Shown here: in pieces, positions 1 to 64,000 of the stretch
Layout of the letters: the number at the start of each line of letters is the position of its first letter
How positions within the stretch are numbered: the first letter of the stretch is position 1
Virus record (IMG/VR): IMGVR_UViG_2651869698_000005
Coordinates: 1 to 64,000 of that record
Reading direction: 5' to 3' (one strand)
DNA length: 64,000 nt
DNA from: a virus
Taxonomy: Duplodnaviria > Caudoviricetes
Made by a program: the position numbers and the translations under genes
Notes under the pieces: generated by a model
Told to the model about the DNA's origin: nothing
The model's input: only the letters and a program-made list of their open reading frames with translations
Database searches by the model: none

Positions 1-435
1 TCACCCTGCGCGGCCGACCGCGATGCTCGGCACCAGCCACGCGTTGCCGACCTTGGTGGCCGGCAGCGAGCCGGTCGAGATCAGCTGCAGCACGCGCTGA
101 CGGCTCACGCCCATCTCGCCGGCCGCCTCCGACACCGACAGCAGGTCGGGGATCGGCTCGAGGCCGTGTACACGATCGAAGTCGTCGGTCAGGAGCAGGT
201 TCATCGACAGCACCGTCCGAGCCGGGAAGGCATCGGCCAGAACCGCCCACGCCGTCGCCGAGGCCTGCCGGAGGGTATCGGCCGGCAGGGTCAGCGTCAG
301 CTGCGCGCGGCCGAGCGGGGAGCGGCCGAGGGTGCCGTGGTAGACCTCGATCTTCGCCATGATGTCATCGGTCAGCTCGTCGGTGATCGACTCCATCGGC
401 ACATCGAGCTCGGCGACGACATTGAAGTTCGTCAT
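1..435 (-). CDS. HicB-like antitoxin / excisionase-type HTH DNA-binding protein
   Basis: C-terminal HTH_17-like motif LLSVSEAAGEMGVSRQRVLQLISTGSLPATKVGNAWLV; lies directly downstream of a hicA-like gene. Confidence 0.6.
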   Translation of the reverse strand: MTNFNVVAELDVPMESITDELTDDIMAKIEVYHGTLGRSPLGRAQLTLTLPADTLRQASATAWAVLADAFPARTVLSMNLLLTDDFDRVHGLEPIPDLLSVSEAAGEMGVSRQRVLQLISTGSLPATKVGNAWLVPSIAVGRAG

Positions 436-509
436 CGGTGGTTCGTCCTTTCATGTGGTCAAATTGGTGGCGGAACCGGGGGCGCTAGGCTCGCCCCCGG
501 CTCCATAGC

Positions 510-710
510 TCAACGTCCCGGCGGGACGTAGCCGAACCGCTTGCACGCTGCGATGCCGTTGCGGATCGAACGCCAGTCGCTCGCAGATCCCGCGAAGGTG
601 GTCACCCGATCGGTGCCCATGTACACCTGGACGTGACCGTTCTTGGTCGCCCGCCAGGTGAACCCCTGTCGCTCGAGATCCTTGAGTAGCTTCCGCAGAT
701 CCTTGTTCAT
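510..710 (-). CDS. hicA: HicA-like toxin (dsRBD-fold mRNA interferase)
   Basis: 66 aa basic protein MNKDLRKLLKDLERQGFTWRATKNGHVQVY...SASDWRSIRN with the HicA GF...GH motif; GGAGGT-like RBS upstream. Confidence 0.7.
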   Translation of the reverse strand: MNKDLRKLLKDLERQGFTWRATKNGHVQVYMGTDRVTTFAGSASDWRSIRNGIAACKRFGYVPPGR

Positions 711-778
711 CTTGCCACCTCCTCTTGTCGATCGACAACTCATTTGCTCGCCGCCTCTTGGCGACTGACTACAAGGTA

Positions 779-797
779 TCCCATACTGAGTATGTAA
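779..797 (-). promoter_or_regulatory. Partial copy of the palindromic operator, upstream of hicA
   Basis: Minus strand reads TTACATACTCAGTATGGGA, matching the TTACATAC-N3-GTATGTAA consensus. Confidence 0.55.
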
Positions 798-838
798 AGC
801 ACGTCATCTGCCGGCCGCAGATCGAGGCCCGATCTGCC

Positions 839-867
839 GTGACACTTACAGACTCGGTATGTAATCT
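839..867 (+). promoter_or_regulatory. SigA-like promoter with embedded operator (copy 1)
   Basis: GTGACA-17 nt-TAATCT; the spacer carries TTACAGACTCGGTATGTAA. Confidence 0.75.
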
Positions 868-899
868 GATCTCATCAGCCCGAACGAATGGAGAACGAA

Positions 900-1238
900 A
901 TGTCGATCGCCGCATACAAAGAAGCCCTCGCCGCCGGCCAGGACATGGACAGCTACGAGCCGCCCCGCAATCGCTGCAGCCGCGAGTTCCCCTTCGAGCT
1001 GTACATCACCAGCAACGACCCGAAAGTCATTGCCTGCCTGTACCAGAACTCCTTCGCCACCGAGGACGACGCGCGGCACGAACTCGACCGACTCACCTCG
1101 GCCGGCGGCGACCGGATCTACAGCGAGGACGTCCCCGGCCGGGTCTGGACCCTGCAGTACCGCGAGTGGGAGACGCGCCGGATGACGGCGAAGCTCGACT
1201 GGGCGGACTTCGCACACGCCGACCGCGTCACGCGCTGA
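900..1238 (+). CDS. Hypothetical early protein
   Basis: GGAG RBS before the ATG at 900; phage-typical codon usage; follows a promoter motif. Confidence 0.7.
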   Translation: MSIAAYKEALAAGQDMDSYEPPRNRCSREFPFELYITSNDPKVIACLYQNSFATEDDARHELDRLTSAGGDRIYSEDVPGRVWTLQYREWETRRMTAKLDWADFAHADRVTR

Positions 1239-1240
1239 CC

Positions 1241-1264
1241 GGTGGGGCCCTTCGGGGCCCCGCC
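1241..1264 (+). terminator. GC-rich hairpin (UUCG loop) after the 900-1238 gene
   Basis: GGTGGGGCCC-TTCG-GGGCCCCGCC; no clear U-tract. Confidence 0.4.
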
Positions 1265-1282
1265 GCAGGCTCGGCCGGCACG

Positions 1283-1311
1283 GTGACACTTACAGATCGA
1301 GTATGTAATCT
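1283..1311 (+). promoter_or_regulatory. Promoter/operator (copy 2)
   Basis: GTGACA-CTTACAGATCGAGTATG-TAATCT. Confidence 0.75.
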
Positions 1312-1345
1312 GTACTCAACAGCCCAGAGAGAAAGAGAGGGTCAA

Positions 1346-1558
1346 ATGTCCTCCACCCGTTGCAAGTTCGCAGACACCGCCGGCCGCACCTGCATCTACG
1401 GCTCCGGCCACCAGATCCGCCAGCACGTCGTCAAGGAGCGCCCCGACACCGTCGTCACCAAGAAGTACGCCATCGGCGACGGCCGCTTCGGCTACGTCGA
1501 CGACGTCACCAAGCACTACCTGACCTACGACCTCGGCGGCCGCCAGATCGAGAAGTGA
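1346..1558 (+). CDS. Hypothetical early protein (70 aa)
   Basis: MSSTRCKFADTAGRTCIYGSGH...; GAGAGG RBS; downstream of a promoter motif. Confidence 0.65.
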   Translation: MSSTRCKFADTAGRTCIYGSGHQIRQHVVKERPDTVVTKKYAIGDGRFGYVDDVTKHYLTYDLGGRQIEK

Positions 1559-1583
1559 CACTTACATACTCAATCTGTAATCT
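1555..1583 (+). promoter_or_regulatory. Promoter/operator (copy 3)
   Basis: GTGACA-CTTACATACTCAATCTG-TAATCT. Confidence 0.75.
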
Positions 1584-1626
1584 GTACTTACCGGCCCAGA
1601 AGGGCCCCAGCCGAAAGGATCTCGAC

Positions 1627-1944
1627 ATGACCGCCATCGCCACCCTCCGTCAGAACCGCCGCGACGCGAAGCTCGCCGAAGAGGCCCAGCTGCGCGCCCG
1701 CAAGCTCGCCGACATCATTCGCGCCTACGAGATGCTCGACGGCTGCGACGTCCGCGCAGGAGCGCACCACTCGGTCAGCTACGACGCCTACGTCTCCATC
1801 GAGCAGATCGGCAACTACGTCGACATCGACCCGGTCGAGATCCGCGAGATCGCCGCCGAGGCAATGGAGGAGATGACCTCCCCGACCCATAAGGTCGCGT
1901 ACTGGGAGCACCGGGACAGCATGTGGGCCGAACGGGTCAGCTGA
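1627..1944 (+). CDS. Hypothetical early protein
   Basis: MTAIATLRQ...; AAGGA RBS; high-GC3 codon usage. Confidence 0.7.
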   Translation: MTAIATLRQNRRDAKLAEEAQLRARKLADIIRAYEMLDGCDVRAGAHHSVSYDAYVSIEQIGNYVDIDPVEIREIAAEAMEEMTSPTHKVAYWEHRDSMWAERVS

Positions 1945-1945
1945 C

Positions 1946-1974
1946 GTGACGTTTACATACTCGGTATGTAAGAT
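1946..1974 (+). promoter_or_regulatory. Promoter/operator (copy 4, perfect palindrome)
   Basis: GTGACG-17 nt-TAAGAT; perfect inverted repeat TTACATAC-TCG-GTATGTAA at 1953-1971. Confidence 0.75.
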
Positions 1975-1980
1975 ATGGGT

Positions 1981-2169
1981 ATGAACATCGCAGACACCAC
2001 CGCAGACGTGCTCCGCCGCGACCTGATCATGGTCGCGCGGTTCGCCGTCATCCACCGCACCACCCCCGGTGCCAAGGGCGTCGACACCGCAGCCCGGCTG
2101 CAGCACTTCATCAACGAAGCGCGCAGCCACGGCGCGACCGACGCCGACATCGCCACCGCCACCGCCTGA
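1981..2169 (+). CDS. Small hypothetical protein, probably leaderless
   Basis: ATG lies 7 nt after the predicted -10 box; no SD sequence. Confidence 0.55.
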   Translation: MNIADTTADVLRRDLIMVARFAVIHRTTPGAKGVDTAARLQHFINEARSHGATDADIATATA

Positions 2170-2280
2170 CACGCCGTACGCCGGCCAGGATCGACATCCG
2201 GCCGGCATCGGGGGTACGACAGAAGAGCCACCCATGATCGCCCGGCAGGAGCGATCTGAGCGCCGAGAGGATCGCAGTCC

Positions 2281-2580
2281 ATGACCACCGCCCACCCCGT
2301 CGAGTTCGAGCGTCTCCGTCCCGGCCGATGGATCGCCGAACTCGGCCGCGTCGACGCCCTGGCCGTCAAGGCCGAGGGGCGCTGGCGGCTGCATATCATG
2401 GCCGCCGCCAGTCGATGCGTCAGTAGCCGTCCGCTCAAGTCCCGCAACGAGGCCGCCGTCATCGCCGCCGCCTACCGCGACCGCCTCGACGACGAGTCCC
2501 CGACGGCCGAGGCTCGGATGCGCTTCGCTACCCGCGAGGGCCTGCAGGCGCTCTACCCGAACAGCCGGATTCGCTGCTGA
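2281..2580 (+). CDS. Hypothetical protein
   Basis: 99 aa ORF with GAGGA RBS. Confidence 0.6.
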   Translation: MTTAHPVEFERLRPGRWIAELGRVDALAVKAEGRWRLHIMAAASRCVSSRPLKSRNEAAVIAAAYRDRLDDESPTAEARMRFATREGLQALYPNSRIRC

Positions 2581-2612
2581 CCCGCGGTGTGCCGGCCGAT
2601 CCCGTCATTGAC

Positions 2613-2641
2613 GTGACACTTACATACTCATTCTGTAATCT
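2613..2641 (+). promoter_or_regulatory. Promoter/operator (copy 5)
   Basis: GTGACA-CTTACATACTCATTCTG-TAATCT. Confidence 0.75.
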
Positions 2642-2695
2642 GTACTTATCAGCAACCGAGGCCCCTGCCAGGGCCACCCACCCGAAAGGCTCCAC

Positions 2696-3427
2696 ATGAC
2701 CACCGCAGCCCCCGCCAAGTCCGCAATGCTCGACAAAGTCCGCAAGCTCCTCGCGCAGGCCGACGACGTCGCCGGAACCCCCGAAGCCGACGCCTTCAAC
2801 GCGAAAGCATTCGAGCTCATCGCCCGCTACGGAATCGACGAGACCGAAGCCCGTCAGCGTGCCGGCCAGGGCCCCGCCCCGATCGAGGTCGCCGACTTCA
2901 CCATCGCCGGCAAGTACCAGACCGAGCAGATCAACCTGCTTCACTACCTCGCATCCGCCCTCCACTGCGAGGCGATGTGGATCAAGACCCGCCGCGACAG
3001 CCTCGCCGGCGACCGCCACGTCGTCTACGGCACCGCGATGCACATCGAGCGCGTCCGCATCCTCTTCTCCACCCTGATGCCTCAGATGATGGCGGGCGCA
3101 GCGAATGCCGAGGCGAACCCTTGGGTCAGCACGCAGGTCTGGCGTCGCTCCTGGATGCGCGGATTCGCTGCCACCGTCCACGACCGCCTGGCCGAGGCAG
3201 AGAAGTCGGCCACCGTCGACGCCGACGCCGGTACCGCGCTCGTCCTCGTCGACGATCGCAAGCGCGCCTCGCAGAAGATGTACGCCGACGCCGAGGGATC
3301 GAAGATCTCCCAGATCAAGTCGAAGGCGCAGTACGCCGCAGCCGCCGGCCGCGCCGGCAGTGAAGCGGCGTCGAAGGTCGACCTCGGCGGCGCATCCCTG
3401 CGCGGCTCGCGCGCCCTCGGCCGCTGA
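2696..3427 (+). CDS. DUF2786-domain protein
   Basis: N-terminal LDKVRKLLAQA...EADAFNAKAFELIARYGID signature. Confidence 0.8.
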   Translation: MTTAAPAKSAMLDKVRKLLAQADDVAGTPEADAFNAKAFELIARYGIDETEARQRAGQGPAPIEVADFTIAGKYQTEQINLLHYLASALHCEAMWIKTRRDSLAGDRHVVYGTAMHIERVRILFSTLMPQMMAGAANAEANPWVSTQVWRRSWMRGFAATVHDRLAEAEKSATVDADAGTALVLVDDRKRASQKMYADAEGSKISQIKSKAQYAAAAGRAGSEAASKVDLGGASLRGSRALGR

Positions 3428-3557
3428 CATCCCCGACGGTGGGGCCCACGCCGGGCCCCGCCGCCCCCGCCGCCGGCCGTGCCGGCCGCCCCGATCGACA
3501 CCGGAAGGACACCCAGTGACCACCACGACACATACCCGATCTGCAAGAATTGACGGC

Positions 3558-3758
3558 ATGGCCGACAACGAATGGACCGCGGAGGATTGCGCCGAGTTCA
3601 TCAGCGTCCAGCTCCGCACCTGGCACGGCTACGTTCTGCGCCCCAGCAAGACCAACCCCGCACCGCAGCCGATCCGACACGTCGGACGCACCCCGATCTG
3701 GGATGAGAAGGCAGTACGGGAATGGGCCGCGAACCGCACCTTCACCCGTAACAGCTGA
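3558..3758 (+). CDS. Small HTH (AlpA/excisionase-like) DNA-binding protein
   Basis: WTAEDCAEFISVQLRTWHGY...APQP..HVGRTPIWDEKAVREW pattern. Confidence 0.65.
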   Translation: MADNEWTAEDCAEFISVQLRTWHGYVLRPSKTNPAPQPIRHVGRTPIWDEKAVREWAANRTFTRNS

Positions 3759-3768
3759 CGGGGCCGCC

Positions 3769-4503
3769 ATGACACCCGCCAAGAGGGTCGCAATCACCGG
3801 GATTGCGATCCTGCTCCCGCTTGCCCTTTACCTGTCCTACGTCGCCCTTGTCGATGTCTCCGCCCGATCCGGCGTCGGCCACTATCAGTCCCTCGTCTGG
3901 CCGATCATCGTCGACGGCGTCGCCATCGTCGCCACCGTCGCGGCCTACTCGCTCCGCGGCGACAAAGGGTCACCCCCGCGCGACGGCTACCGCTACTCAT
4001 GGACCCTGCTCGTCGCCGCAGCGATCGTTTCGGCCGCCGCCAACGCCGCGCATCTGCTCCTCCCGCCCGGCCCGATGCCGCAGTGGGTCGTCGCCGGCGT
4101 CGCGCTCGTGCCGCCCGTCGCCATCGTCGTCGTCGCCCATCTGACGGTCATCCTCGCCCGCGATGCCGGCCGCGCCGCCGATGCGGCCATCGAACCGGCA
4201 ACGGCCGGGCAGCACCACGTCAGCGCCCCCGCCGCCTTCGCCTCCATCCCTCGCGAGGTCAGCCCGATCGAGACGGCGGAGAGCGCCCACGGCGATCTGA
4301 GCGCCGACAATGCCGCACCCCCGCCGCCGCCCGCCGCCGACTGGCAGGCCGCCGAAGACCGCCCCGCCGAAGCGCTCCGACTGCGCACCGAAGAGGGCCT
4401 CACCTGGCAGCAGATCGGCGATCGGCTCGGCATCTCCGAGCGATCAGCGCGCCGAGACGCCAAGGCTGCCGAAACAGGACAGATGCTGAGAAAGGCATCG
4501 TAG
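3769..4503 (+). CDS. DUF2637-like membrane protein with C-terminal HTH
   Basis: Four hydrophobic helices, LSYVAL...WPIIVDG...SAAANAAH motifs, C-terminal TWQQIGDRLGISERSARR. Confidence 0.7.
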   Translation: MTPAKRVAITGIAILLPLALYLSYVALVDVSARSGVGHYQSLVWPIIVDGVAIVATVAAYSLRGDKGSPPRDGYRYSWTLLVAAAIVSAAANAAHLLLPPGPMPQWVVAGVALVPPVAIVVVAHLTVILARDAGRAADAAIEPATAGQHHVSAPAAFASIPREVSPIETAESAHGDLSADNAAPPPPPAADWQAAEDRPAEALRLRTEEGLTWQQIGDRLGISERSARRDAKAAETGQMLRKAS

Positions 4504-4622
4504 AAACCCCCAGGCCCCCCACTTCGAGCAGCAAACCAAGTGGACGGTAATGTCCGAATCGGGCGAGCTGATGGTGGGTTGGAGACGACCCCGGGAAGCT
4601 TCAGCTCGCCCGCTCAAACACG

Positions 4623-4660
4623 AAAAGGCCCCCACGCTCGAGGTGAGCGCGGGGGCCTTC
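4623..4660. terminator. Probably bidirectional intrinsic terminator between convergent arms
   Basis: AAAAGGCCCCCACGCTC-GAGGT-GAGCGCGGGGGCCTT hairpin between convergent genes. Confidence 0.7.
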
Positions 4661-4679
4661 GGGTTGTACTGCAGATCCT

Positions 4680-7652
4680 CTACGGCTCCACAGTGAGATG
4701 GCTCGCAGGGTCGTCTGGGATCGTCGTGTTTCCGCCAATGCCCGACTGGGCGTAGCCCTGCACTCGCAGAACCGTGTCGACCGTAGGCGTGTAGGAGAAC
4801 GGGGCAATCGTGATCGGGCTTGCCGAGGTGGCCTGAGCGATCTGGTTGCCCGCGGTATCCACGATTCGCGCGCGGTTTCCAGTGTTGGTTCCGTTCCGTA
4901 GCAGGGCGGCGGAGACGGTCACCTTGAGCCCGGCCTTGACGGCCAGGCCGTCGCTGACGATGACTGTCGCCGGGTACAGCGGGTCGGCCACCCATCCGAG
5001 GACATCGCGATAGGAGAGGGCTGCGGGCAGTGTGTACGAGCCAGATTTGACCATCCGCTGCCCCTTCGGTGCCGCCGTAGGCTCCACGATCTCCGCCGAC
5101 AGATCGGCGGAGACTGTCGCCTCTGCCACCACCGAGCGCACCGGGATCGGGAAGTCGCCGCCAGCCCACCAATCCAGAGTCGGCGAGTAGTAATTACCGT
5201 AGAAGGCGCGCTGCGAGGCGAGCATGAAGCCAACGCGCCGGTTCGCTTCGCCGATCGGCGCTCGACCGCCTTCGGGCATCTCGAACGCCGCGAACATCGC
5301 CACACCGTTGCGGTAACCCTGAATCGCGTTGCCGATGACGCGGAGCTCGTAGACCGTCCCCGCAACCGGGGTGCCGACCACATCGTCACGGCTCGAGATG
5401 ACCACGCCGTTGACGGCGAGACGCACCGAGTTGGCGTACATCTGCATGGTGATGCCGGCCGATCCGTCCTGCCCGATACGGGCGAGGAGACTGAATGGCA
5501 TTCCCGCTGCACTCGCGGGATCGGCGATGACCGCGCTGACGTACTGATCGTCGGTGCTAGTCGAGGTTGTCCAGTACGCCGAGCCATACGCGGTGAGATC
5601 CTGACTGCCGATGTACAGCCGGGCGACACCGGTGGGTAGAACCTGCACCACATACGGCGCGACGGTCGAGGGACTGCTCACCCAATTCGAGTTGAATTGG
5701 GTCAGGTCTTGAGTGGTCGCGGATCCATTGAAGCCGTCGAAGAAGTCCTTGCGTAGCTGCGGCGAGGAGATGTCCGCGCCGGGGAAGCCGACAGCGGTGA
5801 ACGACGCCGGAACCGCCATGCGCTGCATGATCTCGACGGTCAGGTCGCCAGCGCCGGTCATCTCGGCGGCCACCACCTCGCGCTCGATCACCGTCGTCGA
5901 CAGAGCACCGTCTGCGGTGAAGGCGGCCTCGATCTGCGCGGATGCGAACGCGGTAGCCGAAGCCCCGCCGGCCGCCGAGAAGTCGGCCGTCGCTGCGAGC
6001 TGGATCGCCGCCGCGGCCGTACCCGAAGCGGTGAACGCCGCCTCACGGCCGAACCCGACGATCACGGCCGCCGAGGCGGACCCGTCGCCGGTGAACCCGG
6101 CGTCGACCGCAACCTTCGGGGCGATCATCGAATCCGCCAGCAACACCGCATCGCCAGTGAAGGACGGCACGTCAGCGGTCACGACGGGCATGGGCTCGAA
6201 GTACAGAAACGTGTTCGTTGGGCCTGGCAGGATCGCTACGTTGAAGTACGCCACGTTCGACGATCTCGCCGTCATGGTCACGACGTCGCCATGCGTCAGA
6301 GCAACGTTGACAGAGCCGGTCGCGACGACACCTGCGACACCGGGCGACTCGTAGACCACGTTCCCGTTGACCAGGATGCGGAACGCGGGCGAGCGCCGAG
6401 AGGTATCAGCGACCGTCAGCTGCCCGATGATGTTGACGATGCCGTCGCCGGACATCACCAGTGCATCCGAGACCAGGTCGGTGCCGGGGTATCCGTCGCG
6501 GATCGCCCAGCCCGTCAGCGGGATGAACGTATCGTTCGTCGTCTGGCTGGTGACCTTGTCCATGCCCATGCTCGACGTTTCGGACGGCTTCGCGTCGACC
6601 GAGAGCACCACATTGGCCGTGAACGGCGCAGCATGGGCCACAAGTGGCCCGGCGACCGTGAGGTCAGCCGAACCCGTCGAGAACGCGTTGACGGCGATCT
6701 GACCGACCGCAACAGCCGACAGAGTGGCGCTCGCCTCCGCGGCCGCTGCGAGAGCGAACCGCACGAACGACGAATGTTCGAGGATTGGATCGGCAGTGAA
6801 GTCAGCCGCGACCTCGTAGGTGCCCCCGTCGGACTGCGACGGCGCGGAAAGCTCCGCCGCGGCCGAGAAGTCGGCTGTGACCGACGCTTTCGCGGTCACG
6901 TCGACCGAGAGATCAGCAGCAGCCGACATCGCAGCCGACAGCGACGATGCCGCGGCCGCCTGTGCGGTACCGGATCCGGTGAACGCGGCGACCATCGGAG
7001 CGATGGCTCGGATTGCCACCGACAGATCGGCAGCGGCACTCGCGTCGGCTGGCACCGGCACTGCGACGGTCGATCCGAACGTGCCATCGGCCTCGAACGA
7101 GACGTCGACGAACCCGTGCGGTTCGACCAGGACAGTAAGGTCGCCGGCCGCCGTCATCGCTGCCAGGACCGGCACAGAGACCGCCGCGGAGGCGACCCCG
7201 GCCGCAGTGAAGTCACCGGCAGCCGGGGCGATCGCCGAGAGATCGGCGGACAGGGTGCCGGCCCCGCCGAAGGGTGCATCGACAGTCTTGATGCCGCCGT
7301 CTGCACCAACGAAGGCGCTCAGTGAGCCCGCTGCGTCGAACCCCGCGACCACGGTCGCTTTCGTCGTCACGGTCACGGCGAGTACACCGCCGGCCGTGAA
7401 CGAAGCGACCATCGAAGCCCGTACCGCCTGAGCGGCCGAGAAGGTTGCGGCAGCGAAGAACTCGGCCAGTGCGGTGTAGGCCATCGGTGGAACCCATGAA
7501 CCTGGCACGGTGAGCGTCGGGATGCTCGGAGCGGCGGCCTTGATCGTCGGCGGGCTCGGCGCTTCCGCGGCCACGGTCGGCACCGCCGGAGCTGGGGCAC
7601 GAAGAGACGTCGTCGCCGGCGCTGCCACCTCGACCGAACTAGTGATACTCAC
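4680..7652 (-). CDS. Minor tail / receptor-binding fibre protein (990 aa)
   Basis: Ala/Thr-rich ADFTA.G repeats interspersed with globular beta domains; last gene of the structural operon. Confidence 0.7.
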   Translation of the reverse strand: MSITSSVEVAAPATTSLRAPAPAVPTVAAEAPSPPTIKAAAPSIPTLTVPGSWVPPMAYTALAEFFAAATFSAAQAVRASMVASFTAGGVLAVTVTTKATVVAGFDAAGSLSAFVGADGGIKTVDAPFGGAGTLSADLSAIAPAAGDFTAAGVASAAVSVPVLAAMTAAGDLTVLVEPHGFVDVSFEADGTFGSTVAVPVPADASAAADLSVAIRAIAPMVAAFTGSGTAQAAAASSLSAAMSAAADLSVDVTAKASVTADFSAAAELSAPSQSDGGTYEVAADFTADPILEHSSFVRFALAAAAEASATLSAVAVGQIAVNAFSTGSADLTVAGPLVAHAAPFTANVVLSVDAKPSETSSMGMDKVTSQTTNDTFIPLTGWAIRDGYPGTDLVSDALVMSGDGIVNIIGQLTVADTSRRSPAFRILVNGNVVYESPGVAGVVATGSVNVALTHGDVVTMTARSSNVAYFNVAILPGPTNTFLYFEPMPVVTADVPSFTGDAVLLADSMIAPKVAVDAGFTGDGSASAAVIVGFGREAAFTASGTAAAAIQLAATADFSAAGGASATAFASAQIEAAFTADGALSTTVIEREVVAAEMTGAGDLTVEIMQRMAVPASFTAVGFPGADISSPQLRKDFFDGFNGSATTQDLTQFNSNWVSSPSTVAPYVVQVLPTGVARLYIGSQDLTAYGSAYWTTSTSTDDQYVSAVIADPASAAGMPFSLLARIGQDGSAGITMQMYANSVRLAVNGVVISSRDDVVGTPVAGTVYELRVIGNAIQGYRNGVAMFAAFEMPEGGRAPIGEANRRVGFMLASQRAFYGNYYSPTLDWWAGGDFPIPVRSVVAEATVSADLSAEIVEPTAAPKGQRMVKSGSYTLPAALSYRDVLGWVADPLYPATVIVSDGLAVKAGLKVTVSAALLRNGTNTGNRARIVDTAGNQIAQATSASPITIAPFSYTPTVDTVLRVQGYAQSGIGGNTTIPDDPASHLTVEP

Positions 7653-7689
7653 CAGTGGTCCTCCTCCGAATCGTGTTGGGGTGCGACGA

Positions 7690-8040
7690 TCAGGAGATGG
7701 TGATCTTCGGGGTCACGAGGATCTGCCCCTGCGCGCCGAGGGTCGTCGAGGTGATGGCGACCTTGTCGACGAACGAGCCGCCGGTCGCTGCGGTCCAGAT
7801 GCCCACGAAGGTGTAGGTGCCGGCCGGGACGTCGATGGTGACCTGCGACCCCTGCGAGATGCCGTCGACGGCACCGGCGGTCCAGGTCGTCTGCTTGCGG
7901 GCGTAGGCGGGCGACCCGCCGGTAGCCTCGGCGGTGCCGGTCGAGCCGGGATCGCCGGTGTGGAGGCTGATCCACGAGTTCGTGGTGGTCGCGTATGCGA
8001 TCGCGAGTGCTTCCTTGGTGCTGTTGACGGCGATTGCCAT
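7690..8040 (-). CDS. Minor tail protein (tail fibre-associated)
   Basis: ISLHTGDPGSTGTAEATGGSPAYARK motif common to actinophage tail proteins. Confidence 0.75.
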   Translation of the reverse strand: MAIAVNSTKEALAIAYATTTNSWISLHTGDPGSTGTAEATGGSPAYARKQTTWTAGAVDGISQGSQVTIDVPAGTYTFVGIWTAATGGSFVDKVAITSTTLGAQGQILVTPKITIS

Positions 8041-8068
8041 GTGATCTCTCCTGAAAAGCGTTGGGATG

Positions 8069-8108
8069 GAACGACAAAGGCCCGCCAGCGGTGAGCTGAG
8101 CGGGCCTG
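8069..8108 (-). terminator. Intrinsic terminator-like hairpin
   Basis: Minus strand AGGCCCGC...GCGGGCCT followed by TTGTCGTT. Confidence 0.5.
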
Positions 8109-8127
8109 ACGGGGGAGGGTGTGGGAG

Positions 8128-8451
8128 TTACTGGCGGCGCTGAATGCGGCCGTAGAACCAGCAGTACTCGGTGGTGGGTTCAGTGGGGAACGAGACGATC
8201 AGGCGGTACTTGGAACCGGCCTCGACCACGTCGGCGGCTTCGGATTGCACGACCCACTTGACGGAGGTGCCGTTCACGACACCGGGCCAGGTCGCCACCA
8301 GCTCGTCGGAGGTGTCGGTGACGAAGATCGAAGCGGTGGTGCCGGCCGGCAGGCTCTGGCCGTCGACCTCGATCACCTGCACGAAGTCGGCACCCTTCGA
8401 CAGGGTCAGGTTGGTGGTCTCGGGGACGTGCCCGAACGGGGAAAAACTCAT
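8128..8451 (-). CDS. Minor tail protein (small beta-sandwich, LtfC-like)
   Basis: LTLSKGADFVQVI...YCWFYGRIQR motif. Confidence 0.6.
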   Translation of the reverse strand: MSFSPFGHVPETTNLTLSKGADFVQVIEVDGQSLPAGTTASIFVTDTSDELVATWPGVVNGTSVKWVVQSEAADVVEAGSKYRLIVSFPTEPTTEYCWFYGRIQRRQ

Positions 8452-8831
8452 GTGGGCCTGCCGATCTCGGCTCGAAGTTCGGGCGACATGACGGGGGCGG
8501 GGATGTCGCGGGAGCGGGCGATGTCGATGAAGTCGCGCAGTGCCCCGATCGCCTGATGGAACAGGCCGGTGATGCGGGACTGCTCGAGCTTCGATTCGGC
8601 GAGTTGGATCTCGACGGTGTCGAGGCGGGTCTTGACCGCCTGCAGTTCGGCGACGCAATTTGTCAGCAGGTTGACTGCCATGTCGTTGACGGTCTTCGCT
8701 GCCTCGACCTGCGCAGAATCGTCATCGGACTCGGCCGTCCGACGGCTACTGAGATAGTTCAGTAGCGCCGGAAAGCCAGTCCCGCCAACGAATGTCAGTG
8801 CCATGCCCCCTAGAGTGAGGGCGGTGCTCAC
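8448..8831 (-). CDS. Membrane protein of the lysis cassette
   Basis: N-terminal TM helix followed by a coiled coil; adjacent to the holin. Confidence 0.6.
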   Translation of the reverse strand: MSTALTLGGMALTFVGGTGFPALLNYLSSRRTAESDDDSAQVEAAKTVNDMAVNLLTNCVAELQAVKTRLDTVEIQLAESKLEQSRITGLFHQAIGALRDFIDIARSRDIPAPVMSPELRAEIGRPT

Positions 8832-9139
8832 TGCGATACGGCCCGGTGCTTGCCGCCATCGCCGAAGCCCTTGAAGCTCTCGGAAACGTTCTCGATCAGC
8901 TCCTCGGCCTGGTCGGCGACCTCGGCCACCGTCGCCTCGTTCTTGACGATCCAGACGTTGACGGTGCGGAGGATCTCGAGGAATGCCAGGAATCCAGCGA
9001 CTGCGCTCGCAGCCGGGCGCATCGGCTCGGGTACCAGCATGATCATCGACGTCGCCGCGGTGCCGACGGTGAGAATGCCGCCGATGCCGGAGACGACGGC
9101 CTTGGCGTTACGCGATACGAACTGTCCTGCTTTTGCCAT
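8828..9139 (-). CDS. Holin
   Basis: Two TM segments; KAVVSGIGGIL...VWIVKN; downstream of the lysin. Confidence 0.65.
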   Translation of the reverse strand: MAKAGQFVSRNAKAVVSGIGGILTVGTAATSMIMLVPEPMRPAASAVAGFLAFLEILRTVNVWIVKNEATVAEVADQAEELIENVSESFKGFGDGGKHRAVSQ

Positions 9140-9140
9140 G

Positions 9141-9350
9141 TCAGACTGCCTTTCGGGCAATGCCGGCGTTAGCCCAGAACATTGCCTCTTCGATCTTGGT
9201 GATTGCGTGGGCCTTCTCGCGGCCGTTGGGTACTCGCGCGTCGATGAACTCGGCGAGCGCCTTGCATCCCTCACGTACCGACTCGTGCGCTGTAGCGCGT
9301 TCGGTGGTACCGGCCGGGTGGAAGTCGAATCGGTTGTTGAGGTCGCTCAC
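9141..9350 (-). CDS. Acb2/Tad1-like helical hairpin protein
   Basis: GREKAHAITKIEEAMFWANAGIAR resembles the Tad1 C-terminal hairpin as recalled (SRENACALTHVEEALMWMN). Confidence 0.55.
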   Translation of the reverse strand: MSDLNNRFDFHPAGTTERATAHESVREGCKALAEFIDARVPNGREKAHAITKIEEAMFWANAGIARKAV

Positions 9351-9431
9351 TTGCGGCCTGTTTCGGTAAGTCCCATCAGGGCACCAACTTTCGGGGTCTG
9401 TTTCGAAAAAAATTTGGGGGTCGCGCTCGAG

Positions 9432-11018
9432 TCAGTGGACCTGCGAGGCGATGATCTGCTCGTCGCCGACGTCGAGCTTGAGACCGAGAGTGCCGTCGGG
9501 ATTCCATGCGATGCGGCCGTGCTCGAAGTTCTGGATGATCGTCCCGTCGGCCAGGTGGATCTCGTTGCTCGTCGGGTAGCCGTAGGCGGACTTCTCGTAT
9601 CCCTCACGCGCCCAACGGGCCCCGATGCGGCCGGTGACGAAGAAGCCGAGCGGGCTGCCGACGCGGCGATACAGAACGCCACGCTCGAATGCCTGAACGT
9701 CGGCCTCCCACTTGCCGGCCGAGTCTGTCAGCGAGGTGTGGTAGGCGATCGGGTATCCGAGGGGGCCGGTCTCCCACTTGTAGGTCTCGTAGGACTCCAT
9801 CAGGTACTTCGGGATCGGCCGGGCCTCGGTGCTCGGGGTCCAGTAGATCGAGCCGTTCTCGAAGTGGGCGAACTTGCCGACGTTGTCGGGGCAGGTTTCC
9901 TCGCCGGTCAGACGCTTGCCGAGCCACGTTGCCGCTGTGGCCATCTCGTCGATCTTGTTCACCACGACCGGGGCCGGTGCTGGCGCGGGGGCCTTGCCGT
10001 TGACGAACTCGTCGACGAATGCCGCGAAGCGATCCCACGGGAACTTGTCGCCGGTGTCGGTGTGGTTGCCGATCCGTAGGACGCGGGTGACGTAGCCGTG
10101 GTCGGAGAAGCCATCTCGGCGGCCGCCGGGGTAAGGGCGGGGGTTGACCTCGACCGAGAAGCCGTACTTCTTTGCGTCCTGGACTGCCAGCCATGCCGCG
10201 ATGCGAATATCGCCTTCGCGGGCGAGCCATTGCTCACGACTCCACGCAGCTTTCGAGCCTGCGAACACGAGGTTGATGGTGTACGGGTTGGCGTTGAGTA
10301 CCGACCAGGATGCACGGTCGGTGTCGTTGATGCACACCACGATTCCGTCGCGGACCACGTAGTGGTAGCTCGCGCCGTTGCCGGGGTTGTTGCAGAACGC
10401 GGCCAGGCCCTCGGCGGAGGCGTTGCCCTCCTCGGTGTGCAGGAGGAAGTTCGAGATCCGCGCCCCGTTACGGGACGAGCTCGAGGGGCCGAAGCGGATG
10501 ATCTCGCGGTAGTCGGGCTGCACGGTGCTCTTTTCGGGGGTAGGGGAGGGGGCTGGCGCGGGCTTCGGTGCGGGCTTCGGTGCGCCGGGGTGGGCTGCTC
10601 CCGCGAGCCATCCGGCGGGGTCGATCGGGCGGCCGCCGATACGGCCGGGCGGGGTCCAGACCTCGAAATGCAGGTGCGGGCCGGTCGACTGCCCCTCGTT
10701 GCCGACCAGGGCGATCAGATCGCCGGCGCGGACCTTCTGCCCTGCACGGACCTTGATGTCGCCGTGGCGAACGTGGCCGTAGATGGTGTCGACGCCCAGG
10801 TTCGGCTGATGGTCGATCCAGACCCAGTTTCCGAAGCCTGAGACGGTCCCTGCCTTACGTTCGGACCCTTCGACGACTGTTCCGTCGGCGACGGCGTAGA
10901 TCGGCGTTCCTAGAGGCGCTGAGAAGTCGAGGCCGTTATGCTGGCTGCCCCAGCGGGGGCCGAAGCCGGAACTGATCTGATAGCTGCCCGCAGCGAGCGG
11001 GTAGAGAATTGCTGACAC
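9432..11018 (-). CDS. lysA: Endolysin (lysin A): M23 peptidase + amidase_2 + LGFP repeats
   Basis: HNGLD and STGPHLHFEV (M23); LLHTEEG, ASYHY, HTDTG (amidase); GPLGYP and AYGYPTSNE (LGFP repeats). Confidence 0.9.
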   Translation of the reverse strand: MSAILYPLAAGSYQISSGFGPRWGSQHNGLDFSAPLGTPIYAVADGTVVEGSERKAGTVSGFGNWVWIDHQPNLGVDTIYGHVRHGDIKVRAGQKVRAGDLIALVGNEGQSTGPHLHFEVWTPPGRIGGRPIDPAGWLAGAAHPGAPKPAPKPAPAPSPTPEKSTVQPDYREIIRFGPSSSSRNGARISNFLLHTEEGNASAEGLAAFCNNPGNGASYHYVVRDGIVVCINDTDRASWSVLNANPYTINLVFAGSKAAWSREQWLAREGDIRIAAWLAVQDAKKYGFSVEVNPRPYPGGRRDGFSDHGYVTRVLRIGNHTDTGDKFPWDRFAAFVDEFVNGKAPAPAPAPVVVNKIDEMATAATWLGKRLTGEETCPDNVGKFAHFENGSIYWTPSTEARPIPKYLMESYETYKWETGPLGYPIAYHTSLTDSAGKWEADVQAFERGVLYRRVGSPLGFFVTGRIGARWAREGYEKSAYGYPTSNEIHLADGTIIQNFEHGRIAWNPDGTLGLKLDVGDEQIIASQVH

Positions 11019-11032
11019 GGTGAAACCTCGGT

Positions 11033-11902
11033 TTACGTGAGAGTGCCTCCGTCGGGAACCGTCGGCGCGTCGATGGCATTGACGGCGTCTTTCGACCAAC
11101 GGGAGGCGATGAGAGAAGACAGTTTCGTGCCGCCTTTGACCTGGCATTCGGCGAACGAAAAGGTGCCGTCGGCGACGATGGTGTAACTCATCGACAGCCG
11201 AACCCACACCCATTGCTCGGGCGGCGCATCGGGGGCGATCTCCTCGACGACGAACGTGTGACTGAACGCCGACGAGTTCGGGAAGTTCACTCCGACGAAG
11301 CCCTGCTGCTCGACGGCGACAGGGGTGACGGCATCGAAGCGCCGGGAGGTCAGCAGCTTGCCGGCCGGGGTCATCACTTCGAGCAGGAATACCGGCTTGA
11401 TCGGCGAGTAGGTGTTGATCGCCACGAAGTAGGGCGGATAGATCACCGGGAGGTAGGTGACGTTGGAGGTGTAGCCGGAGACGGTCACGTGGGCGTCGAC
11501 GCGCCAGAGGCCGCCGGCCTTGAGCGCCAACCATCCCGAGTTCGCGGACGGTTTGACCACGGCCGCTTTCTTCGCCGGGCCGATCTGGTTGTCGAACGGC
11601 AACACGACCCACTTGTTGTGCGGGATCATCCAGTTCATGCCCATCACCGCCGACACGTGGCCGGCAGCATTGTCGAGCAGGTCGAGGCGGTGAGCGAAGT
11701 TATTCTGCCCATCGGCGAGGGTGGCGCGAGTGGCGGCCACACGTCGAAACAGCTTCTCGTTGAAACCATCTGCGGCCAGCTCGAGTGCGTCGCGGGCGGC
11801 GGCGGTCTGGATCTGCTTCGCGGTCTCGGCGGTGACGTCCTGCGAGAAACGGCCGCCCTGGACCAGCGCGCCCTCGGGGGCGTCATGGTTGGGCATCGTC
11901 AC
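11033..11902 (-). CDS. Minor tail protein
   Basis: GTGA overlap with the upstream gene; paralog of 11899-12633. Confidence 0.7.
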   Translation of the reverse strand: MTMPNHDAPEGALVQGGRFSQDVTAETAKQIQTAAARDALELAADGFNEKLFRRVAATRATLADGQNNFAHRLDLLDNAAGHVSAVMGMNWMIPHNKWVVLPFDNQIGPAKKAAVVKPSANSGWLALKAGGLWRVDAHVTVSGYTSNVTYLPVIYPPYFVAINTYSPIKPVFLLEVMTPAGKLLTSRRFDAVTPVAVEQQGFVGVNFPNSSAFSHTFVVEEIAPDAPPEQWVWVRLSMSYTIVADGTFSFAECQVKGGTKLSSLIASRWSKDAVNAIDAPTVPDGGTLT

Positions 11903-12633
11903 GAGAGCGTGCCCCCATCTGGTGCGGTATCGAGCACGAGCGCGTTGGCAGTCCCTGTGTCCCAACGGTTCACAGATAGGGCTGAACGGAGGGTGCCGCC
12001 GTAGATGTTTGCCGATGTCTTTCCGTGACGGACCTGCACCCGAACCGCGAACGTGTTGTCAGTGGGGATGACGAACGTGTCGGAGAATGCGGCAGTCTCT
12101 GCGCCCTGCGGGCTGATGACGATGTCGAACTCGCGCTCGGTGTAGACCGTTCCGGTGCCGATGTAGTACACACTGACGAACACCGCCGCCGAGACCGTGG
12201 TGGTTCCCCACCCCGACGTCGGCGGATAGAACGACACATGAGCGTCGCAGCGCCACAGCCCTTTCGAGTCCATCAGGATGCCGCCCTGGAAGGGAGTGGC
12301 ACCCTTGTTCGGGCCGAGTTGGGTATCGAACGGCAACGTCACGCGCGTATTGCCGGCCACCGTCCAGTTCCTCGACATGAACGTCGAGCAGTATCCGCTC
12401 ACCGACTCGATCAGATCGACGCGCTCGGTGAGTTCGAGCTGCCCGTCTTTCACCTCACCGGCGAGGCCGGCGACATCATCCTTGACCCCGATCCAACTGT
12501 TCCCTGCGTCGGTGTAGAGCGTCCCGGCCTGGCCGGTCATCATGTTGCGAGCGGACTCTTCGGTGATGTCCTGGTTGTATCGGCCACCGAAAACCAGCGC
12601 CGAATCCGGTGGCGGACCATAGGGGGTAGTCAT
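11899..12633 (-). CDS. Minor tail protein
   Basis: MTTPYGPPPDSALVFGGRYNQDITEE N-terminus typical of actinophage minor tails. Confidence 0.75.
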   Translation of the reverse strand: MTTPYGPPPDSALVFGGRYNQDITEESARNMMTGQAGTLYTDAGNSWIGVKDDVAGLAGEVKDGQLELTERVDLIESVSGYCSTFMSRNWTVAGNTRVTLPFDTQLGPNKGATPFQGGILMDSKGLWRCDAHVSFYPPTSGWGTTTVSAAVFVSVYYIGTGTVYTEREFDIVISPQGAETAAFSDTFVIPTDNTFAVRVQVRHGKTSANIYGGTLRSALSVNRWDTGTANALVLDTAPDGGTLS

Positions 12634-12637
12634 CGGC

Positions 12638-13180
12638 TCACATCCCTGGATACAGCTTGCGCACGTTGGCGCGATTGCGGCCGTTCATCTCCCGCGCCAT
12701 CACCTTGCGGATCACCGAGTCGGGCTTGCCGTGCAGGTAGCCGGCGATGAAACCCGCGGTGTGCTTCGAGGGATCGAAGTTGTCCTCGTCGGCGATGCGG
12801 GCCTGGTCGACCTTGGCCTCCTTGTCGGGAAGCTTGCCGAGATAGCGGAACCGCTCGAGCATCATTTCCTGCTCGTAGTCGGTGTAGGCCGCAGGATCGG
12901 GCAGCTGCATCGGGTCGGGGTCGGGGGAGTCCATCGGAACCCACGACACCGCCCCGTTGAGCGAATGCTCCTGCCCACGCCACGGCTTGCGCATCTTGCG
13001 TTTCTGCAGCTCGGGGTGGTGACGAAACCCGATGTCGTGGAAATGCTTCGACCAGGGCCGGGCGAGGTAGTCGGGCACCAGGAACGGCGAGTCGCCGAAA
13101 CCGGGTAGGCCGACGAACGCCCAGAGGTTCGCCTCTTCGGGCTTGGACTGATCACACGATTCGAGAGTGGGCAGGTGCAC
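12638..13180 (-). CDS. Minor tail protein (DUF2744 / gp29-like)
   Basis: PTLESCDQSKPEEANLWAFVGLP...WSKHFHDIGFRHHPELQ motif. Confidence 0.8.
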   Translation of the reverse strand: MHLPTLESCDQSKPEEANLWAFVGLPGFGDSPFLVPDYLARPWSKHFHDIGFRHHPELQKRKMRKPWRGQEHSLNGAVSWVPMDSPDPDPMQLPDPAAYTDYEQEMMLERFRYLGKLPDKEAKVDQARIADEDNFDPSKHTAGFIAGYLHGKPDSVIRKVMAREMNGRNRANVRKLYPGM

Positions 13181-13207
13181 TGCGATCCTTTCAGCGCGGC
13201 GAAGCGG

Positions 13208-14963
13208 TCAGAGAAGACCGAGATCCTTCGCCATTGACATGAGATCCTGTACAGCCGAAAGGGCCTTCATCACAGGATCTTCGGGCTCACGCTGGCCGAT
13301 GGTGATCTGCCAGCTAGGGGTGGAGTTTCGGTCCCACGCGAGGACCAGTTCGGTGACCCGGTCGACGAAGACCCGGCCCTCTTTCATGCCGAGCACTGTC
13401 GAGCCGACCCGGTCGCCGAGGTAGAAGTGGCCGTGGCCCTTCTGCCCGATTCGATACGGGCTGCCATCAGCGACGACGAGGGTGTGGCGGGTGACCTCAC
13501 GGGTCTGCCACAGCCCGGTTCGTAGGGCGATCAGCGCGGACAGTGTGTACGCGCGGTCGCCGCCCTCGGCGAACTTCTCATGGAAGTGAGACCAGCCAAG
13601 TCGTTGCGCGCGTGCAGGACTCTTCCATTTCTGGAACGCGAGCACGGTGTCGCTGTAGATAGGCTTAAGCACTGCGTCCACGGCCGCGCCGACCTGCGAC
13701 TGACCGAACAGGGAGCCGAGAAACCCACCGACACCGATGATTACAGCTGAGATCGCCTCATTTACGCCCGGTGCCGAGTGGCCTCCTGCGACGACACCGA
13801 CATCGGTCGCGGGCTTGAAACTGAAACGGCTGGACTGGATTCCGGTGAGATCGCCCTCGCGGAAGATCACCCACGGAGCAGCAGCCTCGGTGCCCATGTA
13901 CTCGGGGTCGAAGTACGCGGCCGGCATGTTCGGGTCGATGCTCGTCTGCACCGTCTCGGTGATGCCGTCTGAGTCGATGTGCACGAACTGCTTCGCCAGG
14001 CCGGTGAACAGGGAGCCGCCGAAGCTGGTACCCGTTGTGCGGGCCGACTTGTCGACGATCTCCCAGACCAGGCAGCCGGGCCGCAGGTTCGCGCCCTCCC
14101 ACGGGGGAGGATCGCCCGGCAGGTAGCGGCGGCACTCGATCGACAGTTCCGCGTCGGCGACGATGTTCTTCGCCAGGTCATGGAAGGTCTTGAATCGCGA
14201 ATGCACCACCGCGCCGGGGCTGGTGTCCTTGCCGGCGGCCGAGGGCTTGACCACCTGAGACCAGGTCGACTGGTCGAAGTTGAACCAGCCCTTCGGATCC
14301 ATCGGATCGTCGGGCAGCATCCAGAGGCTCGACTCGAGCCTCATTAGGTTCACCAGCAGGGTTGTTTCGAGGGCCCACTTCGCTCTACCGAAGAGGAGCC
14401 ATAGCCGCGGGAACTGTAGTTCCGCGGGCAGGAATGGGTTAGACCACTAGGCCCGTCGCCCACCTAATGACGCTGTCTCGCAGCGCTTTCAGTGGGCGAC
14501 GGACCCAGCACAGTATGTGCTTTGCATGTTCGTAGTCGTGCTTGAACAGCACGCGGACGATCTTCTTGCCGTCCTCCTGCTTGTCGAGCTGAACCTCGTC
14601 CATCGCGCCCGACCAGCGGGCACCGTCCTTGTCGACGGTGACGAAGATGTTCGTGGTGCCGCGTTCGTCGACGTCGCAGATCCATCGCGACATGAAGTAG
14701 TCGAGCGGCAGCTCGAGCGAGCCGGTACCGGTCTCGTTGTCGATGACCTGGAACTTGGCGGCGATCTCCTGGCGGACGATGCCGCGCAGGTTCCAGTCGC
14801 CGTCCCACAGCCGCACCATCGGGGGAGCGAGGCGCTCCTCTTTCTCGCGCTGCAGCCGTTCGGCGATGTCGTTGAATACCGAGTCGAAGTCGAGATCGGT
14901 ATCGGCGACGCCGGTGTCGGTGATCGAGCCGGGATAGATTGTCGTAGTTGAGGAATCGGTCAT
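13208..14963 (-). CDS. Minor tail protein (D29 gp28-like), interrupted by a 61-nt coding gap; predicted joined product 564 aa
   Basis: Upstream frame ends ...KHDYEHAKHILCW(14505); downstream frame opens W(14446)SNPFLPAELQFPRLWLLFG; removing 61 nt restores one ORF and the conserved KHI.VW.NPFL..ELQFP motif. Confidence 0.75.
14444..14508 (-). other. Hairpin coding gap (candidate translational bypass element or mini-intron)
   Basis: Matched TGG codons at 14507-14505 and 14446-14444; the intervening sequence folds into a 17-bp basal stem plus an apical stem-loop. Confidence 0.65.
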
Positions 14964-15856
14964 CGGAGCCCCCAGGGTCGGGACCATGGCCGCGGGCAGC
15001 GGACCTGGATTCCGGTGCCGGCATACGCGCCGGACACCGATACGGGGATTTGCGTCTTCTTGGTGTACGGCGGGACCGGGAACAGGAAGCTCACACCGTT
15101 CATGCGGGCCCAGAACTGCGACCCGTTGAGCGAAACCGCCTGATCTTCCATCGGGTCGCTGTTGATCACGACGTCCTCTTGCGGAAGCTGCGAGGGCATC
15201 AGGATCTTGCGTTCAGCCCAGTCGTCGTCCTTCCATGAGAAGTCCGGGACCATCCACCGCCCAGGCGCTTTGAGCACCCACTTGAGCCAGATCGGCAGGT
15301 CGGTAGGATTGGAGACGGTGACGAAACCGCGGTCGATTCGCGTCACTCCCGTCGCCGGGTCGATCCCGCGAGTGTCGAGTGTCGACGTCCACGAGTCCGT
15401 GACGTCCTTCTCGTACCAGTAGGGATTGCCGGCCGCGCAGGTCATCGTGATCACGGCCCACTGCTTGAGGTGCGGGTCGTTCTTCGGCTTGAAGTCGGGC
15501 TGCTCGGACATTCGCAGCTTGAGCGACCGCGCCCCGTACTCGGTGGTGATCACCAGGGTCGAGTCACGGTCGTACGCCCACGCTTTGCGCCAGGCCGAGT
15601 CCACGTCCTCCCATTCGAGGGATTCAGTGGCCCATACGTTGACCGCAAAGACGATGTCGCGCTTGTTCGTTCGGTAGCCGCCGGGTGATGCGCCGATCTG
15701 GAATGCCGTAGCGTTCCAGATCGTCGTGACCGGGGCGTCGTAGATGCCGATCGGGTTGGTCGCCAGTTCGACACCCTCGAGCCCCTGACCGGGGCCCGAG
15801 AGTGTCCACCTGGAACCGTCCACCCCTATCAGCTCGATAGTTGCGGGCGATGCCAC
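14960..15856 (-). CDS. Minor tail protein (distal tail, gp27-like)
   Basis: TIELIGVDGSRWTLSGP...NPTDLPIWLKW...PRPWSRPWGL; first gene after the tape measure. Confidence 0.85.
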   Translation of the reverse strand: MASPATIELIGVDGSRWTLSGPGQGLEGVELATNPIGIYDAPVTTIWNATAFQIGASPGGYRTNKRDIVFAVNVWATESLEWEDVDSAWRKAWAYDRDSTLVITTEYGARSLKLRMSEQPDFKPKNDPHLKQWAVITMTCAAGNPYWYEKDVTDSWTSTLDTRGIDPATGVTRIDRGFVTVSNPTDLPIWLKWVLKAPGRWMVPDFSWKDDDWAERKILMPSQLPQEDVVINSDPMEDQAVSLNGSQFWARMNGVSFLFPVPPYTKKTQIPVSVSGAYAGTGIQVRCPRPWSRPWGLR

Positions 15857-15863
15857 GCGGGAA

Positions 15864-18800
15864 TCACCTCCCAGGGGTGCTGTATGTGAGGGATCGCTGC
15901 GCCTCCCACGCCTTCGCCCGGCTGAACGCCGAATCGACATCGGGGGTGCTGAGGTTGACGACCATCGAGTTGTCGACATGCGACTCGGATGCGCTCGAGG
16001 AGTTGCGGATTCCGCGGAACATCGGTGCCAGCGAGTTGTTGACCACGTTGGCGTCGTTGTTCATTGCCTCGAGCAGGGGACGGTTCGCATCGGCCGACTT
16101 CGCGTTCATCACGAACTCGCGGTCGGACAGCCACGCCGGAATCGAGTCCGACGTCGTCGTGCCCGGTCCCCACACGGAGCCGCCGGTGGCGTATCCGTTG
16201 GTGGTCGGCCAGACCCCCGCGATGCCCTTGCCCTTGAACTTCGGGTCGGACATCACGTAGTTGGTGGCTGCGAAGATGTTGTTCGCCGGATCGAAGATGT
16301 CGTCGAGCAGGCTCGGCGACTTGAACGCGTCATAGGTGCCCTGCACTGTCTGCAGGAGCCCCTTCGACGGGTCACCCTTCGCCGCGTTCGAGTCCCAGTT
16401 GTTCTGCGCCTTCGGGTTTCCACCCGATTCGATGCCGATCTGCTGGATCGCACGCGGTACATCGGCGAGCGACCATCCGCCGAGCTTGAACACAGCCTCG
16501 ACGACGCCCTGCCACTGCTCTGCGCCACCGGCTGGCTCGTAGACATGGTCGTACGGGTTGCCGGCCGACGAGGCCGAGGACGACTCCGAAGCGGACGCCG
16601 TCGAGTCGCCGACACCCTGACCTGTACCGGCAGGTGATGCAGCGATGTTCGAGGTGTCCGCGACGTCGCCGTCGCCGGCGAGCCGATCCTTGTTGTCGTT
16701 CCACAGGATCTGACCGGCCTTGACGATGCCGGGCATCTCGTCGGGGATGCCGAAGACGCCGAGGGCATCGCCGACCATCCCCGACACGAACGCATTGGCA
16801 ACGCCGCCGGCCAGACTCGACCAGCTCGTTTCCGTTCCGAGGCTCGACGAATCGGTACCCGACAGGTCGCCCATGCCGGTGAGGGCATCGGTACTGCTGT
16901 CGAGGCCCGCCGTAGCCGATAGCGTCGACGAGTCACCCGAACCTGCGGCCGTATCACCGGCCGCCGGAGCAGCCGGAGTGGAAGCCGCCGTCACCGGAGT
17001 CGCCATCGCGAAGTGAACGTGATCGAGATGATCGGCATCGGTGCCCGCACCGAAGTTCAGCGGGGAGCCCTTCTTGAGGTTCTCCCAGCCATCGAGCGGG
17101 GCGTGGATCAGCTCCTCGACCTGCTGCGACTTGTTCAGCGCGTAGATCCACCGAGCGATGTCGGGCATCCGTGGACCGGCGAGGTCGATTGCCCTCGCGC
17201 CCATGTGATTGTCGAAACCGCTGCCGACATCGGCGTACCTGGTACCCGACGTCAGAACCGCATCGGGGAACGCCGTACGGACGGCATCCCACATCGAGGT
17301 CTGAATGTCGGAGGTCAGCTCGACACCCGACTGCACGGTGCCGCCCGTACCACCGAAGCCGACCGAACTCAGACCCTCCGCGGAAGGTGCTGCGCCCGAG
17401 GGGGCCGGGGCCGACTGTGTGGCAACGGCATCCGAGTTCTGCGCGCGGGTATCGGGGTACTGCTCGGCGTACCAGGACTGCTTCTGCGGGCCCTGTACCG
17501 GGGCATCCGGCGACGGGGTAGCGATGACCTCGTTCGGGTCACGCTGAGCCCGCGTGTCGGGGTACTGCTCGGCGTACCAGGACTTCTTGTTCTTCGGATC
17601 CTCGGGATCGCCAGGGGCATAGGGCCCGTACTTGACCGGCCCGCCATCCTTGAACGCCGGGATGCGATCTTCGTTGATCGCCTCGATCAGCGGCCCATGC
17701 TTGGCCGTAGCCGCCGCATTGACCACGTACTCGCCGTTCGACAGCCACGCGGGAACGAGATCGTCCTTCGGGCCACCAGGGCCGGAGATGTGACCGCCGG
17801 TGGCGTACCGGTTGGCGTCGGACCACTTGACCAGCTTGTCGCCGAGCCCGTCGAGGCCCTTGCCGCCGATCGCCGGCACCCAGTCGGGGATCTTGATCGA
17901 CTGCAGTAGACGGCCGATCTGACCGACAGCGACCGCGATGACGTTGACGATCGACTTCCAGATCCGCGAGACGGTGTCGCCGAGGTCGGAGAAGAAACCT
18001 CCGACCGAGTCGACTCCCTCACCGATCGAGGTGAACGCGGAACCGATGCCATCTCGTGCCCAGTTGATCGCGCCGAGGATGGAATCCCAGACAGGCCGAA
18101 TGACGTTGTCGTACAGGCCGTTCCAGAGGTCTGCGAAGAATCCGCCGAGCCATCCCGCCCAATCGACCAGCGTGTCCCAGGTCTTGTCGACCGCCTCTCG
18201 GAACCAATCGACATTCTTGTAGGCGAGGACGATGCCGGCCACGAGGGCTGCAATCGCCAGTGCCACAAGGACAATCGGGTTGGCTGACATCACGACGTTG
18301 AACGCCGCGGTGATACCGGTCCACACTGCAGTAGCCGCCGAGGCGATCTTCTGAGCGATGCCGAAGTTGCGGACAGCCTCGATCATCGGGCCGAGCTTCG
18401 ACCAGGTGTCGAACAGCTTCGATACGCCGCCGATGCCGGCCGTGATGCCACTCAGCGCCGACCATCCGGCGAAGAACGCCATGAAGCCGCCAGGGTGCTC
18501 TGCGAACTTATCGGTGATGAACTCGATCGCGTCGAGGATCGGAGGGAGCAGCGGGCCGATGGCATCGAGCGCGCCACCGAAACCTTCGACCAGGTCGCCG
18601 CCGATACGGGAGATCTGCGGCAGGTTGTCGCGGATCAGATTCGACAGGGACTCGAAGAACGCGAGCGTCGGGTCGATCAGCGGCATCAGGCCGTCAGCGA
18701 GATCGACGATCAGGCCGGCAAAGCCGTTCTCTCCGTCGGTCATCCCCTCGGCGAAGACCGCTCCGAGCTTGCCCAGTGGCTCGCCGAGCATGGCGATCGA

Positions 18801-21008
18801 CTCGCCCCACTGTGTGAGCAGCGGGCCGATGGTGTCACCCATCGCCGCGCCCATCTCGACGAACGCTTCGACGACGCCGGTGATCAGCGGGCCGATACCG
18901 GTCGCGGCGCTCTCGGCCGAGGCGAGGAACTTGTCCATCGTCCCGTCGCCACCGAGGCGGAGCATCATCTCGTCGAGCGAGGACAGAGTGCCCTTGAGCA
19001 TCGTGTTTACGGACGTAGCGAGACGCCCGAAACCATCAGTCAGGTGTCCGAGCTGGCTGTCGGAGAACTCGGTGACCGCGTCGCCGAGGCCCGCGAACAT
19101 GTTGTCCTGGACGACCTGCTGCATCTCTTTCCACGCGGGACCGAGAGCCTTGATCTTGTCGTAGAAATCGCGGGCGTTCGGGCTGAGCTTGGCAAGTGCC
19201 TCGGCCAGCTTGTCCTGGCCGGCACCGGCCGATTCGCCCGCCTCTGCGAGTTCTTTCTGCGCCTTGGCGAGATCTCGAACCGACTGCGCCACAGCACGCT
19301 GCGCGTCGAGGACGCCCTGGTTGGTGTCGGTGACGTTCTGCTTGGCGTCGACGACCTTGTCCGAGCCGGCGACACCGGCGGCATTGGCTGCGGCCGTGTC
19401 GGTGCGGAGGTCAGCGGTGGTGATCTTCGATTCGTCGTACCGCTGCTGGGCGGTACGCAGCTGCAGGGATGCTTCCTGCCGGTCGAGGCGAGATGCCTTG
19501 GGATCCTTCTGGACCCGCGCCAGGTTCTCCTTCGCCCTGGCGACCGCGATGGCCGCGCCCTCCTGAGAGAGTTCGGCATCCTTGAGCTGGTTGTTCATGT
19601 CACGCAGCTCGCGCGAACTCTCGCGGTATGCGTCGTTGAGTGCCTTCTGCGCAGAGACGGCGCTACGTTCAGCTGACTCGAGGCCGCGATGGGCCGAGTT
19701 GACCGACTCCTGAGCATCAGCGACGCCCTCGAGGGCCTCCTGCTGGCGCTCAGCGGCGTCTGCTGCATCGTCGGCCGCGGAGGCCGAAGCCTCGGATCCG
19801 GCAGTGAACGCGCCGACCATGCCCATCGAGCCGACGACAGCCGGGATCGCGAGGACGCCGAGTGCAGCCGCCGCGCCGCCAGCCACGCCCACCAGGCCGC
19901 CGACAGCGGCTGACAGTGCGGTGACGCCGGCGATGATGCCGCCGAACTTGAGAGCGGTCAGGCCCTTCATCTGGAACTCGGCGTCCCTCGCCTTACTGAT
20001 CAGGCGGCGGAAACCGGACTCGTCGACGTCGACGGGAACGTTGATGCGGATGCGCCGTTCGATCTCTTCGATCTCGGCGCGGAGCCGCGCACGCTGCTCG
20101 GCCGCGAGGACCGGGTCGATCGGCACTTCGGCTTCGACGTTGCGGGTGGCCGTTTCGACCATGCCGCGCAGGCGCTGACGGAAGTTTTCACCATCGGGCG
20201 TCAGGGGGATCCGTAGCTCGGCCTGCTCCTGCATCCGACGAAGCTGCGAACGCAGATCCTGCTGGAACGAGTCGAGAGTGACGTCGACATCGACGTTGAG
20301 GTCGCGGGGGAGCGCGGCGCGGATCTGCGCCTCGAGCTCCTCGACCTGGGCGAGCATCCGAGCTCGAGCCTCTGCGGCGAGCGTGGGGTCGACCGGGATG
20401 TTGATGTCGAGGCCGGCAGTTGCCGCGTCGACCATCAGTCGCAGCCGGGCGCGGAAGTCCTCGCCGGCCGGGGTCAGCGGGATCTCGATCTCGGCCTCGC
20501 GCGACATGCGGTCGATTCGGGCTCTGAGATCGCGCTGCCAGGCGTCGTAGTTCGAGTTGGCACCGGGGGAAGGGGTCGGGCGGTTGGGGCCGTTAGGGCC
20601 GCCAGGAGGGGGGTTGCCGGGGAACCCAGACCAGTCGGGGTCGACCCCGACGGTGACGCGGAAAGCATTCGAGGCCGACAGAGCGGCCAGCCGCGCCTGG
20701 AATGCCGCCACGTCGATGTCGAGGTTCACCGCAACCGACAGGTTCGAGGCCGTCGACAGAGCGGTCAGCCGCTCCGCGAGCGCGACCTCGTCGATTGCGA
20801 GATCGACATCGACGGTGAAGTTGCTCGCACTCGACAGGGCGGTCAGCCGCGCCTGCAGATCCGACGTCAGAAGATTGAAGTCGACGTCGAGATCGGGCAC
20901 GGCGACCGTGTTCACCTGCCGAGCAACCTCGGCTCGGAAGTCGTTCGACAGACGCGGCGCGACCGTCAGATACGCGGTACCGGCATCGAAGCTGGTGTAG
21001 TCGGCCAC
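15864..21008 (-). CDS. Tape measure protein with C-terminal lytic transglycosylase domain
   Basis: 1714 aa; coiled-coil and TM segments; ANPIVLVALAIAAL; YATGG motifs; ESGGNPKAQNNWDSNA..GDPSKGLLQ (SLT). Confidence 0.92.
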   Translation of the reverse strand: MADYTSFDAGTAYLTVAPRLSNDFRAEVARQVNTVAVPDLDVDFNLLTSDLQARLTALSSASNFTVDVDLAIDEVALAERLTALSTASNLSVAVNLDIDVAAFQARLAALSASNAFRVTVGVDPDWSGFPGNPPPGGPNGPNRPTPSPGANSNYDAWQRDLRARIDRMSREAEIEIPLTPAGEDFRARLRLMVDAATAGLDINIPVDPTLAAEARARMLAQVEELEAQIRAALPRDLNVDVDVTLDSFQQDLRSQLRRMQEQAELRIPLTPDGENFRQRLRGMVETATRNVEAEVPIDPVLAAEQRARLRAEIEEIERRIRINVPVDVDESGFRRLISKARDAEFQMKGLTALKFGGIIAGVTALSAAVGGLVGVAGGAAAALGVLAIPAVVGSMGMVGAFTAGSEASASAADDAADAAERQQEALEGVADAQESVNSAHRGLESAERSAVSAQKALNDAYRESSRELRDMNNQLKDAELSQEGAAIAVARAKENLARVQKDPKASRLDRQEASLQLRTAQQRYDESKITTADLRTDTAAANAAGVAGSDKVVDAKQNVTDTNQGVLDAQRAVAQSVRDLAKAQKELAEAGESAGAGQDKLAEALAKLSPNARDFYDKIKALGPAWKEMQQVVQDNMFAGLGDAVTEFSDSQLGHLTDGFGRLATSVNTMLKGTLSSLDEMMLRLGGDGTMDKFLASAESAATGIGPLITGVVEAFVEMGAAMGDTIGPLLTQWGESIAMLGEPLGKLGAVFAEGMTDGENGFAGLIVDLADGLMPLIDPTLAFFESLSNLIRDNLPQISRIGGDLVEGFGGALDAIGPLLPPILDAIEFITDKFAEHPGGFMAFFAGWSALSGITAGIGGVSKLFDTWSKLGPMIEAVRNFGIAQKIASAATAVWTGITAAFNVVMSANPIVLVALAIAALVAGIVLAYKNVDWFREAVDKTWDTLVDWAGWLGGFFADLWNGLYDNVIRPVWDSILGAINWARDGIGSAFTSIGEGVDSVGGFFSDLGDTVSRIWKSIVNVIAVAVGQIGRLLQSIKIPDWVPAIGGKGLDGLGDKLVKWSDANRYATGGHISGPGGPKDDLVPAWLSNGEYVVNAAATAKHGPLIEAINEDRIPAFKDGGPVKYGPYAPGDPEDPKNKKSWYAEQYPDTRAQRDPNEVIATPSPDAPVQGPQKQSWYAEQYPDTRAQNSDAVATQSAPAPSGAAPSAEGLSSVGFGGTGGTVQSGVELTSDIQTSMWDAVRTAFPDAVLTSGTRYADVGSGFDNHMGARAIDLAGPRMPDIARWIYALNKSQQVEELIHAPLDGWENLKKGSPLNFGAGTDADHLDHVHFAMATPVTAASTPAAPAAGDTAAGSGDSSTLSATAGLDSSTDALTGMGDLSGTDSSSLGTETSWSSLAGGVANAFVSGMVGDALGVFGIPDEMPGIVKAGQILWNDNKDRLAGDGDVADTSNIAASPAGTGQGVGDSTASASESSSASSAGNPYDHVYEPAGGAEQWQGVVEAVFKLGGWSLADVPRAIQQIGIESGGNPKAQNNWDSNAAKGDPSKGLLQTVQGTYDAFKSPSLLDDIFDPANNIFAATNYVMSDPKFKGKGIAGVWPTTNGYATGGSVWGPGTTTSDSIPAWLSDREFVMNAKSADANRPLLEAMNNDANVVNNSLAPMFRGIRNSSSASESHVDNSMVVNLSTPDVDSAFSRAKAWEAQRSLTYSTPGR

Positions 21009-21025
21009 GGGGGCTCACCTCTAAT

Positions 21026-21810
21026 TCAGTTGTCGCCCTCCGCGTTTCCGTGCGCAGAGAACAGGTCGATCAGGTTTTGCATTCGGCCGCGCCAGCGCTC
21101 GTCCTTGACGATGTCCAGGGCTGTCTGCGGGCGTTTCATAGGGGTGAGCTGGGGCGGGTCAGCGCCCGCGGCCGCGATGACGGCGGCCTGTACCGACTGC
21201 AGAGAATCGACGATCGTCAGCAGCAGGTACGTGTCGAGGGTGTAGCCCAGAGGCGTTGGGGGCTCGTTAGATTCGGGAAGGTCGGCGATCATCTCGGCGA
21301 TCTCTCGGCTCATCTGCACCGCGGTCTTGTAGTGAGATCCGCGGGGCAGACGATCCTTGAGCCGAAATAGCTCGCACCAGTGCCGGCCGCCGCCAGGGAA
21401 ATAGTCTTTGACGTCTATCCCCAGCTCGTGCAGGAAGTCGTAGGCGAGGTCATTGCCGAACTGGTCCCAAAAATCTAGGAGCCCTCGGACCCCCCCGGCA
21501 CCTCCGTGGCACCGTTGCCGTAGAAGTGGTTCTGCAGATCCTTCTGGAACTCGACCCAGTCATCGAGCTCGAGGTCGTCGTACAGTGCCTCGACAGCGTC
21601 GAAGTTGTCGCCGAGGATGATCTTGAGCTGCTCGTCCTCGTTCTTCGCGTTGCGGATCTCGCGCGCCTGCCGGCGGGTGATCGGGTTGATGACGATGTCC
21701 TTGGTCAGGACGTACGGGCCGCGGCGCTTCTTGTCGAGTTCCTCGCGGATCTCGAAGAACCGACCTTCGTCGGGCGTGCCTGCAGGGGACTTGCTGGTGC
21801 GTGTAGCCAT
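21026..21810 (-). CDS. Tail assembly chaperone, long (-1 frameshift) form
   Basis: G7 run at 21490-21496 (minus strand); the -1 frame reads VRGLLDFWDQFGNDLAYDF... and is continuous with ORF 21026-21319. Confidence 0.8.
21475..21810 (-). CDS. Tail assembly chaperone, short form
   Basis: 111 aa ORF ending EVPGGSEGS*; lies upstream of the tape measure. Confidence 0.85.
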   Translation of the reverse strand: MATRTSKSPAGTPDEGRFFEIREELDKKRRGPYVLTKDIVINPITRRQAREIRNAKNEDEQLKIILGDNFDAVEALYDDLELDDWVEFQKDLQNHFYGNGATEVPGGSEGS

Positions 21811-21858
21811 GATGATGTTTCTCCGGTTGTGTTGTGGGGGTTGCCGATTAGGCGGGGA

Positions 21859-22017
21859 TCAGAAGGTGCGGACGCGCTGCTCGGTGGCCGGCAGGTTCTT
21901 GCGGCCGCCGCCCTTGGGGAAGTTGCCGCCCGGCTTCGGCGCGGACTTCTGCGCCAGCGTCGGGCCGATCTTGGTGCGGCTGAGACCGGGGGCGGTCAGT
22001 GAGGTGGACTTGCTCAT
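21859..22017 (-). CDS. Small basic protein (52 aa)
   Basis: MSKSTSLTAPGLSRTKIGP...; AAGGAG RBS; ATGA overlap with the upstream gene. Confidence 0.5.
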   Translation of the reverse strand: MSKSTSLTAPGLSRTKIGPTLAQKSAPKPGGNFPKGGGRKNLPATEQRVRTF

Positions 22018-22295
22018 GCGGTGGCTCCTTCGGAGTTGCGGCGGCGACGGCTCGGTGCCTTCGCGGGGGGAGTGTCGGCTTCGACGTTGACCTCGGGCTC
22101 GGGCTCGATCGCGGCCTCGGCCTCGGGCTCGGCCGGCACGTCTGATGCCTCGGGATAGACAAGTTCCTTGTCGCCGACGATGACGGGCTTGCGACGGAAT
22201 CCGCCGCTGTACAGCGCATTACAGAGCTGCGTGGGCGTCAGAGCGGTGAACTCGACGTCGCCCTTGACCAGCTCGACGGGGGTGAAATCAGACAT
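22014..22295 (-). CDS. Hypothetical virion-operon protein
   Basis: 93 aa with an acidic Pro/Glu-rich tail. Confidence 0.6.
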   Translation of the reverse strand: MSDFTPVELVKGDVEFTALTPTQLCNALYSGGFRRKPVIVGDKELVYPEASDVPAEPEAEAAIEPEPEVNVEADTPPAKAPSRRRRNSEGATA

Positions 22296-22322
22296 GCGGG
22301 GGTGTTTCCTGCCTTCTCCGGT

Positions 22323-22374
22323 AGAAAGGGAAAGCCCCCGCGTTGCGACCGGAGACGCACAACGCGAGGGCGAG
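22323..22374 (-). terminator. Intrinsic terminator
   Basis: GCCCTCGCGTTGTG...CGCAACGCGGGGGC followed by TTTCCCTTTCT on the minus strand. Confidence 0.55.
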
Positions 22375-22414
22375 TGATGGGGGTGTGTCGGTGGGGTGGA
22401 CTACCGTCGGCGAA

Positions 22415-22642
22415 ATGGAGCTCTATCGCCTTGGTGACCGGTGGGCCGAGCCGGCACCCAGCCGCTGCCCGCGAGGGCATCGGCTGGGGCCAGGCCAGGT
22501 GCTGGTGGGGTCGCAGGTCTGCTCATGCGAGGTGCACCACCACCGCACCCATGCCTGCCGGCAGTGCGACGAGGTCGTCTACACGCCGGCGATGACGGCC
22601 GACTGCGATGACAGCAGTTTCGACGGTCGCGCGCGCCGTTGA
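22415..22642 (+). CDS. Small Cys/His-rich (zinc-binding) protein on the opposite strand
   Basis: CPRGH...CSC...HRTHACRQC. Confidence 0.6.
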   Translation: MELYRLGDRWAEPAPSRCPRGHRLGPGQVLVGSQVCSCEVHHHRTHACRQCDEVVYTPAMTADCDDSSFDGRARR

Positions 22643-22646
22643 GGCG

Positions 22647-24293
22647 TTAGAGGATCGGGCCTGACGATGTCGACATACCCGCCGTACCCGACCATGCCCA
22701 GCCGCTGCTCGCACCGTCTGCGTAAGCGCGAAGGGTTGCCCCTTCGGTGATCATGGCGGCGGTGGCTTCGATGTAGCTCTCGTCGGAAAGCGATCCAACT
22801 GCACCGAGGACGCGCGGTGCCGCTGACACCGAATCTGTTGTTGCAACCCAGGTGTGACTCAACCGTGTCCAGGTGTTCGCCTCCAACGCCACGGGCGTCC
22901 CCTGGATATCGCTAGAGGCGGTTGACGTGTAGTCGCGTGTCCAAATGTTCAGGGTCATCGCCTTCGAGGCCCGAACGTACATCGACGATGTGTAGGTCTT
23001 TCCTCCGACGATGTCAGCGCGGGTGGGGGCTGATCCGCCACCGACGTTGATAAGTGGCTGTACGTTCATCCCGGCCACACCCTTGCAGCGAACCGCCTTG
23101 CCACGGGGCGCGCCCGTTACTGTCTCCAACGACATAATCACCGAAGCACCAGTACTCGGCGTCCCCGACCCCAGCACTGTGTTCCATGTTCCACCGGAAT
23201 AGGGAACTGCAAGGGTCGGGTCCGGTACGCGCACGAGGTTGGTCAATGCGGCGGGCGGCGGCGCGGGCAGTACGGGCTCTGTCTGGATAAACCCTCGATC
23301 GAACGCGGCCTTCTGTAAGAAGTAAAGCAACGCAGTGCCACCAAGGTCGTTGAGATGCCCTTCATCCGAGCGCAAGGACCGCGGGGTGACGCCGTTGGTG
23401 ATGTCGGTCTGATCATCCGATGTGAACGTGATTCCAGCTGCACGGGCCGCCGTGGAAGTGCGCAGCAGCTCGAACCCGTTGAAGTATTCCGCCGGGAATG
23501 CCGCTTTGATCATGGAATTGAGCGTGTTCAACTGCTCACGGAAAGAACCGGATGCGGCGGGAAGCGGCTCCGTCGACCATGGAGGAACCTCGAAGACAAA
23601 CCCCTGAGGATGCGTCTGAAACTCGCGCATCGCGCGGATGCCCGCGACAATAGATGCCGGATCGACACCCTTGAATCCGTTGCGGCCCACTGCGATCGTG
23701 AACTTACGATCCCGGTTGGCGGTCGATACGCTCGTAACGAACGGCGTCGCCGCAGGCACTGCTGTGACAGACCCGGCAGCGGTTCGGGTGAAGGAATGTC
23801 CCATGCCGCTGTCTCGGGTCAGCGTGCCCGCGACCCCAGCGAGGACTCCCACGATGGACCCGTTCGGGTCAACAGGGGTACGTGAAATCGTCGTAACAGC
23901 AATGGACCCCGATGCGGGAATCGAATTACCGGCAACAGTGCACAGGGCCGGAATTCCCCCTTGCCGGCTGGCGATCTGGGCGATCGACTGGCCGCCAACG
24001 CCGCCGTTGTAATGGCTACGGCCGGTGACGGCGGCGAGTTTCGTCACCCAGTTTCCAGAACTACCCGCGCTGGTCATCGAATCACCCCAGTGCGCCCAGT
24101 CTTGCGGGAGCGCGACAGGAGCAGCAGGGGCGTACCGCCGATCGCTCAGGGATCTCTCGCCGTCGAGGATCGCGTTGAGTTCGTCGATGTCGACGGCGTC
24201 GTCGATACCGGCTTCGATGCGGTTCATTTCATCGGCGGTGATCGGGGTGGTTTTGTCTGGCTTACCCTTCCAGAACTTTCTGTTGAATGCCAA
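22647..24293 (-). CDS. Virion-associated SGNH-hydrolase + carbohydrate-binding-domain protein
   Basis: GDSMT (block I), NGGVGGQ (II), GRN (III), DEGHLN (V); C-terminal CBM4-like jelly roll; N-terminal TPITADEMNRIEAGI anchor. Confidence 0.7.
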   Translation of the reverse strand: MAFNRKFWKGKPDKTTPITADEMNRIEAGIDDAVDIDELNAILDGERSLSDRRYAPAAPVALPQDWAHWGDSMTSAGSSGNWVTKLAAVTGRSHYNGGVGGQSIAQIASRQGGIPALCTVAGNSIPASGSIAVTTISRTPVDPNGSIVGVLAGVAGTLTRDSGMGHSFTRTAAGSVTAVPAATPFVTSVSTANRDRKFTIAVGRNGFKGVDPASIVAGIRAMREFQTHPQGFVFEVPPWSTEPLPAASGSFREQLNTLNSMIKAAFPAEYFNGFELLRTSTAARAAGITFTSDDQTDITNGVTPRSLRSDEGHLNDLGGTALLYFLQKAAFDRGFIQTEPVLPAPPPAALTNLVRVPDPTLAVPYSGGTWNTVLGSGTPSTGASVIMSLETVTGAPRGKAVRCKGVAGMNVQPLINVGGGSAPTRADIVGGKTYTSSMYVRASKAMTLNIWTRDYTSTASSDIQGTPVALEANTWTRLSHTWVATTDSVSAAPRVLGAVGSLSDESYIEATAAMITEGATLRAYADGASSGWAWSGTAGMSTSSGPIL

Positions 24294-24413
24294 AATGGTT
24301 TCCTATCAACGAAATTGGATGGCAGCTCAGACCTGCCCCCGTCTCGCCGGCGCTGCCTCAGTCCGGAAAGACATCAGTGCCAGGGAACAGATCGTTCCCC
24401 GGCACCAGGGGCA

Positions 24414-25079
24414 TTAAGGGGTTGCGAAACCGAACTTGGCGAGCTTGTTCTTCCAGCCCAGGCCGCCGAAGCCGTGGCCGACCGCGAAACCGGCGGTGTC
24501 GTCCTTGAACGCGGTCATCGTCAGCTTCTGCTGCAGACCCGCGTTCTGGTTCCAGTTCTCGCCGTCGTACTGCGAGACAGCAACCTTCGGGAGCACCTTG
24601 AACACGAAGATCGGCTCCTCGTCGGAGCCGTCCTGGCCGATGACGATCGCCGAGTAGTACCGGATCGACGGGTTCGACGGCTGAGCGAAGAAAACCTCAC
24701 CCGAGTCGGCAGCCGCGACGATGGCGTCGAGGTCGGTGTTCGTGGTCAGCTCGAGGTTGAACTTGGTCGTCTGCTGCGGGGTGAACGCCAGAGTGGTCGT
24801 GTCCGCGGTGACGTCCATACGGGTCGCCTGCAGCTCGCCGTAGGATTCGATATTCGACGTCTCGACCTGGCGGGCGAACGCGATGCCGTCCGACTTGGCG
24901 ATCAGGCCGACGGGGTTCCAGGCGATCGGCAGCTTCTGCAGCACCGAGGTCGCCGAGGTGAACGCGGCCGGGTGGGCGGTGTACCAGGGAGCGAGGAAGA
25001 TTGCCGCGTCGAGGGGCTTGAGCAGGGTCTCGTTCTTCGCACCCTTGAGCAGGGTCAGGGAGGTATCTTCGGCAGCCAT
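24414..25079 (-). CDS. Major tail protein
   Basis: LDAAIFLAP...WNPVGLIAKSDGIAF...IESYGEL..TR.D motifs; operon position. Confidence 0.85.
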   Translation of the reverse strand: MAAEDTSLTLLKGAKNETLLKPLDAAIFLAPWYTAHPAAFTSATSVLQKLPIAWNPVGLIAKSDGIAFARQVETSNIESYGELQATRMDVTADTTTLAFTPQQTTKFNLELTTNTDLDAIVAAADSGEVFFAQPSNPSIRYYSAIVIGQDGSDEEPIFVFKVLPKVAVSQYDGENWNQNAGLQQKLTMTAFKDDTAGFAVGHGFGGLGWKNKLAKFGFATP

Positions 25080-25104
25080 TGAGGCGACTCCTTCGTGGAG
25101 GGGT

Positions 25105-25138
25105 GAAACGACAAAGGCACCCGGCGTTGCGGGTGCCA
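25105..25138 (-). terminator. Terminator-like hairpin upstream of the major tail gene
   Basis: GGCACCCG-CAACGC-CGGGTGCC then TTTGTCGTTT on the minus strand. Confidence 0.5.
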
Positions 25139-25163
25139 TGAGGTCGGAAAGTGTTGGGAGCCG

Positions 25164-25568
25164 CTAGTACTGGCGGCGGGCAGAGATGACGAAACCGACT
25201 TGCACGGTTCGGTTCAGCGGGTCGAGATCGGGGATCTCGAGGACGCCCGACATCTCGTGTGTGTGGTCGATCAGGACGCCGTTGACGCGAGTTCCGCCAG
25301 CGTCTCGGGTCGCGCGCTTCGCCTTACCGGCGATACGCTGCGACTGACTGCGGGTGTGCGAGAAGATCGTCAGCTGGACCATCGCGTTGTCGGTGATGTC
25401 ATCGACGTCCGGTGCGCCACCGGTGCGGCGCGCCCAGATCAGCGGCATCGCTTCCTCGAGCTCCTCGGGGGAGTCGGGAATCGTGGTGCAGGTGTACGCG
25501 ATCGGGGTCAACAGATCGACGAGAACCTGCTCGAAATCGGGGTACTCACCGTATTCGGGGTAATCCAT
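25164..25568 (-). CDS. Tail terminator protein
   Basis: YPDFEQVLVDLL...RRTGGAPD; operon position. Confidence 0.7.
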   Translation of the reverse strand: MDYPEYGEYPDFEQVLVDLLTPIAYTCTTIPDSPEELEEAMPLIWARRTGGAPDVDDITDNAMVQLTIFSHTRSQSQRIAGKAKRATRDAGGTRVNGVLIDHTHEMSGVLEIPDLDPLNRTVQVGFVISARRQY

Positions 25569-25876
25569 CAGGCCTCCCGAATGGCGTCGGTGGATCGGCG
25601 TAGCACGCGCTCGGGGCGGTTCCATCGCGTGCCGATCTCGCGCCACTTGGCGTAGTAGCCGTGGGTGTAGATGACGGCGACGTCACGGTCGGCGAGATCG
25701 CCGCTACCGCGTCCCTCGAGGACACGCACACTCGAGGCGTTGAAGCCGGTGCGGATGATCGAGTTCATCGTCCAGAACGTCGCCCCTGCCTGCGCTTTTC
25801 GACGCAGAACCCTTTTCAGTGGGGCTGAATCGGTCAGCACTCGGTCGAAGTTCGACCCGGCCGGGTTGTACTGCAT
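25568..25876 (-). CDS. Head-tail / tail completion protein (HK97 gp10-like)
   Basis: RTG...YYAKWREIGT motif; operon position. Confidence 0.6.
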   Translation of the reverse strand: MQYNPAGSNFDRVLTDSAPLKRVLRRKAQAGATFWTMNSIIRTGFNASSVRVLEGRGSGDLADRDVAVIYTHGYYAKWREIGTRWNRPERVLRRSTDAIREA

Positions 25877-26241
25877 CAGGTGACCTCCCGAATCGTGAAC
25901 TGCAGGAACGGGGCCCACCCGGTGAACGGGTTACGGGGGTACTCGATCGCCGAGGTGATCGACGCGACGTGACCGCTGGGGAGCTTGATGCGATCGGTCT
26001 TGCGGACATCGGCGTCGGTCGGGGCGTTAACGGTGATCGAGCCGATCGCTCGCTGGTCGCCGACCTTGAAGTTGATCGCCGAGGAGCTCGAGATGCTGCA
26101 CGGGCCGATCTGGTGTCGATCGGACCATCCGCCTTCGACGACGTTGCCGTCTTCGTCGACGGCGTCGCCGTGCACGTTCTTGCCGGCTTCGCGTTGGACC
26201 GTCAGCATCGCCCCGGCGGGGAAGTCCATGTCGCCGGCCAT
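25876..26241 (-). CDS. Head-to-tail stopper
   Basis: APTDADVRKTDRI...NPFTGWAP motif. Confidence 0.7.
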   Translation of the reverse strand: MAGDMDFPAGAMLTVQREAGKNVHGDAVDEDGNVVEGGWSDRHQIGPCSISSSSAINFKVGDQRAIGSITVNAPTDADVRKTDRIKLPSGHVASITSAIEYPRNPFTGWAPFLQFTIREVT

Positions 26242-26657
26242 CAGTAGACGTCCGGCATGGCCGAGAGGAGACCGGCGTTGTCGAGGATCGTCATCGAGTC
26301 CTCGCACAGGTGCTCCACAGCGGCGCGTACCTGCTCGGGGGTCAGCGTGTTCACGTACGACACGGACCCGCCGGCTGCGGACTGCGAGGAGATGATCGGC
26401 GCGAGGCCGAGAACACCGCCATCGGGGTCGATACCGGACTTCGTCCAGTAGGTGACCTGTTGCAGCACTGCCTGTTTCATCGCCTCGGCCTTGTCCTCGT
26501 TCAGAGGAATGCCGTCGGACCCGACCCTGTATTTGGCGAGCTTGGTCGCCTTGGTGACCTTGCCGGAGGCGTTGCGGATCAACGCCGCCGCATTGGGAGG
26601 CACGGCCGGCAGCCATTCGTCGGTGATGTCAGCTGGTGAGGCGTATCGAATGTCCAC
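26241..26657 (-). CDS. Head-to-tail adaptor
   Basis: YASPADI...QAVLQQVTYW...GGSVSY...ILDNAGLL. Confidence 0.7.
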   Translation of the reverse strand: MDIRYASPADITDEWLPAVPPNAAALIRNASGKVTKATKLAKYRVGSDGIPLNEDKAEAMKQAVLQQVTYWTKSGIDPDGGVLGLAPIISSQSAAGGSVSYVNTLTPEQVRAAVEHLCEDSMTILDNAGLLSAMPDVY

Positions 26658-26679
26658 CGGCCATGCTCCTATTCAGTTG

Positions 26680-27012
26680 TTACTCGAACCACGACGCGAT
26701 GACCGTGGTCTTCACGCCCTTGAGTTCTGCGCGGGTCTTGCCGTTGTCGAGCGCGTAGGCGATCCAGTCCTCGCGGTCACCCTCGGGGCCGGGCTTCGGA
26801 ACTGCGTTGTCACGCACCGGAGTGGTGACCAGTTCGCTCTGCGCGGCGTCGAGTGCGGCGTCGAGGCCGACAGCCGTATCCGGCTCGACCTGGTCTTCGG
26901 GGGCGCTGAGCCCGTCCTCGTCGCGGACCCAGCGGGCCAGGCCGTCCAGATGGGAGGGGTCATCCTCCACCTGGACTACCTGGCCGCTGTTGACGTTTCG
27001 GAAGGTCGGCAT
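26680..27012 (-). CDS. Hypothetical head-associated protein
   Basis: 110 aa gene directly after the capsid gene. Confidence 0.6.
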   Translation of the reverse strand: MPTFRNVNSGQVVQVEDDPSHLDGLARWVRDEDGLSAPEDQVEPDTAVGLDAALDAAQSELVTTPVRDNAVPKPGPEGDREDWIAYALDNGKTRAELKGVKTTVIASWFE

Positions 27013-27935
27013 CAGGCCTTGTCAGCGCCCTTGATCAGGACGGCACGGTTGGCGTCGAGGGTCTTCACGCCGTAGAGGGTGTCGAGCGAGACCACCGTCT
27101 GCTTCTTGTTGATGTCGTACTGGTACGCCACGCGGATGCTCAGGCCCTTGAAGTTCTCGGCGGCCGCGAAGCTGCCGGGAGCGATCTCGAGCGGAGCCGA
27201 GGCGAAGCAGAACGCGGTCTCGTGGAACGCGATGCCGACCTCGGTCGTCGGGTCACCTGCGACCTGCGCACCGACCAGCTTCGGCTGGCCGACGTTCTGG
27301 GTCTGGTAGGCGTCGAAGCCGAAGATGTCCTGACCGATGGAGCCCTTGCGGAGCGCCTCGGTGGAGTTCGACTTGTCGGCGTGCTTGATGATGTCCGAGT
27401 TGAGCCACTGCGCCTTGGTCGTGGGACCGGTGACGGCGTTGCGGGCATCGGCCGGCACGTTGAGGATGTCGAGCTGGCGGCCAGCTTCGATGAGCACCTC
27501 GGGCTTGTTCCACTCGAAACCAGCCTGCGATGCCAGTCCGGCCTCGGCGGTGATGTCGTTGCGGAGCGAGAGGATGGCGCGGTCGATCTTCTGCGCGATC
27601 GCCTTCATTGCCGGCTCGAGCAGCTGGCTGTCGAAGTCGACGATGTCGAGGGTCAGTTCCTCCGTGGTGACGGCGAAGCTGACGTCGGCGATGTGGTCGA
27701 GGCTGACGGGGATCGAGCTTTCCGTCGCGTTCTGCAGTTCGATGCCGGTGGAGCGATCGAACTCGGTCGCCTCGAAGACGGCCGGGCGGCGGACGTTGAT
27801 CGTGTTGCCGGCCTTCTGGCTGGTGAACTCCGAGGACAGGTCGGTGTAGACCAGGGGAACCATGACCAGGTTCTCGTAGAGGGTCGCGAGGGCCTGCTTG
27901 GCGATCAGGGACGGGGTGAGCAGGGTGTTTGCCAC
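27012..27935 (-). CDS. Major capsid protein (HK97 fold, P22-coat-like family)
   Basis: MANTLLTPSLIAKQALATL...GNTINVRRP...SLDTLYGVKTLD. Confidence 0.9.
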   Translation of the reverse strand: MANTLLTPSLIAKQALATLYENLVMVPLVYTDLSSEFTSQKAGNTINVRRPAVFEATEFDRSTGIELQNATESSIPVSLDHIADVSFAVTTEELTLDIVDFDSQLLEPAMKAIAQKIDRAILSLRNDITAEAGLASQAGFEWNKPEVLIEAGRQLDILNVPADARNAVTGPTTKAQWLNSDIIKHADKSNSTEALRKGSIGQDIFGFDAYQTQNVGQPKLVGAQVAGDPTTEVGIAFHETAFCFASAPLEIAPGSFAAAENFKGLSIRVAYQYDINKKQTVVSLDTLYGVKTLDANRAVLIKGADKA

Positions 27936-27959
27936 TGGGGCTCCTTGTTGCTTGGGGGG

Positions 27960-28718
27960 TTACTTGGCGAGGCCGCGACGCTTGCGGCGGTTGGAAAGCA
28001 GCTCTTCGATCGAGCTGTCGTCGCCGATCGGCTTGGCAGATCCGTTGCCCGCGGACAGGTCTGCGCCACTGCGCGGAACAGCCGGGCGTGGGTTGGCCTT
28101 GCGGAACTTCGGGTTCTTGTCGACGGCCGCAGTGACTGCGGCAGTGACCTGATCGGCGAAATCGGAAGCGCTCGGGTCGAGGTCAGCGACCTCGGCCAGG
28201 AACGAGCGGGAGTCGAGCAGTGCGGACGAATCCGCATTCGCCTGATCAGCAGCCCGGTACAGAGCGAGTTCGACCTGGGCGGCGCGAGCTTCGGCGGCGC
28301 GGGACTGAGCGAGGGCTTCTGCCTGCTCGGCCTTGGCGGTCGCGGCGGTGACGAGATCAGCGGGGTCGACGGGCTTGTCGTCCTCGATCAGGCCGATCGC
28401 CTTGCCGATGTTCTGCGCGAAGTCGCGGCGGGCTGCCTCTGCGGCTGCGTCCGCGTCCTTCTTTGCCTGTACCGCTTCGTCTTTCGCGGTCTTCGCCGAG
28501 GTGCGGTGCTTCGCGTTCTCTGCGCGGAGCTTCTCGACGTAGTCGAGGGAGAACGTCGTCGGCTCACCCTCGGTCGGGGTCTCGGCGGCGGCGTCGGTGA
28601 CGGCGGCGGCTGCGGCTTCGTTCTGCGTTTCCACCTGCTCGGCTGCCTGGGCTGCGGCGGTCTCTGCGACCTGCGTTGCCTCGGTGGCGGATTCGGTGGA
28701 CGTGGTGCTGTCAGACAT
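27960..28718 (-). CDS. Capsid scaffolding protein
   Basis: YVEKLRAENAKHR and LLDSRSFL motifs; Ala-rich; directly upstream of the capsid gene. Confidence 0.85.
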   Translation of the reverse strand: MSDSTTSTESATEATQVAETAAAQAAEQVETQNEAAAAAVTDAAAETPTEGEPTTFSLDYVEKLRAENAKHRTSAKTAKDEAVQAKKDADAAAEAARRDFAQNIGKAIGLIEDDKPVDPADLVTAATAKAEQAEALAQSRAAEARAAQVELALYRAADQANADSSALLDSRSFLAEVADLDPSASDFADQVTAAVTAAVDKNPKFRKANPRPAVPRSGADLSAGNGSAKPIGDDSSIEELLSNRRKRRGLAK

Positions 28719-28752
28719 GTGATGTAGCCCTTCTGCCGCTCCTGGCGGACAT

Positions 28753-28788
28753 GAAGAAAGCCCCCGGTCCCGAAGGGGCCGAGGGCAT
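28753..28788 (-). terminator. Intrinsic terminator (UUCG loop)
   Basis: GCCCTCGGCCCC-TTCG-GGACCGGGGGC then TTTCTTC on the minus strand. Confidence 0.55.
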
Positions 28789-28875
28789 GTGCGAACTGGG
28801 GAGCCTCTGCATCTAGCGGAGGGGTGAAGCGCCGTCGATCGCCGGCACCAGGCCGGTCGGGGACGGAAGAATGGG

Positions 28876-30180
28876 TTAGCGGGCGATGTCGATCTGCTCG
28901 CGTCGTCTCATGCGTGGGACGGTCGGGTGCGCGTCGACGTGCTCGCGGATGCGGGTCTGGATGGCTCGTGTGCGGGCGTTCGCCTTGGCGGCGGCCTCGG
29001 GTGTCATCGCGGCCGCGCGGCGACGCTTGCTCATCCTGACGGCCCGTTCGAGGGCCCGAAGTTGCTGTGTCGCCGCGTAATCGGCCTCGTCGACTTCGGG
29101 TGCGGCCGGCAGGGGATCGCCGGGCACCCACAACGTCACCCAGTGCTTGCAGTTGGGGTGGTTGAATCCGCGGCGGCGGGCATCTGCGAGGGAGGTGATC
29201 ACTCGCGGCCGCCACTCTTCGTCGCCATCGGAGGTCGTCGCCCCGGTCGCCGAGAGCAGATGCCCTTGGAAGGGAGCGCACATCGGCGAGCAGTTGGCGT
29301 GAATCGACACGCGCACCAGGTCGTAGCCGTACTCGGCGAGGAGGGTGACGTGTGCGTCGATCGCGGTCTGCGCGGCAGCGGTACGGGTCGCCATCTCGAC
29401 GAAGGTCGTCATCGACCAGCGCCGGCCACCGCGGTCGATGTAGGCGGTGATACCGCGTGCGGCGTATCGGTCGATCAGCTTCTGCGCCAGGCGGAGTCGC
29501 TCTGCCTCGCTGGTGAGTGGGCTGGCGAGTACCTCGGCCATGACCTGCTGGTACATCTCCTCGGCGGAGCGGAGCATCTGCGGGGTCATCGCCTGCAGTT
29601 GCGGGAGCAGCTCGTTCGGGGTGCGAATGGTGACGCCGCGTTCGGTGCGTGGCCCGCGGGGGGCGGTCTTGCGGAGATCGTCCAGGGTGAGATCCGCAGG
29701 GGAGTCGGGTGCTCGATGCCGGCCGACTGCCATCGGGTCATCGAGTTCGATCGGATCGGGCAGGCTCGGCTGCAGATCGGGGCGCTCAGATGCGCTCCTG
29801 CCGCGCCGAGATGGCCGATCCGCGGGAGATGTCCCGGCAGCACGGTTCCGGCCTGCAGGAGTGCCGTCAGGGGCGCGTCGGGTACGGCGGAGAGTTTCGC
29901 GTGCGGCGTCCTCGCCGGCTGCCTCCGCTTCGACGAGGGCCTCGGCTGCGCGAGCCCGGCCACGCCGAGTCAACGCGGAGAGCTGCTGGCGGACCTTGTT
30001 GCGGAAGCGGTTCAGGCGGGTGAACTTGTCGGCGACCGATCCGCGGATCTCCTCGGCCACAGCCGATGCGACCAGGCCGATCAGGATCAGCTCGGCGGCC
30101 GAGTACTCGGCAACTACCGGCTCCTCGACGCCCTCGACTGCCGCTTCGGACACAGGCACCGGCTGCTCTTCGGGATCCAC
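28876..30180 (-). CDS. Minor capsid / MuF-like protein (Phage_min_cap2)
   Basis: DRGGRRW...EMATRT, CSPMCAPFQG, FNHPNCKH, QLRALER motifs. Confidence 0.85.
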   Translation of the reverse strand: MDPEEQPVPVSEAAVEGVEEPVVAEYSAAELILIGLVASAVAEEIRGSVADKFTRLNRFRNKVRQQLSALTRRGRARAAEALVEAEAAGEDAARETLRRTRRAPDGTPAGRNRAAGTSPADRPSRRGRSASERPDLQPSLPDPIELDDPMAVGRHRAPDSPADLTLDDLRKTAPRGPRTERGVTIRTPNELLPQLQAMTPQMLRSAEEMYQQVMAEVLASPLTSEAERLRLAQKLIDRYAARGITAYIDRGGRRWSMTTFVEMATRTAAAQTAIDAHVTLLAEYGYDLVRVSIHANCSPMCAPFQGHLLSATGATTSDGDEEWRPRVITSLADARRRGFNHPNCKHWVTLWVPGDPLPAAPEVDEADYAATQQLRALERAVRMSKRRRAAAMTPEAAAKANARTRAIQTRIREHVDAHPTVPRMRRREQIDIAR

Positions 30181-30196
30181 CGGTGCCTCATCTCGT

Positions 30197-31765
30197 CTAT
30201 GCCGCGTCGTACTCTTCGTCGGTCTGCGGGTCGCCGAAGCCCATGCCGCCGGTCATCGCGTTCTTCTCGGCGAACTCGGACTTGATCAGCTCGACCTCGG
30301 CGTCGATCTCGGGCTGGGTCCAGTTGGGGTGCTGTTCCTTGACCATCTGGACGGTCGAGATCGCGTTCGCCGATGCCAGAGCGGAGATCGAGCCGGACAT
30401 CTCGGCCGGCGACTGCGTCGATCGAGTCGGGAAGCGGATCTCGGGGATCTCCGACAGGGTGATGCCGGTGCCGAACTGCTCGGCGTCGATGTCCATTGCC
30501 ACCTTCGCCAGCGGCCGCAGCCCCGACTTCCAGTAGTTGATCTTCTTGTCGCGGGTGCGTTCGGAGAGACGGTCTTTCGAGTTGACCTCGGTTGCGGTGG
30601 GCACGCCGACGGTCAGGTTCGAGTCCGAGAACCCTTGCGCGGACAGGCCGGCACCGCGGAGGATCGCGTTGAGGATCTCCGCGCAGGTCTGCGAGTGTTC
30701 CTGCCAGCGGATGGCGAACTGGTTCGCCTGGACGCCGGTGGAGTTGCCGTTGGCGGCCGAGCCGAGCTGCTCACGGAGCGGGGTGAAGATCGCCTGCTCG
30801 GAGTCGAACACGCCGCCCTTGCCGGGGCCGCCGTTGAGCATCAGGCCCTCGTCGACGAACAGGCGTGCCTTGCCGAGGTCGAGGTCGCGCATCCACGAGG
30901 TGTATGCCTCGTCGAGGGCGTCGAACAGGGGCTCGAGGCCGTCGAAGTCCGAGCGGCCGAGCTGCGTCAGGCCGGGCTTGGTCCGCCAGCGCCGGTTCGG
31001 GCGCACGTTGGGGATGTACGCGGCGGTCAGGCCGTTGACGCCCGTTTCGATGCCGCCTTCGGAGTCGACGACGTTGGCCGCCCACTCCGATGCCTGCACC
31101 TCGGACAGGGGAACCTTGCGGCCGAGGTGGCCGCTGTCGCCCTGGTAGAGCGCGTGGGAGATCCGGCCGGGCTCGTGACGCTCGAGGTGCCTGAGGACGA
31201 TGCCGTTGTCGTCGAGGACGGTGGTCCAGAACGTCACCGCGGTGAGCTTGTTGTACGTCCATGTCGGGATCGCGCCGTCAGCTGCGACGGAGCCGAGCAT
31301 GACGTGGTCGGAGATGGATTCGTCCCACCACAGTCGCATGTAGGTGCCGCCGAGAGCGGAGCACAGCTCACCGGCCTCGAGGAGGGTCGACGCCGCATCC
31401 TCGGAGTTGAACATCAGCGCCATACGCTTGTCGGCAGCGTCGCCGCGGGCGGTGTCGTTCTCGTTGAGCGAGAACTTGATCGGCTGCGAGAAGAGCAGGT
31501 CGGAGCTGGTACGAGCAAGGTCGGCGGGTGCCGGGATATGCAGCTTGGACGTCGCCTGCAGGTTCGGTCGGCCCCAGAAGAACTTCGCCAGCCGCCCGAT
31601 CAGGCCGCCGGGCATCGCCGACTGCCGCATCATATTGTTGCCGGCGTAGATCGTTTCGAGGTCGGCCGGGCTACCGGTGTACCAGGCATTCCACGTCTTG
31701 AAGTCGTTCTGTGCTTCGTCGAACGGCTTCGGTGGGAACTTGCCCCCGCCATCAGGTAGCGCCAC
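30197..31765 (-). CDS. Portal protein
   Basis: LHIPAPADLARTSSDLLF, YIPNVRPNR, GRSDF, TATEV motifs (A118/SPP1-like). Confidence 0.9.
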   Translation of the reverse strand: MALPDGGGKFPPKPFDEAQNDFKTWNAWYTGSPADLETIYAGNNMMRQSAMPGGLIGRLAKFFWGRPNLQATSKLHIPAPADLARTSSDLLFSQPIKFSLNENDTARGDAADKRMALMFNSEDAASTLLEAGELCSALGGTYMRLWWDESISDHVMLGSVAADGAIPTWTYNKLTAVTFWTTVLDDNGIVLRHLERHEPGRISHALYQGDSGHLGRKVPLSEVQASEWAANVVDSEGGIETGVNGLTAAYIPNVRPNRRWRTKPGLTQLGRSDFDGLEPLFDALDEAYTSWMRDLDLGKARLFVDEGLMLNGGPGKGGVFDSEQAIFTPLREQLGSAANGNSTGVQANQFAIRWQEHSQTCAEILNAILRGAGLSAQGFSDSNLTVGVPTATEVNSKDRLSERTRDKKINYWKSGLRPLAKVAMDIDAEQFGTGITLSEIPEIRFPTRSTQSPAEMSGSISALASANAISTVQMVKEQHPNWTQPEIDAEVELIKSEFAEKNAMTGGMGFGDPQTDEEYDAA

Positions 31766-31777
31766 GGCGGGCCTCCT

Positions 31778-31999
31778 CTATTCTCGTTTACGCTGACCGG
31801 GCCATAGCCCGAACACAGCTTTGAAATACTTTGCGGCTAAACCGTTTATGTACTTTTCGGGGACGCCCTCGGACTTGAGTTGCGTCACCAAGGTCGTGTA
31901 GGGGTGTGCCGATGCCGCCCAGCGGATCAGGCCCTCACCCTTCGTCCAGTACTTCGTGAGCGGGCGGGCCTTCGCCTCGCCGACTTTTCCTTCGTCCAT
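31778..31999 (-). CDS. Small hypothetical protein
   Basis: LTKYWTKGEG..RW...GLWPG motif; lower-GC codons. Confidence 0.55.
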   Translation of the reverse strand: MDEGKVGEAKARPLTKYWTKGEGLIRWAASAHPYTTLVTQLKSEGVPEKYINGLAAKYFKAVFGLWPGQRKRE

Positions 32000-32547
32000 C
32001 GTCGATTGCCCTGCCTGTCAGTAGATTCGGCGGACTTGCTGCACTCGCGGGACGGTCATCGACGTCGGCCGAGGGGCGGGTTCGCGGATGATCTCGCGGG
32101 CGGCCGGTGGGGACAGTCGATCGGCGAGGGTGGCGAGGAGTCGGGCGAGGCGGGATCTCAACGCGAGCATTGGGTCTGCGCGAGGGCCATGATCAGCGCC
32201 AGCGCGGCGGCCGACGGGATGCGGGAAGTGTCTGCCATCAGTAGTCCTCGAGGCCGTCGCATCGACACAGGTCGCCACCCTTCGGGCAGAACCGGTGTTC
32301 GAGTGCGGGATTGGGTTCGTATTCGTCGATCCAGGAGCGCCGCCATTCGCGGTCCTCTTTCCTGCGGCCGCGGGCGACGTCACGGCGCTGCTGGCGATGC
32401 GGCATGAGCTGCACCCACCACCACCCACCGTGTCGATTGCCGAGCATCGCGGGCATCAGGCTCTCCTAGAGAGGTTTGGGCCCCGGCCACGCGCGAAGGT
32501 TGGTGCGTCACCTCGCGCGTGGCCCGTCGGGTTATTCAGTTGTGGGT

Positions 32548-33846
32548 CTATGCCGCGTTCTTCTGGGGGGTCGCGAGCTCGATGTATCTGCGCCAACGCT
32601 TCTCGGTGGTGGCGACGATGTATCGCGCGCCGTCGAGGCTGTGATCGTTGACCTTGACCGGGGCGTCGTGGCCGTTCTCGGTGGCTTTCGAGTCCCACGA
32701 ATAGCCGACGATCTCGGTGATCAGGCCTCGGCAGCGATCGGAGACTCGGAGCTTGCCGACGGCGAGCAGAGATGCGAACAGGCGAATGCCGTACAGAACG
32801 TCGTTCTCGGCGGGGTGGGAGTGCTGGCCGTCCTGCTTGAGCTGCACTCGGAACGACGCGGCGGCCGGGTCGACGACCAGTGGGCCGACTGCGAGATCCT
32901 GGCTCGGGTGATGCTTCTGCGGGAGCCATTCGCGGATGCCGGCCGACAGCTGGGCATCGGTCCACCGCGCCTCGGCCGAGGATGACTGGTGACGCCACTC
33001 GTCGATCAGGTACAGAATGCCGTCCATGCCGACGCCGAGGAGCAGCGCCGTGGTGGCGTTCGTTGTGCCGTAGTCGATTCCGACGCCGAACAGCTCCTGC
33101 ATCTGCGGCAGCTCGGCCCATTTGACGATATGCTCGTCGGGATCCCACATGTCGTAGACCGCGCCGTCGGCGGACACCCAGTGGCCGAGGATGAATCGGC
33201 GGTACCACAGGCCGGTGTACTCGCCCTTGATGGACTTCTTGTACGACTCGGACAGTGACGGGTTGTCGTCGATGGTGAAGTGGAAGCGCCGCCAGTCGGC
33301 AAGCTGGATCTCGCCGTCCTTGTCGGGGACGCCCATTCGGTCGAGGTAGTCGACCTTGAGCCAGTGCATCGGCGAGTCGGGGTTGGTCGTCCCGAACAGC
33401 TGAGCGCCCTCGATCGACATACGGCCGAGTAGCTGCTTGAAGAACGAGACGTCGAGGACGGTCACCTCGTCGCAGAACGCGAGCTGGATCGTCATGCCGC
33501 GAATCTTGTTCTCGGACTTGGCATCATTCGCGCCGATGACGTGGACCGTCTTGCCGAAGATCTTCGCTGTCGCCGCGCCCTGCCTGTAGCTGACCGCGTT
33601 CTCGAAGACACGGAACGCGGGGATCGACTCAAGGGGCTCGAAGACGTTTCGGTAGATCGCGTCTCGGTTTTTTCCGACGATGATGATCGCGCCCTCGGTG
33701 CCCGAGTCGCGGATCCTCTTCATCATCAGCATCAGCCACGAGAAGGTCTTGCCTGCTCGGATCGAGCCCTCGAAGATGTTCACGCGGCCGGAAGCTCCGG
33801 CGTAAGAGAGGATCTGCTTCTTGCTCATCCCCACTTTCGGCGGCAT
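32548..33846 (-). CDS. terL: Terminase large subunit (PBSX-like)
   Basis: Walker A GSIRAGKT, Walker B AFCDE, TTNPDSP, IDYG, DPAA, NDHSLDGARY. Confidence 0.95.
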   Translation of the reverse strand: MPPKVGMSKKQILSYAGASGRVNIFEGSIRAGKTFSWLMLMMKRIRDSGTEGAIIIVGKNRDAIYRNVFEPLESIPAFRVFENAVSYRQGAATAKIFGKTVHVIGANDAKSENKIRGMTIQLAFCDEVTVLDVSFFKQLLGRMSIEGAQLFGTTNPDSPMHWLKVDYLDRMGVPDKDGEIQLADWRRFHFTIDDNPSLSESYKKSIKGEYTGLWYRRFILGHWVSADGAVYDMWDPDEHIVKWAELPQMQELFGVGIDYGTTNATTALLLGVGMDGILYLIDEWRHQSSSAEARWTDAQLSAGIREWLPQKHHPSQDLAVGPLVVDPAAASFRVQLKQDGQHSHPAENDVLYGIRLFASLLAVGKLRVSDRCRGLITEIVGYSWDSKATENGHDAPVKVNDHSLDGARYIVATTEKRWRRYIELATPQKNAA

Positions 33847-34274
33847 TACTCGGCGTCCGGTTCCGCCAGCTGCTCGGCGGCCTTGAGGATCGCGTTGTGC
33901 AGCCCGTCGAGGGCGTCGCGTGCCTCGGCGTCGGTGTCAGGGGCTACTGCCTGGTCGAGGTTCTGGTACTTCGCTCGACGCTCCATGATCTTGAGCGCGG
34001 CACCGATGGCTTTGAGGTCACCGGATCGGGCGTCTTTCCAGATGCCGAGCAGCATCGCGTCGAGGCGCTGCAGCTCCATGTCGACGACCTGCTGTGCGGG
34101 TTCGCGTTTGATCTCTTCGATCGCCTCGGCGACGTACCGCTGAGCGGTGGACTTGGAGATCTTCATCTGGCCGGCGATGGCGCGGATGGTGGCACCGGCT
34201 AGTCGGAGTTGGAGGGCCTGCTCTTGACGCTGTGCGCGTTCGATAGCTGCGGGTGAGGTTTTCGACCTTGCCAA
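33846..34274 (-). CDS. terS: Terminase small subunit
   Basis: ALQLRLAGATIRAIA HTH; ELQRLD...ERRAKYQNLD; directly upstream of terL. Confidence 0.8.
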   Translation of the reverse strand: MARSKTSPAAIERAQRQEQALQLRLAGATIRAIAGQMKISKSTAQRYVAEAIEEIKREPAQQVVDMELQRLDAMLLGIWKDARSGDLKAIGAALKIMERRAKYQNLDQAVAPDTDAEARDALDGLHNAILKAAEQLAEPDAE

Positions 34275-34810
34275 CGGGGCCTCCTTTCAGCTCGGGGATA
34301 GGCGCTCCTGGCGTCCGTTATCCACTGCGTTTCGGAGTCCTCTGTGGGCCTCTTCGGGGTCGGAATTGGGTTGGGGTCCATGCGGGCCGGGCGGCCTGGT
34401 CCGCGCGCAATCAGCTCGAATGCGGGGTTCGGTGTGGCGAGCGTTGGGCGGTGGCGTTGCGGCCGGCATGGAAGTTGGGTGCGCCCCGACTCGACCGAGG
34501 GTCTTACCGGCGCTCTTGTGGAGGCCGTGCCGATCTCGGGAGTCGGGGCGATATTGGGCGGCAGGCTCGAACCGGCTGTCTGATGGTTTCGGTGTCCGGT
34601 GGCGTGCCGCTGTCTGGCTGGGCGTTTGGTGCGCAGTGCCCCCGATTCGTCTGCGGGCCGATATTTTGTATTGCGCGTCGTTTGAACCAAGCGCGCAGTG
34701 CGGTGCACTCAAAGATCTCGAGGCGGTGCAGTACCTAGGTCGACCCCAACCGCTCGCAGGCTGTGTCGGCTTATTGATGACCGACCGGCTTCTACGGTCG
34801 TCGAGCCATT

Positions 34811-34888
34811 TGGCATGGATGGCAGGATTTGAACCTGCGATAACGGTTTTGGAGACCGCCGCTTTGGGCCTGACTAAGCAACATCCAC
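34811..34888 (-). tRNA. tRNA-Trp (CCA)
   Basis: Cloverleaf GTGGATG/CATCCAT; anticodon loop CT-CCA-AA; T-loop TTCAAAT; encoded CCA end. Confidence 0.85.
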
Positions 34889-34925
34889 GGGTAAAGACCA
34901 CGCCCACAAGGGGTCGCGGTGGGTG

Positions 34926-34998
34926 TGCCCCCTGATGGACTCGAACCATCGACCGACGGATTAAGAGTCCGCAGCTCTACCAACTGAGCTAAAGGGGC
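34926..34998 (-). tRNA. tRNA-Lys (CTT)
   Basis: GCCCCTT/AGGGGGC acceptor; TAGCTCAGTTGGTAGAGC; loop CT-CTT-AA; TTCGAGT. Confidence 0.9.
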
Positions 34999-35055
34999 GG
35001 GTCGGTGATCCTTGACGGGGATCAGGCGGGCGTAAGAATGTGGAGTCGCCACCCG

Positions 35056-35127
35056 CTCTCCCGCGAGGACTCGAACCTCGATTACCTCGTCCAGAGCGAG
35101 GCGGCCTGCCAATTAGCCGACGGGAGA
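35056..35127 (-). tRNA. tRNA-Gln (CTG)
   Basis: TCTCCCG/CGGGAGA acceptor; loop CT-CTG-GA; TTCGAGT. Confidence 0.88.
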
Positions 35128-35293
35128 AGGAGACCCGATTCGCGAGCACCGGGCCAGCAGGGGGGCGTTGCCAAACGTCGCTGACTGTGCACGGTCATGC
35201 GAAGGGGGAATGCCGTTTACGGCGGCATCACGATCCCCTCACCCAAGAAGGAGGGCGGCGTCGGTGACCGGTCAGGGTGAGGACGCCGCCTTG

Positions 35294-35366
35294 CTGGCCC
35301 GGCAGGGATCGAACCTGCGACATCGCGATTAACAGTCGCGCGCTCTGCCATCTGAGCTACGGGCCA
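35294..35366 (-). tRNA. tRNA-Asn (GTT)
   Basis: TGGCCCG/CGGGCCA acceptor; loop CT-GTT-AA; TTCGATC. Confidence 0.9.
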
Positions 35367-35398
35367 ATGTCTCGGATATTCGCGTCCGAGAGGCGCTT

Positions 35399-35767
35399 TC
35401 AGCTGATGGTGATGCGGCGCTGCGAGGTCGAGATCGCTCCCTGATCCTGCAGTTCCTTGATCGCGCGGTTGAAGTCACGCGGGCTGATGTCGAGGGCGTC
35501 GCGGACCTGCTTGCGGTCGAACGTGCCTGTGCCGCGGGTGCGTAGCCCCTTGAGTACCTGGGCGCGCTGCTTCGAGTGCAGCTCGGAGTTGTCCGACTTC
35601 GGTGCGGCCGGCGCAGCGGGCTTGCTGAGCTTCGCACCACCGAGCTTCGCGCCGCCGAGCTTTCGGCCGCCGAGCTTAGGGGCCGAGGGGCTCGACTTGC
35701 CGCCGTTACGGGCCTTGAGCGACTTCGAGATCGCAGCCTTGTGAGCTGCGGAGAGTGGCTTGCCCAT
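35399..35767 (-). CDS. Basic protein with C-terminal winged-HTH
   Basis: KLGG repeats followed by RKQVRDALDISPRDFNRAIKELQDQGAI. Confidence 0.6.
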   Translation of the reverse strand: MGKPLSAAHKAAISKSLKARNGGKSSPSAPKLGGRKLGGAKLGGAKLSKPAAPAAPKSDNSELHSKQRAQVLKGLRTRGTGTFDRKQVRDALDISPRDFNRAIKELQDQGAISTSQRRITIS

Positions 35768-35964
35768 CAGCGGCCCGGCTTCTTCGGAGCTGCCTTCTTA
35801 GGGGCCGCCTTCTTCGGTGCGGCCTTGCCGGCTGCGGCGATCTTGCCGGCCAGGAACGGCGGGAGATCAGCCTTACCGGCGGCGGGCTTCTTGCCGGCGG
35901 CTGCCTTCTTGGCGGCGGCGTTCTTTGCGAATGCGGGGGGCATGACGCCCTTTTTCGGAGCCAT
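35767..35964 (-). CDS. Histone H1-like Lys/Ala/Pro-rich protein (65 aa)
   Basis: MAPKKGVMPPAFAKNAAAKK...KAAPKKAAPKKAAPKK; GAGGA RBS. Confidence 0.65.
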   Translation of the reverse strand: MAPKKGVMPPAFAKNAAAKKAAAGKKPAAGKADLPPFLAGKIAAAGKAAPKKAAPKKAAPKKPGR

Positions 35965-36021
35965 TGGGGTGTTCCTCTGTTTGGATTCGGCCAGCCGCCG
36001 AGACTGGCGGGGTAGGGGGAG

Positions 36022-36098
36022 TGGTTGCGGGAGCGGGGATCGAACCCGCGACATCCGGCGTATGAGACCGGCGCTCTGGCCGACTGAGCTATCCCGCG
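36022..36098 (-). tRNA. tRNA-Met (CAT), initiator-like
   Basis: C1:A72 mismatch (CGCGGGA/TCCCGCA); loop CT-CAT-AC; encoded CCA end. Confidence 0.85.
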
Positions 36099-36282
36099 AC
36101 GTGGATTCCCCGGTGTACTCCGCTGGGTAGCGCGCAGTCGGGCGCCGATGTCTCATTTGCGGGTTTGGCCCTGCGGCCGGGGAGAAAAGGGAGGGAGAGG
36201 ATGTTGGTCAGACTCTCGCCTACGGTCGGGAGCCTATCAGGATTGATGTGACGCCCTTGACTATTCGACCAACACGACAAAG

Positions 36283-36311
36283 GTGCCAGTCACATACCCG
36301 GTATGTAATCA
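36283..36311 (+). promoter_or_regulatory. Distal copy of the promoter/operator motif
   Basis: GTGCCA-GTCACATACCCGGTATG-TAATCA, same 17-nt spacing as the other copies. Confidence 0.6.
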
Positions 36312-36319
36312 TCATCGAC

Positions 36320-36643
36320 ATGAGCCGATCCCGCACACACAGAAGCAGCGACCTACCCGCCCTGTTCGTCATCGCGACCCTGTTCGGAATCGGCAGCTGG
36401 GTCTGGGCGAACCTAGCCGTGATCGGCTCAACCCTGGCCGTAACCCTGGCGGCCGCAATGATTCTCGCATTCTTCTACACCATCGGCCGATACGTCGAAC
36501 GGCGAGAAGCAGAGCACCGACTCATTGCCGGCCGCGCCGACTACGAGGAGCGGCTACTCGCAGAAGGCGACATGGGCGGCATCTACGGAGTCCGATACCT
36601 GAATGACATGTCAACGCCGCCAGACGATTACCCGATGCGGTAG
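36320..36643 (+). CDS. Membrane protein
   Basis: Two TM helices; LIAGRADYEE...GDMGGIYG. Confidence 0.65.
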   Translation: MSRSRTHRSSDLPALFVIATLFGIGSWVWANLAVIGSTLAVTLAAAMILAFFYTIGRYVERREAEHRLIAGRADYEERLLAEGDMGGIYGVRYLNDMSTPPDDYPMR

Positions 36644-36772
36644 TGTCAATACCCCTGACTGACACAGGGGGGGACGGCTACTTGTAGCTCTTGACCCGCC
36701 CGCTCAGCTTCGGCCCCTGCACCGTGGCTGAGATGGGTGGGTTCGGCGCGGATGCTTGCAACCAGCCGACAG

Positions 36773-36808
36773 AAAGGCCCCCCCTAGTGCGCTCAGGGGG
36801 GCCTTTTT
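36773..36808 (+). terminator. Intrinsic terminator
   Basis: AAAGGCCCCCC...GGGGGGCCTTTTT. Confidence 0.7.
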
Positions 36809-36841
36809 GCATTCAACTACCGGGTGACGCTTTAATGTGGC

Positions 36842-37237
36842 GTGCGAACAACAGCCCTATTCCGCGTAACGACGGCCGCTGCGGCGTGCGCGATGATCCT
36901 CGCCGGATGCTCCTCCGGTGACGACGAGGCGGCGACATCGGCGGCTACGTCGGTGCAGAAGTGGTTCCCCCGTACCGCGACCGCAGCAGCCCCTGCCGTG
37001 CCGGCCGAGACGCCCGATGCTGCACCCGTCGAGGCTGTTTCGGGCGACGACAAGCAGGCTGACGTGTGCAATCAGGTCGCCGAGATCCGATCGTCGATGG
37101 CCCCGTTCAGTGACGGCGAGGTCTCCCAGCAGGAGGCGATCGAGGCGACGGTGAAGATGTATCAGGGCGCGGCGGTCGATGCGGGCGGTTCCGCAGCTGA
37201 CGTCGCCGAGGCCGTCGAGCTGGCCGGCAACTGCTAA
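36842..37237 (+). CDS. Lipoprotein
   Basis: Signal peptide with lipobox ILAG-C. Confidence 0.65.
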   Translation: MRTTALFRVTTAAAACAMILAGCSSGDDEAATSAATSVQKWFPRTATAAAPAVPAETPDAAPVEAVSGDDKQADVCNQVAEIRSSMAPFSDGEVSQQEAIEATVKMYQGAAVDAGGSAADVAEAVELAGNC

Positions 37238-37974
37238 GCGGCTTCGGCTACCGCTGACGCCTTATGTAGGGCGATGACGTCGCCGATGCGGTACATCGTC
37301 TCGCCGCCGGATCTGATGCCGGTGATCTTGCCTCGCTCGGCCCACTTGCGGATCGCTGACGCCTTGATCGGTCGGCCGGCGAAGTGGGGCAGGAACTTTT
37401 CGAGCTGGTACGGGGTGGCGACGTAGTCTTTCGCGGCCGCCAGTATGTCCTCGCGGGATTCGTCGACCGAGTACTTCGTCCCGCACGTACGGCACGACGT
37501 CGTCTCGGAGTCCTTGATGGCGTACAGGCCTCGGTCGCACTTGTTGCAGTGGCCGACGTAGACCCGCTCGAGGGGGCTGTCGATCGCCCGGCGAGCTTTG
37601 TCGGCTGCTCCCACGATCGCCGAGTAGATACCCTCGATCGACGGCGCATCGTCAGCAATGGACGGCAGGTGCCGGAACAGGAACTGCGACTTCGCCGCTG
37701 GGGTCTCGGGGGCCTTCTCGCCGACGACGATCGCGACCCGCAGGGCGTAGACCCGCAGAGCTTTCTCGAACGCGATCCGTACGTCCGACGCTGACTGATT
37801 GAACGGTACGACGCGGACGGTGTGGCCGGAGGAGCCTAGTCGCTCGGGGGCCATGCTGTCGGTGCGGGTGATCGTGATGTCGAGATCCTCGAGCCGGTCG
37901 GGTGCCTGCTCGAGGATCTTCATCAGGGTGCGGCGCTGCAGCTTGTCGAGGACTCCCGATGCAGGAGCGGTCAT
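37234..37974 (-). CDS. Zinc-ribbon + HTH DNA-binding protein (possible late regulator)
   Basis: YVGHCNKC...CRTCG, then IRKWAERGKI...YRIGDV. Confidence 0.7.
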   Translation of the reverse strand: MTAPASGVLDKLQRRTLMKILEQAPDRLEDLDITITRTDSMAPERLGSSGHTVRVVPFNQSASDVRIAFEKALRVYALRVAIVVGEKAPETPAAKSQFLFRHLPSIADDAPSIEGIYSAIVGAADKARRAIDSPLERVYVGHCNKCDRGLYAIKDSETTSCRTCGTKYSVDESREDILAAAKDYVATPYQLEKFLPHFAGRPIKASAIRKWAERGKITGIRSGGETMYRIGDVIALHKASAVAEAA

Positions 37975-38159
37975 CTGGCCGGTGTACCTACGGTCTTGAA
38001 CTTGACGTACCCGGCGCGCTGCAGGGCCATGATGACCGAGTGAGCTCGATCGAACTCCGACGGTTTGACGTTCGGGTGAACGGTCATCTCGGCGGAGCGG
38101 AGGGTCTGCATCACGTTGAGGATCGCGTCCCCGCGGGTTCTGTTGCCGGCCATGCCTGT

Positions 38160-38906
38160 CTATCCCTTTCGGAGACTGTCCCGGTGCGCTGCTGTGACGA
38201 CGGCGAGATCGTCGCCGATGAGCGCGCCCCTGACGGAACGTGTGGTGGTTTCGGCGTTCGCTTCCTGAACGCCTCTGATCGTCATGCACTGATGCGACGC
38301 GGTGATGATGACACACGCCCACATCGGATTGAGCTTGTCAACCAACGCGGAAACGATCTGATCGCCGATGCGTTCCTGTACCTGCAGGCGGCGTGCGTAG
38401 CCGTCGACGAGGCGGGCGAGCTTGGACAGTCCGACGACGTTCTGGCCGGGTGCTGCGCGGTAGGCGACGGTGGCGTAGCCGGTGAACGGAAGCAGGTGGT
38501 GTGCGCAGGTGGAGATCAGCCGGATGCCCGAAACGATCACCGGGCCAGGCTCGTTCGGTGCCGAGAAGGTCTTTTCGAGGTGGATGGACGGATCCTCGCC
38601 GTAGCCCTTGAGCATGGTGGTCCATGCCTTGGCGACGCGGTTGGGGGTGTCGGCGGTGTGGTCGCCTTCGTCGATGTTGAAGGCGGCGAGGAGATCTCCG
38701 ACGGCGGCGGCTGCGGCCTGCAGGTTGCTGGTGTACTCGGCCTGTGCGTCCTGCGCTGCGACCGCGTCCCGCGCTGCGAGTGCGGCGCGCTCGAGCTCGG
38801 CTTCGGCGTCGGCCTGGTCCATGACGCGGGCTGCCTCCTCGTAGGAGATGGGGCCGCGGAGCTTCGGCTGCGGGTCGGTGATCAGGTAGCCGGCGGGTGC
38901 GGTCAT
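38160..38906 (-). CDS. folE: GTP cyclohydrolase I
   Basis: DTPNRVAK, STCAHHLLPF, GLSKLARLV, RLQVQERI, HQCMTIRGV. Confidence 0.95.
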   Translation of the reverse strand: MTAPAGYLITDPQPKLRGPISYEEAARVMDQADAEAELERAALAARDAVAAQDAQAEYTSNLQAAAAAVGDLLAAFNIDEGDHTADTPNRVAKAWTTMLKGYGEDPSIHLEKTFSAPNEPGPVIVSGIRLISTCAHHLLPFTGYATVAYRAAPGQNVVGLSKLARLVDGYARRLQVQERIGDQIVSALVDKLNPMWACVIITASHQCMTIRGVQEANAETTTRSVRGALIGDDLAVVTAAHRDSLRKG

Positions 38907-38908
38907 GG

Positions 38909-39691
38909 TCAGGTTCCTTTCACGTCGCCGAAGGCGAGGACGTGGATGCGATGGGTGGCGTTGATGTGGAGATCTGCTGCTGTGCGGGCGATCTCGGGCC
39001 AGCGGGCCTGTAGTTCTTCGGTGCTGGTGCCGAGGGGCATCACCCAGGTCTGCGAGAGCGGCCAGTTGTGGTCGTTGGCGTAGTCGACGGCCTGGCGGAC
39101 ATCGTCGGCGTCGGCGACGACGAACTTGAGGGCGGCGTTGCGCTGCAGCGGCCAGCGGGCGTGGCCGGGAGCGGGGTCGGAGTTGACGAATGCGGACCAC
39201 AGCGGGGTCAGGGCGGCGTTGCGGCCGCGGTGATCTCCCGCGTTCGCCAGCTTCGGGGAGATCGAGGCATGGTCGACGTAGCGGCGGGTGACCGCGTTCG
39301 GGAAGATCGTGCCGTTCGTTTCGAGCTGGATCTCGCAGCCCTTCTCGGCGAGGCCCTTGAGCACGTACTCCCATGCCGGCCGACCCTGATGCAGGAGCGG
39401 TTCGCCGCCGGAGATGACCATGATGACGCCGGGCAGGGCGTCGTCGACGATCTGCTGCGCGGTCTTCGGCGGGCATTCGGCCTTGATGTCGAACCGTGTC
39501 GTGTCCCAGGTGTAGGGGGTGTCACACCAGCTGCAGGAGAGGTTGCACAGGCCGAAGCGCACGAACTGGACGAGGCGGCCGGCGAGGGGGCCTTCGCCCT
39601 GGATGGTGGGGCCGAACTGCTCGGACGTCGGGAGCGTCTGGCTGCCGGGGTTGTACCGGCGGAGTTCGAGTCCGAGGTCGACGGCGGTCAC
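38909..39691 (-). CDS. queE: 7-carboxy-7-deazaguanine synthase (radical SAM)
   Basis: TIQGEG, CNLSCSWCDT, SGGEPLL, ETNGT, SPKL. Confidence 0.93.
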   Translation of the reverse strand: MTAVDLGLELRRYNPGSQTLPTSEQFGPTIQGEGPLAGRLVQFVRFGLCNLSCSWCDTPYTWDTTRFDIKAECPPKTAQQIVDDALPGVIMVISGGEPLLHQGRPAWEYVLKGLAEKGCEIQLETNGTIFPNAVTRRYVDHASISPKLANAGDHRGRNAALTPLWSAFVNSDPAPGHARWPLQRNAALKFVVADADDVRQAVDYANDHNWPLSQTWVMPLGTSTEELQARWPEIARTAADLHINATHRIHVLAFGDVKGT

Positions 39692-40104
39692 CGGACCCAC
39701 GTCGCTGCGTTGACTCGGGTCTCCTGGACGTGGCACTTCACGAGCTCGAGGTCGGGCAGAAGGAAGACGGCGATGTCGGCCAGCTTCTCCGCCAGCGCCT
39801 CGGTCGTCGGATGATCCTCGAGGAACAGCACTTTCATGCCGTGCTCCTCGAGGAATTCGCCGACGAAGTCACCCCGCTTGACCACGAACCCGTGGTCGAG
39901 GTGCTCGTCGACCCAACCTCGCAGCTCGGACTTGATATTCGAGAACTCGGCACCGTTGCCGGCCGCGACGTCGGGGACCGCGAAGGTCCACTCGATCCAG
40001 AAGCTGTGGCCGTGGACGTTGCCGCACTTCGCGCCGCCGCCGGGCAGGCCGGGGATGCGGTGGGCGGTCTCGGCGTTATGGGAAACCGTTATTTGGAGTG
40101 TCAC
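39688..40104 (-). CDS. queD: 6-carboxy-tetrahydropterin synthase
   Basis: AHRI...CGNVHGHS, LDHG, PTTEALA, VQET. Confidence 0.92.
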   Translation of the reverse strand: MTLQITVSHNAETAHRIPGLPGGGAKCGNVHGHSFWIEWTFAVPDVAAGNGAEFSNIKSELRGWVDEHLDHGFVVKRGDFVGEFLEEHGMKVLFLEDHPTTEALAEKLADIAVFLLPDLELVKCHVQETRVNAATWVR

Positions 40105-40705
40105 TCTTGCGTGAATCCTCTCGCTTATGGAGTGCCCGATGACATGTCTCGTGCAGCGTCAGGCCGTTGTCGACGTCATATCGGGCTTCGGGGTGTGTCG
40201 CCCACCGGAGGATGTGGTGGGCGTGGAGATGACCGCCACGCTGGCCGCATTCACGGCAGGTGTAGTCGTCTCGCTGAAAGACTGCGGTGCGCCAATCTTT
40301 GTAGCGGTGATCGGCGTTGTGCTTGTCACGCTGGGGCTTGCGGGGTACGTCGACCCATCGCTCGCGGTTACCGTTGCGACGTTTGGCGCGTTCCTCTTCG
40401 GCGCGGTCGCCGTAGCGTTCCTCGTAGGATCCTGAGACGCCCGCTCCGATGGCGGCGCGATGCTCGGCGGATAGAGTCTTGCCTTCCATCCATTTGCCGT
40501 AGCCGCCAGCAATGGCTCGGTCGGATCGGCGCTGACGCTCATCAGGGTCGTTACCGGCCTTGATGGACGCCTCGCGAACCTTCTCGATCGTCTCGGGTGA
40601 GAGCTTCTTACCGGTCATCCACTTGCCGTAACCGCGCTCTAATGCGATGCGGCGCATCTTCTCTCGGTATTCGGCGAGCTTCTCAGGATCCTTGGGAGGC
40701 GGCAT
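40076..40705 (-). CDS. HNH homing endonuclease with NUMOD3-like repeats
   Basis: GKKLSPETIEKV and GKTLSAEHRAAI repeats; WRTAVFQRDDYTCREC...HAHHI...DNGLTLHETCH. Confidence 0.85.
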   Translation of the reverse strand: MPPPKDPEKLAEYREKMRRIALERGYGKWMTGKKLSPETIEKVREASIKAGNDPDERQRRSDRAIAGGYGKWMEGKTLSAEHRAAIGAGVSGSYEERYGDRAEEERAKRRNGNRERWVDVPRKPQRDKHNADHRYKDWRTAVFQRDDYTCRECGQRGGHLHAHHILRWATHPEARYDVDNGLTLHETCHRALHKREDSRKSDTPNNGFP

Positions 40706-40715
40706 GTCTCAGTAT

Positions 40716-41429
40716 CTAGCGGCCCTTCTCTTCGATCACGTCGCGCCAGAACTGCGGATCCTTGTACACAGTCGGATCGGTGACGCCAGCTTCATCGAAG
40801 GCGGCCGCGCGCTCGACGCAGGTGCCGCAGCGGCCGCAGTGGCCGGCAGCGTCGCCCTCGTAGCAGGACCAGGTCAGGGCGTAGGGGACGCCGAGCTTGA
40901 AGCCGAGGGCGGCGATCTGGGCTTTGGTGATGGCGACGAAGGGGGCGACGATCTCGACGCCGCAGCCGAGCTGGGAGGCCTCGGAGATCGCGGTGATGAA
41001 CTCGGGGCGGCAGTCGGCGTAGACGGCGTGGTCGCCTGCGTGAACGGCCGTCACGACCGAGGTGTGGCCGCGGCTGGCTGCGATGCCGGCTGCTGCCATC
41101 AGCATGGTGGCGTTGCGGTTCGGTACGACGGTGATCGCCATGTTGTCGTCGGCGTAGTGGCCGTGCGGGACGTCGACCTCGTCGCGGGTCAGCGCGGACT
41201 TGACCGATGCGCCGAACGTGGTGAGGTCGAGGCGTGTCAGGGGTACGCCGTAGTGTGCGGCGACCTTCTGAGCGGACTGGTACTCGACGATGTGCCGCTG
41301 ACCGTAGTCGACGAAGACGGCGGAGGCTTCGACGATGCGATCGGGGTCGTTGGGGTCGATGAGCGCGTTGGCGAGCGCAGTGGAGGAGTCCATGCCGCCG
41401 GAGAGCAGGACGAGGGGTGAGTACGTCAC
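40716..41429 (-). CDS. queC: 7-cyano-7-deazaguanine synthase
   Basis: LLSGGMDS, DYGQRH, VPNRN, YADCRPEF, TWSCY...HCGRCGTC. Confidence 0.95.
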   Translation of the reverse strand: MTYSPLVLLSGGMDSSTALANALIDPNDPDRIVEASAVFVDYGQRHIVEYQSAQKVAAHYGVPLTRLDLTTFGASVKSALTRDEVDVPHGHYADDNMAITVVPNRNATMLMAAAGIAASRGHTSVVTAVHAGDHAVYADCRPEFITAISEASQLGCGVEIVAPFVAITKAQIAALGFKLGVPYALTWSCYEGDAAGHCGRCGTCVERAAAFDEAGVTDPTVYKDPQFWRDVIEEKGR

Positions 41430-41544
41430 GGTGTGGGGCCTTTCGGGGCGTAGGCGTCCGCGTAGGCGGCTGCCAGGGGCGTGTGAGTGGCGCTGATTGC
41501 GATCAGACCGGCCATCACGGCCCGGCCGATACGTCTGAGTAGGG

Positions 41545-42723
41545 TCACGCGGATCTCTCCTCGAGGAGGCCTGTCAGGCCGTTCGTTTCGGTGTCGCGGG
41601 CAGTGGTCGCCAGGTGCATGTGTGGGCCGTTGGCGTCACGGGCGCGTTCGAGGTCTTCGGCGGCCGACGATGCGAGGTGCAGGTGCGGGCCGTCCTCCTG
41701 GCGGACCATCGGGGCGATGACCTCACCCTGATCGGACTTGATCGCCATGTGCTGGTGCGGGCCAGCCTCGGCGGACATCTGCTCGAGGTACGGGGTCGCC
41801 GTCGATGCCATGTGCATGTGCGGGCCGTCGACCTTCTTGTCGGCGAGGAAGTCGAGCTGCGTGTTACCCGACGCCCCAGCGACGATGTGCTGATGCGGCC
41901 CATCAGCCGGGGTCGGTACGGGCGCGTCGACGAGGATCCGAGATCCCCAAACCGGCGCGGAGATAACAGGATGCATCTTGCGCATACGCATCTCGGCCAC
42001 CGACGCCGACAGCGCGCAGGCCCGGACTACATCGGCCCTATTCGCGCCCGACGAGGTAGCGATCGCCGACGGGTTGATGCCGTAGTGATCACGCAGGATC
42101 CGCGCGGGCTCGGGATGGTAGGCATCCTTGCCGTTGAGGGCGATCTTGATGTCCCGCTTCGACGTCGGGTCGGAGACGGTGAGGCGGCCGAACATCATGC
42201 CGGCCGCCCAGCCACTCGAGTCGACGGAGAAGAACGGGGCGCGGATCAGCTGCGGGGCGGTGACACCCCAGCCGTGGAAGCGCATCGCCGGCCAGTTGTC
42301 GCGGGCGTACCGCATGACCTGGACGATCCAGCGGAGCAGCTTGTCCTTCGACGACTTGTGGCCGACCATGCCGCCGAGCCCGACGAAGTCGACGCCACGC
42401 TGACCGTAGTAGTCGAGATCGGTCGGGGGAGCGCCGAAGTGGATCGTCGGGACGGCTTCGATGCCGTGGATGTCGACCAGCTCGTGCCAGTTCTTTCGGG
42501 TGCCGGCCGCGTCGCCGATGACGTCGAGGGAGGCGACCCAGGCGAGGCGGTGCGACCATTGGCGGGCCCAGCCTGCGAGATCTTTCGGGGTGATGGTGAC
42601 GCCCTGGCTGGCGGCCGAGAAGGCACCGGAGTCGCCGATCAGACGGAGGCCGGCAAGCCGATCGAGGTTGTACTTGGAGAAGTAGTGGAACGAGACCAGT
42701 GCGTTCCTCGGTGCCGGGATCAC
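41545..42723 (-). CDS. dpdA: DpdA-like (TGT-fold) DNA guanine transglycosylase with C-terminal His-rich repeats
   Basis: DSGAFS, LDVIGD, PTIH, GLGG, FHGWG, VDSSGW motifs; embedded in the preQ0 cluster. Confidence 0.8.
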   Translation of the reverse strand: MIPAPRNALVSFHYFSKYNLDRLAGLRLIGDSGAFSAASQGVTITPKDLAGWARQWSHRLAWVASLDVIGDAAGTRKNWHELVDIHGIEAVPTIHFGAPPTDLDYYGQRGVDFVGLGGMVGHKSSKDKLLRWIVQVMRYARDNWPAMRFHGWGVTAPQLIRAPFFSVDSSGWAAGMMFGRLTVSDPTSKRDIKIALNGKDAYHPEPARILRDHYGINPSAIATSSGANRADVVRACALSASVAEMRMRKMHPVISAPVWGSRILVDAPVPTPADGPHQHIVAGASGNTQLDFLADKKVDGPHMHMASTATPYLEQMSAEAGPHQHMAIKSDQGEVIAPMVRQEDGPHLHLASSAAEDLERARDANGPHMHLATTARDTETNGLTGLLEERSA

Positions 42724-43307
42724 TGCTCGAGGAGACTCAGGAGCGCGCTGTCGTCGTCCGAGTAGTTCTTGCGGTGATCGGTCCAGGCCCGCTTGGTGTC
42801 GGGGTCGATCTTGAACGAGAGGTTGACCAGCGCGTCCTCTTCGGTGGGGTCGCCGACTTCGTCGAGCAGATCGTCGAGTGACGGTGCGCCGCCGACGATC
42901 TCCTCGAGGGCGGTGATGTCGCCCTGGTCGTAGCCGGTGCCGTCGAGATCGGGCAGATCGGCGAGCAGCTCGAGGAGCAGCCGGTCGTCGAACGAGCCCT
43001 TCTCGGAGGACCGGTTGTCGATCAGGACGATGCGATCGGCGCGGTCGTCGTCGACGTCGACGAAGTGGATGAGCGGGTTCTGCCACTTGTCCTCGTCGGG
43101 GAAGTTCTCGGCCAGATCACGCAGGGCCTTGAGGGTGTGGTTGCCCTTGAGCACCTCGTTCGGGCGGCCGGTGTAGGTGCCCTTGTTGACGACGATCGGC
43201 ACGTACTGGCCGTTGGCGCGGAGGCTGGCGTAGATGGCGGCGACGTCGCCCTTGCGGGGGTTCTTGTGGAAGAGGTTGAGGTCGGAGATCGGCAGGGTCT
43301 CGGGCAT
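42720..43307 (-). CDS. ParB-like N-terminal domain protein
   Basis: NPRKGDV..I..SL...GQYVPIVVN...VLKGNHTLKA...DNR. Confidence 0.85.
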   Translation of the reverse strand: MPETLPISDLNLFHKNPRKGDVAAIYASLRANGQYVPIVVNKGTYTGRPNEVLKGNHTLKALRDLAENFPDEDKWQNPLIHFVDVDDDRADRIVLIDNRSSEKGSFDDRLLLELLADLPDLDGTGYDQGDITALEEIVGGAPSLDDLLDEVGDPTEEDALVNLSFKIDPDTKRAWTDHRKNYSDDDSALLSLLEQ

Positions 43308-43321
43308 CAGGGGTGGGTTCC

Positions 43322-43843
43322 TTACGGGTAGACGGTGCGCAGGAAGTCGTGCTGCACCTTGAGATGTCGGGCGTCGGCGAGGGCGTTGTGGAGGCCGGCG
43401 GGCTGCTTGGGGAGTACGGGGTTGCCGAGGCGGTGCTGCTCTTGGCGGAGGTCGTTGGTCCACATCGGGACGAAGTCGGGGAGGTCGAGCATCGTGCCGA
43501 ACAGTTGCGCGAGGGCGATGTGGTCGTACGCGCCGTACCAGGCCCAGAGTTCGGGGCCGCCGCGTACGTGGATGCGTGGCCCTTCGGGGGTGCTGATCTC
43601 GGCGAGCGGGGCGAGGAACAGCTGAACCTCTTGCGCGATCCAGTACTTCGGGGTGCCGTACTGCTTGAGGTCGAGCTGCGGGACGACATTGTCGGCGAGC
43701 CATTGGTGGCGGTTGATGCGGTCGTAGTCGGCGTCGAGGTTCTCGGCGTAGTACTCGCGGCCGTCTTCGGCGACGATGCCGATGGAGATCAGCTCGATCG
43801 TGCGGCCGTCCTCGAGGAACTCGGTGTCGTACCAGTACCGCAT
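43322..43843 (-). CDS. DEDDh 3'-5' exoribonuclease (RNase AS-like)
   Basis: YDTEFLEDG..IELISIG, WAWYGAYDH, HNALADA. Confidence 0.85.
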   Translation of the reverse strand: MRYWYDTEFLEDGRTIELISIGIVAEDGREYYAENLDADYDRINRHQWLADNVVPQLDLKQYGTPKYWIAQEVQLFLAPLAEISTPEGPRIHVRGGPELWAWYGAYDHIALAQLFGTMLDLPDFVPMWTNDLRQEQHRLGNPVLPKQPAGLHNALADARHLKVQHDFLRTVYP

Positions 43844-44052
43844 CAGGTCCGCCGCTTGCGTCGATCAACGAAGTCGAGGATCGCCAGGCCGACCGAGGCG
43901 GTCAGCTTGACCGATGCCCAGAGGATGAAGATGACGGCCGGCACGACCCACAGGGGCGCGGTGACGGCCCACCAGGACCAGTCGACGAAGCCGGTCAGCT
44001 TGAGCACGAGAAAGATCAGGAACAGGGGTGTGGTGAGGCCGATTCGCATCAT
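43843..44052 (-). CDS. Small membrane protein
   Basis: LIFLVLKLTGFVDWSWWAVTAPLW. Confidence 0.7.
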   Translation of the reverse strand: MMRIGLTTPLFLIFLVLKLTGFVDWSWWAVTAPLWVVPAVIFILWASVKLTASVGLAILDFVDRRKRRT

Positions 44053-44318
44053 GCTGCGGCCGCCGATCGTGCGTCGCCGATAGCCTCGCGCGCGCCGGCG
44101 ATGGCCTGACGTTCGTCGATGACGGCCTGGCGGACGAAGCAGTCCTTCGCCTCGAGCAGCTTGCGGAGGCCGGTCGTCAGCTCGGGGCCGCCGCCGAGGT
44201 TCTCGGCCATGTAGGTGGCGGCTTCGGCCATCTCCTGCGAGATGATCTGCAGGTGCGGCGGTAGGTGCTTGTACTCGAACAGGTCGAGGAGATGCTGAGT
44301 GCCGGGGTGGTGTGCCAT
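44049..44318 (-). CDS. Small helical hairpin protein
   Basis: FEYKHLPPHLQ...GPELTTGLRKLLEAKDCFVR. Confidence 0.7.
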   Translation of the reverse strand: MAHHPGTQHLLDLFEYKHLPPHLQIISQEMAEAATYMAENLGGGPELTTGLRKLLEAKDCFVRQAVIDERQAIAGAREAIGDARSAAAA

Positions 44319-46223
44319 GTGGGTGCTACCTCTGTTCGTTGGTGTGGAGGACGATCGGCTGCTCGGCCGGCAGGCCCCACGGGCGGGCGTACGCCTTCGG
44401 CTGCTGAGGCGGTGTGCGCTCGACGTGGGTGAGCACCAGGTCGTAGCCGAGACGTGCGGCGAGCTTCGTTGCGTCCCCGATGGTTTGATCGGGATGCAGA
44501 GCGGAGGCCAGTGCAGTCGCATCCCGAAAGGCCTTGTCGAGCGGCATCAGCTTGTGGCCGGCGGTGTACTTGTAGTTGACGCCATGCTTGGTTGCCATCA
44601 GGGGTCTACTTTCGGTGGTGTCTCGGGCGGCGTTGCGCGGCAACGTCGATCAGCCAGGGATTCGGGGCGGCCGCGGTACGCACGGACTTCTCCATCTCGC
44701 GGACGGAGCGCATCGTGTCGATCATCGCGTCGGCCAGCTCGGCGAACGCGCGGTCGATCACGCGCGAATCCTGTCGATCTGATCGGCTGTAGCGCAGATG
44801 AATGCGCCGATGTAGGCGAGGGCGATGACGAGCAGGGGTGGCATCCAGAGCGGCGCGGCGATGACGTAGAACGGTAGGGAGATCCAGTCGAGCCAGGCCC
44901 CGATGCCGAGGCAGCCGAAGAGGATCCAGCCGAACAGGCGCAGCTCGCGGTACGCGTTCTCGGAGGGCGTCAGCATGGCTTCACCGTGCAGACCGCGCCG
45001 GGGTGGGCGACCTCGTAGGTGTCGGCCCATGCTTTCGCTCGCCAGGCGGTGTCGGTGATGTGGAGGGTTCGGCCGGCACTCCACACGCAGAACCTCTGCC
45101 GGTTGGGGACGGCCGGGGCGGTCACAGGATGTCGTCCAGCCATTGCAGGGTGATCACGAAGATGATCGAGTCGAGGATTGACGATCCGATGGCACGGAAC
45201 GGTTTACGGCGGCGACTCATGCTGGTTTCGTCCACTTCTGTTCGTCGATGCGGGCGATGAGGCGGTAGTGCCGGCTGCCGAAGGCGTAGTCCTGATCGAG
45301 GGTGACGTTGACGACCTGCTCGGGGGTGTGGAATGCGACGATGTCGGCGAGGTTGCGGTCATCCGATGATGCGAGCAGGTTCCAGTCGCGGTCCCAGACG
45401 CGAACGAGGACGGGATCGCTGACTGGTTCGCTGATGCCGAGCAGTCGACGTAGGAGACGTTTCAGCATGTCGTCGACTCCCAGGTCGCACCCGACGGATC
45501 GGTGTGCAGGGTGGCGTGGCCGACCTCGAGTGAGCAGTCGACACGCCATTGCGTGGCCGTCGTGTTCAGATGATCGGGCCCACAGGACAGGGGGGCCTGG
45601 ACGTTGCGGAAGGCGGGGCATTCGAGCTCGGGCTTGCCGCGGCCATCGTTGGCGGGATGGTTCGGTACATCGACGGCGCTCATGCTGCTGCCAGCCCAGC
45701 TGCCAGCTCGGGGTTCACGCCGAGGAACTCGAGGAGGGCGGCGCGCACATCGCGGGGGAGGTCGCGCAGAGCGGGTTGCGTTGCGGTGGTTGACGACTGG
45801 CCGGCACGCTTGAGTTCGATTGACCAACCATCCTCGACATCGAAGTGGAGATGTGTCACCTCGTACTGCGCGCGTGCCGGCCGAACAGGCTCGAATGCGT
45901 CACCCGGCGCGTAGCCCTGGAAGAGGTCGCTCATCGGCTTGAGTCGGGTGTTGATCGAGGTCACTGTTGCCGTCATGGCGATGATTGTTGCGGCGGCCGT
46001 TCGGATTTGACTATCTCGACCAACAGGTTGTCCCGGCCGTATTGGTCCCGTGCGATGTCCCGTCAGATCAGCGGGCGCGGGCAGAGGTGGAGATGCCGGA
46101 GGAGGGGGCCGTTGACTTCGCCGTAGCAGCGGGGGCAGATCACCCAGCCGATGACGCCTCCGACTGCTCGGGCGTAGGAGAGGCGTTGTCGGGCTCGGCG
46201 TCGGATCCAGCGGCTGACGAGCG

Positions 46224-46730
46224 TCATGCCGCCCGGCCGCCGTGCGCCAGGGGCAGATACTGGGCCATCGTTTTCAACTTCTCGAGCTCGGCCGAGGTCG
46301 CCTCGCGAGCCTTGACCGTCGAGTACCGGTCGTCGAACTTCGGGTGCTCATCCATGAACGTCGCCAGGGCGATCGCGTGCCAGGCGACAGCGATGATGTG
46401 CTTCGAGCCGGTCTCCTCGTCGAAGTCCTCGCCGTCGGCGAACTGGCCGAGATGCCGCTGCAGGGCGTCGAGGGACTTGCTCCATTCGTAGCCGAGTCGC
46501 CAGTTGTTGTCGGCGTACTTCTGACTGCCTCGGCCGTAATGCTCGGCGAGCTCACGGAGGGCTGCGGCGGGGATCAGGCTGTACCGGGCCAGCTTGGTTC
46601 CCTTTTCGCCGCCGGTGGCCGAGACGGAGCGGACCTCTCCGTCGTCGAAGCGGACCTCGCCGGTGTCGAACTTCTCGGGGTGCGTTGCGGGGGTGCGGGC
46701 TTCGCGGAGCGGGGTGACGGTGGCGGTCAT
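46224..46730 (-). CDS. dATP/dGTP diphosphohydrolase-like protein (DUF5664)
   Basis: RYSLIP...GSQKYADNNWRLG...DALQRHL...HIIAVAWHA. Confidence 0.8.
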   Translation of the reverse strand: MTATVTPLREARTPATHPEKFDTGEVRFDDGEVRSVSATGGEKGTKLARYSLIPAAALRELAEHYGRGSQKYADNNWRLGYEWSKSLDALQRHLGQFADGEDFDEETGSKHIIAVAWHAIALATFMDEHPKFDDRYSTVKAREATSAELEKLKTMAQYLPLAHGGRAA

Positions 46731-47323
46731 GCTGCGAGGGTTTCCTTTTCGGCGTTGATGACGGTGTTGGCGAACTCGCCGAGGGTGTTGACTCGACGGC
46801 GGACGTAGCTGTTCGCTTCCTCCTCGTCGTCGGCATTCCACGGCTGATTGAGCAGGTAGGGCTCACACCCGGTGGCGTACAGGGCGTCGTAGTTCTCGAG
46901 CTTGTCGTCGATCATGTAATCGGTGGCGACGATCGTCTTATCGCCGGAGAACGTGAGGGTGTCGTACGGGACGGTGTTGGCGAGCAACCAGTTTGCGGTG
47001 GCTGAGTGGCTGATGGCGGGGTGCGCGCCGAACTGACGGTCGGTGATGATGTGGAGGGTGTGGCCGGCAGCCTGCAGGCGACCGAGAGCGACCCGATCGG
47101 AGTTCTGCAGGACTGCCCCACTCCACAGCCGGTTCTCGTTGGCTGCGCGGTCACACATGGCTTTGAAGCCGGCAGCGGACAGGCCCCACTTCTCGTAGAA
47201 GTGCCACTCGGTCTGCTCGCCGCAGAGGTCTTTCGGCCAGTGCATGTGCTTGACCATGAAGGTGCGGAAGACATCCCCGAACGGGTACAGGACGCCGTCG
47301 AGGTCGATGCCTATGCGTGCCAT
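46727..47323 (-). CDS. HAD-family 5'(3')-deoxyribonucleotidase
   Basis: IGIDLDGVL, IITDR, MIDDKLEN, QPWN. Confidence 0.8.
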   Translation of the reverse strand: MARIGIDLDGVLYPFGDVFRTFMVKHMHWPKDLCGEQTEWHFYEKWGLSAAGFKAMCDRAANENRLWSGAVLQNSDRVALGRLQAAGHTLHIITDRQFGAHPAISHSATANWLLANTVPYDTLTFSGDKTIVATDYMIDDKLENYDALYATGCEPYLLNQPWNADDEEEANSYVRRRVNTLGEFANTVINAEKETLAA

Positions 47324-48413
47324 GTCATGCCCTCTTCTGCTTGGTGGGGTTGATCGCCCAGAACGGCGGGGTGTGCTTCGGCTCGGGTGTCGCTGCGGCC
47401 GCGAGTGCGGTGGTCGCGCCATTGATGGTCGAGATCTGTGCGCGGAGAACCTCGCCGAGCTGACGAAAGCCCGCTGTGATCGCCTGTAACGGCTCCTGCC
47501 AGGACACGGGGAAGGCGTCGACGCTGCGAGGTAGCGGCGTTCCTGGCGGTGCGGTGTAGACGGGCACAGCGGGCTTCTTTCGTCAGTGCCGGCCGCGTCG
47601 AGTGAACTGGGGGCGGCCGGTGGGGATGTTCGAGTTCCACTGCACGTGCACGGGTTTTATCTGCAGGAACTCGGCGAGTGTCAGCTTCGCTTTGCGGAGC
47701 AGGTGCAGACGGTAGTGGTTGTGGTCTGGAACTGACTCGATCAGCCAACGCCGGTGTTCGGCGGTGGTGATGCGGTGGGCGACGGCGTTGAAGTGCTCGA
47801 AGTAGGTGCACGGCCGCCAGTAGAGGTGGTGCCGCGGCCGCCAGCTCGTGTCGTCGGTCCAGATGTGGAAGGACTCGACGGGCGGCTCATAGGTGGGCGG
47901 CCAGTCATCGAACGGGTAGTCGGGCACCTGCCAGCGCGGCTGCTTCTCCCAAAATGCTTTGACGAGCGCCTGTCGGATCGTCGGGCGGGTGGGTTCGGCC
48001 GGCAGGAACGGGTTCGTCCATGTCAGGTACTTCGAGAAGGTCGTCATCGCGGGTGCGGTGAATACCTCGGCGGGGCTGAACTTGACCTCGCCGACGGTGC
48101 CGATGACATGCCACTCACTGTCATCGGCACCGCGGATCGAGAGTGTTGCGGTCACGCCAGGCACCCGCGCTGGTAGTTCCACGCGCAGATGCAGGTGACG
48201 CAGAAGTCGCCCTGGACGCGGTGGCCGGCGAGCCGATGCCACCACCGGTACTTCCATCGGCCACGCTGAGTGGCGGTCACAGGTACTGCCTCATGTCGCC
48301 ACAGGACGAGCAGTGCCACGAGCAGAGTGACTGACCGGTCACGTCGGGCCCGTGGTCCCGAAACGACGACGCCCTGATGAAACGGCCACAAGTGCAGTGG
48401 ATGCGGTGATCGC

Positions 48414-49187
48414 TCATGCCCTGGCCGGTTCCTGAGCGGCCGAATCATCCCACGCCGCCCTCGCGGTAGGGCCGAAGACGTTCGGGGCGTGTACGGCGAG
48501 CTGAGCGCCGATCTCGCGCGCGAGACGCTGGATCTCGGCGTCGGCTGCCGGGTTGTCGCGCTTGATCAGGAACTCGACCCACGCCCGGTAGTTGCCGCTG
48601 ACGACGAGGCGGGTCTCGGTGTGGTTCGGGAGGGCATGGCGGGCGGCTTCGCGGATCTGCTTCTTGCCGAGGCCCTTCGCCGTCAGGGCTGCGACGTCGG
48701 TGTCGTAGGCGAGCAATGCGTCACGGAAGTCGTCGATGGCGGTTGCCGTGAGGGTCTCGTCGCCCTCGTAGGCGGGTGGCATGACCATCTTCGCGGTGGA
48801 CGAGTCGACGTACCGCTGCGAGAGCTGCGAATACGAGAAGTGACGGTGACGCACCAGCTCGTGGGTGAGGGACCGGCTGACGCCCTGCAGATAGAACGAA
48901 ACCGATGCGTGCTCGAGGACTGAGCCGTGCTTCTGCTTCAAGATGTTGAGCAGGTAGTCGGCGTTCGCCCGCGTCTTCGCGTTGCTCTTCTCGAACGACT
49001 GATAGCAGGCGCGGCCGGCGAACTCGGCGAGGGCCTGGCCGTCGTACGGGCCATCCTCCGATACCGCGTTCGACCAATCGGGCATGAAGATCGCCTCACG
49101 ATGGCCGTCGTCGTCGGCCGGCAACGTCGGCGGGATGAAGACCGTGTGCGCGATCAGCTGGACATCGAGTACTGCAACCTGCGTCAT
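48414..49187 (-). CDS. thyX: Flavin-dependent thymidylate synthase
   Basis: HGSVLEH, SRSLTHELVRHRHFSYSQLSQRY, EAARHALP. Confidence 0.95.
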   Translation of the reverse strand: MTQVAVLDVQLIAHTVFIPPTLPADDDGHREAIFMPDWSNAVSEDGPYDGQALAEFAGRACYQSFEKSNAKTRANADYLLNILKQKHGSVLEHASVSFYLQGVSRSLTHELVRHRHFSYSQLSQRYVDSSTAKMVMPPAYEGDETLTATAIDDFRDALLAYDTDVAALTAKGLGKKQIREAARHALPNHTETRLVVSGNYRAWVEFLIKRDNPAADAEIQRLAREIGAQLAVHAPNVFGPTARAAWDDSAAQEPARA

Positions 49188-49672
49188 GCCTGCTGTTCCT
49201 TTTCGATTGCGGCGGTGCCCCGCCAGATGTACTGGACTCCACCGGTTTCCGACCTGCGCTGACCGACCCTCGCGATCCGACCGGCACGAGACGCTTCCAC
49301 GATCAGCATCTTGACGGTGTTCTCGTCGAAGCCATCGGGGAGCGTTGTGCTGATGAACGACTCACCGGAGTCGATGAGCCGTTCGAGGATTGCCCGCAGC
49401 CGCGGGGTGTCGGGCGTTTCCTCCGCAGAGCTGATGCCGGCGCGGGAGAGGGTGACCCTGAGTGTGTCCTCGGAGACGTTGAGGTGCTTGCAGATTCGAT
49501 TCACCGACCATCCGACCTGGCGGTAGAACTGGTAGTTGTCGATCAGGTCTTCGGTTGCGGCGTAGTCGATGGCGAGGAATCGCTTGCCGTGCCGCCTGCC
49601 CGTGCGGGTGGAGGATTTGAGCGACACCTGATCCCAGGACAGGTCGTCTTCGACCTCGAATGTGGTGGACAT
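49184..49672 (-). CDS. HTH DNA-binding protein
   Basis: GWSVNRICKHLNVSEDTLRVTLSRAG. Confidence 0.55.
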   Translation of the reverse strand: MSTTFEVEDDLSWDQVSLKSSTRTGRRHGKRFLAIDYAATEDLIDNYQFYRQVGWSVNRICKHLNVSEDTLRVTLSRAGISSAEETPDTPRLRAILERLIDSGESFISTTLPDGFDENTVKMLIVEASRAGRIARVGQRRSETGGVQYIWRGTAAIEKEQQA

Positions 49673-50367
49673 CAGATCGCCACGACCCATCCGGCTTCGG
49701 TGAGTGCGCCGACGACGTCGGGGCCCTGCCATCCCTCGGGCTTGAGCACCTTTGACTTCTTCGGCTCGCCTGCCCACTGGGTGGGGCCATGTTTGCCGTT
49801 GACCTTGTCGTCGTTGGCGCGGGTGACTTCGGCCTGGGTGAGGCGAGTTCCCTTGCTGCCGGCCGTTTCGAGTGCGCCGCCCTGCGAGATGACGATGATG
49901 TCGTTGTAGGCGTCGGTGACGTCGGGGACGTCGAAGAATCCCTCGGAGATGAACTGCTGGATGCGGCCCTCGAGGCTTTCGCGGGGGAGATCCTGGACGG
50001 CGAGGGTGGCGTCGAGGAGGCCGGAGAAGCCGATGCCCTGCGCGAGTTCGCCGACTTCCTCGAGGAGCATGGCGAGACGGTTCGCTATCGACTTCGCCGA
50101 GGGGATGCCGGGGACGTCGGCGATGGGCTGGCCGGCGGCGAGCATGAACCGTTCGGTCCCCTCGAGCAGGTTCGGCTGAGCTTCGGGGACTGAACGGATG
50201 CCATAGCGGGCGATGAAGCTGTCGGCGTCGCACACGACCGTGCGGCCGTAGGGGTTCGAGTACGTGAAGTCCCCGCTGCCATCTTTCGTCCAGATGTCGC
50301 CGTCTGCATCGACTACGGAGCCGCCTGCGGGGACCACTTCGAGGAGTGTGGTGATTGCGTTGCTCAT
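49672..50367 (-). CDS. MazG-like / HAD-PPase nucleotide pyrophosphohydrolase
   Basis: MLLEEVGEL...DAYNDIIVI...EVTRANDDK...KVLKPEGWQGPD. Confidence 0.75.
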   Translation of the reverse strand: MSNAITTLLEVVPAGGSVVDADGDIWTKDGSGDFTYSNPYGRTVVCDADSFIARYGIRSVPEAQPNLLEGTERFMLAAGQPIADVPGIPSAKSIANRLAMLLEEVGELAQGIGFSGLLDATLAVQDLPRESLEGRIQQFISEGFFDVPDVTDAYNDIIVISQGGALETAGSKGTRLTQAEVTRANDDKVNGKHGPTQWAGEPKKSKVLKPEGWQGPDVVGALTEAGWVVAI

Positions 50368-50672
50368 GCTGCGATGCCTGCCTTCTTGAGTTTCATTGCC
50401 TGACGGCCCTGTTCGGGAGTGACGCCATGCTTCGCGCCGATGTCTGTGATGAATCGCAGCGCCATCGCTGCCACCTGGATCGCTTCGCCGACAGCGGTCG
50501 CGTGCGAGTCGGCCTTGACCTCGTCCCACAGCTCGTCGACTTCCTCGCGGAGCACCGCCCAGCCTTCGTGCGCGGAGTTGAACGGCTCGAACTTCGAGAC
50601 GGCCCGGTTGTGTTCGTCGTAGACGGCGTTCATCGCCAGGTCGGCGAGTACTACGCGGCTCGATGTGGTCAT
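50364..50672 (-). CDS. Small MazG-like protein
   Basis: HEGWAVLREEVDELWDEVK...EAIQVAAMALRF. Confidence 0.7.
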   Translation of the reverse strand: MTTSSRVVLADLAMNAVYDEHNRAVSKFEPFNSAHEGWAVLREEVDELWDEVKADSHATAVGEAIQVAAMALRFITDIGAKHGVTPEQGRQAMKLKKAGIAA

Positions 50673-51268
50673 GCTGCGTTCACCCCTACCTTCTCCTGGA
50701 TCATCGCGTTGACGACATCGAGGTGCACGGGCTTGAGATCCCATGCGTCCAAGCCGATATGGAGGCTGCGGGGACCGGTCCAGATGTCGGTGGTGTGCAG
50801 GTGGCCATGGAGCAGGAAGTCGCCGTTGTCGGCGATCCGAACCTCGCTGTACCGCTCCTCGGGGCCGCGATCTCCATCGCCGCGGTACGGGAAGTGCGAC
50901 AGCCATGCCTTGCCGACGCCGGGCACTCTGCGGCGGCCGAGAGTGTTGATCGACCGGAAGACCTCGAGGAACTTCTCTGACCGGATGTGCGACCCGACGT
51001 TGTACGGATGGCAGGTGTCGTGGTTGCCGGCGATCAGGTGCAGGTCGAAGAACGGCGTCAGATCGTTGAGCTTGTCGAGCGCGCGGGTCTCGGATGCGTT
51101 TGTGCCGGAGCTGATGTCGCCGAGGATCCACAGCTGATCGTTCTTGACGAGGGTGTTGACGATGTTCGAGAGGATGGCTCGATCGTGGTCGGCGACGGAG
51201 TCGAAGCCGCGGAGTTCGGCGACTTTCGCGTGGCCGAGGTGCAGATCGGACGTGAAATAGACGGTCAT
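50669..51268 (-). CDS. Calcineurin-like metallophosphoesterase
   Basis: TSDLHLGH, LGD, GNHD, SHFP, LHGHLH. Confidence 0.9.
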   Translation of the reverse strand: MTVYFTSDLHLGHAKVAELRGFDSVADHDRAILSNIVNTLVKNDQLWILGDISSGTNASETRALDKLNDLTPFFDLHLIAGNHDTCHPYNVGSHIRSEKFLEVFRSINTLGRRRVPGVGKAWLSHFPYRGDGDRGPEERYSEVRIADNGDFLLHGHLHTTDIWTGPRSLHIGLDAWDLKPVHLDVVNAMIQEKVGVNAA

Positions 51269-51603
51269 GCTGCAACTTTCGGGGTTGTCTCGGTGGCAGC
51301 CGAGTAGTGGTTCTGGAAGGTTTCGTGGTCGCAGACGTACAGGCGACCGGATGGGCCTCGAACGAGCCAGTAGCCGTGTGGGACTCGGGTTCTGCGGCCG
51401 TCGAGGGGCACTTGCCAGTGGGCTGAGATTACCGCGTAGCCGAGGAGGAGGTCACGGCGATTGGGTTCGAGGCTGACGCCGTCGTCGTACCAGCCGCTGC
51501 CGCGGTCGAGGCCGAGGTCGCGGTTGATCTCGTAAGCGAACTGCCGGCCGAGCCGCACCGCGCGAACGGTGCGACTCGGGTCCAGGCTGAGGGTGTAGAT
51601 CAC
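51265..51603 (-). CDS. Small hypothetical protein
   Basis: C-terminal GYWLVRGPSGRLYVCDHETFQNHY motif; translationally coupled to the Nampt-like gene. Confidence 0.6.
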   Translation of the reverse strand: MIYTLSLDPSRTVRAVRLGRQFAYEINRDLGLDRGSGWYDDGVSLEPNRRDLLLGYAVISAHWQVPLDGRRTRVPHGYWLVRGPSGRLYVCDHETFQNHYSAATETTPKVAA

Positions 51604-53081
51604 AGCTGACGGGCGAGGGTGGTGCGTATGTCGTGGAATGCCTGCGGGGCCAGGTTCTTTCCGTCCTGCCAGACCGGCTGCAGGATCGAACGTTCCATCG
51701 CCAGGGGGTTGGCGCGTTCGATCAGCTCGACGCCCATCGCGGGGTCGGTCTCGATGACTGCGAGGCGGCCGGTGGCGGACTTCTTGAGCCCTGAGTCGGT
51801 GACGGGATCCTTCTGCAGGTTGTGGCCCTCGCCGTCGACCTCGACGTACGTCGCTTTGACGGCCGAGCCGAACGTGTCGCGGGTGGTTCCCTGGTAGCTG
51901 TAGGAGCCGACGCCGAAGACGACGATGGTCGAGACGTAACCCATCTCCTCGAGGCGAGCGGTGATGGCTGCGGCGCGCTCGGGAAGGATCGAGTCGCCGT
52001 AGATCGCTCCGACCTTCTCGTTGAGCTCGAGGTATCCGGCATGGTTGACGGTAGACCCGAAGTGCTTGTCCAGCAGGCCGACTACGCCGTGCCACTGCGG
52101 GGTGCCGTACTCGGCGTCACGGTCGCCGCACAGGATGGTTTCGGGGTCGCCGGAGTCGGGGCGGATGACGAGCTTGCCGTCACGGGCGAGGATGCGATCC
52201 TTGAGCTGCGGGAGGATGTTGTCGAGCACGTTCCACAGATCCCACGTATCAGAGACCACCGACACGATGCCCGACGGATACAGGTCGAGCAGCCGGTTGA
52301 ACGTTGCGAGCTCGCCGTCCTGCAGGCCTGCGCACATGACGGAGTGCTCGGTGGCCGGCACGCCTGCGCCGACGAGGCCGTTGTCGCCGGGGTAGTAGCG
52401 GCGGATCCATTCGAGGGCGGGCAGGCTATCGGTGCCGAGGAACGAGGTCAGGTGCGCGGCACCGGACTTGGCGGCCGAGGCGGTGGAGGTCTGGCCGCGG
52501 TAGGAGAAGTCGTGCGCCTGGAAGTCGACGTCCTTGATAGCTCCGCCGGTGTTGATGGCTGCGGCGTTGAGGATCCGGCGGTACTGCAGGGCGATCGTCG
52601 CCGAGGTGGCGGTATGCCAGTACTCGGCGGAGATGACGGTCTCGACGTAGTTCACGAGCCAGAAGAACTCGGGGATGGTGTTCTCGATCGTGAACGAGGG
52701 GACGCGCAGCGGGAGCAGGGTGCCTTCGGGTGCGGACTTGACGAGCAGCGGCAGGTAGCCGAGCTGGTGGAGGGCGCGGACGTGGTCGATGCCGATGGCT
52801 TCGGCGGCGTCGGGGCCGAGGTAGGCGGCGACGAAGTCGAAGTACAGGGCGGCGACTTCGTTTTCGTCGGCTGCGAAGAACGGCTCGAATGCCTCGACGA
52901 GGTAGGTCTGCAGGGCGGCCTGCAATCCGAAGTGGACGACGTGGTCGATGCCAGGGATCCTCGAGGAGCGGTTGGTGTAGTTGCTGTAGACGAGGGTGGT
53001 GCCGGCGGGGTACTGGCGGCGGTGGTCGAGCTTGTAGCCGTCGGTGTTGAGCAGGGCGGCGATCGGGGATGCTGTGGTCAC
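51600..53081 (-). CDS. Nicotinamide phosphoribosyltransferase-like protein (Nampt / Namat)
   Basis: LNTDGYKLDH..QYP, HDFSYRG, PATEHSVM, SVVSDTWD, IRPDSGDP, IYGDSI, KDPVTD. Confidence 0.9.
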   Translation of the reverse strand: MTTASPIAALLNTDGYKLDHRRQYPAGTTLVYSNYTNRSSRIPGIDHVVHFGLQAALQTYLVEAFEPFFAADENEVAALYFDFVAAYLGPDAAEAIGIDHVRALHQLGYLPLLVKSAPEGTLLPLRVPSFTIENTIPEFFWLVNYVETVISAEYWHTATSATIALQYRRILNAAAINTGGAIKDVDFQAHDFSYRGQTSTASAAKSGAAHLTSFLGTDSLPALEWIRRYYPGDNGLVGAGVPATEHSVMCAGLQDGELATFNRLLDLYPSGIVSVVSDTWDLWNVLDNILPQLKDRILARDGKLVIRPDSGDPETILCGDRDAEYGTPQWHGVVGLLDKHFGSTVNHAGYLELNEKVGAIYGDSILPERAAAITARLEEMGYVSTIVVFGVGSYSYQGTTRDTFGSAVKATYVEVDGEGHNLQKDPVTDSGLKKSATGRLAVIETDPAMGVELIERANPLAMERSILQPVWQDGKNLAPQAFHDIRTTLARQL

Positions 53082-53941
53082 TGGCTGACTGCTTTCAGGA
53101 GGTAGGGCAGGGCGGGGATGACGGTGAGGTACGGCCGGGGCCAGGGTGCGAGGTGTTCGCCGTGGTAGGAGTCGGTGGTGAAGATCTCGCCGTAGTGCGC
53201 GTTCAGGGCGCGGAACTTCTCCCAGCTGCCGGAGAAGATGCCGTGACTGACGAACAGGCCGAGCTGCTCGGGGTGGAGGTCGATCGCCTTGGCGAGGCCG
53301 ACGAATGTCCCTCCGCCGTCGCAGATGTCGTCGACGACGAGGTAGTTTCCCTCGGGATCGAGCTTCGGGCAGACGAACTCGGACAGCGCACCGGTGGCGG
53401 GGTCACGTCTCTTACCGGCCTGGATGAACGGCAGTTTGAGTGCGTGGGCGACGTGGGCTGCGCGGCGACGTGCTCCCTTGTCGGGGGCGATGATTCCGGT
53501 GTACTGCAGCTCGGCGTAGTTGGTGGCGGCGTCGACGGCGATCTCGGTGGAGGGGATCTCGACGACGTTGTTGGTGCAGAACGGGCCGACGTCGGAGTGC
53601 GGGTCGAGGCAGATGACCTCGTCGGCGTTGATGAGGTTGATCAGGTCGGCGTAGATCTCGGCACCCCACGGGAATCCGCGGTCCTGGCGGGCACCGGGCA
53701 GGTACGGGACGATGGCGGTGACCGGATGCTCTCGGCCGCGCTGCACTGAGGCCCACATCGCAGCTGCCATGTAATCGTTGGCGTTGGTACCTCGGATGAC
53801 GACGACGCGACGATGGCCGGCAGGAGCGCTGTCAGCGCCTTCTTTGACGTGCTCCTCGCCGGCGGGGAACTGCATCCGCTGATCGTCGGACTGGGTGACG
53901 GTTCCGTCGTCAGGGTTGAGGGTGTAGAACTCGACGCTCAC
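53078..53941 (-). CDS. Ribose-phosphate pyrophosphokinase-like protein (PRPP synthetase / Adps)
   Basis: FPAGE, PYLPGARQDR, DPHS, APDKGA, VVDDICDGGGTF, VSHGIFS. Confidence 0.9.
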   Translation of the reverse strand: MSVEFYTLNPDDGTVTQSDDQRMQFPAGEEHVKEGADSAPAGHRRVVVIRGTNANDYMAAAMWASVQRGREHPVTAIVPYLPGARQDRGFPWGAEIYADLINLINADEVICLDPHSDVGPFCTNNVVEIPSTEIAVDAATNYAELQYTGIIAPDKGARRRAAHVAHALKLPFIQAGKRRDPATGALSEFVCPKLDPEGNYLVVDDICDGGGTFVGLAKAIDLHPEQLGLFVSHGIFSGSWEKFRALNAHYGEIFTTDSYHGEHLAPWPRPYLTVIPALPYLLKAVSQ

Positions 53942-54077
53942 GCTGCCACCCGCTCGATCGACTCGGCGGCGGGGGCCTGCTCGGCTTCGATGCGCCGGGT
54001 GACGCGGGCGAGCTGCTCGGCCGGCGACGGGATCGGGTTACGGTCGAGGTAGTCAGGGCGATCGCCCATGCGCAGTC

Positions 54078-54404
54078 TCATACTTCGGTCTCCTCGAACG
54101 TGGACTTGAGCTCACCGGTGGCGACGATGTAGGTGTGCCGGGAGTGCTTAGCCTTCGGCTTGCGTTTGCCGTTCTGCCGGCCGTTGCCGGAGGTCAGGCG
54201 TACACGCAGGTTTCCCTCGGCGTCCTTGTTCACGTTGCCGCGCAGGGACTTCGGGCGGTCGGGGATCTTCGCGTCGAGGGCGCGGATGAACTCGTGGAGC
54301 ACCATGCGATCGGCCTCGTCGGCGATCTTGAGGCGCAGTTCGCCATCGGCGGCGAGGGTGACTTTCGAGGGCGTGTCGCCGTAGGCGGGGCGTGAGGTGA
54401 TCAT
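54078..54404 (-). CDS. Hypothetical basic protein
   Basis: 108 aa ORF translationally coupled to the RNA ligase. Confidence 0.55.
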   Translation of the reverse strand: MITSRPAYGDTPSKVTLAADGELRLKIADEADRMVLHEFIRALDAKIPDRPKSLRGNVNKDAEGNLRVRLTSGNGRQNGKRKPKAKHSRHTYIVATGELKSTFEETEV

Positions 54405-55660
54405 GCCGCCACCAGCGCTTCTGCGGTCTCAGTGTCGATGATGTCGGCGTCGAGCTGCTTGGTCTCGAACTGGAAGAACAGCGGCGACTTCGCCTTGAAG
54501 ATCTGCGGGGTCAGGCCCTCGACGCGGACGCATACGCCTTCGTCGACGATGGGGTTCTTCTTGGTGCCCTCCTCGAGGGGAACGGCCAGGAACGGCAGGG
54601 TCTCGCTGAGCCGCTTGTCCATGTAGGACTCGATCTCGATGAAGTCGTGCCGGCCGCGGTACAGGGCAGGGACTGTTTCGATGCCGACCTCGGCGCAGAA
54701 CTCGACCATCTGATCCCACGACAGGTCGGTGGCGCGTCCCTTCGTGGTGACCTGGACGACCCGGTAGACGTACAGGTCGGATGCGCCGATCGGCAGCCGG
54801 TAGGTGTACCCCTTCTGCACGGGCTTGCCGTCGGGGTGCCAGCCGATGATCTCGCCGTAGACGATGAATCCGGCGGGGATGCGGCCGCGGAGGCGCTCAC
54901 CCCACTGGGTCCAGATGTCGTCGTCGGTCAGCTGCTTCTGTCGGCCACGGGAGGCGGAGACGTAGTCGTACTCGGTGTCCTGGACCTTGACGCCGAGGCG
55001 CTTGGCGATGCGGTCGCGCAGGGTCAGGGGGCGGGGAACGATGGTGTGGGCGAGGCGAATCGAGGTTCCGTGGAGCTTCTGGGTGACGACGATGTTCTCG
55101 AACGGGGAGATCTGATCCTTGCAGCGGAAGTACTGCGGGGTGTCGAAGTGGCGGGGCAGGAACTTGGCGTCGGTGCGCTCGGCGGGCATCTGGCCGTTGC
55201 GGCCGGCGCTGGGGGCCTTGTAGTTCGACGGGTAGTACTTGCGGCAGATCGGGTGGCCGTTGATGGTGTCGAAGGTGTCGCCGACCTGCAGCTCGGTGGG
55301 GTCGATGCCGGTGTACAGCAGGCTCGACAGGGGCATCAGGAGGGCGTCGGAGCGGTTGCCGCGGAGCTTGATGGCTCGGACGCGGCGGTTGTCCTCGAGG
55401 TAGCCCGTTACGTTCTGGTCCGCGTTCAGTTCCGCATGGCGGTACATGTCGTTGGTGGAGGCGAAGTCGTGGTCGAGCTGGGCCTCGGCGGGGATGAACA
55501 GGGCGAGGTGTCCGGTCTGGAACACGTTCTTGCTGCTGATGATCTGGTAGCCGAACATCGGTATGGCAGCGAGGAAGTCGCTGTTCGGGAGGTCGAGGAT
55601 GGTGTTGATCTGGACTACGACGGCTGCGTAGTTCTCGTTTTCGGGTGCGGTGAGTTTCAT
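54401..55660 (-). CDS. ATP-dependent RNA ligase (Rnl2 / DRB0094-like)
   Basis: N-terminal OB-like domain; motif I TQKLHGTS; YGEI, DEGVCVR, FKAKS. Confidence 0.85.
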   Translation of the reverse strand: MKLTAPENENYAAVVVQINTILDLPNSDFLAAIPMFGYQIISSKNVFQTGHLALFIPAEAQLDHDFASTNDMYRHAELNADQNVTGYLEDNRRVRAIKLRGNRSDALLMPLSSLLYTGIDPTELQVGDTFDTINGHPICRKYYPSNYKAPSAGRNGQMPAERTDAKFLPRHFDTPQYFRCKDQISPFENIVVTQKLHGTSIRLAHTIVPRPLTLRDRIAKRLGVKVQDTEYDYVSASRGRQKQLTDDDIWTQWGERLRGRIPAGFIVYGEIIGWHPDGKPVQKGYTYRLPIGASDLYVYRVVQVTTKGRATDLSWDQMVEFCAEVGIETVPALYRGRHDFIEIESYMDKRLSETLPFLAVPLEEGTKKNPIVDEGVCVRVEGLTPQIFKAKSPLFFQFETKQLDADIIDTETAEALVAA

Positions 55661-55702
55661 GGTTTCCCTTGGTCGTTTGGCAGAACGTCCTACGGGTGAA
55701 CA

Positions 55703-55761
55703 TGTTACGCGAAACAGGGTGCGTAACAAACAGCGGGGGTCTGTTCTGTTACGCACCCTGT
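55703..55761. repeat. Inverted-repeat / hairpin element upstream of the RNA ligase
   Basis: ACAGGGTGCGTAACA (55714-55728) and TGTTACGCACCCTGT (55747-55761); a third TGTTACGC at 55703. Confidence 0.7.
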
Positions 55762-56582
55762 GGGTATTACGGTGTCCCGCCGGCCTGCATTCGGGCTACG
55801 AACTGCAGCCAGTTCTCGCCGGGGGCGGGGCCTTCCTCGGTTGCGGGGGTCTGCCGGTAGCCGTCGATGACGGGCGGCCGGGGGATCCATTCGCGGGCGC
55901 TCTGCCGGATGGCGCGCCTGCGCCGCCAGGCTGCGACGGGTCCGCGTCTCATACCGGCTGCTTCGCCTGGTCGCTGCGGTAGGCCGACGAGTCGAGCCAT
56001 ACGAGCGCGGCGATGACCACGAGGTTGATTGCGAGGTCGCCGACGTCGAGGACGACCAGGTTCAGGAGCGAGGACAGGCCGAGGATCACGTACGCGCCGA
56101 CACCGAGCCTGCGCCAGAAGCCGACCGGGTTCCGGTTGTACTCGTAGGCGTCGATGATCCGCTGACGGATCTTGCCGGTGAAGGTTTGATCGTCGTCGGG
56201 TTCCTGCGTCCAGTCCCAGTGGCCGCTCATAGGGCTGCTCCTTGCAGTCGCCGGGTGTGCAGCCGGGCCGCTTCGGCGTCGATGCGCGCCCGTAATGCGC
56301 CGTTGGTGGCGAGTTCCTCGCGGAGCTTGGCGGTGCTGGCGTGATGTGGTCCGCCGCGTTCGATTCGCGCGATGTCGGCACGCAGATAGGCCTCGGCCTC
56401 GTTGACCTGTGCGTACTGGATCTCGATGGCGCGTTCTTCGTCGGTGAGCGGCTTCGGCTCGAATGCGTCTGCGATGCGGGCGATCTGGTCGCCGACGTAG
56501 ATCAGGGCGTGCACGTTGGAGAGCAGGTCGGAGCCGGTGCGAGCGAGGTTGAGGGCGACCTGCCGGTGATGGGTCGTGTCGG

Positions 56583-57164
56583 TCACTTCGGGCCCTGCGG
56601 GAGGTTCTGGACCGACTCGAGGGTCGATGCACCGAGGGCGGGGGCACCGGCTGCTCGGGCCATCGGCTGGTCGAACAGCAGGACGTTCTGGCCGCTGCCG
56701 GCCGTCCATTCGATGTACGCGCCGGTGGTGGCATCTTCGCCGTAGTACGTGGAGCAGTTGGACCCGCTCGAGTAGGTGCCGTCGACGGACGGGCGCGGGG
56801 TGACGACCATCGCGCCGCTCGAGTTGGACTGCACATCGAAGGTGGGGACGAGGCTCGTGCACTTGTCGACGGGCAGGCCCTTGAGGATGAAGTAGCCGAG
56901 GATCTTGCCGTCTGCACCCTGCAGGTAGACGTACGAAAGCTTGCCGGGTGTGCCCCAGGTGTCGATCCAGAAGTTCTTCGTCTCGCGGGTCGGCGAGTAG
57001 CTCATCGTGTGGGCGGGCTGCTTGGCGACGAGGCCGTCGTATGTGCCTGCGACGGAGGCGCGTTCGGTGTTGGCCGAGTCGGTCGTCGACGGGCTCGATG
57101 AGCATCCTGCGAGTACGGCTACGGCGGCCGCGGCGGCGGCGATGGAGGCGGTCAGCTTGCGCAT
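56583..57164 (-). CDS. Lipoprotein
   Basis: Lipobox VLAG-C; PSVDGTYSSG. Confidence 0.7.
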   Translation of the reverse strand: MRKLTASIAAAAAAVAVLAGCSSSPSTTDSANTERASVAGTYDGLVAKQPAHTMSYSPTRETKNFWIDTWGTPGKLSYVYLQGADGKILGYFILKGLPVDKCTSLVPTFDVQSNSSGAMVVTPRPSVDGTYSSGSNCSTYYGEDATTGAYIEWTAGSGQNVLLFDQPMARAAGAPALGASTLESVQNLPQGPK

Positions 57165-57601
57165 GTGGTGTTCTCCTGGGTGGGATCGAGGCGGTACGGC
57201 AGGGCGGATGACTGGAACTGGCCGGCGGTGGCGGTCTTCGCTGCGTCGGCGTTGTACTGGGCGATGTCAGCGATGCGGGAGCCGGTGAGGGCGACGATGT
57301 TCGAGGGGACGGTGTAGGCGCGTTCGCCGGTCAGCCCGGCTGCCTGCTCGGCCTTGAGTGCGGCGAGCGTCGCCTCCTTGCCCTGGATGCTTGCGCAGAG
57401 GTCGAAGAACTGGTCGTAGGCGGCAATGCGGTAGGAGCCGTTGGCGACGATCTTCTCGGTGGCTGCGACGTCCCCGCGGAAGTTGGCGGTTGCCTTCTTG
57501 AACAGGCCGGTTCCGAAGATCAGGACTGCGCCGAGGGCGACGACGATCACTACGGCACCGACCCAGAGGGCGGCGGTTTTGAGCGGGTTCGGCTTGCTCA
57601 T
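57152..57601 (-). CDS. Membrane-anchored protein
   Basis: N-terminal TM helix; YDQFFDLCA...QYNADA. Confidence 0.65.
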   Translation of the reverse strand: MSKPNPLKTAALWVGAVVIVVALGAVLIFGTGLFKKATANFRGDVAATEKIVANGSYRIAAYDQFFDLCASIQGKEATLAALKAEQAAGLTGERAYTVPSNIVALTGSRIADIAQYNADAAKTATAGQFQSSALPYRLDPTQENTTCAS

Positions 57602-59233
57602 GCGGGGGTTCCTTCGGGGGCGTCGGGCTCGGTCTGGGCGGTGGTGGTGAGGGCGGCGATTGCCATGGACGGCATGGAGAAGGCGTCGATGCGCAGCTTG
57701 TTGATGTCGGTTTCGCCTGCGAGGGCGGCGAGGATGGCGTTGACGTTGGCGAGAACGGTGCTGACGTGGACGAGTACTGGCCGGGTGGGATCGGCTTGTT
57801 TGGCGGCTCGTTCGATGCCTTCGCGTTGGGCGCTGGCGACGATGCCTGCGATCTTGTTGCGGCGGAGTGCGTTGTCGACGGTCATGGCGGCTAGTGTGCG
57901 AGATCTGCGGTGTTGGTTACCTTTTCACCGGTAGCGCAGGTGGTGTTCGAGGTGCGGGCAGCCGGTGAAGGGTTCGTGTCCGTGGACGTCGCACTTCCAC
58001 TGCCCTAGCGCGTAGTGATGGAGGCGGGGTTCCTGGATGATGAGGTCGGGGTTCGGGTCGCCGTAGGTTGCCCATGCAGGTAGGACCGGCCACATGGCGG
58101 TGATGTTCTCGGGCGGTCGGCCTTCGCGGGTCAGCGGTACGTCGACGACCTGGCCGTTGAGGGGTCCACCGTCGCAGGGGATCTTCATGAGCGCCGCCAA
58201 TCGTTGCCGGGCACCCATAGCCAGAAGTTGCCGTTCCACTGGTACCAGGCGACGAGGGCGCAGCGTGCGAGCTCAAAGTCGCAGTAGAGCCAGTCGGGGT
58301 GTGTGGCCGAGTACTCGTGCTTCTCGGAATGCTCGACGTACCAGCAGCCGACGGGGATCGGCTGTTTGTCGAGGCTGATGATCGTTTTACCGTCGCGAGG
58401 TCCGCCGAGCAGGGTCATCGGATGCGGCTGCGTCACAGTTCGCCCCATTCATTGCCGCACTTGCATGTTCGGATCACGCTGAATGCCCGTTCGTCAGTGA
58501 AGCCCAGCAGCAACGGTTCGACGCTGGGCTCACGTAGGCCGTGAAGAGCGATTTCTCCGCACTTCGGACAGTCTGTCCAGGCGCTGAAGTTCGATGGCGT
58601 CGACCGGCCGATCGTGTTGTCTCCGATGCGGTCAATTCGCATATAGACGTCTCGGAACAAGTCGAACGAGGATGGCCCGGCTGGTTTGGTTTTCGACCTT
58701 TTGGGGCCTTTCCAGGCAGCGAACGCGAGGGAGACGAAGAACGCGATGACAGCGGCGTAGAGGAACGCTGTGCCAATGCCCTGTTCGGTCACGAGACTCT
58801 CGCTTCGATGTACATGCCGAGGATGATGCCGAGGAGCGCGGATGTCGGCGCGTAGACGACGAAGGCGCGGAACAGGTCGAAGATCATTGGGGGAGCTCCA
58901 ACGGGCCGGAGGCGAGGGTGAAGATCTGATCGAACCGCCGGGTGATCTGCCGGCCGTACGGGGTGCGGATGAGCAGCTCGCCGTCGACTCGGGGGAAGTC
59001 GACGCGGGTGTCGCTGCCGCACTGCCGCATTCGGCCGCGGTAGAGGTCGACGACCACTTGAATGCTGCCGACGACCTGACTTCGGTCTCGACTGTCCTCG
59101 AGGATCAGCATCGACGAGTATCCGCCCGACGCGCTTATCGCTGCCCAGATCGGGCCCTGTAGGCGAGGGAGGACGTAGTGGGGTGTGCGCGGGTAGTTCA
59201 TGCTGATGTAGTCGCCGATGGCGTCGGTGATGC

Positions 59234-59716
59234 TCATGCGGCGATGACCGGCCAAACGAATCGGGTCGTGCGACGCGGGGCGGTCGGACGTACCGCGAAG
59301 TACAGCCCAGTTGCCTCTCCCAGCTCCGCGACGCGCTTCTCGGGGCTCATGCTGATGATCTGCGAATCATCGCCGTACGCGATGCCTGAGAGCGCGTCGA
59401 GGGCCCCTCGGACGAGCTTGTCGAGGTCGGGGCGTTTGACGGCCGGCGGGGTCGGCTTGGTCTTCGGCGTCGCTTTCGGCCGAGGCATGACGAACTCGAG
59501 GTCGATGTGGACGGCTCCGTCGAGGGGCACGTATCCGGCGAAGTGGGCGCGGGCGGCCTCGGCGATGGTTTTCCGCCAGGGCTTGAGCTTCTTCGACGAT
59601 TCGATCATCACGCCGCCTCCGACGTGGCGTTTTGAGCCTTGTGGGGCGGGTAGGCCGGCAACGAACAGCTCGGCGGTCTGTCGACGTACGGGCAGCACGG
59701 TGATGATGGCGGTCAC
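59234..59716 (-). CDS. rusA: RusA-like Holliday junction resolvase
   Basis: PAPQGSKR...LKPWR...PDLDKLVRGALDAL...DDSQI. Confidence 0.9.
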   Translation of the reverse strand: MTAIITVLPVRRQTAELFVAGLPAPQGSKRHVGGGVMIESSKKLKPWRKTIAEAARAHFAGYVPLDGAVHIDLEFVMPRPKATPKTKPTPPAVKRPDLDKLVRGALDALSGIAYGDDSQIISMSPEKRVAELGEATGLYFAVRPTAPRRTTRFVWPVIAA

Positions 59717-60210
59717 TTGCCGTCTTTCGGGTGGCGGTAGCCGTGGATGACGAACGGGTAGACGGGGGTGAAGACGTACGTGCGCAACGCGTCCCAGTCC
59801 TCTTGGCTGCGGTCGTCGTCCCATTCGACTTCGAGGCCGTGCTCGTCGCCGTTCGCCTCGAGCTCGACCGAGTCGTGCTTCGTGGCCGGATCCCAGTACG
59901 CGAATCCGAAGTACTGGCCGTCGGTGCGGCGCTGGATGACTGACATGCAGTTGATGCCGCGGTAGAAGTCGTCGTCGGCGAGGTGGGCCTTGTTGACGCT
60001 GCCGGTGCCGATGACCTTGAACTCGGCTTCGAGCTGCTCGAGGGCGTCGAGGGCGGCCTGCTCGGTGTCGTCGTCGGCGGCCCAGTGGAGTTCTCGGTGG
60101 AGGTCGCCGTCGCGGTAGCCGGCGATGGTTTGGCCGAGGGTGCCGCGGAGGATGACGCGCTCGGGTTCGGCGATGTACTGGGTGAAGTCGGGGGCGATGG
60201 TGGCGGTCAC
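59713..60210 (-). CDS. Hypothetical acidic protein
   Basis: 165 aa, translationally coupled ORF. Confidence 0.6.
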   Translation of the reverse strand: MTATIAPDFTQYIAEPERVILRGTLGQTIAGYRDGDLHRELHWAADDDTEQAALDALEQLEAEFKVIGTGSVNKAHLADDDFYRGINCMSVIQRRTDGQYFGFAYWDPATKHDSVELEANGDEHGLEVEWDDDRSQEDWDALRTYVFTPVYPFVIHGYRHPKDGK

Positions 60211-60642
60211 AAGTAGTCTTTCATCGTTTGACGGTGGATCTGCTGGATGCGGTCGTACGCGCGCTGCAGTTCGACGCCGGATGCTGGCGGGAACGGGTCA
60301 GCGGTGACGTGCCGGCCCCACGCTTCGATGTAGACCGTCTGGCGGGGCGGCAGGGCGAAGTGGACGTGATTGCGATGATCGGCCGGTAGCCGTAGCCGTA
60401 GCCGCGCCTGCCGCTTGAACGGGGCCCTCACTGGCGATGCTTGCCGATGCCGATGGTGGCCCGGTCGGTGACGGCTCGGAACCCCGTGCGGATCCGGTCG
60501 ATCGTCTTGCCGTCGAGGGTGGTGGTCTCGGTGACGATCTGGACCGGGGCGTCGGCGGGCCAGCCGCGGGTGGCGGCCTCGAGCTCGCGGATCTGCGCGA
60601 CGTCGAGGCCGAACCGCTTCTCGGTGTCGTAGCTGTAGTCCA

Positions 60643-61860
60643 TCAGTTGCCCTTGACGTTGAGGATCTGCCGCAGCTCGTGCTCGATGTCGACGAGGGTG
60701 GAGGCGTCAGCCATGACGACGTCGATGCTCTTGTAGGCGTCGGGGATCTCGTCGATGAACTCGGCGCTGTCGCGGTATTCGATGCCGGCCATCCGCTGCC
60801 GCAGGTCGTCCTGGGTGAACAGTTTCTTTGCTTTGGTGCGGGAGAAGACGCGGCCGGCACCGTGCGGGGCGGAGTGGAGGCCCGTGATCGAGCCCTTGCC
60901 GCGGACGACGTAGCTACGGGTGCCCATGCTGCCGGGGATTACGCCTCGGACGCCGTCGTTGGCGTCGATTGCGCCTTTGCGGGTCAGCCAGACGTCCTCG
61001 CCTGCAATGGTTTCGTGGACGGTGTAGTTGTGGTGGGCGTTGACGCGGTCCTTCTCGACGGTCTCGGGGTTGACCTCGAGCCAGTTGGCGAAGATGGAGA
61101 CGAAGCGGTCCATCATCTCGGCGCGGTTGAGGTAGGCGAACTGCTGGGCCCAATGCAACTCGCGGATGTATGCGGCGAACTCGGGGGTGCCCTCGTCGAG
61201 CCAGGCGTGGTCACGGTCGGCCAGTTCGTCACCGGCGGCCGCCCGCTGTTCCTGGGCGATCTTGATGTGCTTCTGGGCGATCTTGTTGCCGACGCCGCGG
61301 CTGCCGGAGTGCAGGAACAGCCACACGGTATCGGTTGCATCCAAGCACAATTCGATGAAGTGGTTGCCTGATCCGAGGGTGCCGAGCTGCTCGCGCCACT
61401 TCGGGGAGTGGGTCAGGTCGACCTCGTGGTAGCGGGCGATGTTCTCGAGCTCGACGATCTTTTCGGCGGTGAACTCGAACGCGGCGAGGGTCTTGTTGTA
61501 GTTGCCGGCCGAGACGGGGATGGAGGCTTCGATCGCCAGCCGCAGCTCACGGAGGCGGCCCGGCAGTCCACGGGAGTCGCCAGGGTAGGGATCGGCTTCG
61601 AGGTCCGCGAGGGTGTAGTTCGTTTCGACGGCGATCATGCCGCAACCGATGTCGACGCCGACGGCCGCCGGGATGACCGCGCCCTTGGTGGGGATGACGG
61701 TGCCGACGGAGGATCCCTTGCCGGCGTGGGCGTCTGGCATCAGGGCAATGTGCGGGTGGACGAACGGCAGCTCGGCGAGGGCGAGGGCCTGCTCGCGGGT
61801 GGTGTCGTCGAGGATGCTGGCGTAGTTGTACAGCTTCGGGGCGATCTGTGTCGGCGTCAT
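60643..61860 (-). CDS. rtcB: RtcB RNA ligase (3'-phosphate / 2',3'-cyclic phosphate)
   Basis: MPDAHAG, GVDIGCG, GTLGSGNHFIE, HSGSRG, HHNY, RKGA, PGSMG, HGAGR, DEIPDAYK. Confidence 0.95.
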   Translation of the reverse strand: MTPTQIAPKLYNYASILDDTTREQALALAELPFVHPHIALMPDAHAGKGSSVGTVIPTKGAVIPAAVGVDIGCGMIAVETNYTLADLEADPYPGDSRGLPGRLRELRLAIEASIPVSAGNYNKTLAAFEFTAEKIVELENIARYHEVDLTHSPKWREQLGTLGSGNHFIELCLDATDTVWLFLHSGSRGVGNKIAQKHIKIAQEQRAAAGDELADRDHAWLDEGTPEFAAYIRELHWAQQFAYLNRAEMMDRFVSIFANWLEVNPETVEKDRVNAHHNYTVHETIAGEDVWLTRKGAIDANDGVRGVIPGSMGTRSYVVRGKGSITGLHSAPHGAGRVFSRTKAKKLFTQDDLRQRMAGIEYRDSAEFIDEIPDAYKSIDVVMADASTLVDIEHELRQILNVKGN

Positions 61861-62129
61861 GCGTTGTCTGCCTTCTCGTTCGGGTTGACGGGTCGGGTCG
61901 TAGCGAGGGCGTCGATCGCTGCCCAGCCGCCACTTTCGTCGAGCATGCCGGTCATTTCGCGGGCGTATTCGCGTGCGGACTGTTCGCTACGGAATCGGCG
62001 ACTCGCGCTGTCCTGGATCTTCGCGAACCGCACGATCCAATCCCAGTTCGGAGCGTCCGGTCGGGGCTTTTCTACGACCTCGATTCGCGTGTCGATGCCG
62101 TCGATGACCTGCACTGCGGTATCGGTCAT
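61857..62129 (-). CDS. Hypothetical protein (paralog A)
   Basis: DGIDTRIEVVEKP...WDWIVRF; tandem duplicate. Confidence 0.7.
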   Translation of the reverse strand: MTDTAVQVIDGIDTRIEVVEKPRPDAPNWDWIVRFAKIQDSASRRFRSEQSAREYAREMTGMLDESGGWAAIDALATTRPVNPNEKADNA

Positions 62130-62392
62130 TCGTTGTCTGCCTTCTCGTTGATTGCGGCGGTCACTTCGGCGGCGTACTCGGCGAGCTGCGCCCATTCGTC
62201 GGAGCTGATGAGTTCGGTGGCCTGGCGGGCGTATTCGCGGGCGACGGCTTCGTTGGGGAAGCGGCGTGCGGCGCTGTTGGGGAGGTCGGTGAAGCGGACG
62301 ATCCAATCCCAGCCGGGGGTGATGGGGTTCGGCTTTTCGAGGACTTCGAGGCGGGTGTCGATGCCGTCGACGATCTCTGCGGTGGCGCTCAT
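62126..62392 (-). CDS. Hypothetical protein (paralog B)
   Basis: DGIDTRLEVLEKP...WDWIVRF; tandem duplicate. Confidence 0.7.
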   Translation of the reverse strand: MSATAEIVDGIDTRLEVLEKPNPITPGWDWIVRFTDLPNSAARRFPNEAVAREYARQATELISSDEWAQLAEYAAEVTAAINEKADNE

Positions 62393-62926
62393 GTGATGCT
62401 GCCTTCTGCTGTGGGCGGGGTGAGGATGCGGGGCTGTTCGGGGTGCCATTGCGACTGCGACCAGTGGCCGGGGTAGCCGTCGTGGACGAGGGTCAGTGGT
62501 GCGTGGTAGTTCAGTAGCGCGATCCAGTTCGCTGCGCCCTCGCGGCCGTGGTTACGCCAGGGCTCAATGGCGCGGTTGGTGCGAGTCCACAGGCGGCCGT
62601 AGCGGTCTCGGACGATCGAACGCTCCCACGGCTCGGCATGTTCGGCCTGCCAGGTGGTCACATGCTCGGGCATCTCAGTAGGGGGTGTGTCGCGGCCGGC
62701 AGCCTGATGCCACCAATCGTCGGCGCTCATAGCGTGACGGTCACTTCCGTGTCGGGGGCGAGGATGAGGTTCTGGGTGCCGCGGCCGGTGCGGGTGCCGA
62801 TCACCACGTGCGAGGGCTTATGGTCGATCGAAAGCACTGAGTACAGCCGCTTCTCATGCTTGATGGTGCAGCCGACCTGGCTGATCGAGAGCTGGGAGGC
62901 GCGGCGTACGGTGCCCGCGGTGGCGC

Positions 62927-63319
62927 TCATGCGGCGACCAGCTGACGGCGGCCGGTACGGATACCGAGCGATGACCGCTTGGCGGAGATCGAGTCGTACG
63001 GGCGGCCGAGAAGGAACGACGCTTCGGCGTGCGTGAGGGTGACGTCGTTGATGGTGACGATCTCGGCGTCGGTCCAGACCTGGTAGGTCTCGGGCTGGCT
63101 GCGGCGCAACTCTTCTCGCTCGATCAGGTCGACGACGTCGGCCTGCTTGACGAACTTCATGCGGCCGGATCGGGGCAGCTTGTAGCTCGGGAGTGAGCCG
63201 TCCCTGACTCGTTTGGTGATGGTCAGGGTGCAGCAGTCAGCGAGGGCGGCGGCGCGGCCGTGCGACAGGTACGTCTCGCGGTTGTGGACGACGATGTCGG
63301 TGGGGAACAGCTCGCTCAT
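62927..63319 (-). CDS. HTH (excisionase/MerR-like) DNA-binding protein
   Basis: YLSHGRAAALADCCTLTITKRVRDGSLPSYK. Confidence 0.65.
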   Translation of the reverse strand: MSELFPTDIVVHNRETYLSHGRAAALADCCTLTITKRVRDGSLPSYKLPRSGRMKFVKQADVVDLIEREELRRSQPETYQVWTDAEIVTINDVTLTHAEASFLLGRPYDSISAKRSSLGIRTGRRQLVAA

Positions 63320-63939
63320 GCGGCGACCTTCTCTGCGAGTTTGGCTGCGCGAGCGAGCTTTCGGACGCATCGGGTGCAGTTGCCGGCCGCCTCGTGGATG
63401 ACGTGGCCGTCGATGGGGTTGGAGCGTCGGGTCATCGGCTCATGGCAGGTGATGCACTCGTCGGGGACGATGGTCCGCACCGACGGGTTGAGGGTGCCTC
63501 CTCGGCGCGCTTTGGTGTAGCAGCCGTGGCAGAGGACGTTTGCGCGGGTGGGTGCGCGGTGAGCGGTGTTGGTGCCGAGGACGATTGGCTCGTCGTCGGG
63601 GACGAAGATGCGCTCGCAGTCGGTGCAGGCTCCGTCGTCGGCGATGTACGGCTCGGGTTCGATGCCGGGGTTGACGATCTGGTTGAGGCGGTAGTAGGTG
63701 TCGATGTCGCCTCGGCAGATCTCGCCGGCTGCGATGACGCCGGATGCGACGCGGGTGCGGGTCTGGCCGGTCCCTGTGCCGGCTGCGAGGGCATCTCGGG
63801 CGCAGTCGAGGAATGCGGCTGCGGGACAGGCGTTTCGGCACTGCGCTTGGGCCCATCGGGTCGCTGGCAGGCGATCCCAGTTCGGGTCTTCTCCTGGTTG
63901 GAGCCAGGAGTTCGGGTTTGTTGTGCAGGGTGCGGTCAC
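63316..63939 (-). CDS. WhiB-like transcription factor with C-terminal zinc-finger motifs
   Basis: C..NPNSW...AQAQCRNACP...DCARDAL...GVIAAG; additional CxxC pairs. Confidence 0.65.
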   Translation of the reverse strand: MTAPCTTNPNSWLQPGEDPNWDRLPATRWAQAQCRNACPAAAFLDCARDALAAGTGTGQTRTRVASGVIAAGEICRGDIDTYYRLNQIVNPGIEPEPYIADDGACTDCERIFVPDDEPIVLGTNTAHRAPTRANVLCHGCYTKARRGGTLNPSVRTIVPDECITCHEPMTRRSNPIDGHVIHEAAGNCTRCVRKLARAAKLAEKVAA

Positions 63940-64000
63940 AGGGTTCGTGGGCCTTCTTGGCAGAGGGGCGGTTCCGGCTTGCAGAACGAGTATGCGTTAC

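What the first reader, a model, noticed from the sequence alone, without database searches (positions are those of the whole stretch)
14380..14530. Conserved tail gene split by a 61-nt hairpin gap with matched UGG codons: candidate translational bypass or mini-intron
Seen: the minus strand reads AAG CAC ATA CTG TGC [TGG] gtccgtcgcccactgaaagcgctgcgagacagcgtcattaggtgggcgacgggcctag [TGG] TCT AAC CCA TTC CTG CCC GCG GAA CTA CAG TTC. The first frame runs 21 more codons to a TAA at 14441-14439. The second frame opens directly after a TAG at 14449-14447. Removing exactly 61 nt (including one TGG) gives ...KHILCWSNPFLPAELQFPRLWLLFG... and a 564-aa ORF. This matches the KHIxVWxNPFLxxELQFP segment I recall from D29 gp28-type minor tail proteins. 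The gap folds into one hairpin: CTGGGTCCGTCGCCCAC/GTGGGCGACGGGCCTAG (17 bp with 2 G-U) plus an apical GCGCTG/CAGCGT stem, which brings the two junctions together. Flanking stem-loops also occur: GCACA-TAC-TGTGC just 5', and CCGCGG-AAC-TACA-GTT-C-CCGCGG just 3'. The flanks use codons rare in this genome (ATA, CTA, AGA, AGG), which suggests selection on RNA structure. Known: T4 gene 60 bypassing uses matched take-off and landing codons with flanking stem-loops. Unlike gene 60, no stop codon directly follows the take-off codon here. Inference: the options are (a) ribosomal hopping over a folded hairpin, (b) a non-canonical protein-assisted intron, plausible because the phage encodes RtcB and an ATP-dependent RNA ligase, or (c) a +1 frameshift at CTA-G-TGG. 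Any of these would be a regulated checkpoint on tail assembly.
Basis: partly seen in the sequence, partly recalled or inferred. Interest (0 to 1): 0.93.

Follow-up and report, generated by a model that had tools for sequence, protein, structure and literature searches.

The report
Hairpin coding gap in phage tail gene
A 58-base hairpin really does cut this prophage's tail gene in two, and it belongs to a small family of such hairpins found only in this kind of gene, which ribosomes probably hop over, though nobody has tested that.

Summary
A Sipho_Gp37 (PF14594) minor tail gene on the minus strand is interrupted after TGG 14507-14505 by 58 nt (14504-14447) plus a second TGG (14446-14444). The Pfam match breaks and resumes at profile position 99. 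The insert is not an assembly error: contigs of two other runs carry it without gaps.

It belongs to a family. I read 21 distinct 48-72-nt GC-rich hairpin inserts in 19 Gp37 genes of Nocardia- and Rhodococcus-type prophages, at six conserved codons. They are single-copy per genome. They come in all three length classes modulo 3, and none can be translated through. Their stems show strong compensatory change. The host genes show no other lesion in the parts examined, with dN/dS about 0.1. The triplet before the resumed frame resembles the last exon-1 codon: its middle base is the same in 20 of 20.

Best reading (about 0.45): a gene-specific mobile coding gap tolerated by translational bypass, working like T4 gene 60 or yeast mitochondrial byps but not a member of either. 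Rivals are inactivating insertions and RNA-level removal. RtcB linkage is not general, and a +1 frameshift fails in relatives. I found no insert in isolated phages, by limited tests. Earlier notes of this scan describe the same family on other DNA; my four searches found no paper on it.

The parts
14505..14987 (-). Upstream coding piece of the Gp37-like minor tail gene, up to and including the take-off codon TGG (14507-14505)
   Evidence: ORF list. Pfam PF14594 profile 2-99, E 1.6e-26. PHROG 110.
14447..14504 (-). 58-nt insert. The main stem pairs 14508-14492 with 14463-14447. The apical stem pairs 14486-14481 with 14475-14470. Internal loops lie at 14491-14487 and 14469-14464. The insert ends in TAG (14449-14447), which is a stop in the resumed frame.
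   Evidence: Sequence and fold. 23 of 23 pairs are kept and 7 pairs changed on both sides against the Nocardia jiangxiensis copy. Absent from the intact relatives L003 and L004.
14444..14446 (-). Second TGG, the candidate landing triplet; the conserved frame resumes at TCT 14443-14441
   Evidence: The Pfam match of the downstream piece starts at this W, profile position 99.
13208..14443 (-). Downstream coding piece, with its stop included at the low end. The stretch 14443-14354 has no ATG, GTG or TTG in frame.
   Evidence: Pfam profile 99-369, E 8e-78. All 4 listed differences from other strains in 14354-14446 fall on third codon positions.
14439..14441 (-). TAA that ends the upstream frame if the insert is translated, adding 21 unrelated residues
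14508..14520 (-). Small 5' flanking stem-loop (5 bp, 3-nt loop); it shares C14508 with the main stem
   Evidence: Fold. Its conservation in relatives was not tested.
14405..14427 (-). 3' flanking stem-loop inside the resumed coding sequence
   Evidence: Fold. Its conservation in relatives was not tested.

Best explanation
The insert is one copy of a gene-specific family of small GC-rich hairpin 'coding gaps'. These sit at a few highly conserved codons of Gp37-like tail genes in prophages of Nocardia and Rhodococcus type. They move between diverged genes and do not destroy the gene.

The most likely way the gene stays functional is translational bypass. The ribosome reads to the Trp codon TGG (14507-14505). 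The peptidyl-tRNA then leaves the mRNA, and the ribosome passes the 58-nt hairpin without decoding it. The tRNA re-pairs at the second TGG (14446-14444), and decoding resumes at TCT.

Shown here: the insert, its family, its structural conservation, its single-copy and gene-specific distribution, host genes with no other lesion in the parts examined, and the pattern of the flanking triplets. Inferred: that full-length protein is made, and that hopping is the means. The trigger for take-off is unknown.
For: (1) The insert is real and shared. A contig of run X2 spans 13200-15000 with 80 substitutions and 0 gaps. A contig of X3 spans 14049-15000 with no gap near the insert.
(2) It has a family. 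I read 21 distinct inserts in 19 genes, at six sites (after W135, F139, W150, F153, L160 and V364 in P0111 numbering). Two genes carry two inserts each (L027; L103).
(3) The nine genes aligned over their whole length (query residues about 2-550) show no frameshift or stop other than the inserts. The other genes were examined only in part, or, for the IMG/VR loci, with a screen for inserts alone.
(4) Selection. For L014 against L015, dN/dS is 0.11 upstream. The first 30 codons after the insert show 20 synonymous and 0 non-synonymous differences. For L013 against L016, dN/dS is 0.10-0.14. Of 38 listed coding differences between the window and X2-X4, 32 are at third positions, 6 at first and 0 at second (my count).
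(5) Structure. In 8 F/LLF-site inserts, 97.7% of cells pair, 10 of 22 pairs changed on both sides, and 0 of 500 shuffles reach this. Window against L008: 23 of 23 pairs kept, 7 changed on both sides, 6 of 500 shuffles.
(6) It is not a genome-wide repeat. There is one copy in the 90-kb provirus. A BLAST of one hairpin against 5 host genomes gives significant hits only at Gp37 genes.
(7) The triplet before the resumed codon resembles the take-off codon. TGG is followed by TGG, TGC, TGA, TGT or TGA. TTT is followed by TTC four times, TTG, TTA and CTC twice. CTT is followed by CTC. GTN is followed by GTC twice, GTG, TTC twice and TTG. The middle base is the same in 20 of 20 read as DNA, and the amino acid is the same in 10 of 21.
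(8) Inserts occur in all three length classes modulo 3, and the in-frame ones carry a stop, so none can be translated through.
(9) In most W- and F-site inserts a purine- or G-rich run ends 5-7 nt before the landing triplet. This resembles the mini-SD spacing described for gene 60 relatives (passages of bioRxiv 10.1101/2022.08.31.505936).
(10) The carriers are spread over the Gp37 tree among intact genes. They include CheckV 94-100% complete metagenome contigs that IMG/VR classes as linear rather than provirus. That spread is hard to reconcile with an element that kills its phage.
Against: No stop codon or rare codon follows the take-off codon. It is always G[TC]C-like, which I recall to be common codons in these organisms. 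So the usual trigger for take-off is missing.

The stems (16-22 GC-rich bp) are far stronger than any take-off stem-loop known to me.

Landing triplets are imperfect in 11 of 21 cases, and include TGA and first-base mismatches.

A short target-site duplication that later decayed could also produce the resemblance between the triplets.

Compensatory change in a DNA palindrome can arise by template switching during replication, or by selection for mobility. It therefore does not prove an RNA role.

The polyphyletic distribution means many insertions may be recent, which weakens the 'no other lesion' argument.

I found no insert in isolated, plaque-forming phages. Of 705 records that match the 14 residues before the take-off, 0 extend into the insert-coded tail. 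Eight blastn queries across inserts never aligned through an insert. These tests are limited.

No RNA or protein data exist for any carrier.
Confidence: 0.45

Rival explanations
1. Inactivating insertions. A site-specific mobile hairpin has recently landed in tail genes of resident prophages and killed them. The genes look intact only because too little time has passed.
For: The carriers are polyphyletic and nested among intact genes; starred branches force at least 3 changes for each of the W, F and PGV groups. The inserts differ far less than synonymous sites of their host genes: 10 of 55 and 10 of 52 positions, against pS of 0.6-0.88. This fits recent horizontal arrival. Most carriers are prophages. 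None was found among isolated phages by my tests. Ordinary decayed copies of this gene also exist (P0129 and P0131; L022).
Against: The nine carrier genes aligned end to end show no second lesion, and I saw none in the parts of the others that I examined. Two genes carry two inserts. An element that makes its phage non-infectious has no obvious route between diverged phage lineages and host genera, yet it occurs in Rhodococcus-type and many Nocardia prophages and in metagenome contigs. Insert-bearing strains about 95% identical to the window differ almost only at third codon positions in both halves. The middle base of the landing triplet never differs (20 of 20).
Confidence: 0.27
2. RNA-level removal. 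The hairpin is cut out of the mRNA by a host or phage nuclease and the ends are rejoined, for example by the provirus RNA ligase or RtcB, giving a continuous message.
For: The provirus encodes RtcB and an RNA_ligase-family protein. Hairpin structure is conserved. Removal at the RNA level would explain tolerance of any length class and of imperfect landing triplets.
Against: The link to RtcB is not general. Of 5 insert-bearing Nocardia genomes, 1 has no RtcB match and the other 4 have a single match that is unlinked or distant. The required junctions are asymmetric: the 5' one lies 4-9 nt inside the stem and the 3' one 0-14 nt beyond it. This does not fit cleavage by a double-strand-specific RNase or a bulge-helix-bulge motif (my reading). 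No Rfam family matches 14200-14750 at E up to 1. From my own knowledge, no such bacterial mRNA splicing is known.
Confidence: 0.12
3. Split gene. The two halves are made as separate polypeptides, the second by re-initiation near the landing triplet, and they assemble into a working tail protein.
For: A purine-rich run sits 5-7 nt before the landing triplet in many inserts. In 3 inserts the landing triplet is TTG or GTG (L014, L043, L021). The inserts sit in two narrow regions of the protein.
Against: In the window the resumed frame has no ATG, GTG or TTG for 31 codons, yet those codons are conserved. Most landing triplets (TGG, TGC, TGA, TGT, TTC, TTA, CTC, GTC) are not start codons. The sites lie inside the most conserved motifs, not at obvious domain borders.
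Confidence: 0.06
4. The insert is translated, with a +1 shift at CUA-G-UGG in the window, or stop read-through in relatives, adding about 19 residues to the protein.
For: In the window the upstream frame stays open through the whole insert, so a single +1 shift just before the second TGG would restore the frame.
Against: Relatives would need different events: lengths fall in all three classes modulo 3, and in-frame inserts carry stops. The insert-coded peptides are not conserved beyond what the stem sequence dictates. The insertion would sit inside an invariant motif.
Confidence: 0.04

Closest known systems
Phage T4 gene 60 50-nt translational bypass cassette and its relatives in myovirus topoisomerase genes (Manning and Atkins, bioRxiv 10.1101/2022.08.31.505936; passages read)
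   Same: It is a non-coding gap of about 50 nt inside an essential phage gene. The take-off codon lies in the 5' side of a stem-loop. Take-off and landing triplets are matched or wobble-matched. A G-rich run lies 5-7 nt before the landing triplet, followed by a rather A/T-rich spacer. Stem pairs are conserved through compensatory change. It behaves as mobile DNA at a conserved site.
   Different: No stop or rare codon follows the take-off codon. The stem is 16-22 bp, against a short stem with a tetraloop. No homing-endonuclease gene lies beside it: the neighbours are a Phage_gene29-family gene and two genes with no Pfam family. The host gene and host phylum are different. Landing triplets are looser (first-base mismatches, TGA). 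No nascent-peptide signal is known.
Byps of Magnusiomyces capitatus mitochondria (known to me only from passages and from recall of Lang et al. 2014 and Nosek et al. 2015, which I did not read here)
   Same: They are short GC-rich hairpin-forming inserts in protein-coding genes, sometimes several per gene. They are thought to spread like miniature mobile elements. They have matched triplets with tolerated deviations and an A/U-richer 3' part.
   Different: Byps are many per genome (81, in 12 of 15 genes) and occur in many genes. The family here is single-copy per genome and restricted to one gene family. Byps rely on slow or unassigned codons after take-off, which is not the case here. They are mitochondrial, not bacterial.
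Streptomyces phage phiHau3 terminase, with candidate UUA-triggered bypass of 10-nt inserts (PMC10732093; outline and passages read)
   Same: It is an actinobacterial phage with frame-breaking inserts in an essential structural or packaging gene, proposed to be bypassed.
   Different: Its inserts are 7-10 nt and depend on the rare UUA codon. No long hairpin is bypassed, and the gene is different.
MITE and REP-type palindromic repeats, and Rickettsia palindromic elements (from recall)
   Same: They are small palindromic DNA without coding capacity. A possible 3-nt target duplication is shared, and Rickettsia elements insert into coding sequence.
   Different: The family here is not repeated in the genome and is confined to one gene family. 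It is never translatable, whereas Rickettsia elements are in frame and translated.

Membership tests
T4 gene 60-type bypass cassette | Matched take-off and landing codons readable by one tRNA | tested here: met
   Window: TGG and TGG. In the family the match is only partial: the same amino acid in 10 of 21, and the middle base the same in 20 of 20.
T4 gene 60-type bypass cassette | Stop or very rare codon directly after the take-off codon | tested here: not met
   The next codon is GTC in the window. It is GTC, GCC, GCT, GTT, GTG or GGC in the 20 other inserts read.
T4 gene 60-type bypass cassette | [quoted passage not shown] | tested here: met
   The stem is much longer than in gene 60.
T4 gene 60-type bypass cassette | Mini Shine-Dalgarno 5-6 nt before the landing codon | tested here: inconclusive
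   A G-rich run ends 5 nt before the landing TGG in the window and 5-7 nt before it in most W- and F-site inserts. But the whole 3' arm is G-rich, and PGV-site inserts lack a clear one. No statistical test was made.
T4 gene 60-type bypass cassette | Part of a MobA (HNH) homing-endonuclease element in a topoisomerase gene | tested here: not met
   The host gene is PF14594. The neighbours are a Phage_gene29-family gene and two genes with no Pfam family.
T4 gene 60-type bypass cassette | Stimulatory nascent peptide | not testable with these tools
   The upstream peptide is conserved in all Gp37 proteins, with or without the insert, so conservation says nothing here.
Mitochondrial byps | Many copies per genome in many genes | tested here: not met
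   One copy in the provirus. Significant hits occur only at Gp37 genes in 5 host genomes.
MITE / REP repeats | Multi-copy, dispersed, mostly intergenic | tested here: not met
   A strict structure pattern found 1 real hit in 185,579 species genomes and none in the viral or metagenome collections beyond the known locus.
Group I / group II introns, ribozymes | Match to a known catalytic RNA family | tested here: not met
   Rfam gives 0 matches at E up to 1 in 14200-14750. The insert is a single 58-nt hairpin.
Inteins | In-frame insert with splicing domains | tested here: not met
   The insert is 61 nt and out of frame. True mini-inteins do occur in homologues one or two codons away (PF14890 in P0081, P0106 and P0112).

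The most novel reading that the evidence does not exclude
These hairpins are a new mechanistic class of programmed translational bypass. The ribosome hops a folded 16-22-bp helix with no stop or hungry codon, perhaps driven by the hairpin re-forming with the last exon-1 bases behind it and by a mini-SD before the landing triplet. The hairpin itself is a protein-less selfish element that homes to a few invariant codons of one tail-gene family, next to the sites that inteins use.
Probability: 0.4. Interest if true: 0.9.

Novelty: new variant of a known kind. Interest (0 to 1): 0.8.

Why it matters
Natural programmed bypass is firmly established only for T4 gene 60 and its relatives and for one yeast mitochondrion. 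A second bacterial family would show which signals are truly needed, because this one has a different architecture: a long hairpin and no stop codon at take-off.

It would also correct annotation. These tail genes are now called as two fragments or as pseudogenes, and the prophages may be wrongly scored as defective.

It would add a new type of minimal selfish element that lives inside an essential gene without coding for anything.

The question is directly testable in culturable Rhodococcus or Nocardia strains, and with reporters in Mycolicibacterium smegmatis.

Tried and rejected
Expression data: no RNA holder was listed for 13200-15000, so RNA-level questions could not be addressed. In run X4 no contig covers 14479-14538; I draw nothing from that.

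The DNA behind P0080, P0121 and P0122 was therefore never seen. P0121 and P0122 are judged from their protein tails only.

Rhodococcus-side relatives: a sample of 401 genomes of the family, and two genus searches (6 and 41 genomes), gave no split copy near the window's lineage.

Strict stem patterns found nothing new. One search gave 0. Searches gave only L005. One search gave L008 plus 3 chance hits (read). One search gave 3 chance hits (read).

Isolated phages: tblastn of P0002 hit 2430 records, 2427 of them with at least 80% in one place. This cannot show inserts, because joined pieces count as one place. One candidate 'two-gene' record (NearlyHeadless) proved to be a single intact gene. 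Eight blastn queries across inserts never aligned through an insert; the low-complexity filter and the divergence of the flanks limit this test. A 26-aa query ending in the LLF-site tail gave 8 of 1240 records with at least 80% coverage.

Rare codons or GC3 dips as a signal were rejected as non-specific. Other strong hairpins in the window: none like this one among the 25 longest inverted repeats. A homing endonuclease next to the gene: none. A +1 frameshift as a general mechanism is rejected (see the rival explanations). A transcription terminator is rejected because no T-run follows the stem. Assembly error is rejected.

Literature: four searches found no description of hairpin inserts in Gp37-like tail genes. 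PMC4351075 and PMC12646305 mention possible bypass in other mycobacteriophage genes only (passages). PMC5462505, PMC6551183 and bioRxiv 10.1101/2024.12.09.627546 were seen only as search listings with the start of the abstract. Supplements were not opened.

The IQ-TREE run is the quick tree; the careful search did not finish.
Full report
**What is there.** The window is the first 64 kb of a 90,137-base provirus record, with CheckV completeness 99%. Its tail module lies on the minus strand: a 1714-aa tape measure gene, a 339-aa gene, then the gene in question. That gene belongs to Pfam Sipho_Gp37 (PF14594) and PHROG 110, 'minor tail protein'.

It is in two pieces. The upstream piece starts at the ATG at 14987. 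It matches Pfam profile positions 2-99 and ends its match at Trp161, the TGG at 14507-14505. The downstream piece matches profile positions 99-369, starting at a second TGG at 14446-14444. Between them lie 58 nt (14504-14447). If the 58 nt are translated, the upstream frame adds 21 unrelated residues and stops at the TAA at 14441-14439. The downstream frame opens right after the TAG at 14449-14447 and has no ATG, GTG or TTG for its first 31 codons.

Full-length relatives of 539-575 aa read straight through this motif. So does the DNA of the closest IMG/VR relative, L003 (74% identical protein), and of L004. The 161-nt region folds at -75.5 kcal/mol, with z = -5.05 and 0 of 200 shuffles as low.

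**It is not an artefact.** Logan contigs of four runs were laid on 13200-15000. X1 is identical and may be the source. A 5135-nt contig of X2 (another organism label, another study) spans the whole stretch with 80 substitutions and no gap. A 9542-nt contig of X3 spans 14049-15000 with gaps only at 14893-14934. The same 61 extra bases therefore stand in at least two other assemblies, about 95% identical. A 177-aa protein from a further assembly, P0121 (90% identical), ends in the same insert-coded tail with one residue changed.

**It has a family.** Short proteins related to the upstream piece (11 found) include six whose tails betray an insert:
- P0121, P0122 (56% identical) and P0126 (53%, Nocardia jiangxiensis) break after the same Trp and have related tails.
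- P0123 and P0124 break four codons later, after NPF.
- P0125 breaks after LLF.

The N. jiangxiensis DNA (L005 = L008) shows a 72-nt in-frame insert with a TAA at the same Trp codon.

A six-frame search of 267 Nocardia species genomes found the gene in 152. I fetched 15 suspect places and later 8 whole genes. I found small hairpin inserts after W135, F139, F153 and V364 (P0111 numbering).

Of 80 IMG/VR loci (the best 80 of 158 relatives), 67 have no detected insertion and 3 have ordinary in-frame indels. The remaining 10 carry 11 hairpin inserts, which add sites after W150 and L160. Four of those ten look the same as Nocardia loci I already held.

In all I read 21 distinct inserts in 19 genes. 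They are 48-72 nt long and fall in all three classes modulo 3; the in-frame ones carry a stop. Each is a near-perfect GC-rich hairpin that starts right after the last exon-1 codon. The 3' side of each hairpin goes on to pair with the last 4-9 bases of exon 1. Two genes carry two inserts each (L027, L103).

**What the family shows.**

First, the hairpin is kept as a structure. In eight F- and LLF-site inserts, 97.7% of cells pair, 10 of 22 pairs changed on both sides, and 0 of 500 shuffles reach this. Slid controls pair at 44-59%. The window's insert and the N. jiangxiensis one keep 23 of 23 pairs, with 7 changed on both sides; 4 of those are in the apical stem. The internal loops are conserved.

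Second, the insert is not a dispersed repeat. There is one copy in the provirus. One hairpin used as a BLAST query hit, at E below 0.001, only the Gp37 genes of 3 of 5 host genomes; everything else was short GC-rich noise.

Third, the host genes are otherwise whole. Nine genes aligned end to end (query residues about 2-550) show no lesion other than the inserts. I saw none in the parts of the others that I examined.

Fourth, the coding sequence around the inserts is under purifying selection. For L014 against L015, dN/dS is 0.11 upstream, and the first 30 codons after the insert show 20 synonymous and 0 non-synonymous differences. For L013 against L016, dN/dS is 0.10-0.14. Of the 38 coding differences listed between the window and X2-X4, 32 are third positions, 6 first and 0 second. 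All 4 in the start-less stretch are third positions (my count; 142 further differences were not listed).

Fifth, the inserts are much more alike than the synonymous sites around them (10 of 55 and 10 of 52 positions differ, against pS of 0.6-0.88). On a tree of a 210-residue uninterrupted stretch, the carriers of each site are scattered among intact genes. Starred branches force at least 3 changes for each of the W, F and PGV groups (quick tree only). So either the inserts move between diverged genes at the same codon, or they have been lost precisely many times.

Sixth, the triplet just before the resumed codon looks like the take-off codon:
- TGG is followed by TGG (window), TGC, TGA, TGT or TGA.
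- TTT is followed by TTC four times, TTG, TTA and CTC twice.
- CTT is followed by CTC.
- GTN is followed by GTC twice, GTG, TTC twice and TTG.
- One further Val case was read only as protein.

The middle base is the same in 20 of 20. The first base differs in 5. Most differences are at the third base.

**How it most likely works.** An element that broke an essential tail gene would strand its phage. Yet this one is spread over many Gp37 lineages and over at least two host genera. It also occurs in CheckV 94-100% complete metagenome contigs that IMG/VR classes as linear rather than provirus. I therefore put about two in three on the gene still giving full-length protein.

Among the ways to achieve that, translational bypass fits best. 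The architecture runs as follows: the take-off codon lies in the 5' side of a stem-loop; the gap cannot be translated; a purine-rich run ends 5-7 nt before a near-cognate landing triplet; and the last bases of the gap are rather A/T-rich. This parallels what Manning and Atkins describe for gene 60 relatives. They also note that re-pairing in the P site tolerates deviations, and that yeast byps tolerate larger ones (passages).

Two things are unlike gene 60. No stop or rare codon follows the take-off codon, and the stem is very long. The take-off trigger is therefore unexplained. One regularity may bear on it: the 5' arm beyond the take-off codon is always 13-16 nt. From my own knowledge, this is about the length of mRNA held downstream of the P site. 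The link is inference only.

**Rivals.**

*Inactivating insertions (0.27).* The scattered distribution, the similarity between inserts, and my failure to find any carrier among isolated phages support this. Of 705 records matching the 14 residues before the take-off, 0 extend into the tail. Eight blastn queries never aligned through an insert. Eight of 1240 records remain uninspected.

*RNA-level removal (0.12).* The provirus does encode RtcB and an RNA-ligase-family protein. But one of five insert-bearing Nocardia genomes has no RtcB match, and the other four have only an unlinked or distant one. The junctions sit asymmetrically on the hairpin. Rfam finds nothing.

*Two separate polypeptides with re-initiation (0.06).* Most landing triplets are not start codons.

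*Translation of the insert with a +1 shift (0.04).* This is possible for the window alone, but it cannot serve relatives with other length classes and in-frame stops.

**Caveats on my own evidence.** Compensatory change in a DNA palindrome can come from template switching, or from selection for mobility, rather than from an RNA function. The triplet resemblance could be a decayed 3-nt target duplication, although the untouched middle base argues for a codon-anticodon-like constraint. The cases are not phylogenetically independent.

**Comparison with what is known.** It works like a gene 60 cassette or a mitochondrial byp, but it is a member of neither family (see the membership table). It is not a MITE or REP repeat, an intron, a ribozyme or an intein. 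True mini-inteins do sit one or two codons from the W150 and F153 sites, and near V364, in homologues. These short conserved stretches are therefore shared targets of selfish elements.

My four literature searches found no description of this family. The nearest actinophage case is the 10-nt UUA-dependent candidate bypass in the phiHau3 terminase (PMC10732093). Earlier AI notes of this scan (e1-5352816, e1-6205336, e1-6205348) describe the same family on other DNA and reach the same reading. I re-derived the family independently. I confirmed the 72-nt Nocardia copy. I could not confirm the claim that plaque-forming mycobacteriophages carry it.

**Verdict.** It is a new variant of a known kind (programmed bypass of a coding gap), with a confidence of 0.45 for bypass and about 0.65 for 'the gene still works'. 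Interest: 0.8.

Noticed in passing
window 34811-36098 (-): A cluster of five phage tRNA genes: Trp(CCA), Lys(CTT), Gln(CTG), Asn(GTT) and Met(CAT). The Trp tRNA reads the very codon (TGG) at which the tail gene is interrupted. ARAGORN places its anticodon at position 37. Whether it plays any part is unknown.
   Followed up: no
window 60649-61791 (-) and 54491-55096 (-): RtcB (PF01139, 357.9 bits) and an RNA_ligase-family gene (PF09414, 66.2 bits) lie in the provirus. Together with the tRNA cluster they look like an RNA-repair set. They are not linked to hairpin inserts in other genomes.
   Followed up: partly
L023 (G094:C14) and L026 (G234:C1); also rows with open frames of 696-859 aa: Mini-inteins of about 130 residues (Cys start, HN-Cys end) sit between W150 and F153 of Gp37 homologues. 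Others split the match at residues 364-376. These positions are one or two codons from the hairpin sites.
   Followed up: partly
L027 (G167:C2) and L103 (IMG/VR provirus G641): Single tail genes that carry two separate hairpin inserts each: F139 plus V364, and F139 plus L160. L027 has no other lesion over its full length; L103 was checked only with the insert screen.
   Followed up: yes
P0080 (377 aa, named by its source Rhodococcus sp. HM1): A called protein that starts at the same internal Met as the window's called C-terminal fragment (P0001). This suggests another interrupted copy at 63% identity.
   Followed up: no
L022 (G055:C14:87323-88600): A Gp37 copy with rearranged and duplicated segments after residue 183. 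It is an ordinary decayed copy, useful as a contrast to the cleanly interrupted ones.
   Followed up: no
window, e.g. 3229-3254, 11494-11501, 12214-12221, 28932-28939, 39442-39449, 39966-39973, 43055-43062, 54541-54548: Nine of the 25 longest inverted repeats in the window are overlapping palindromes centred on the same 8-base palindrome, CGTCGACG. This may be chance in GC-rich DNA or a recognition site.
   Followed up: no
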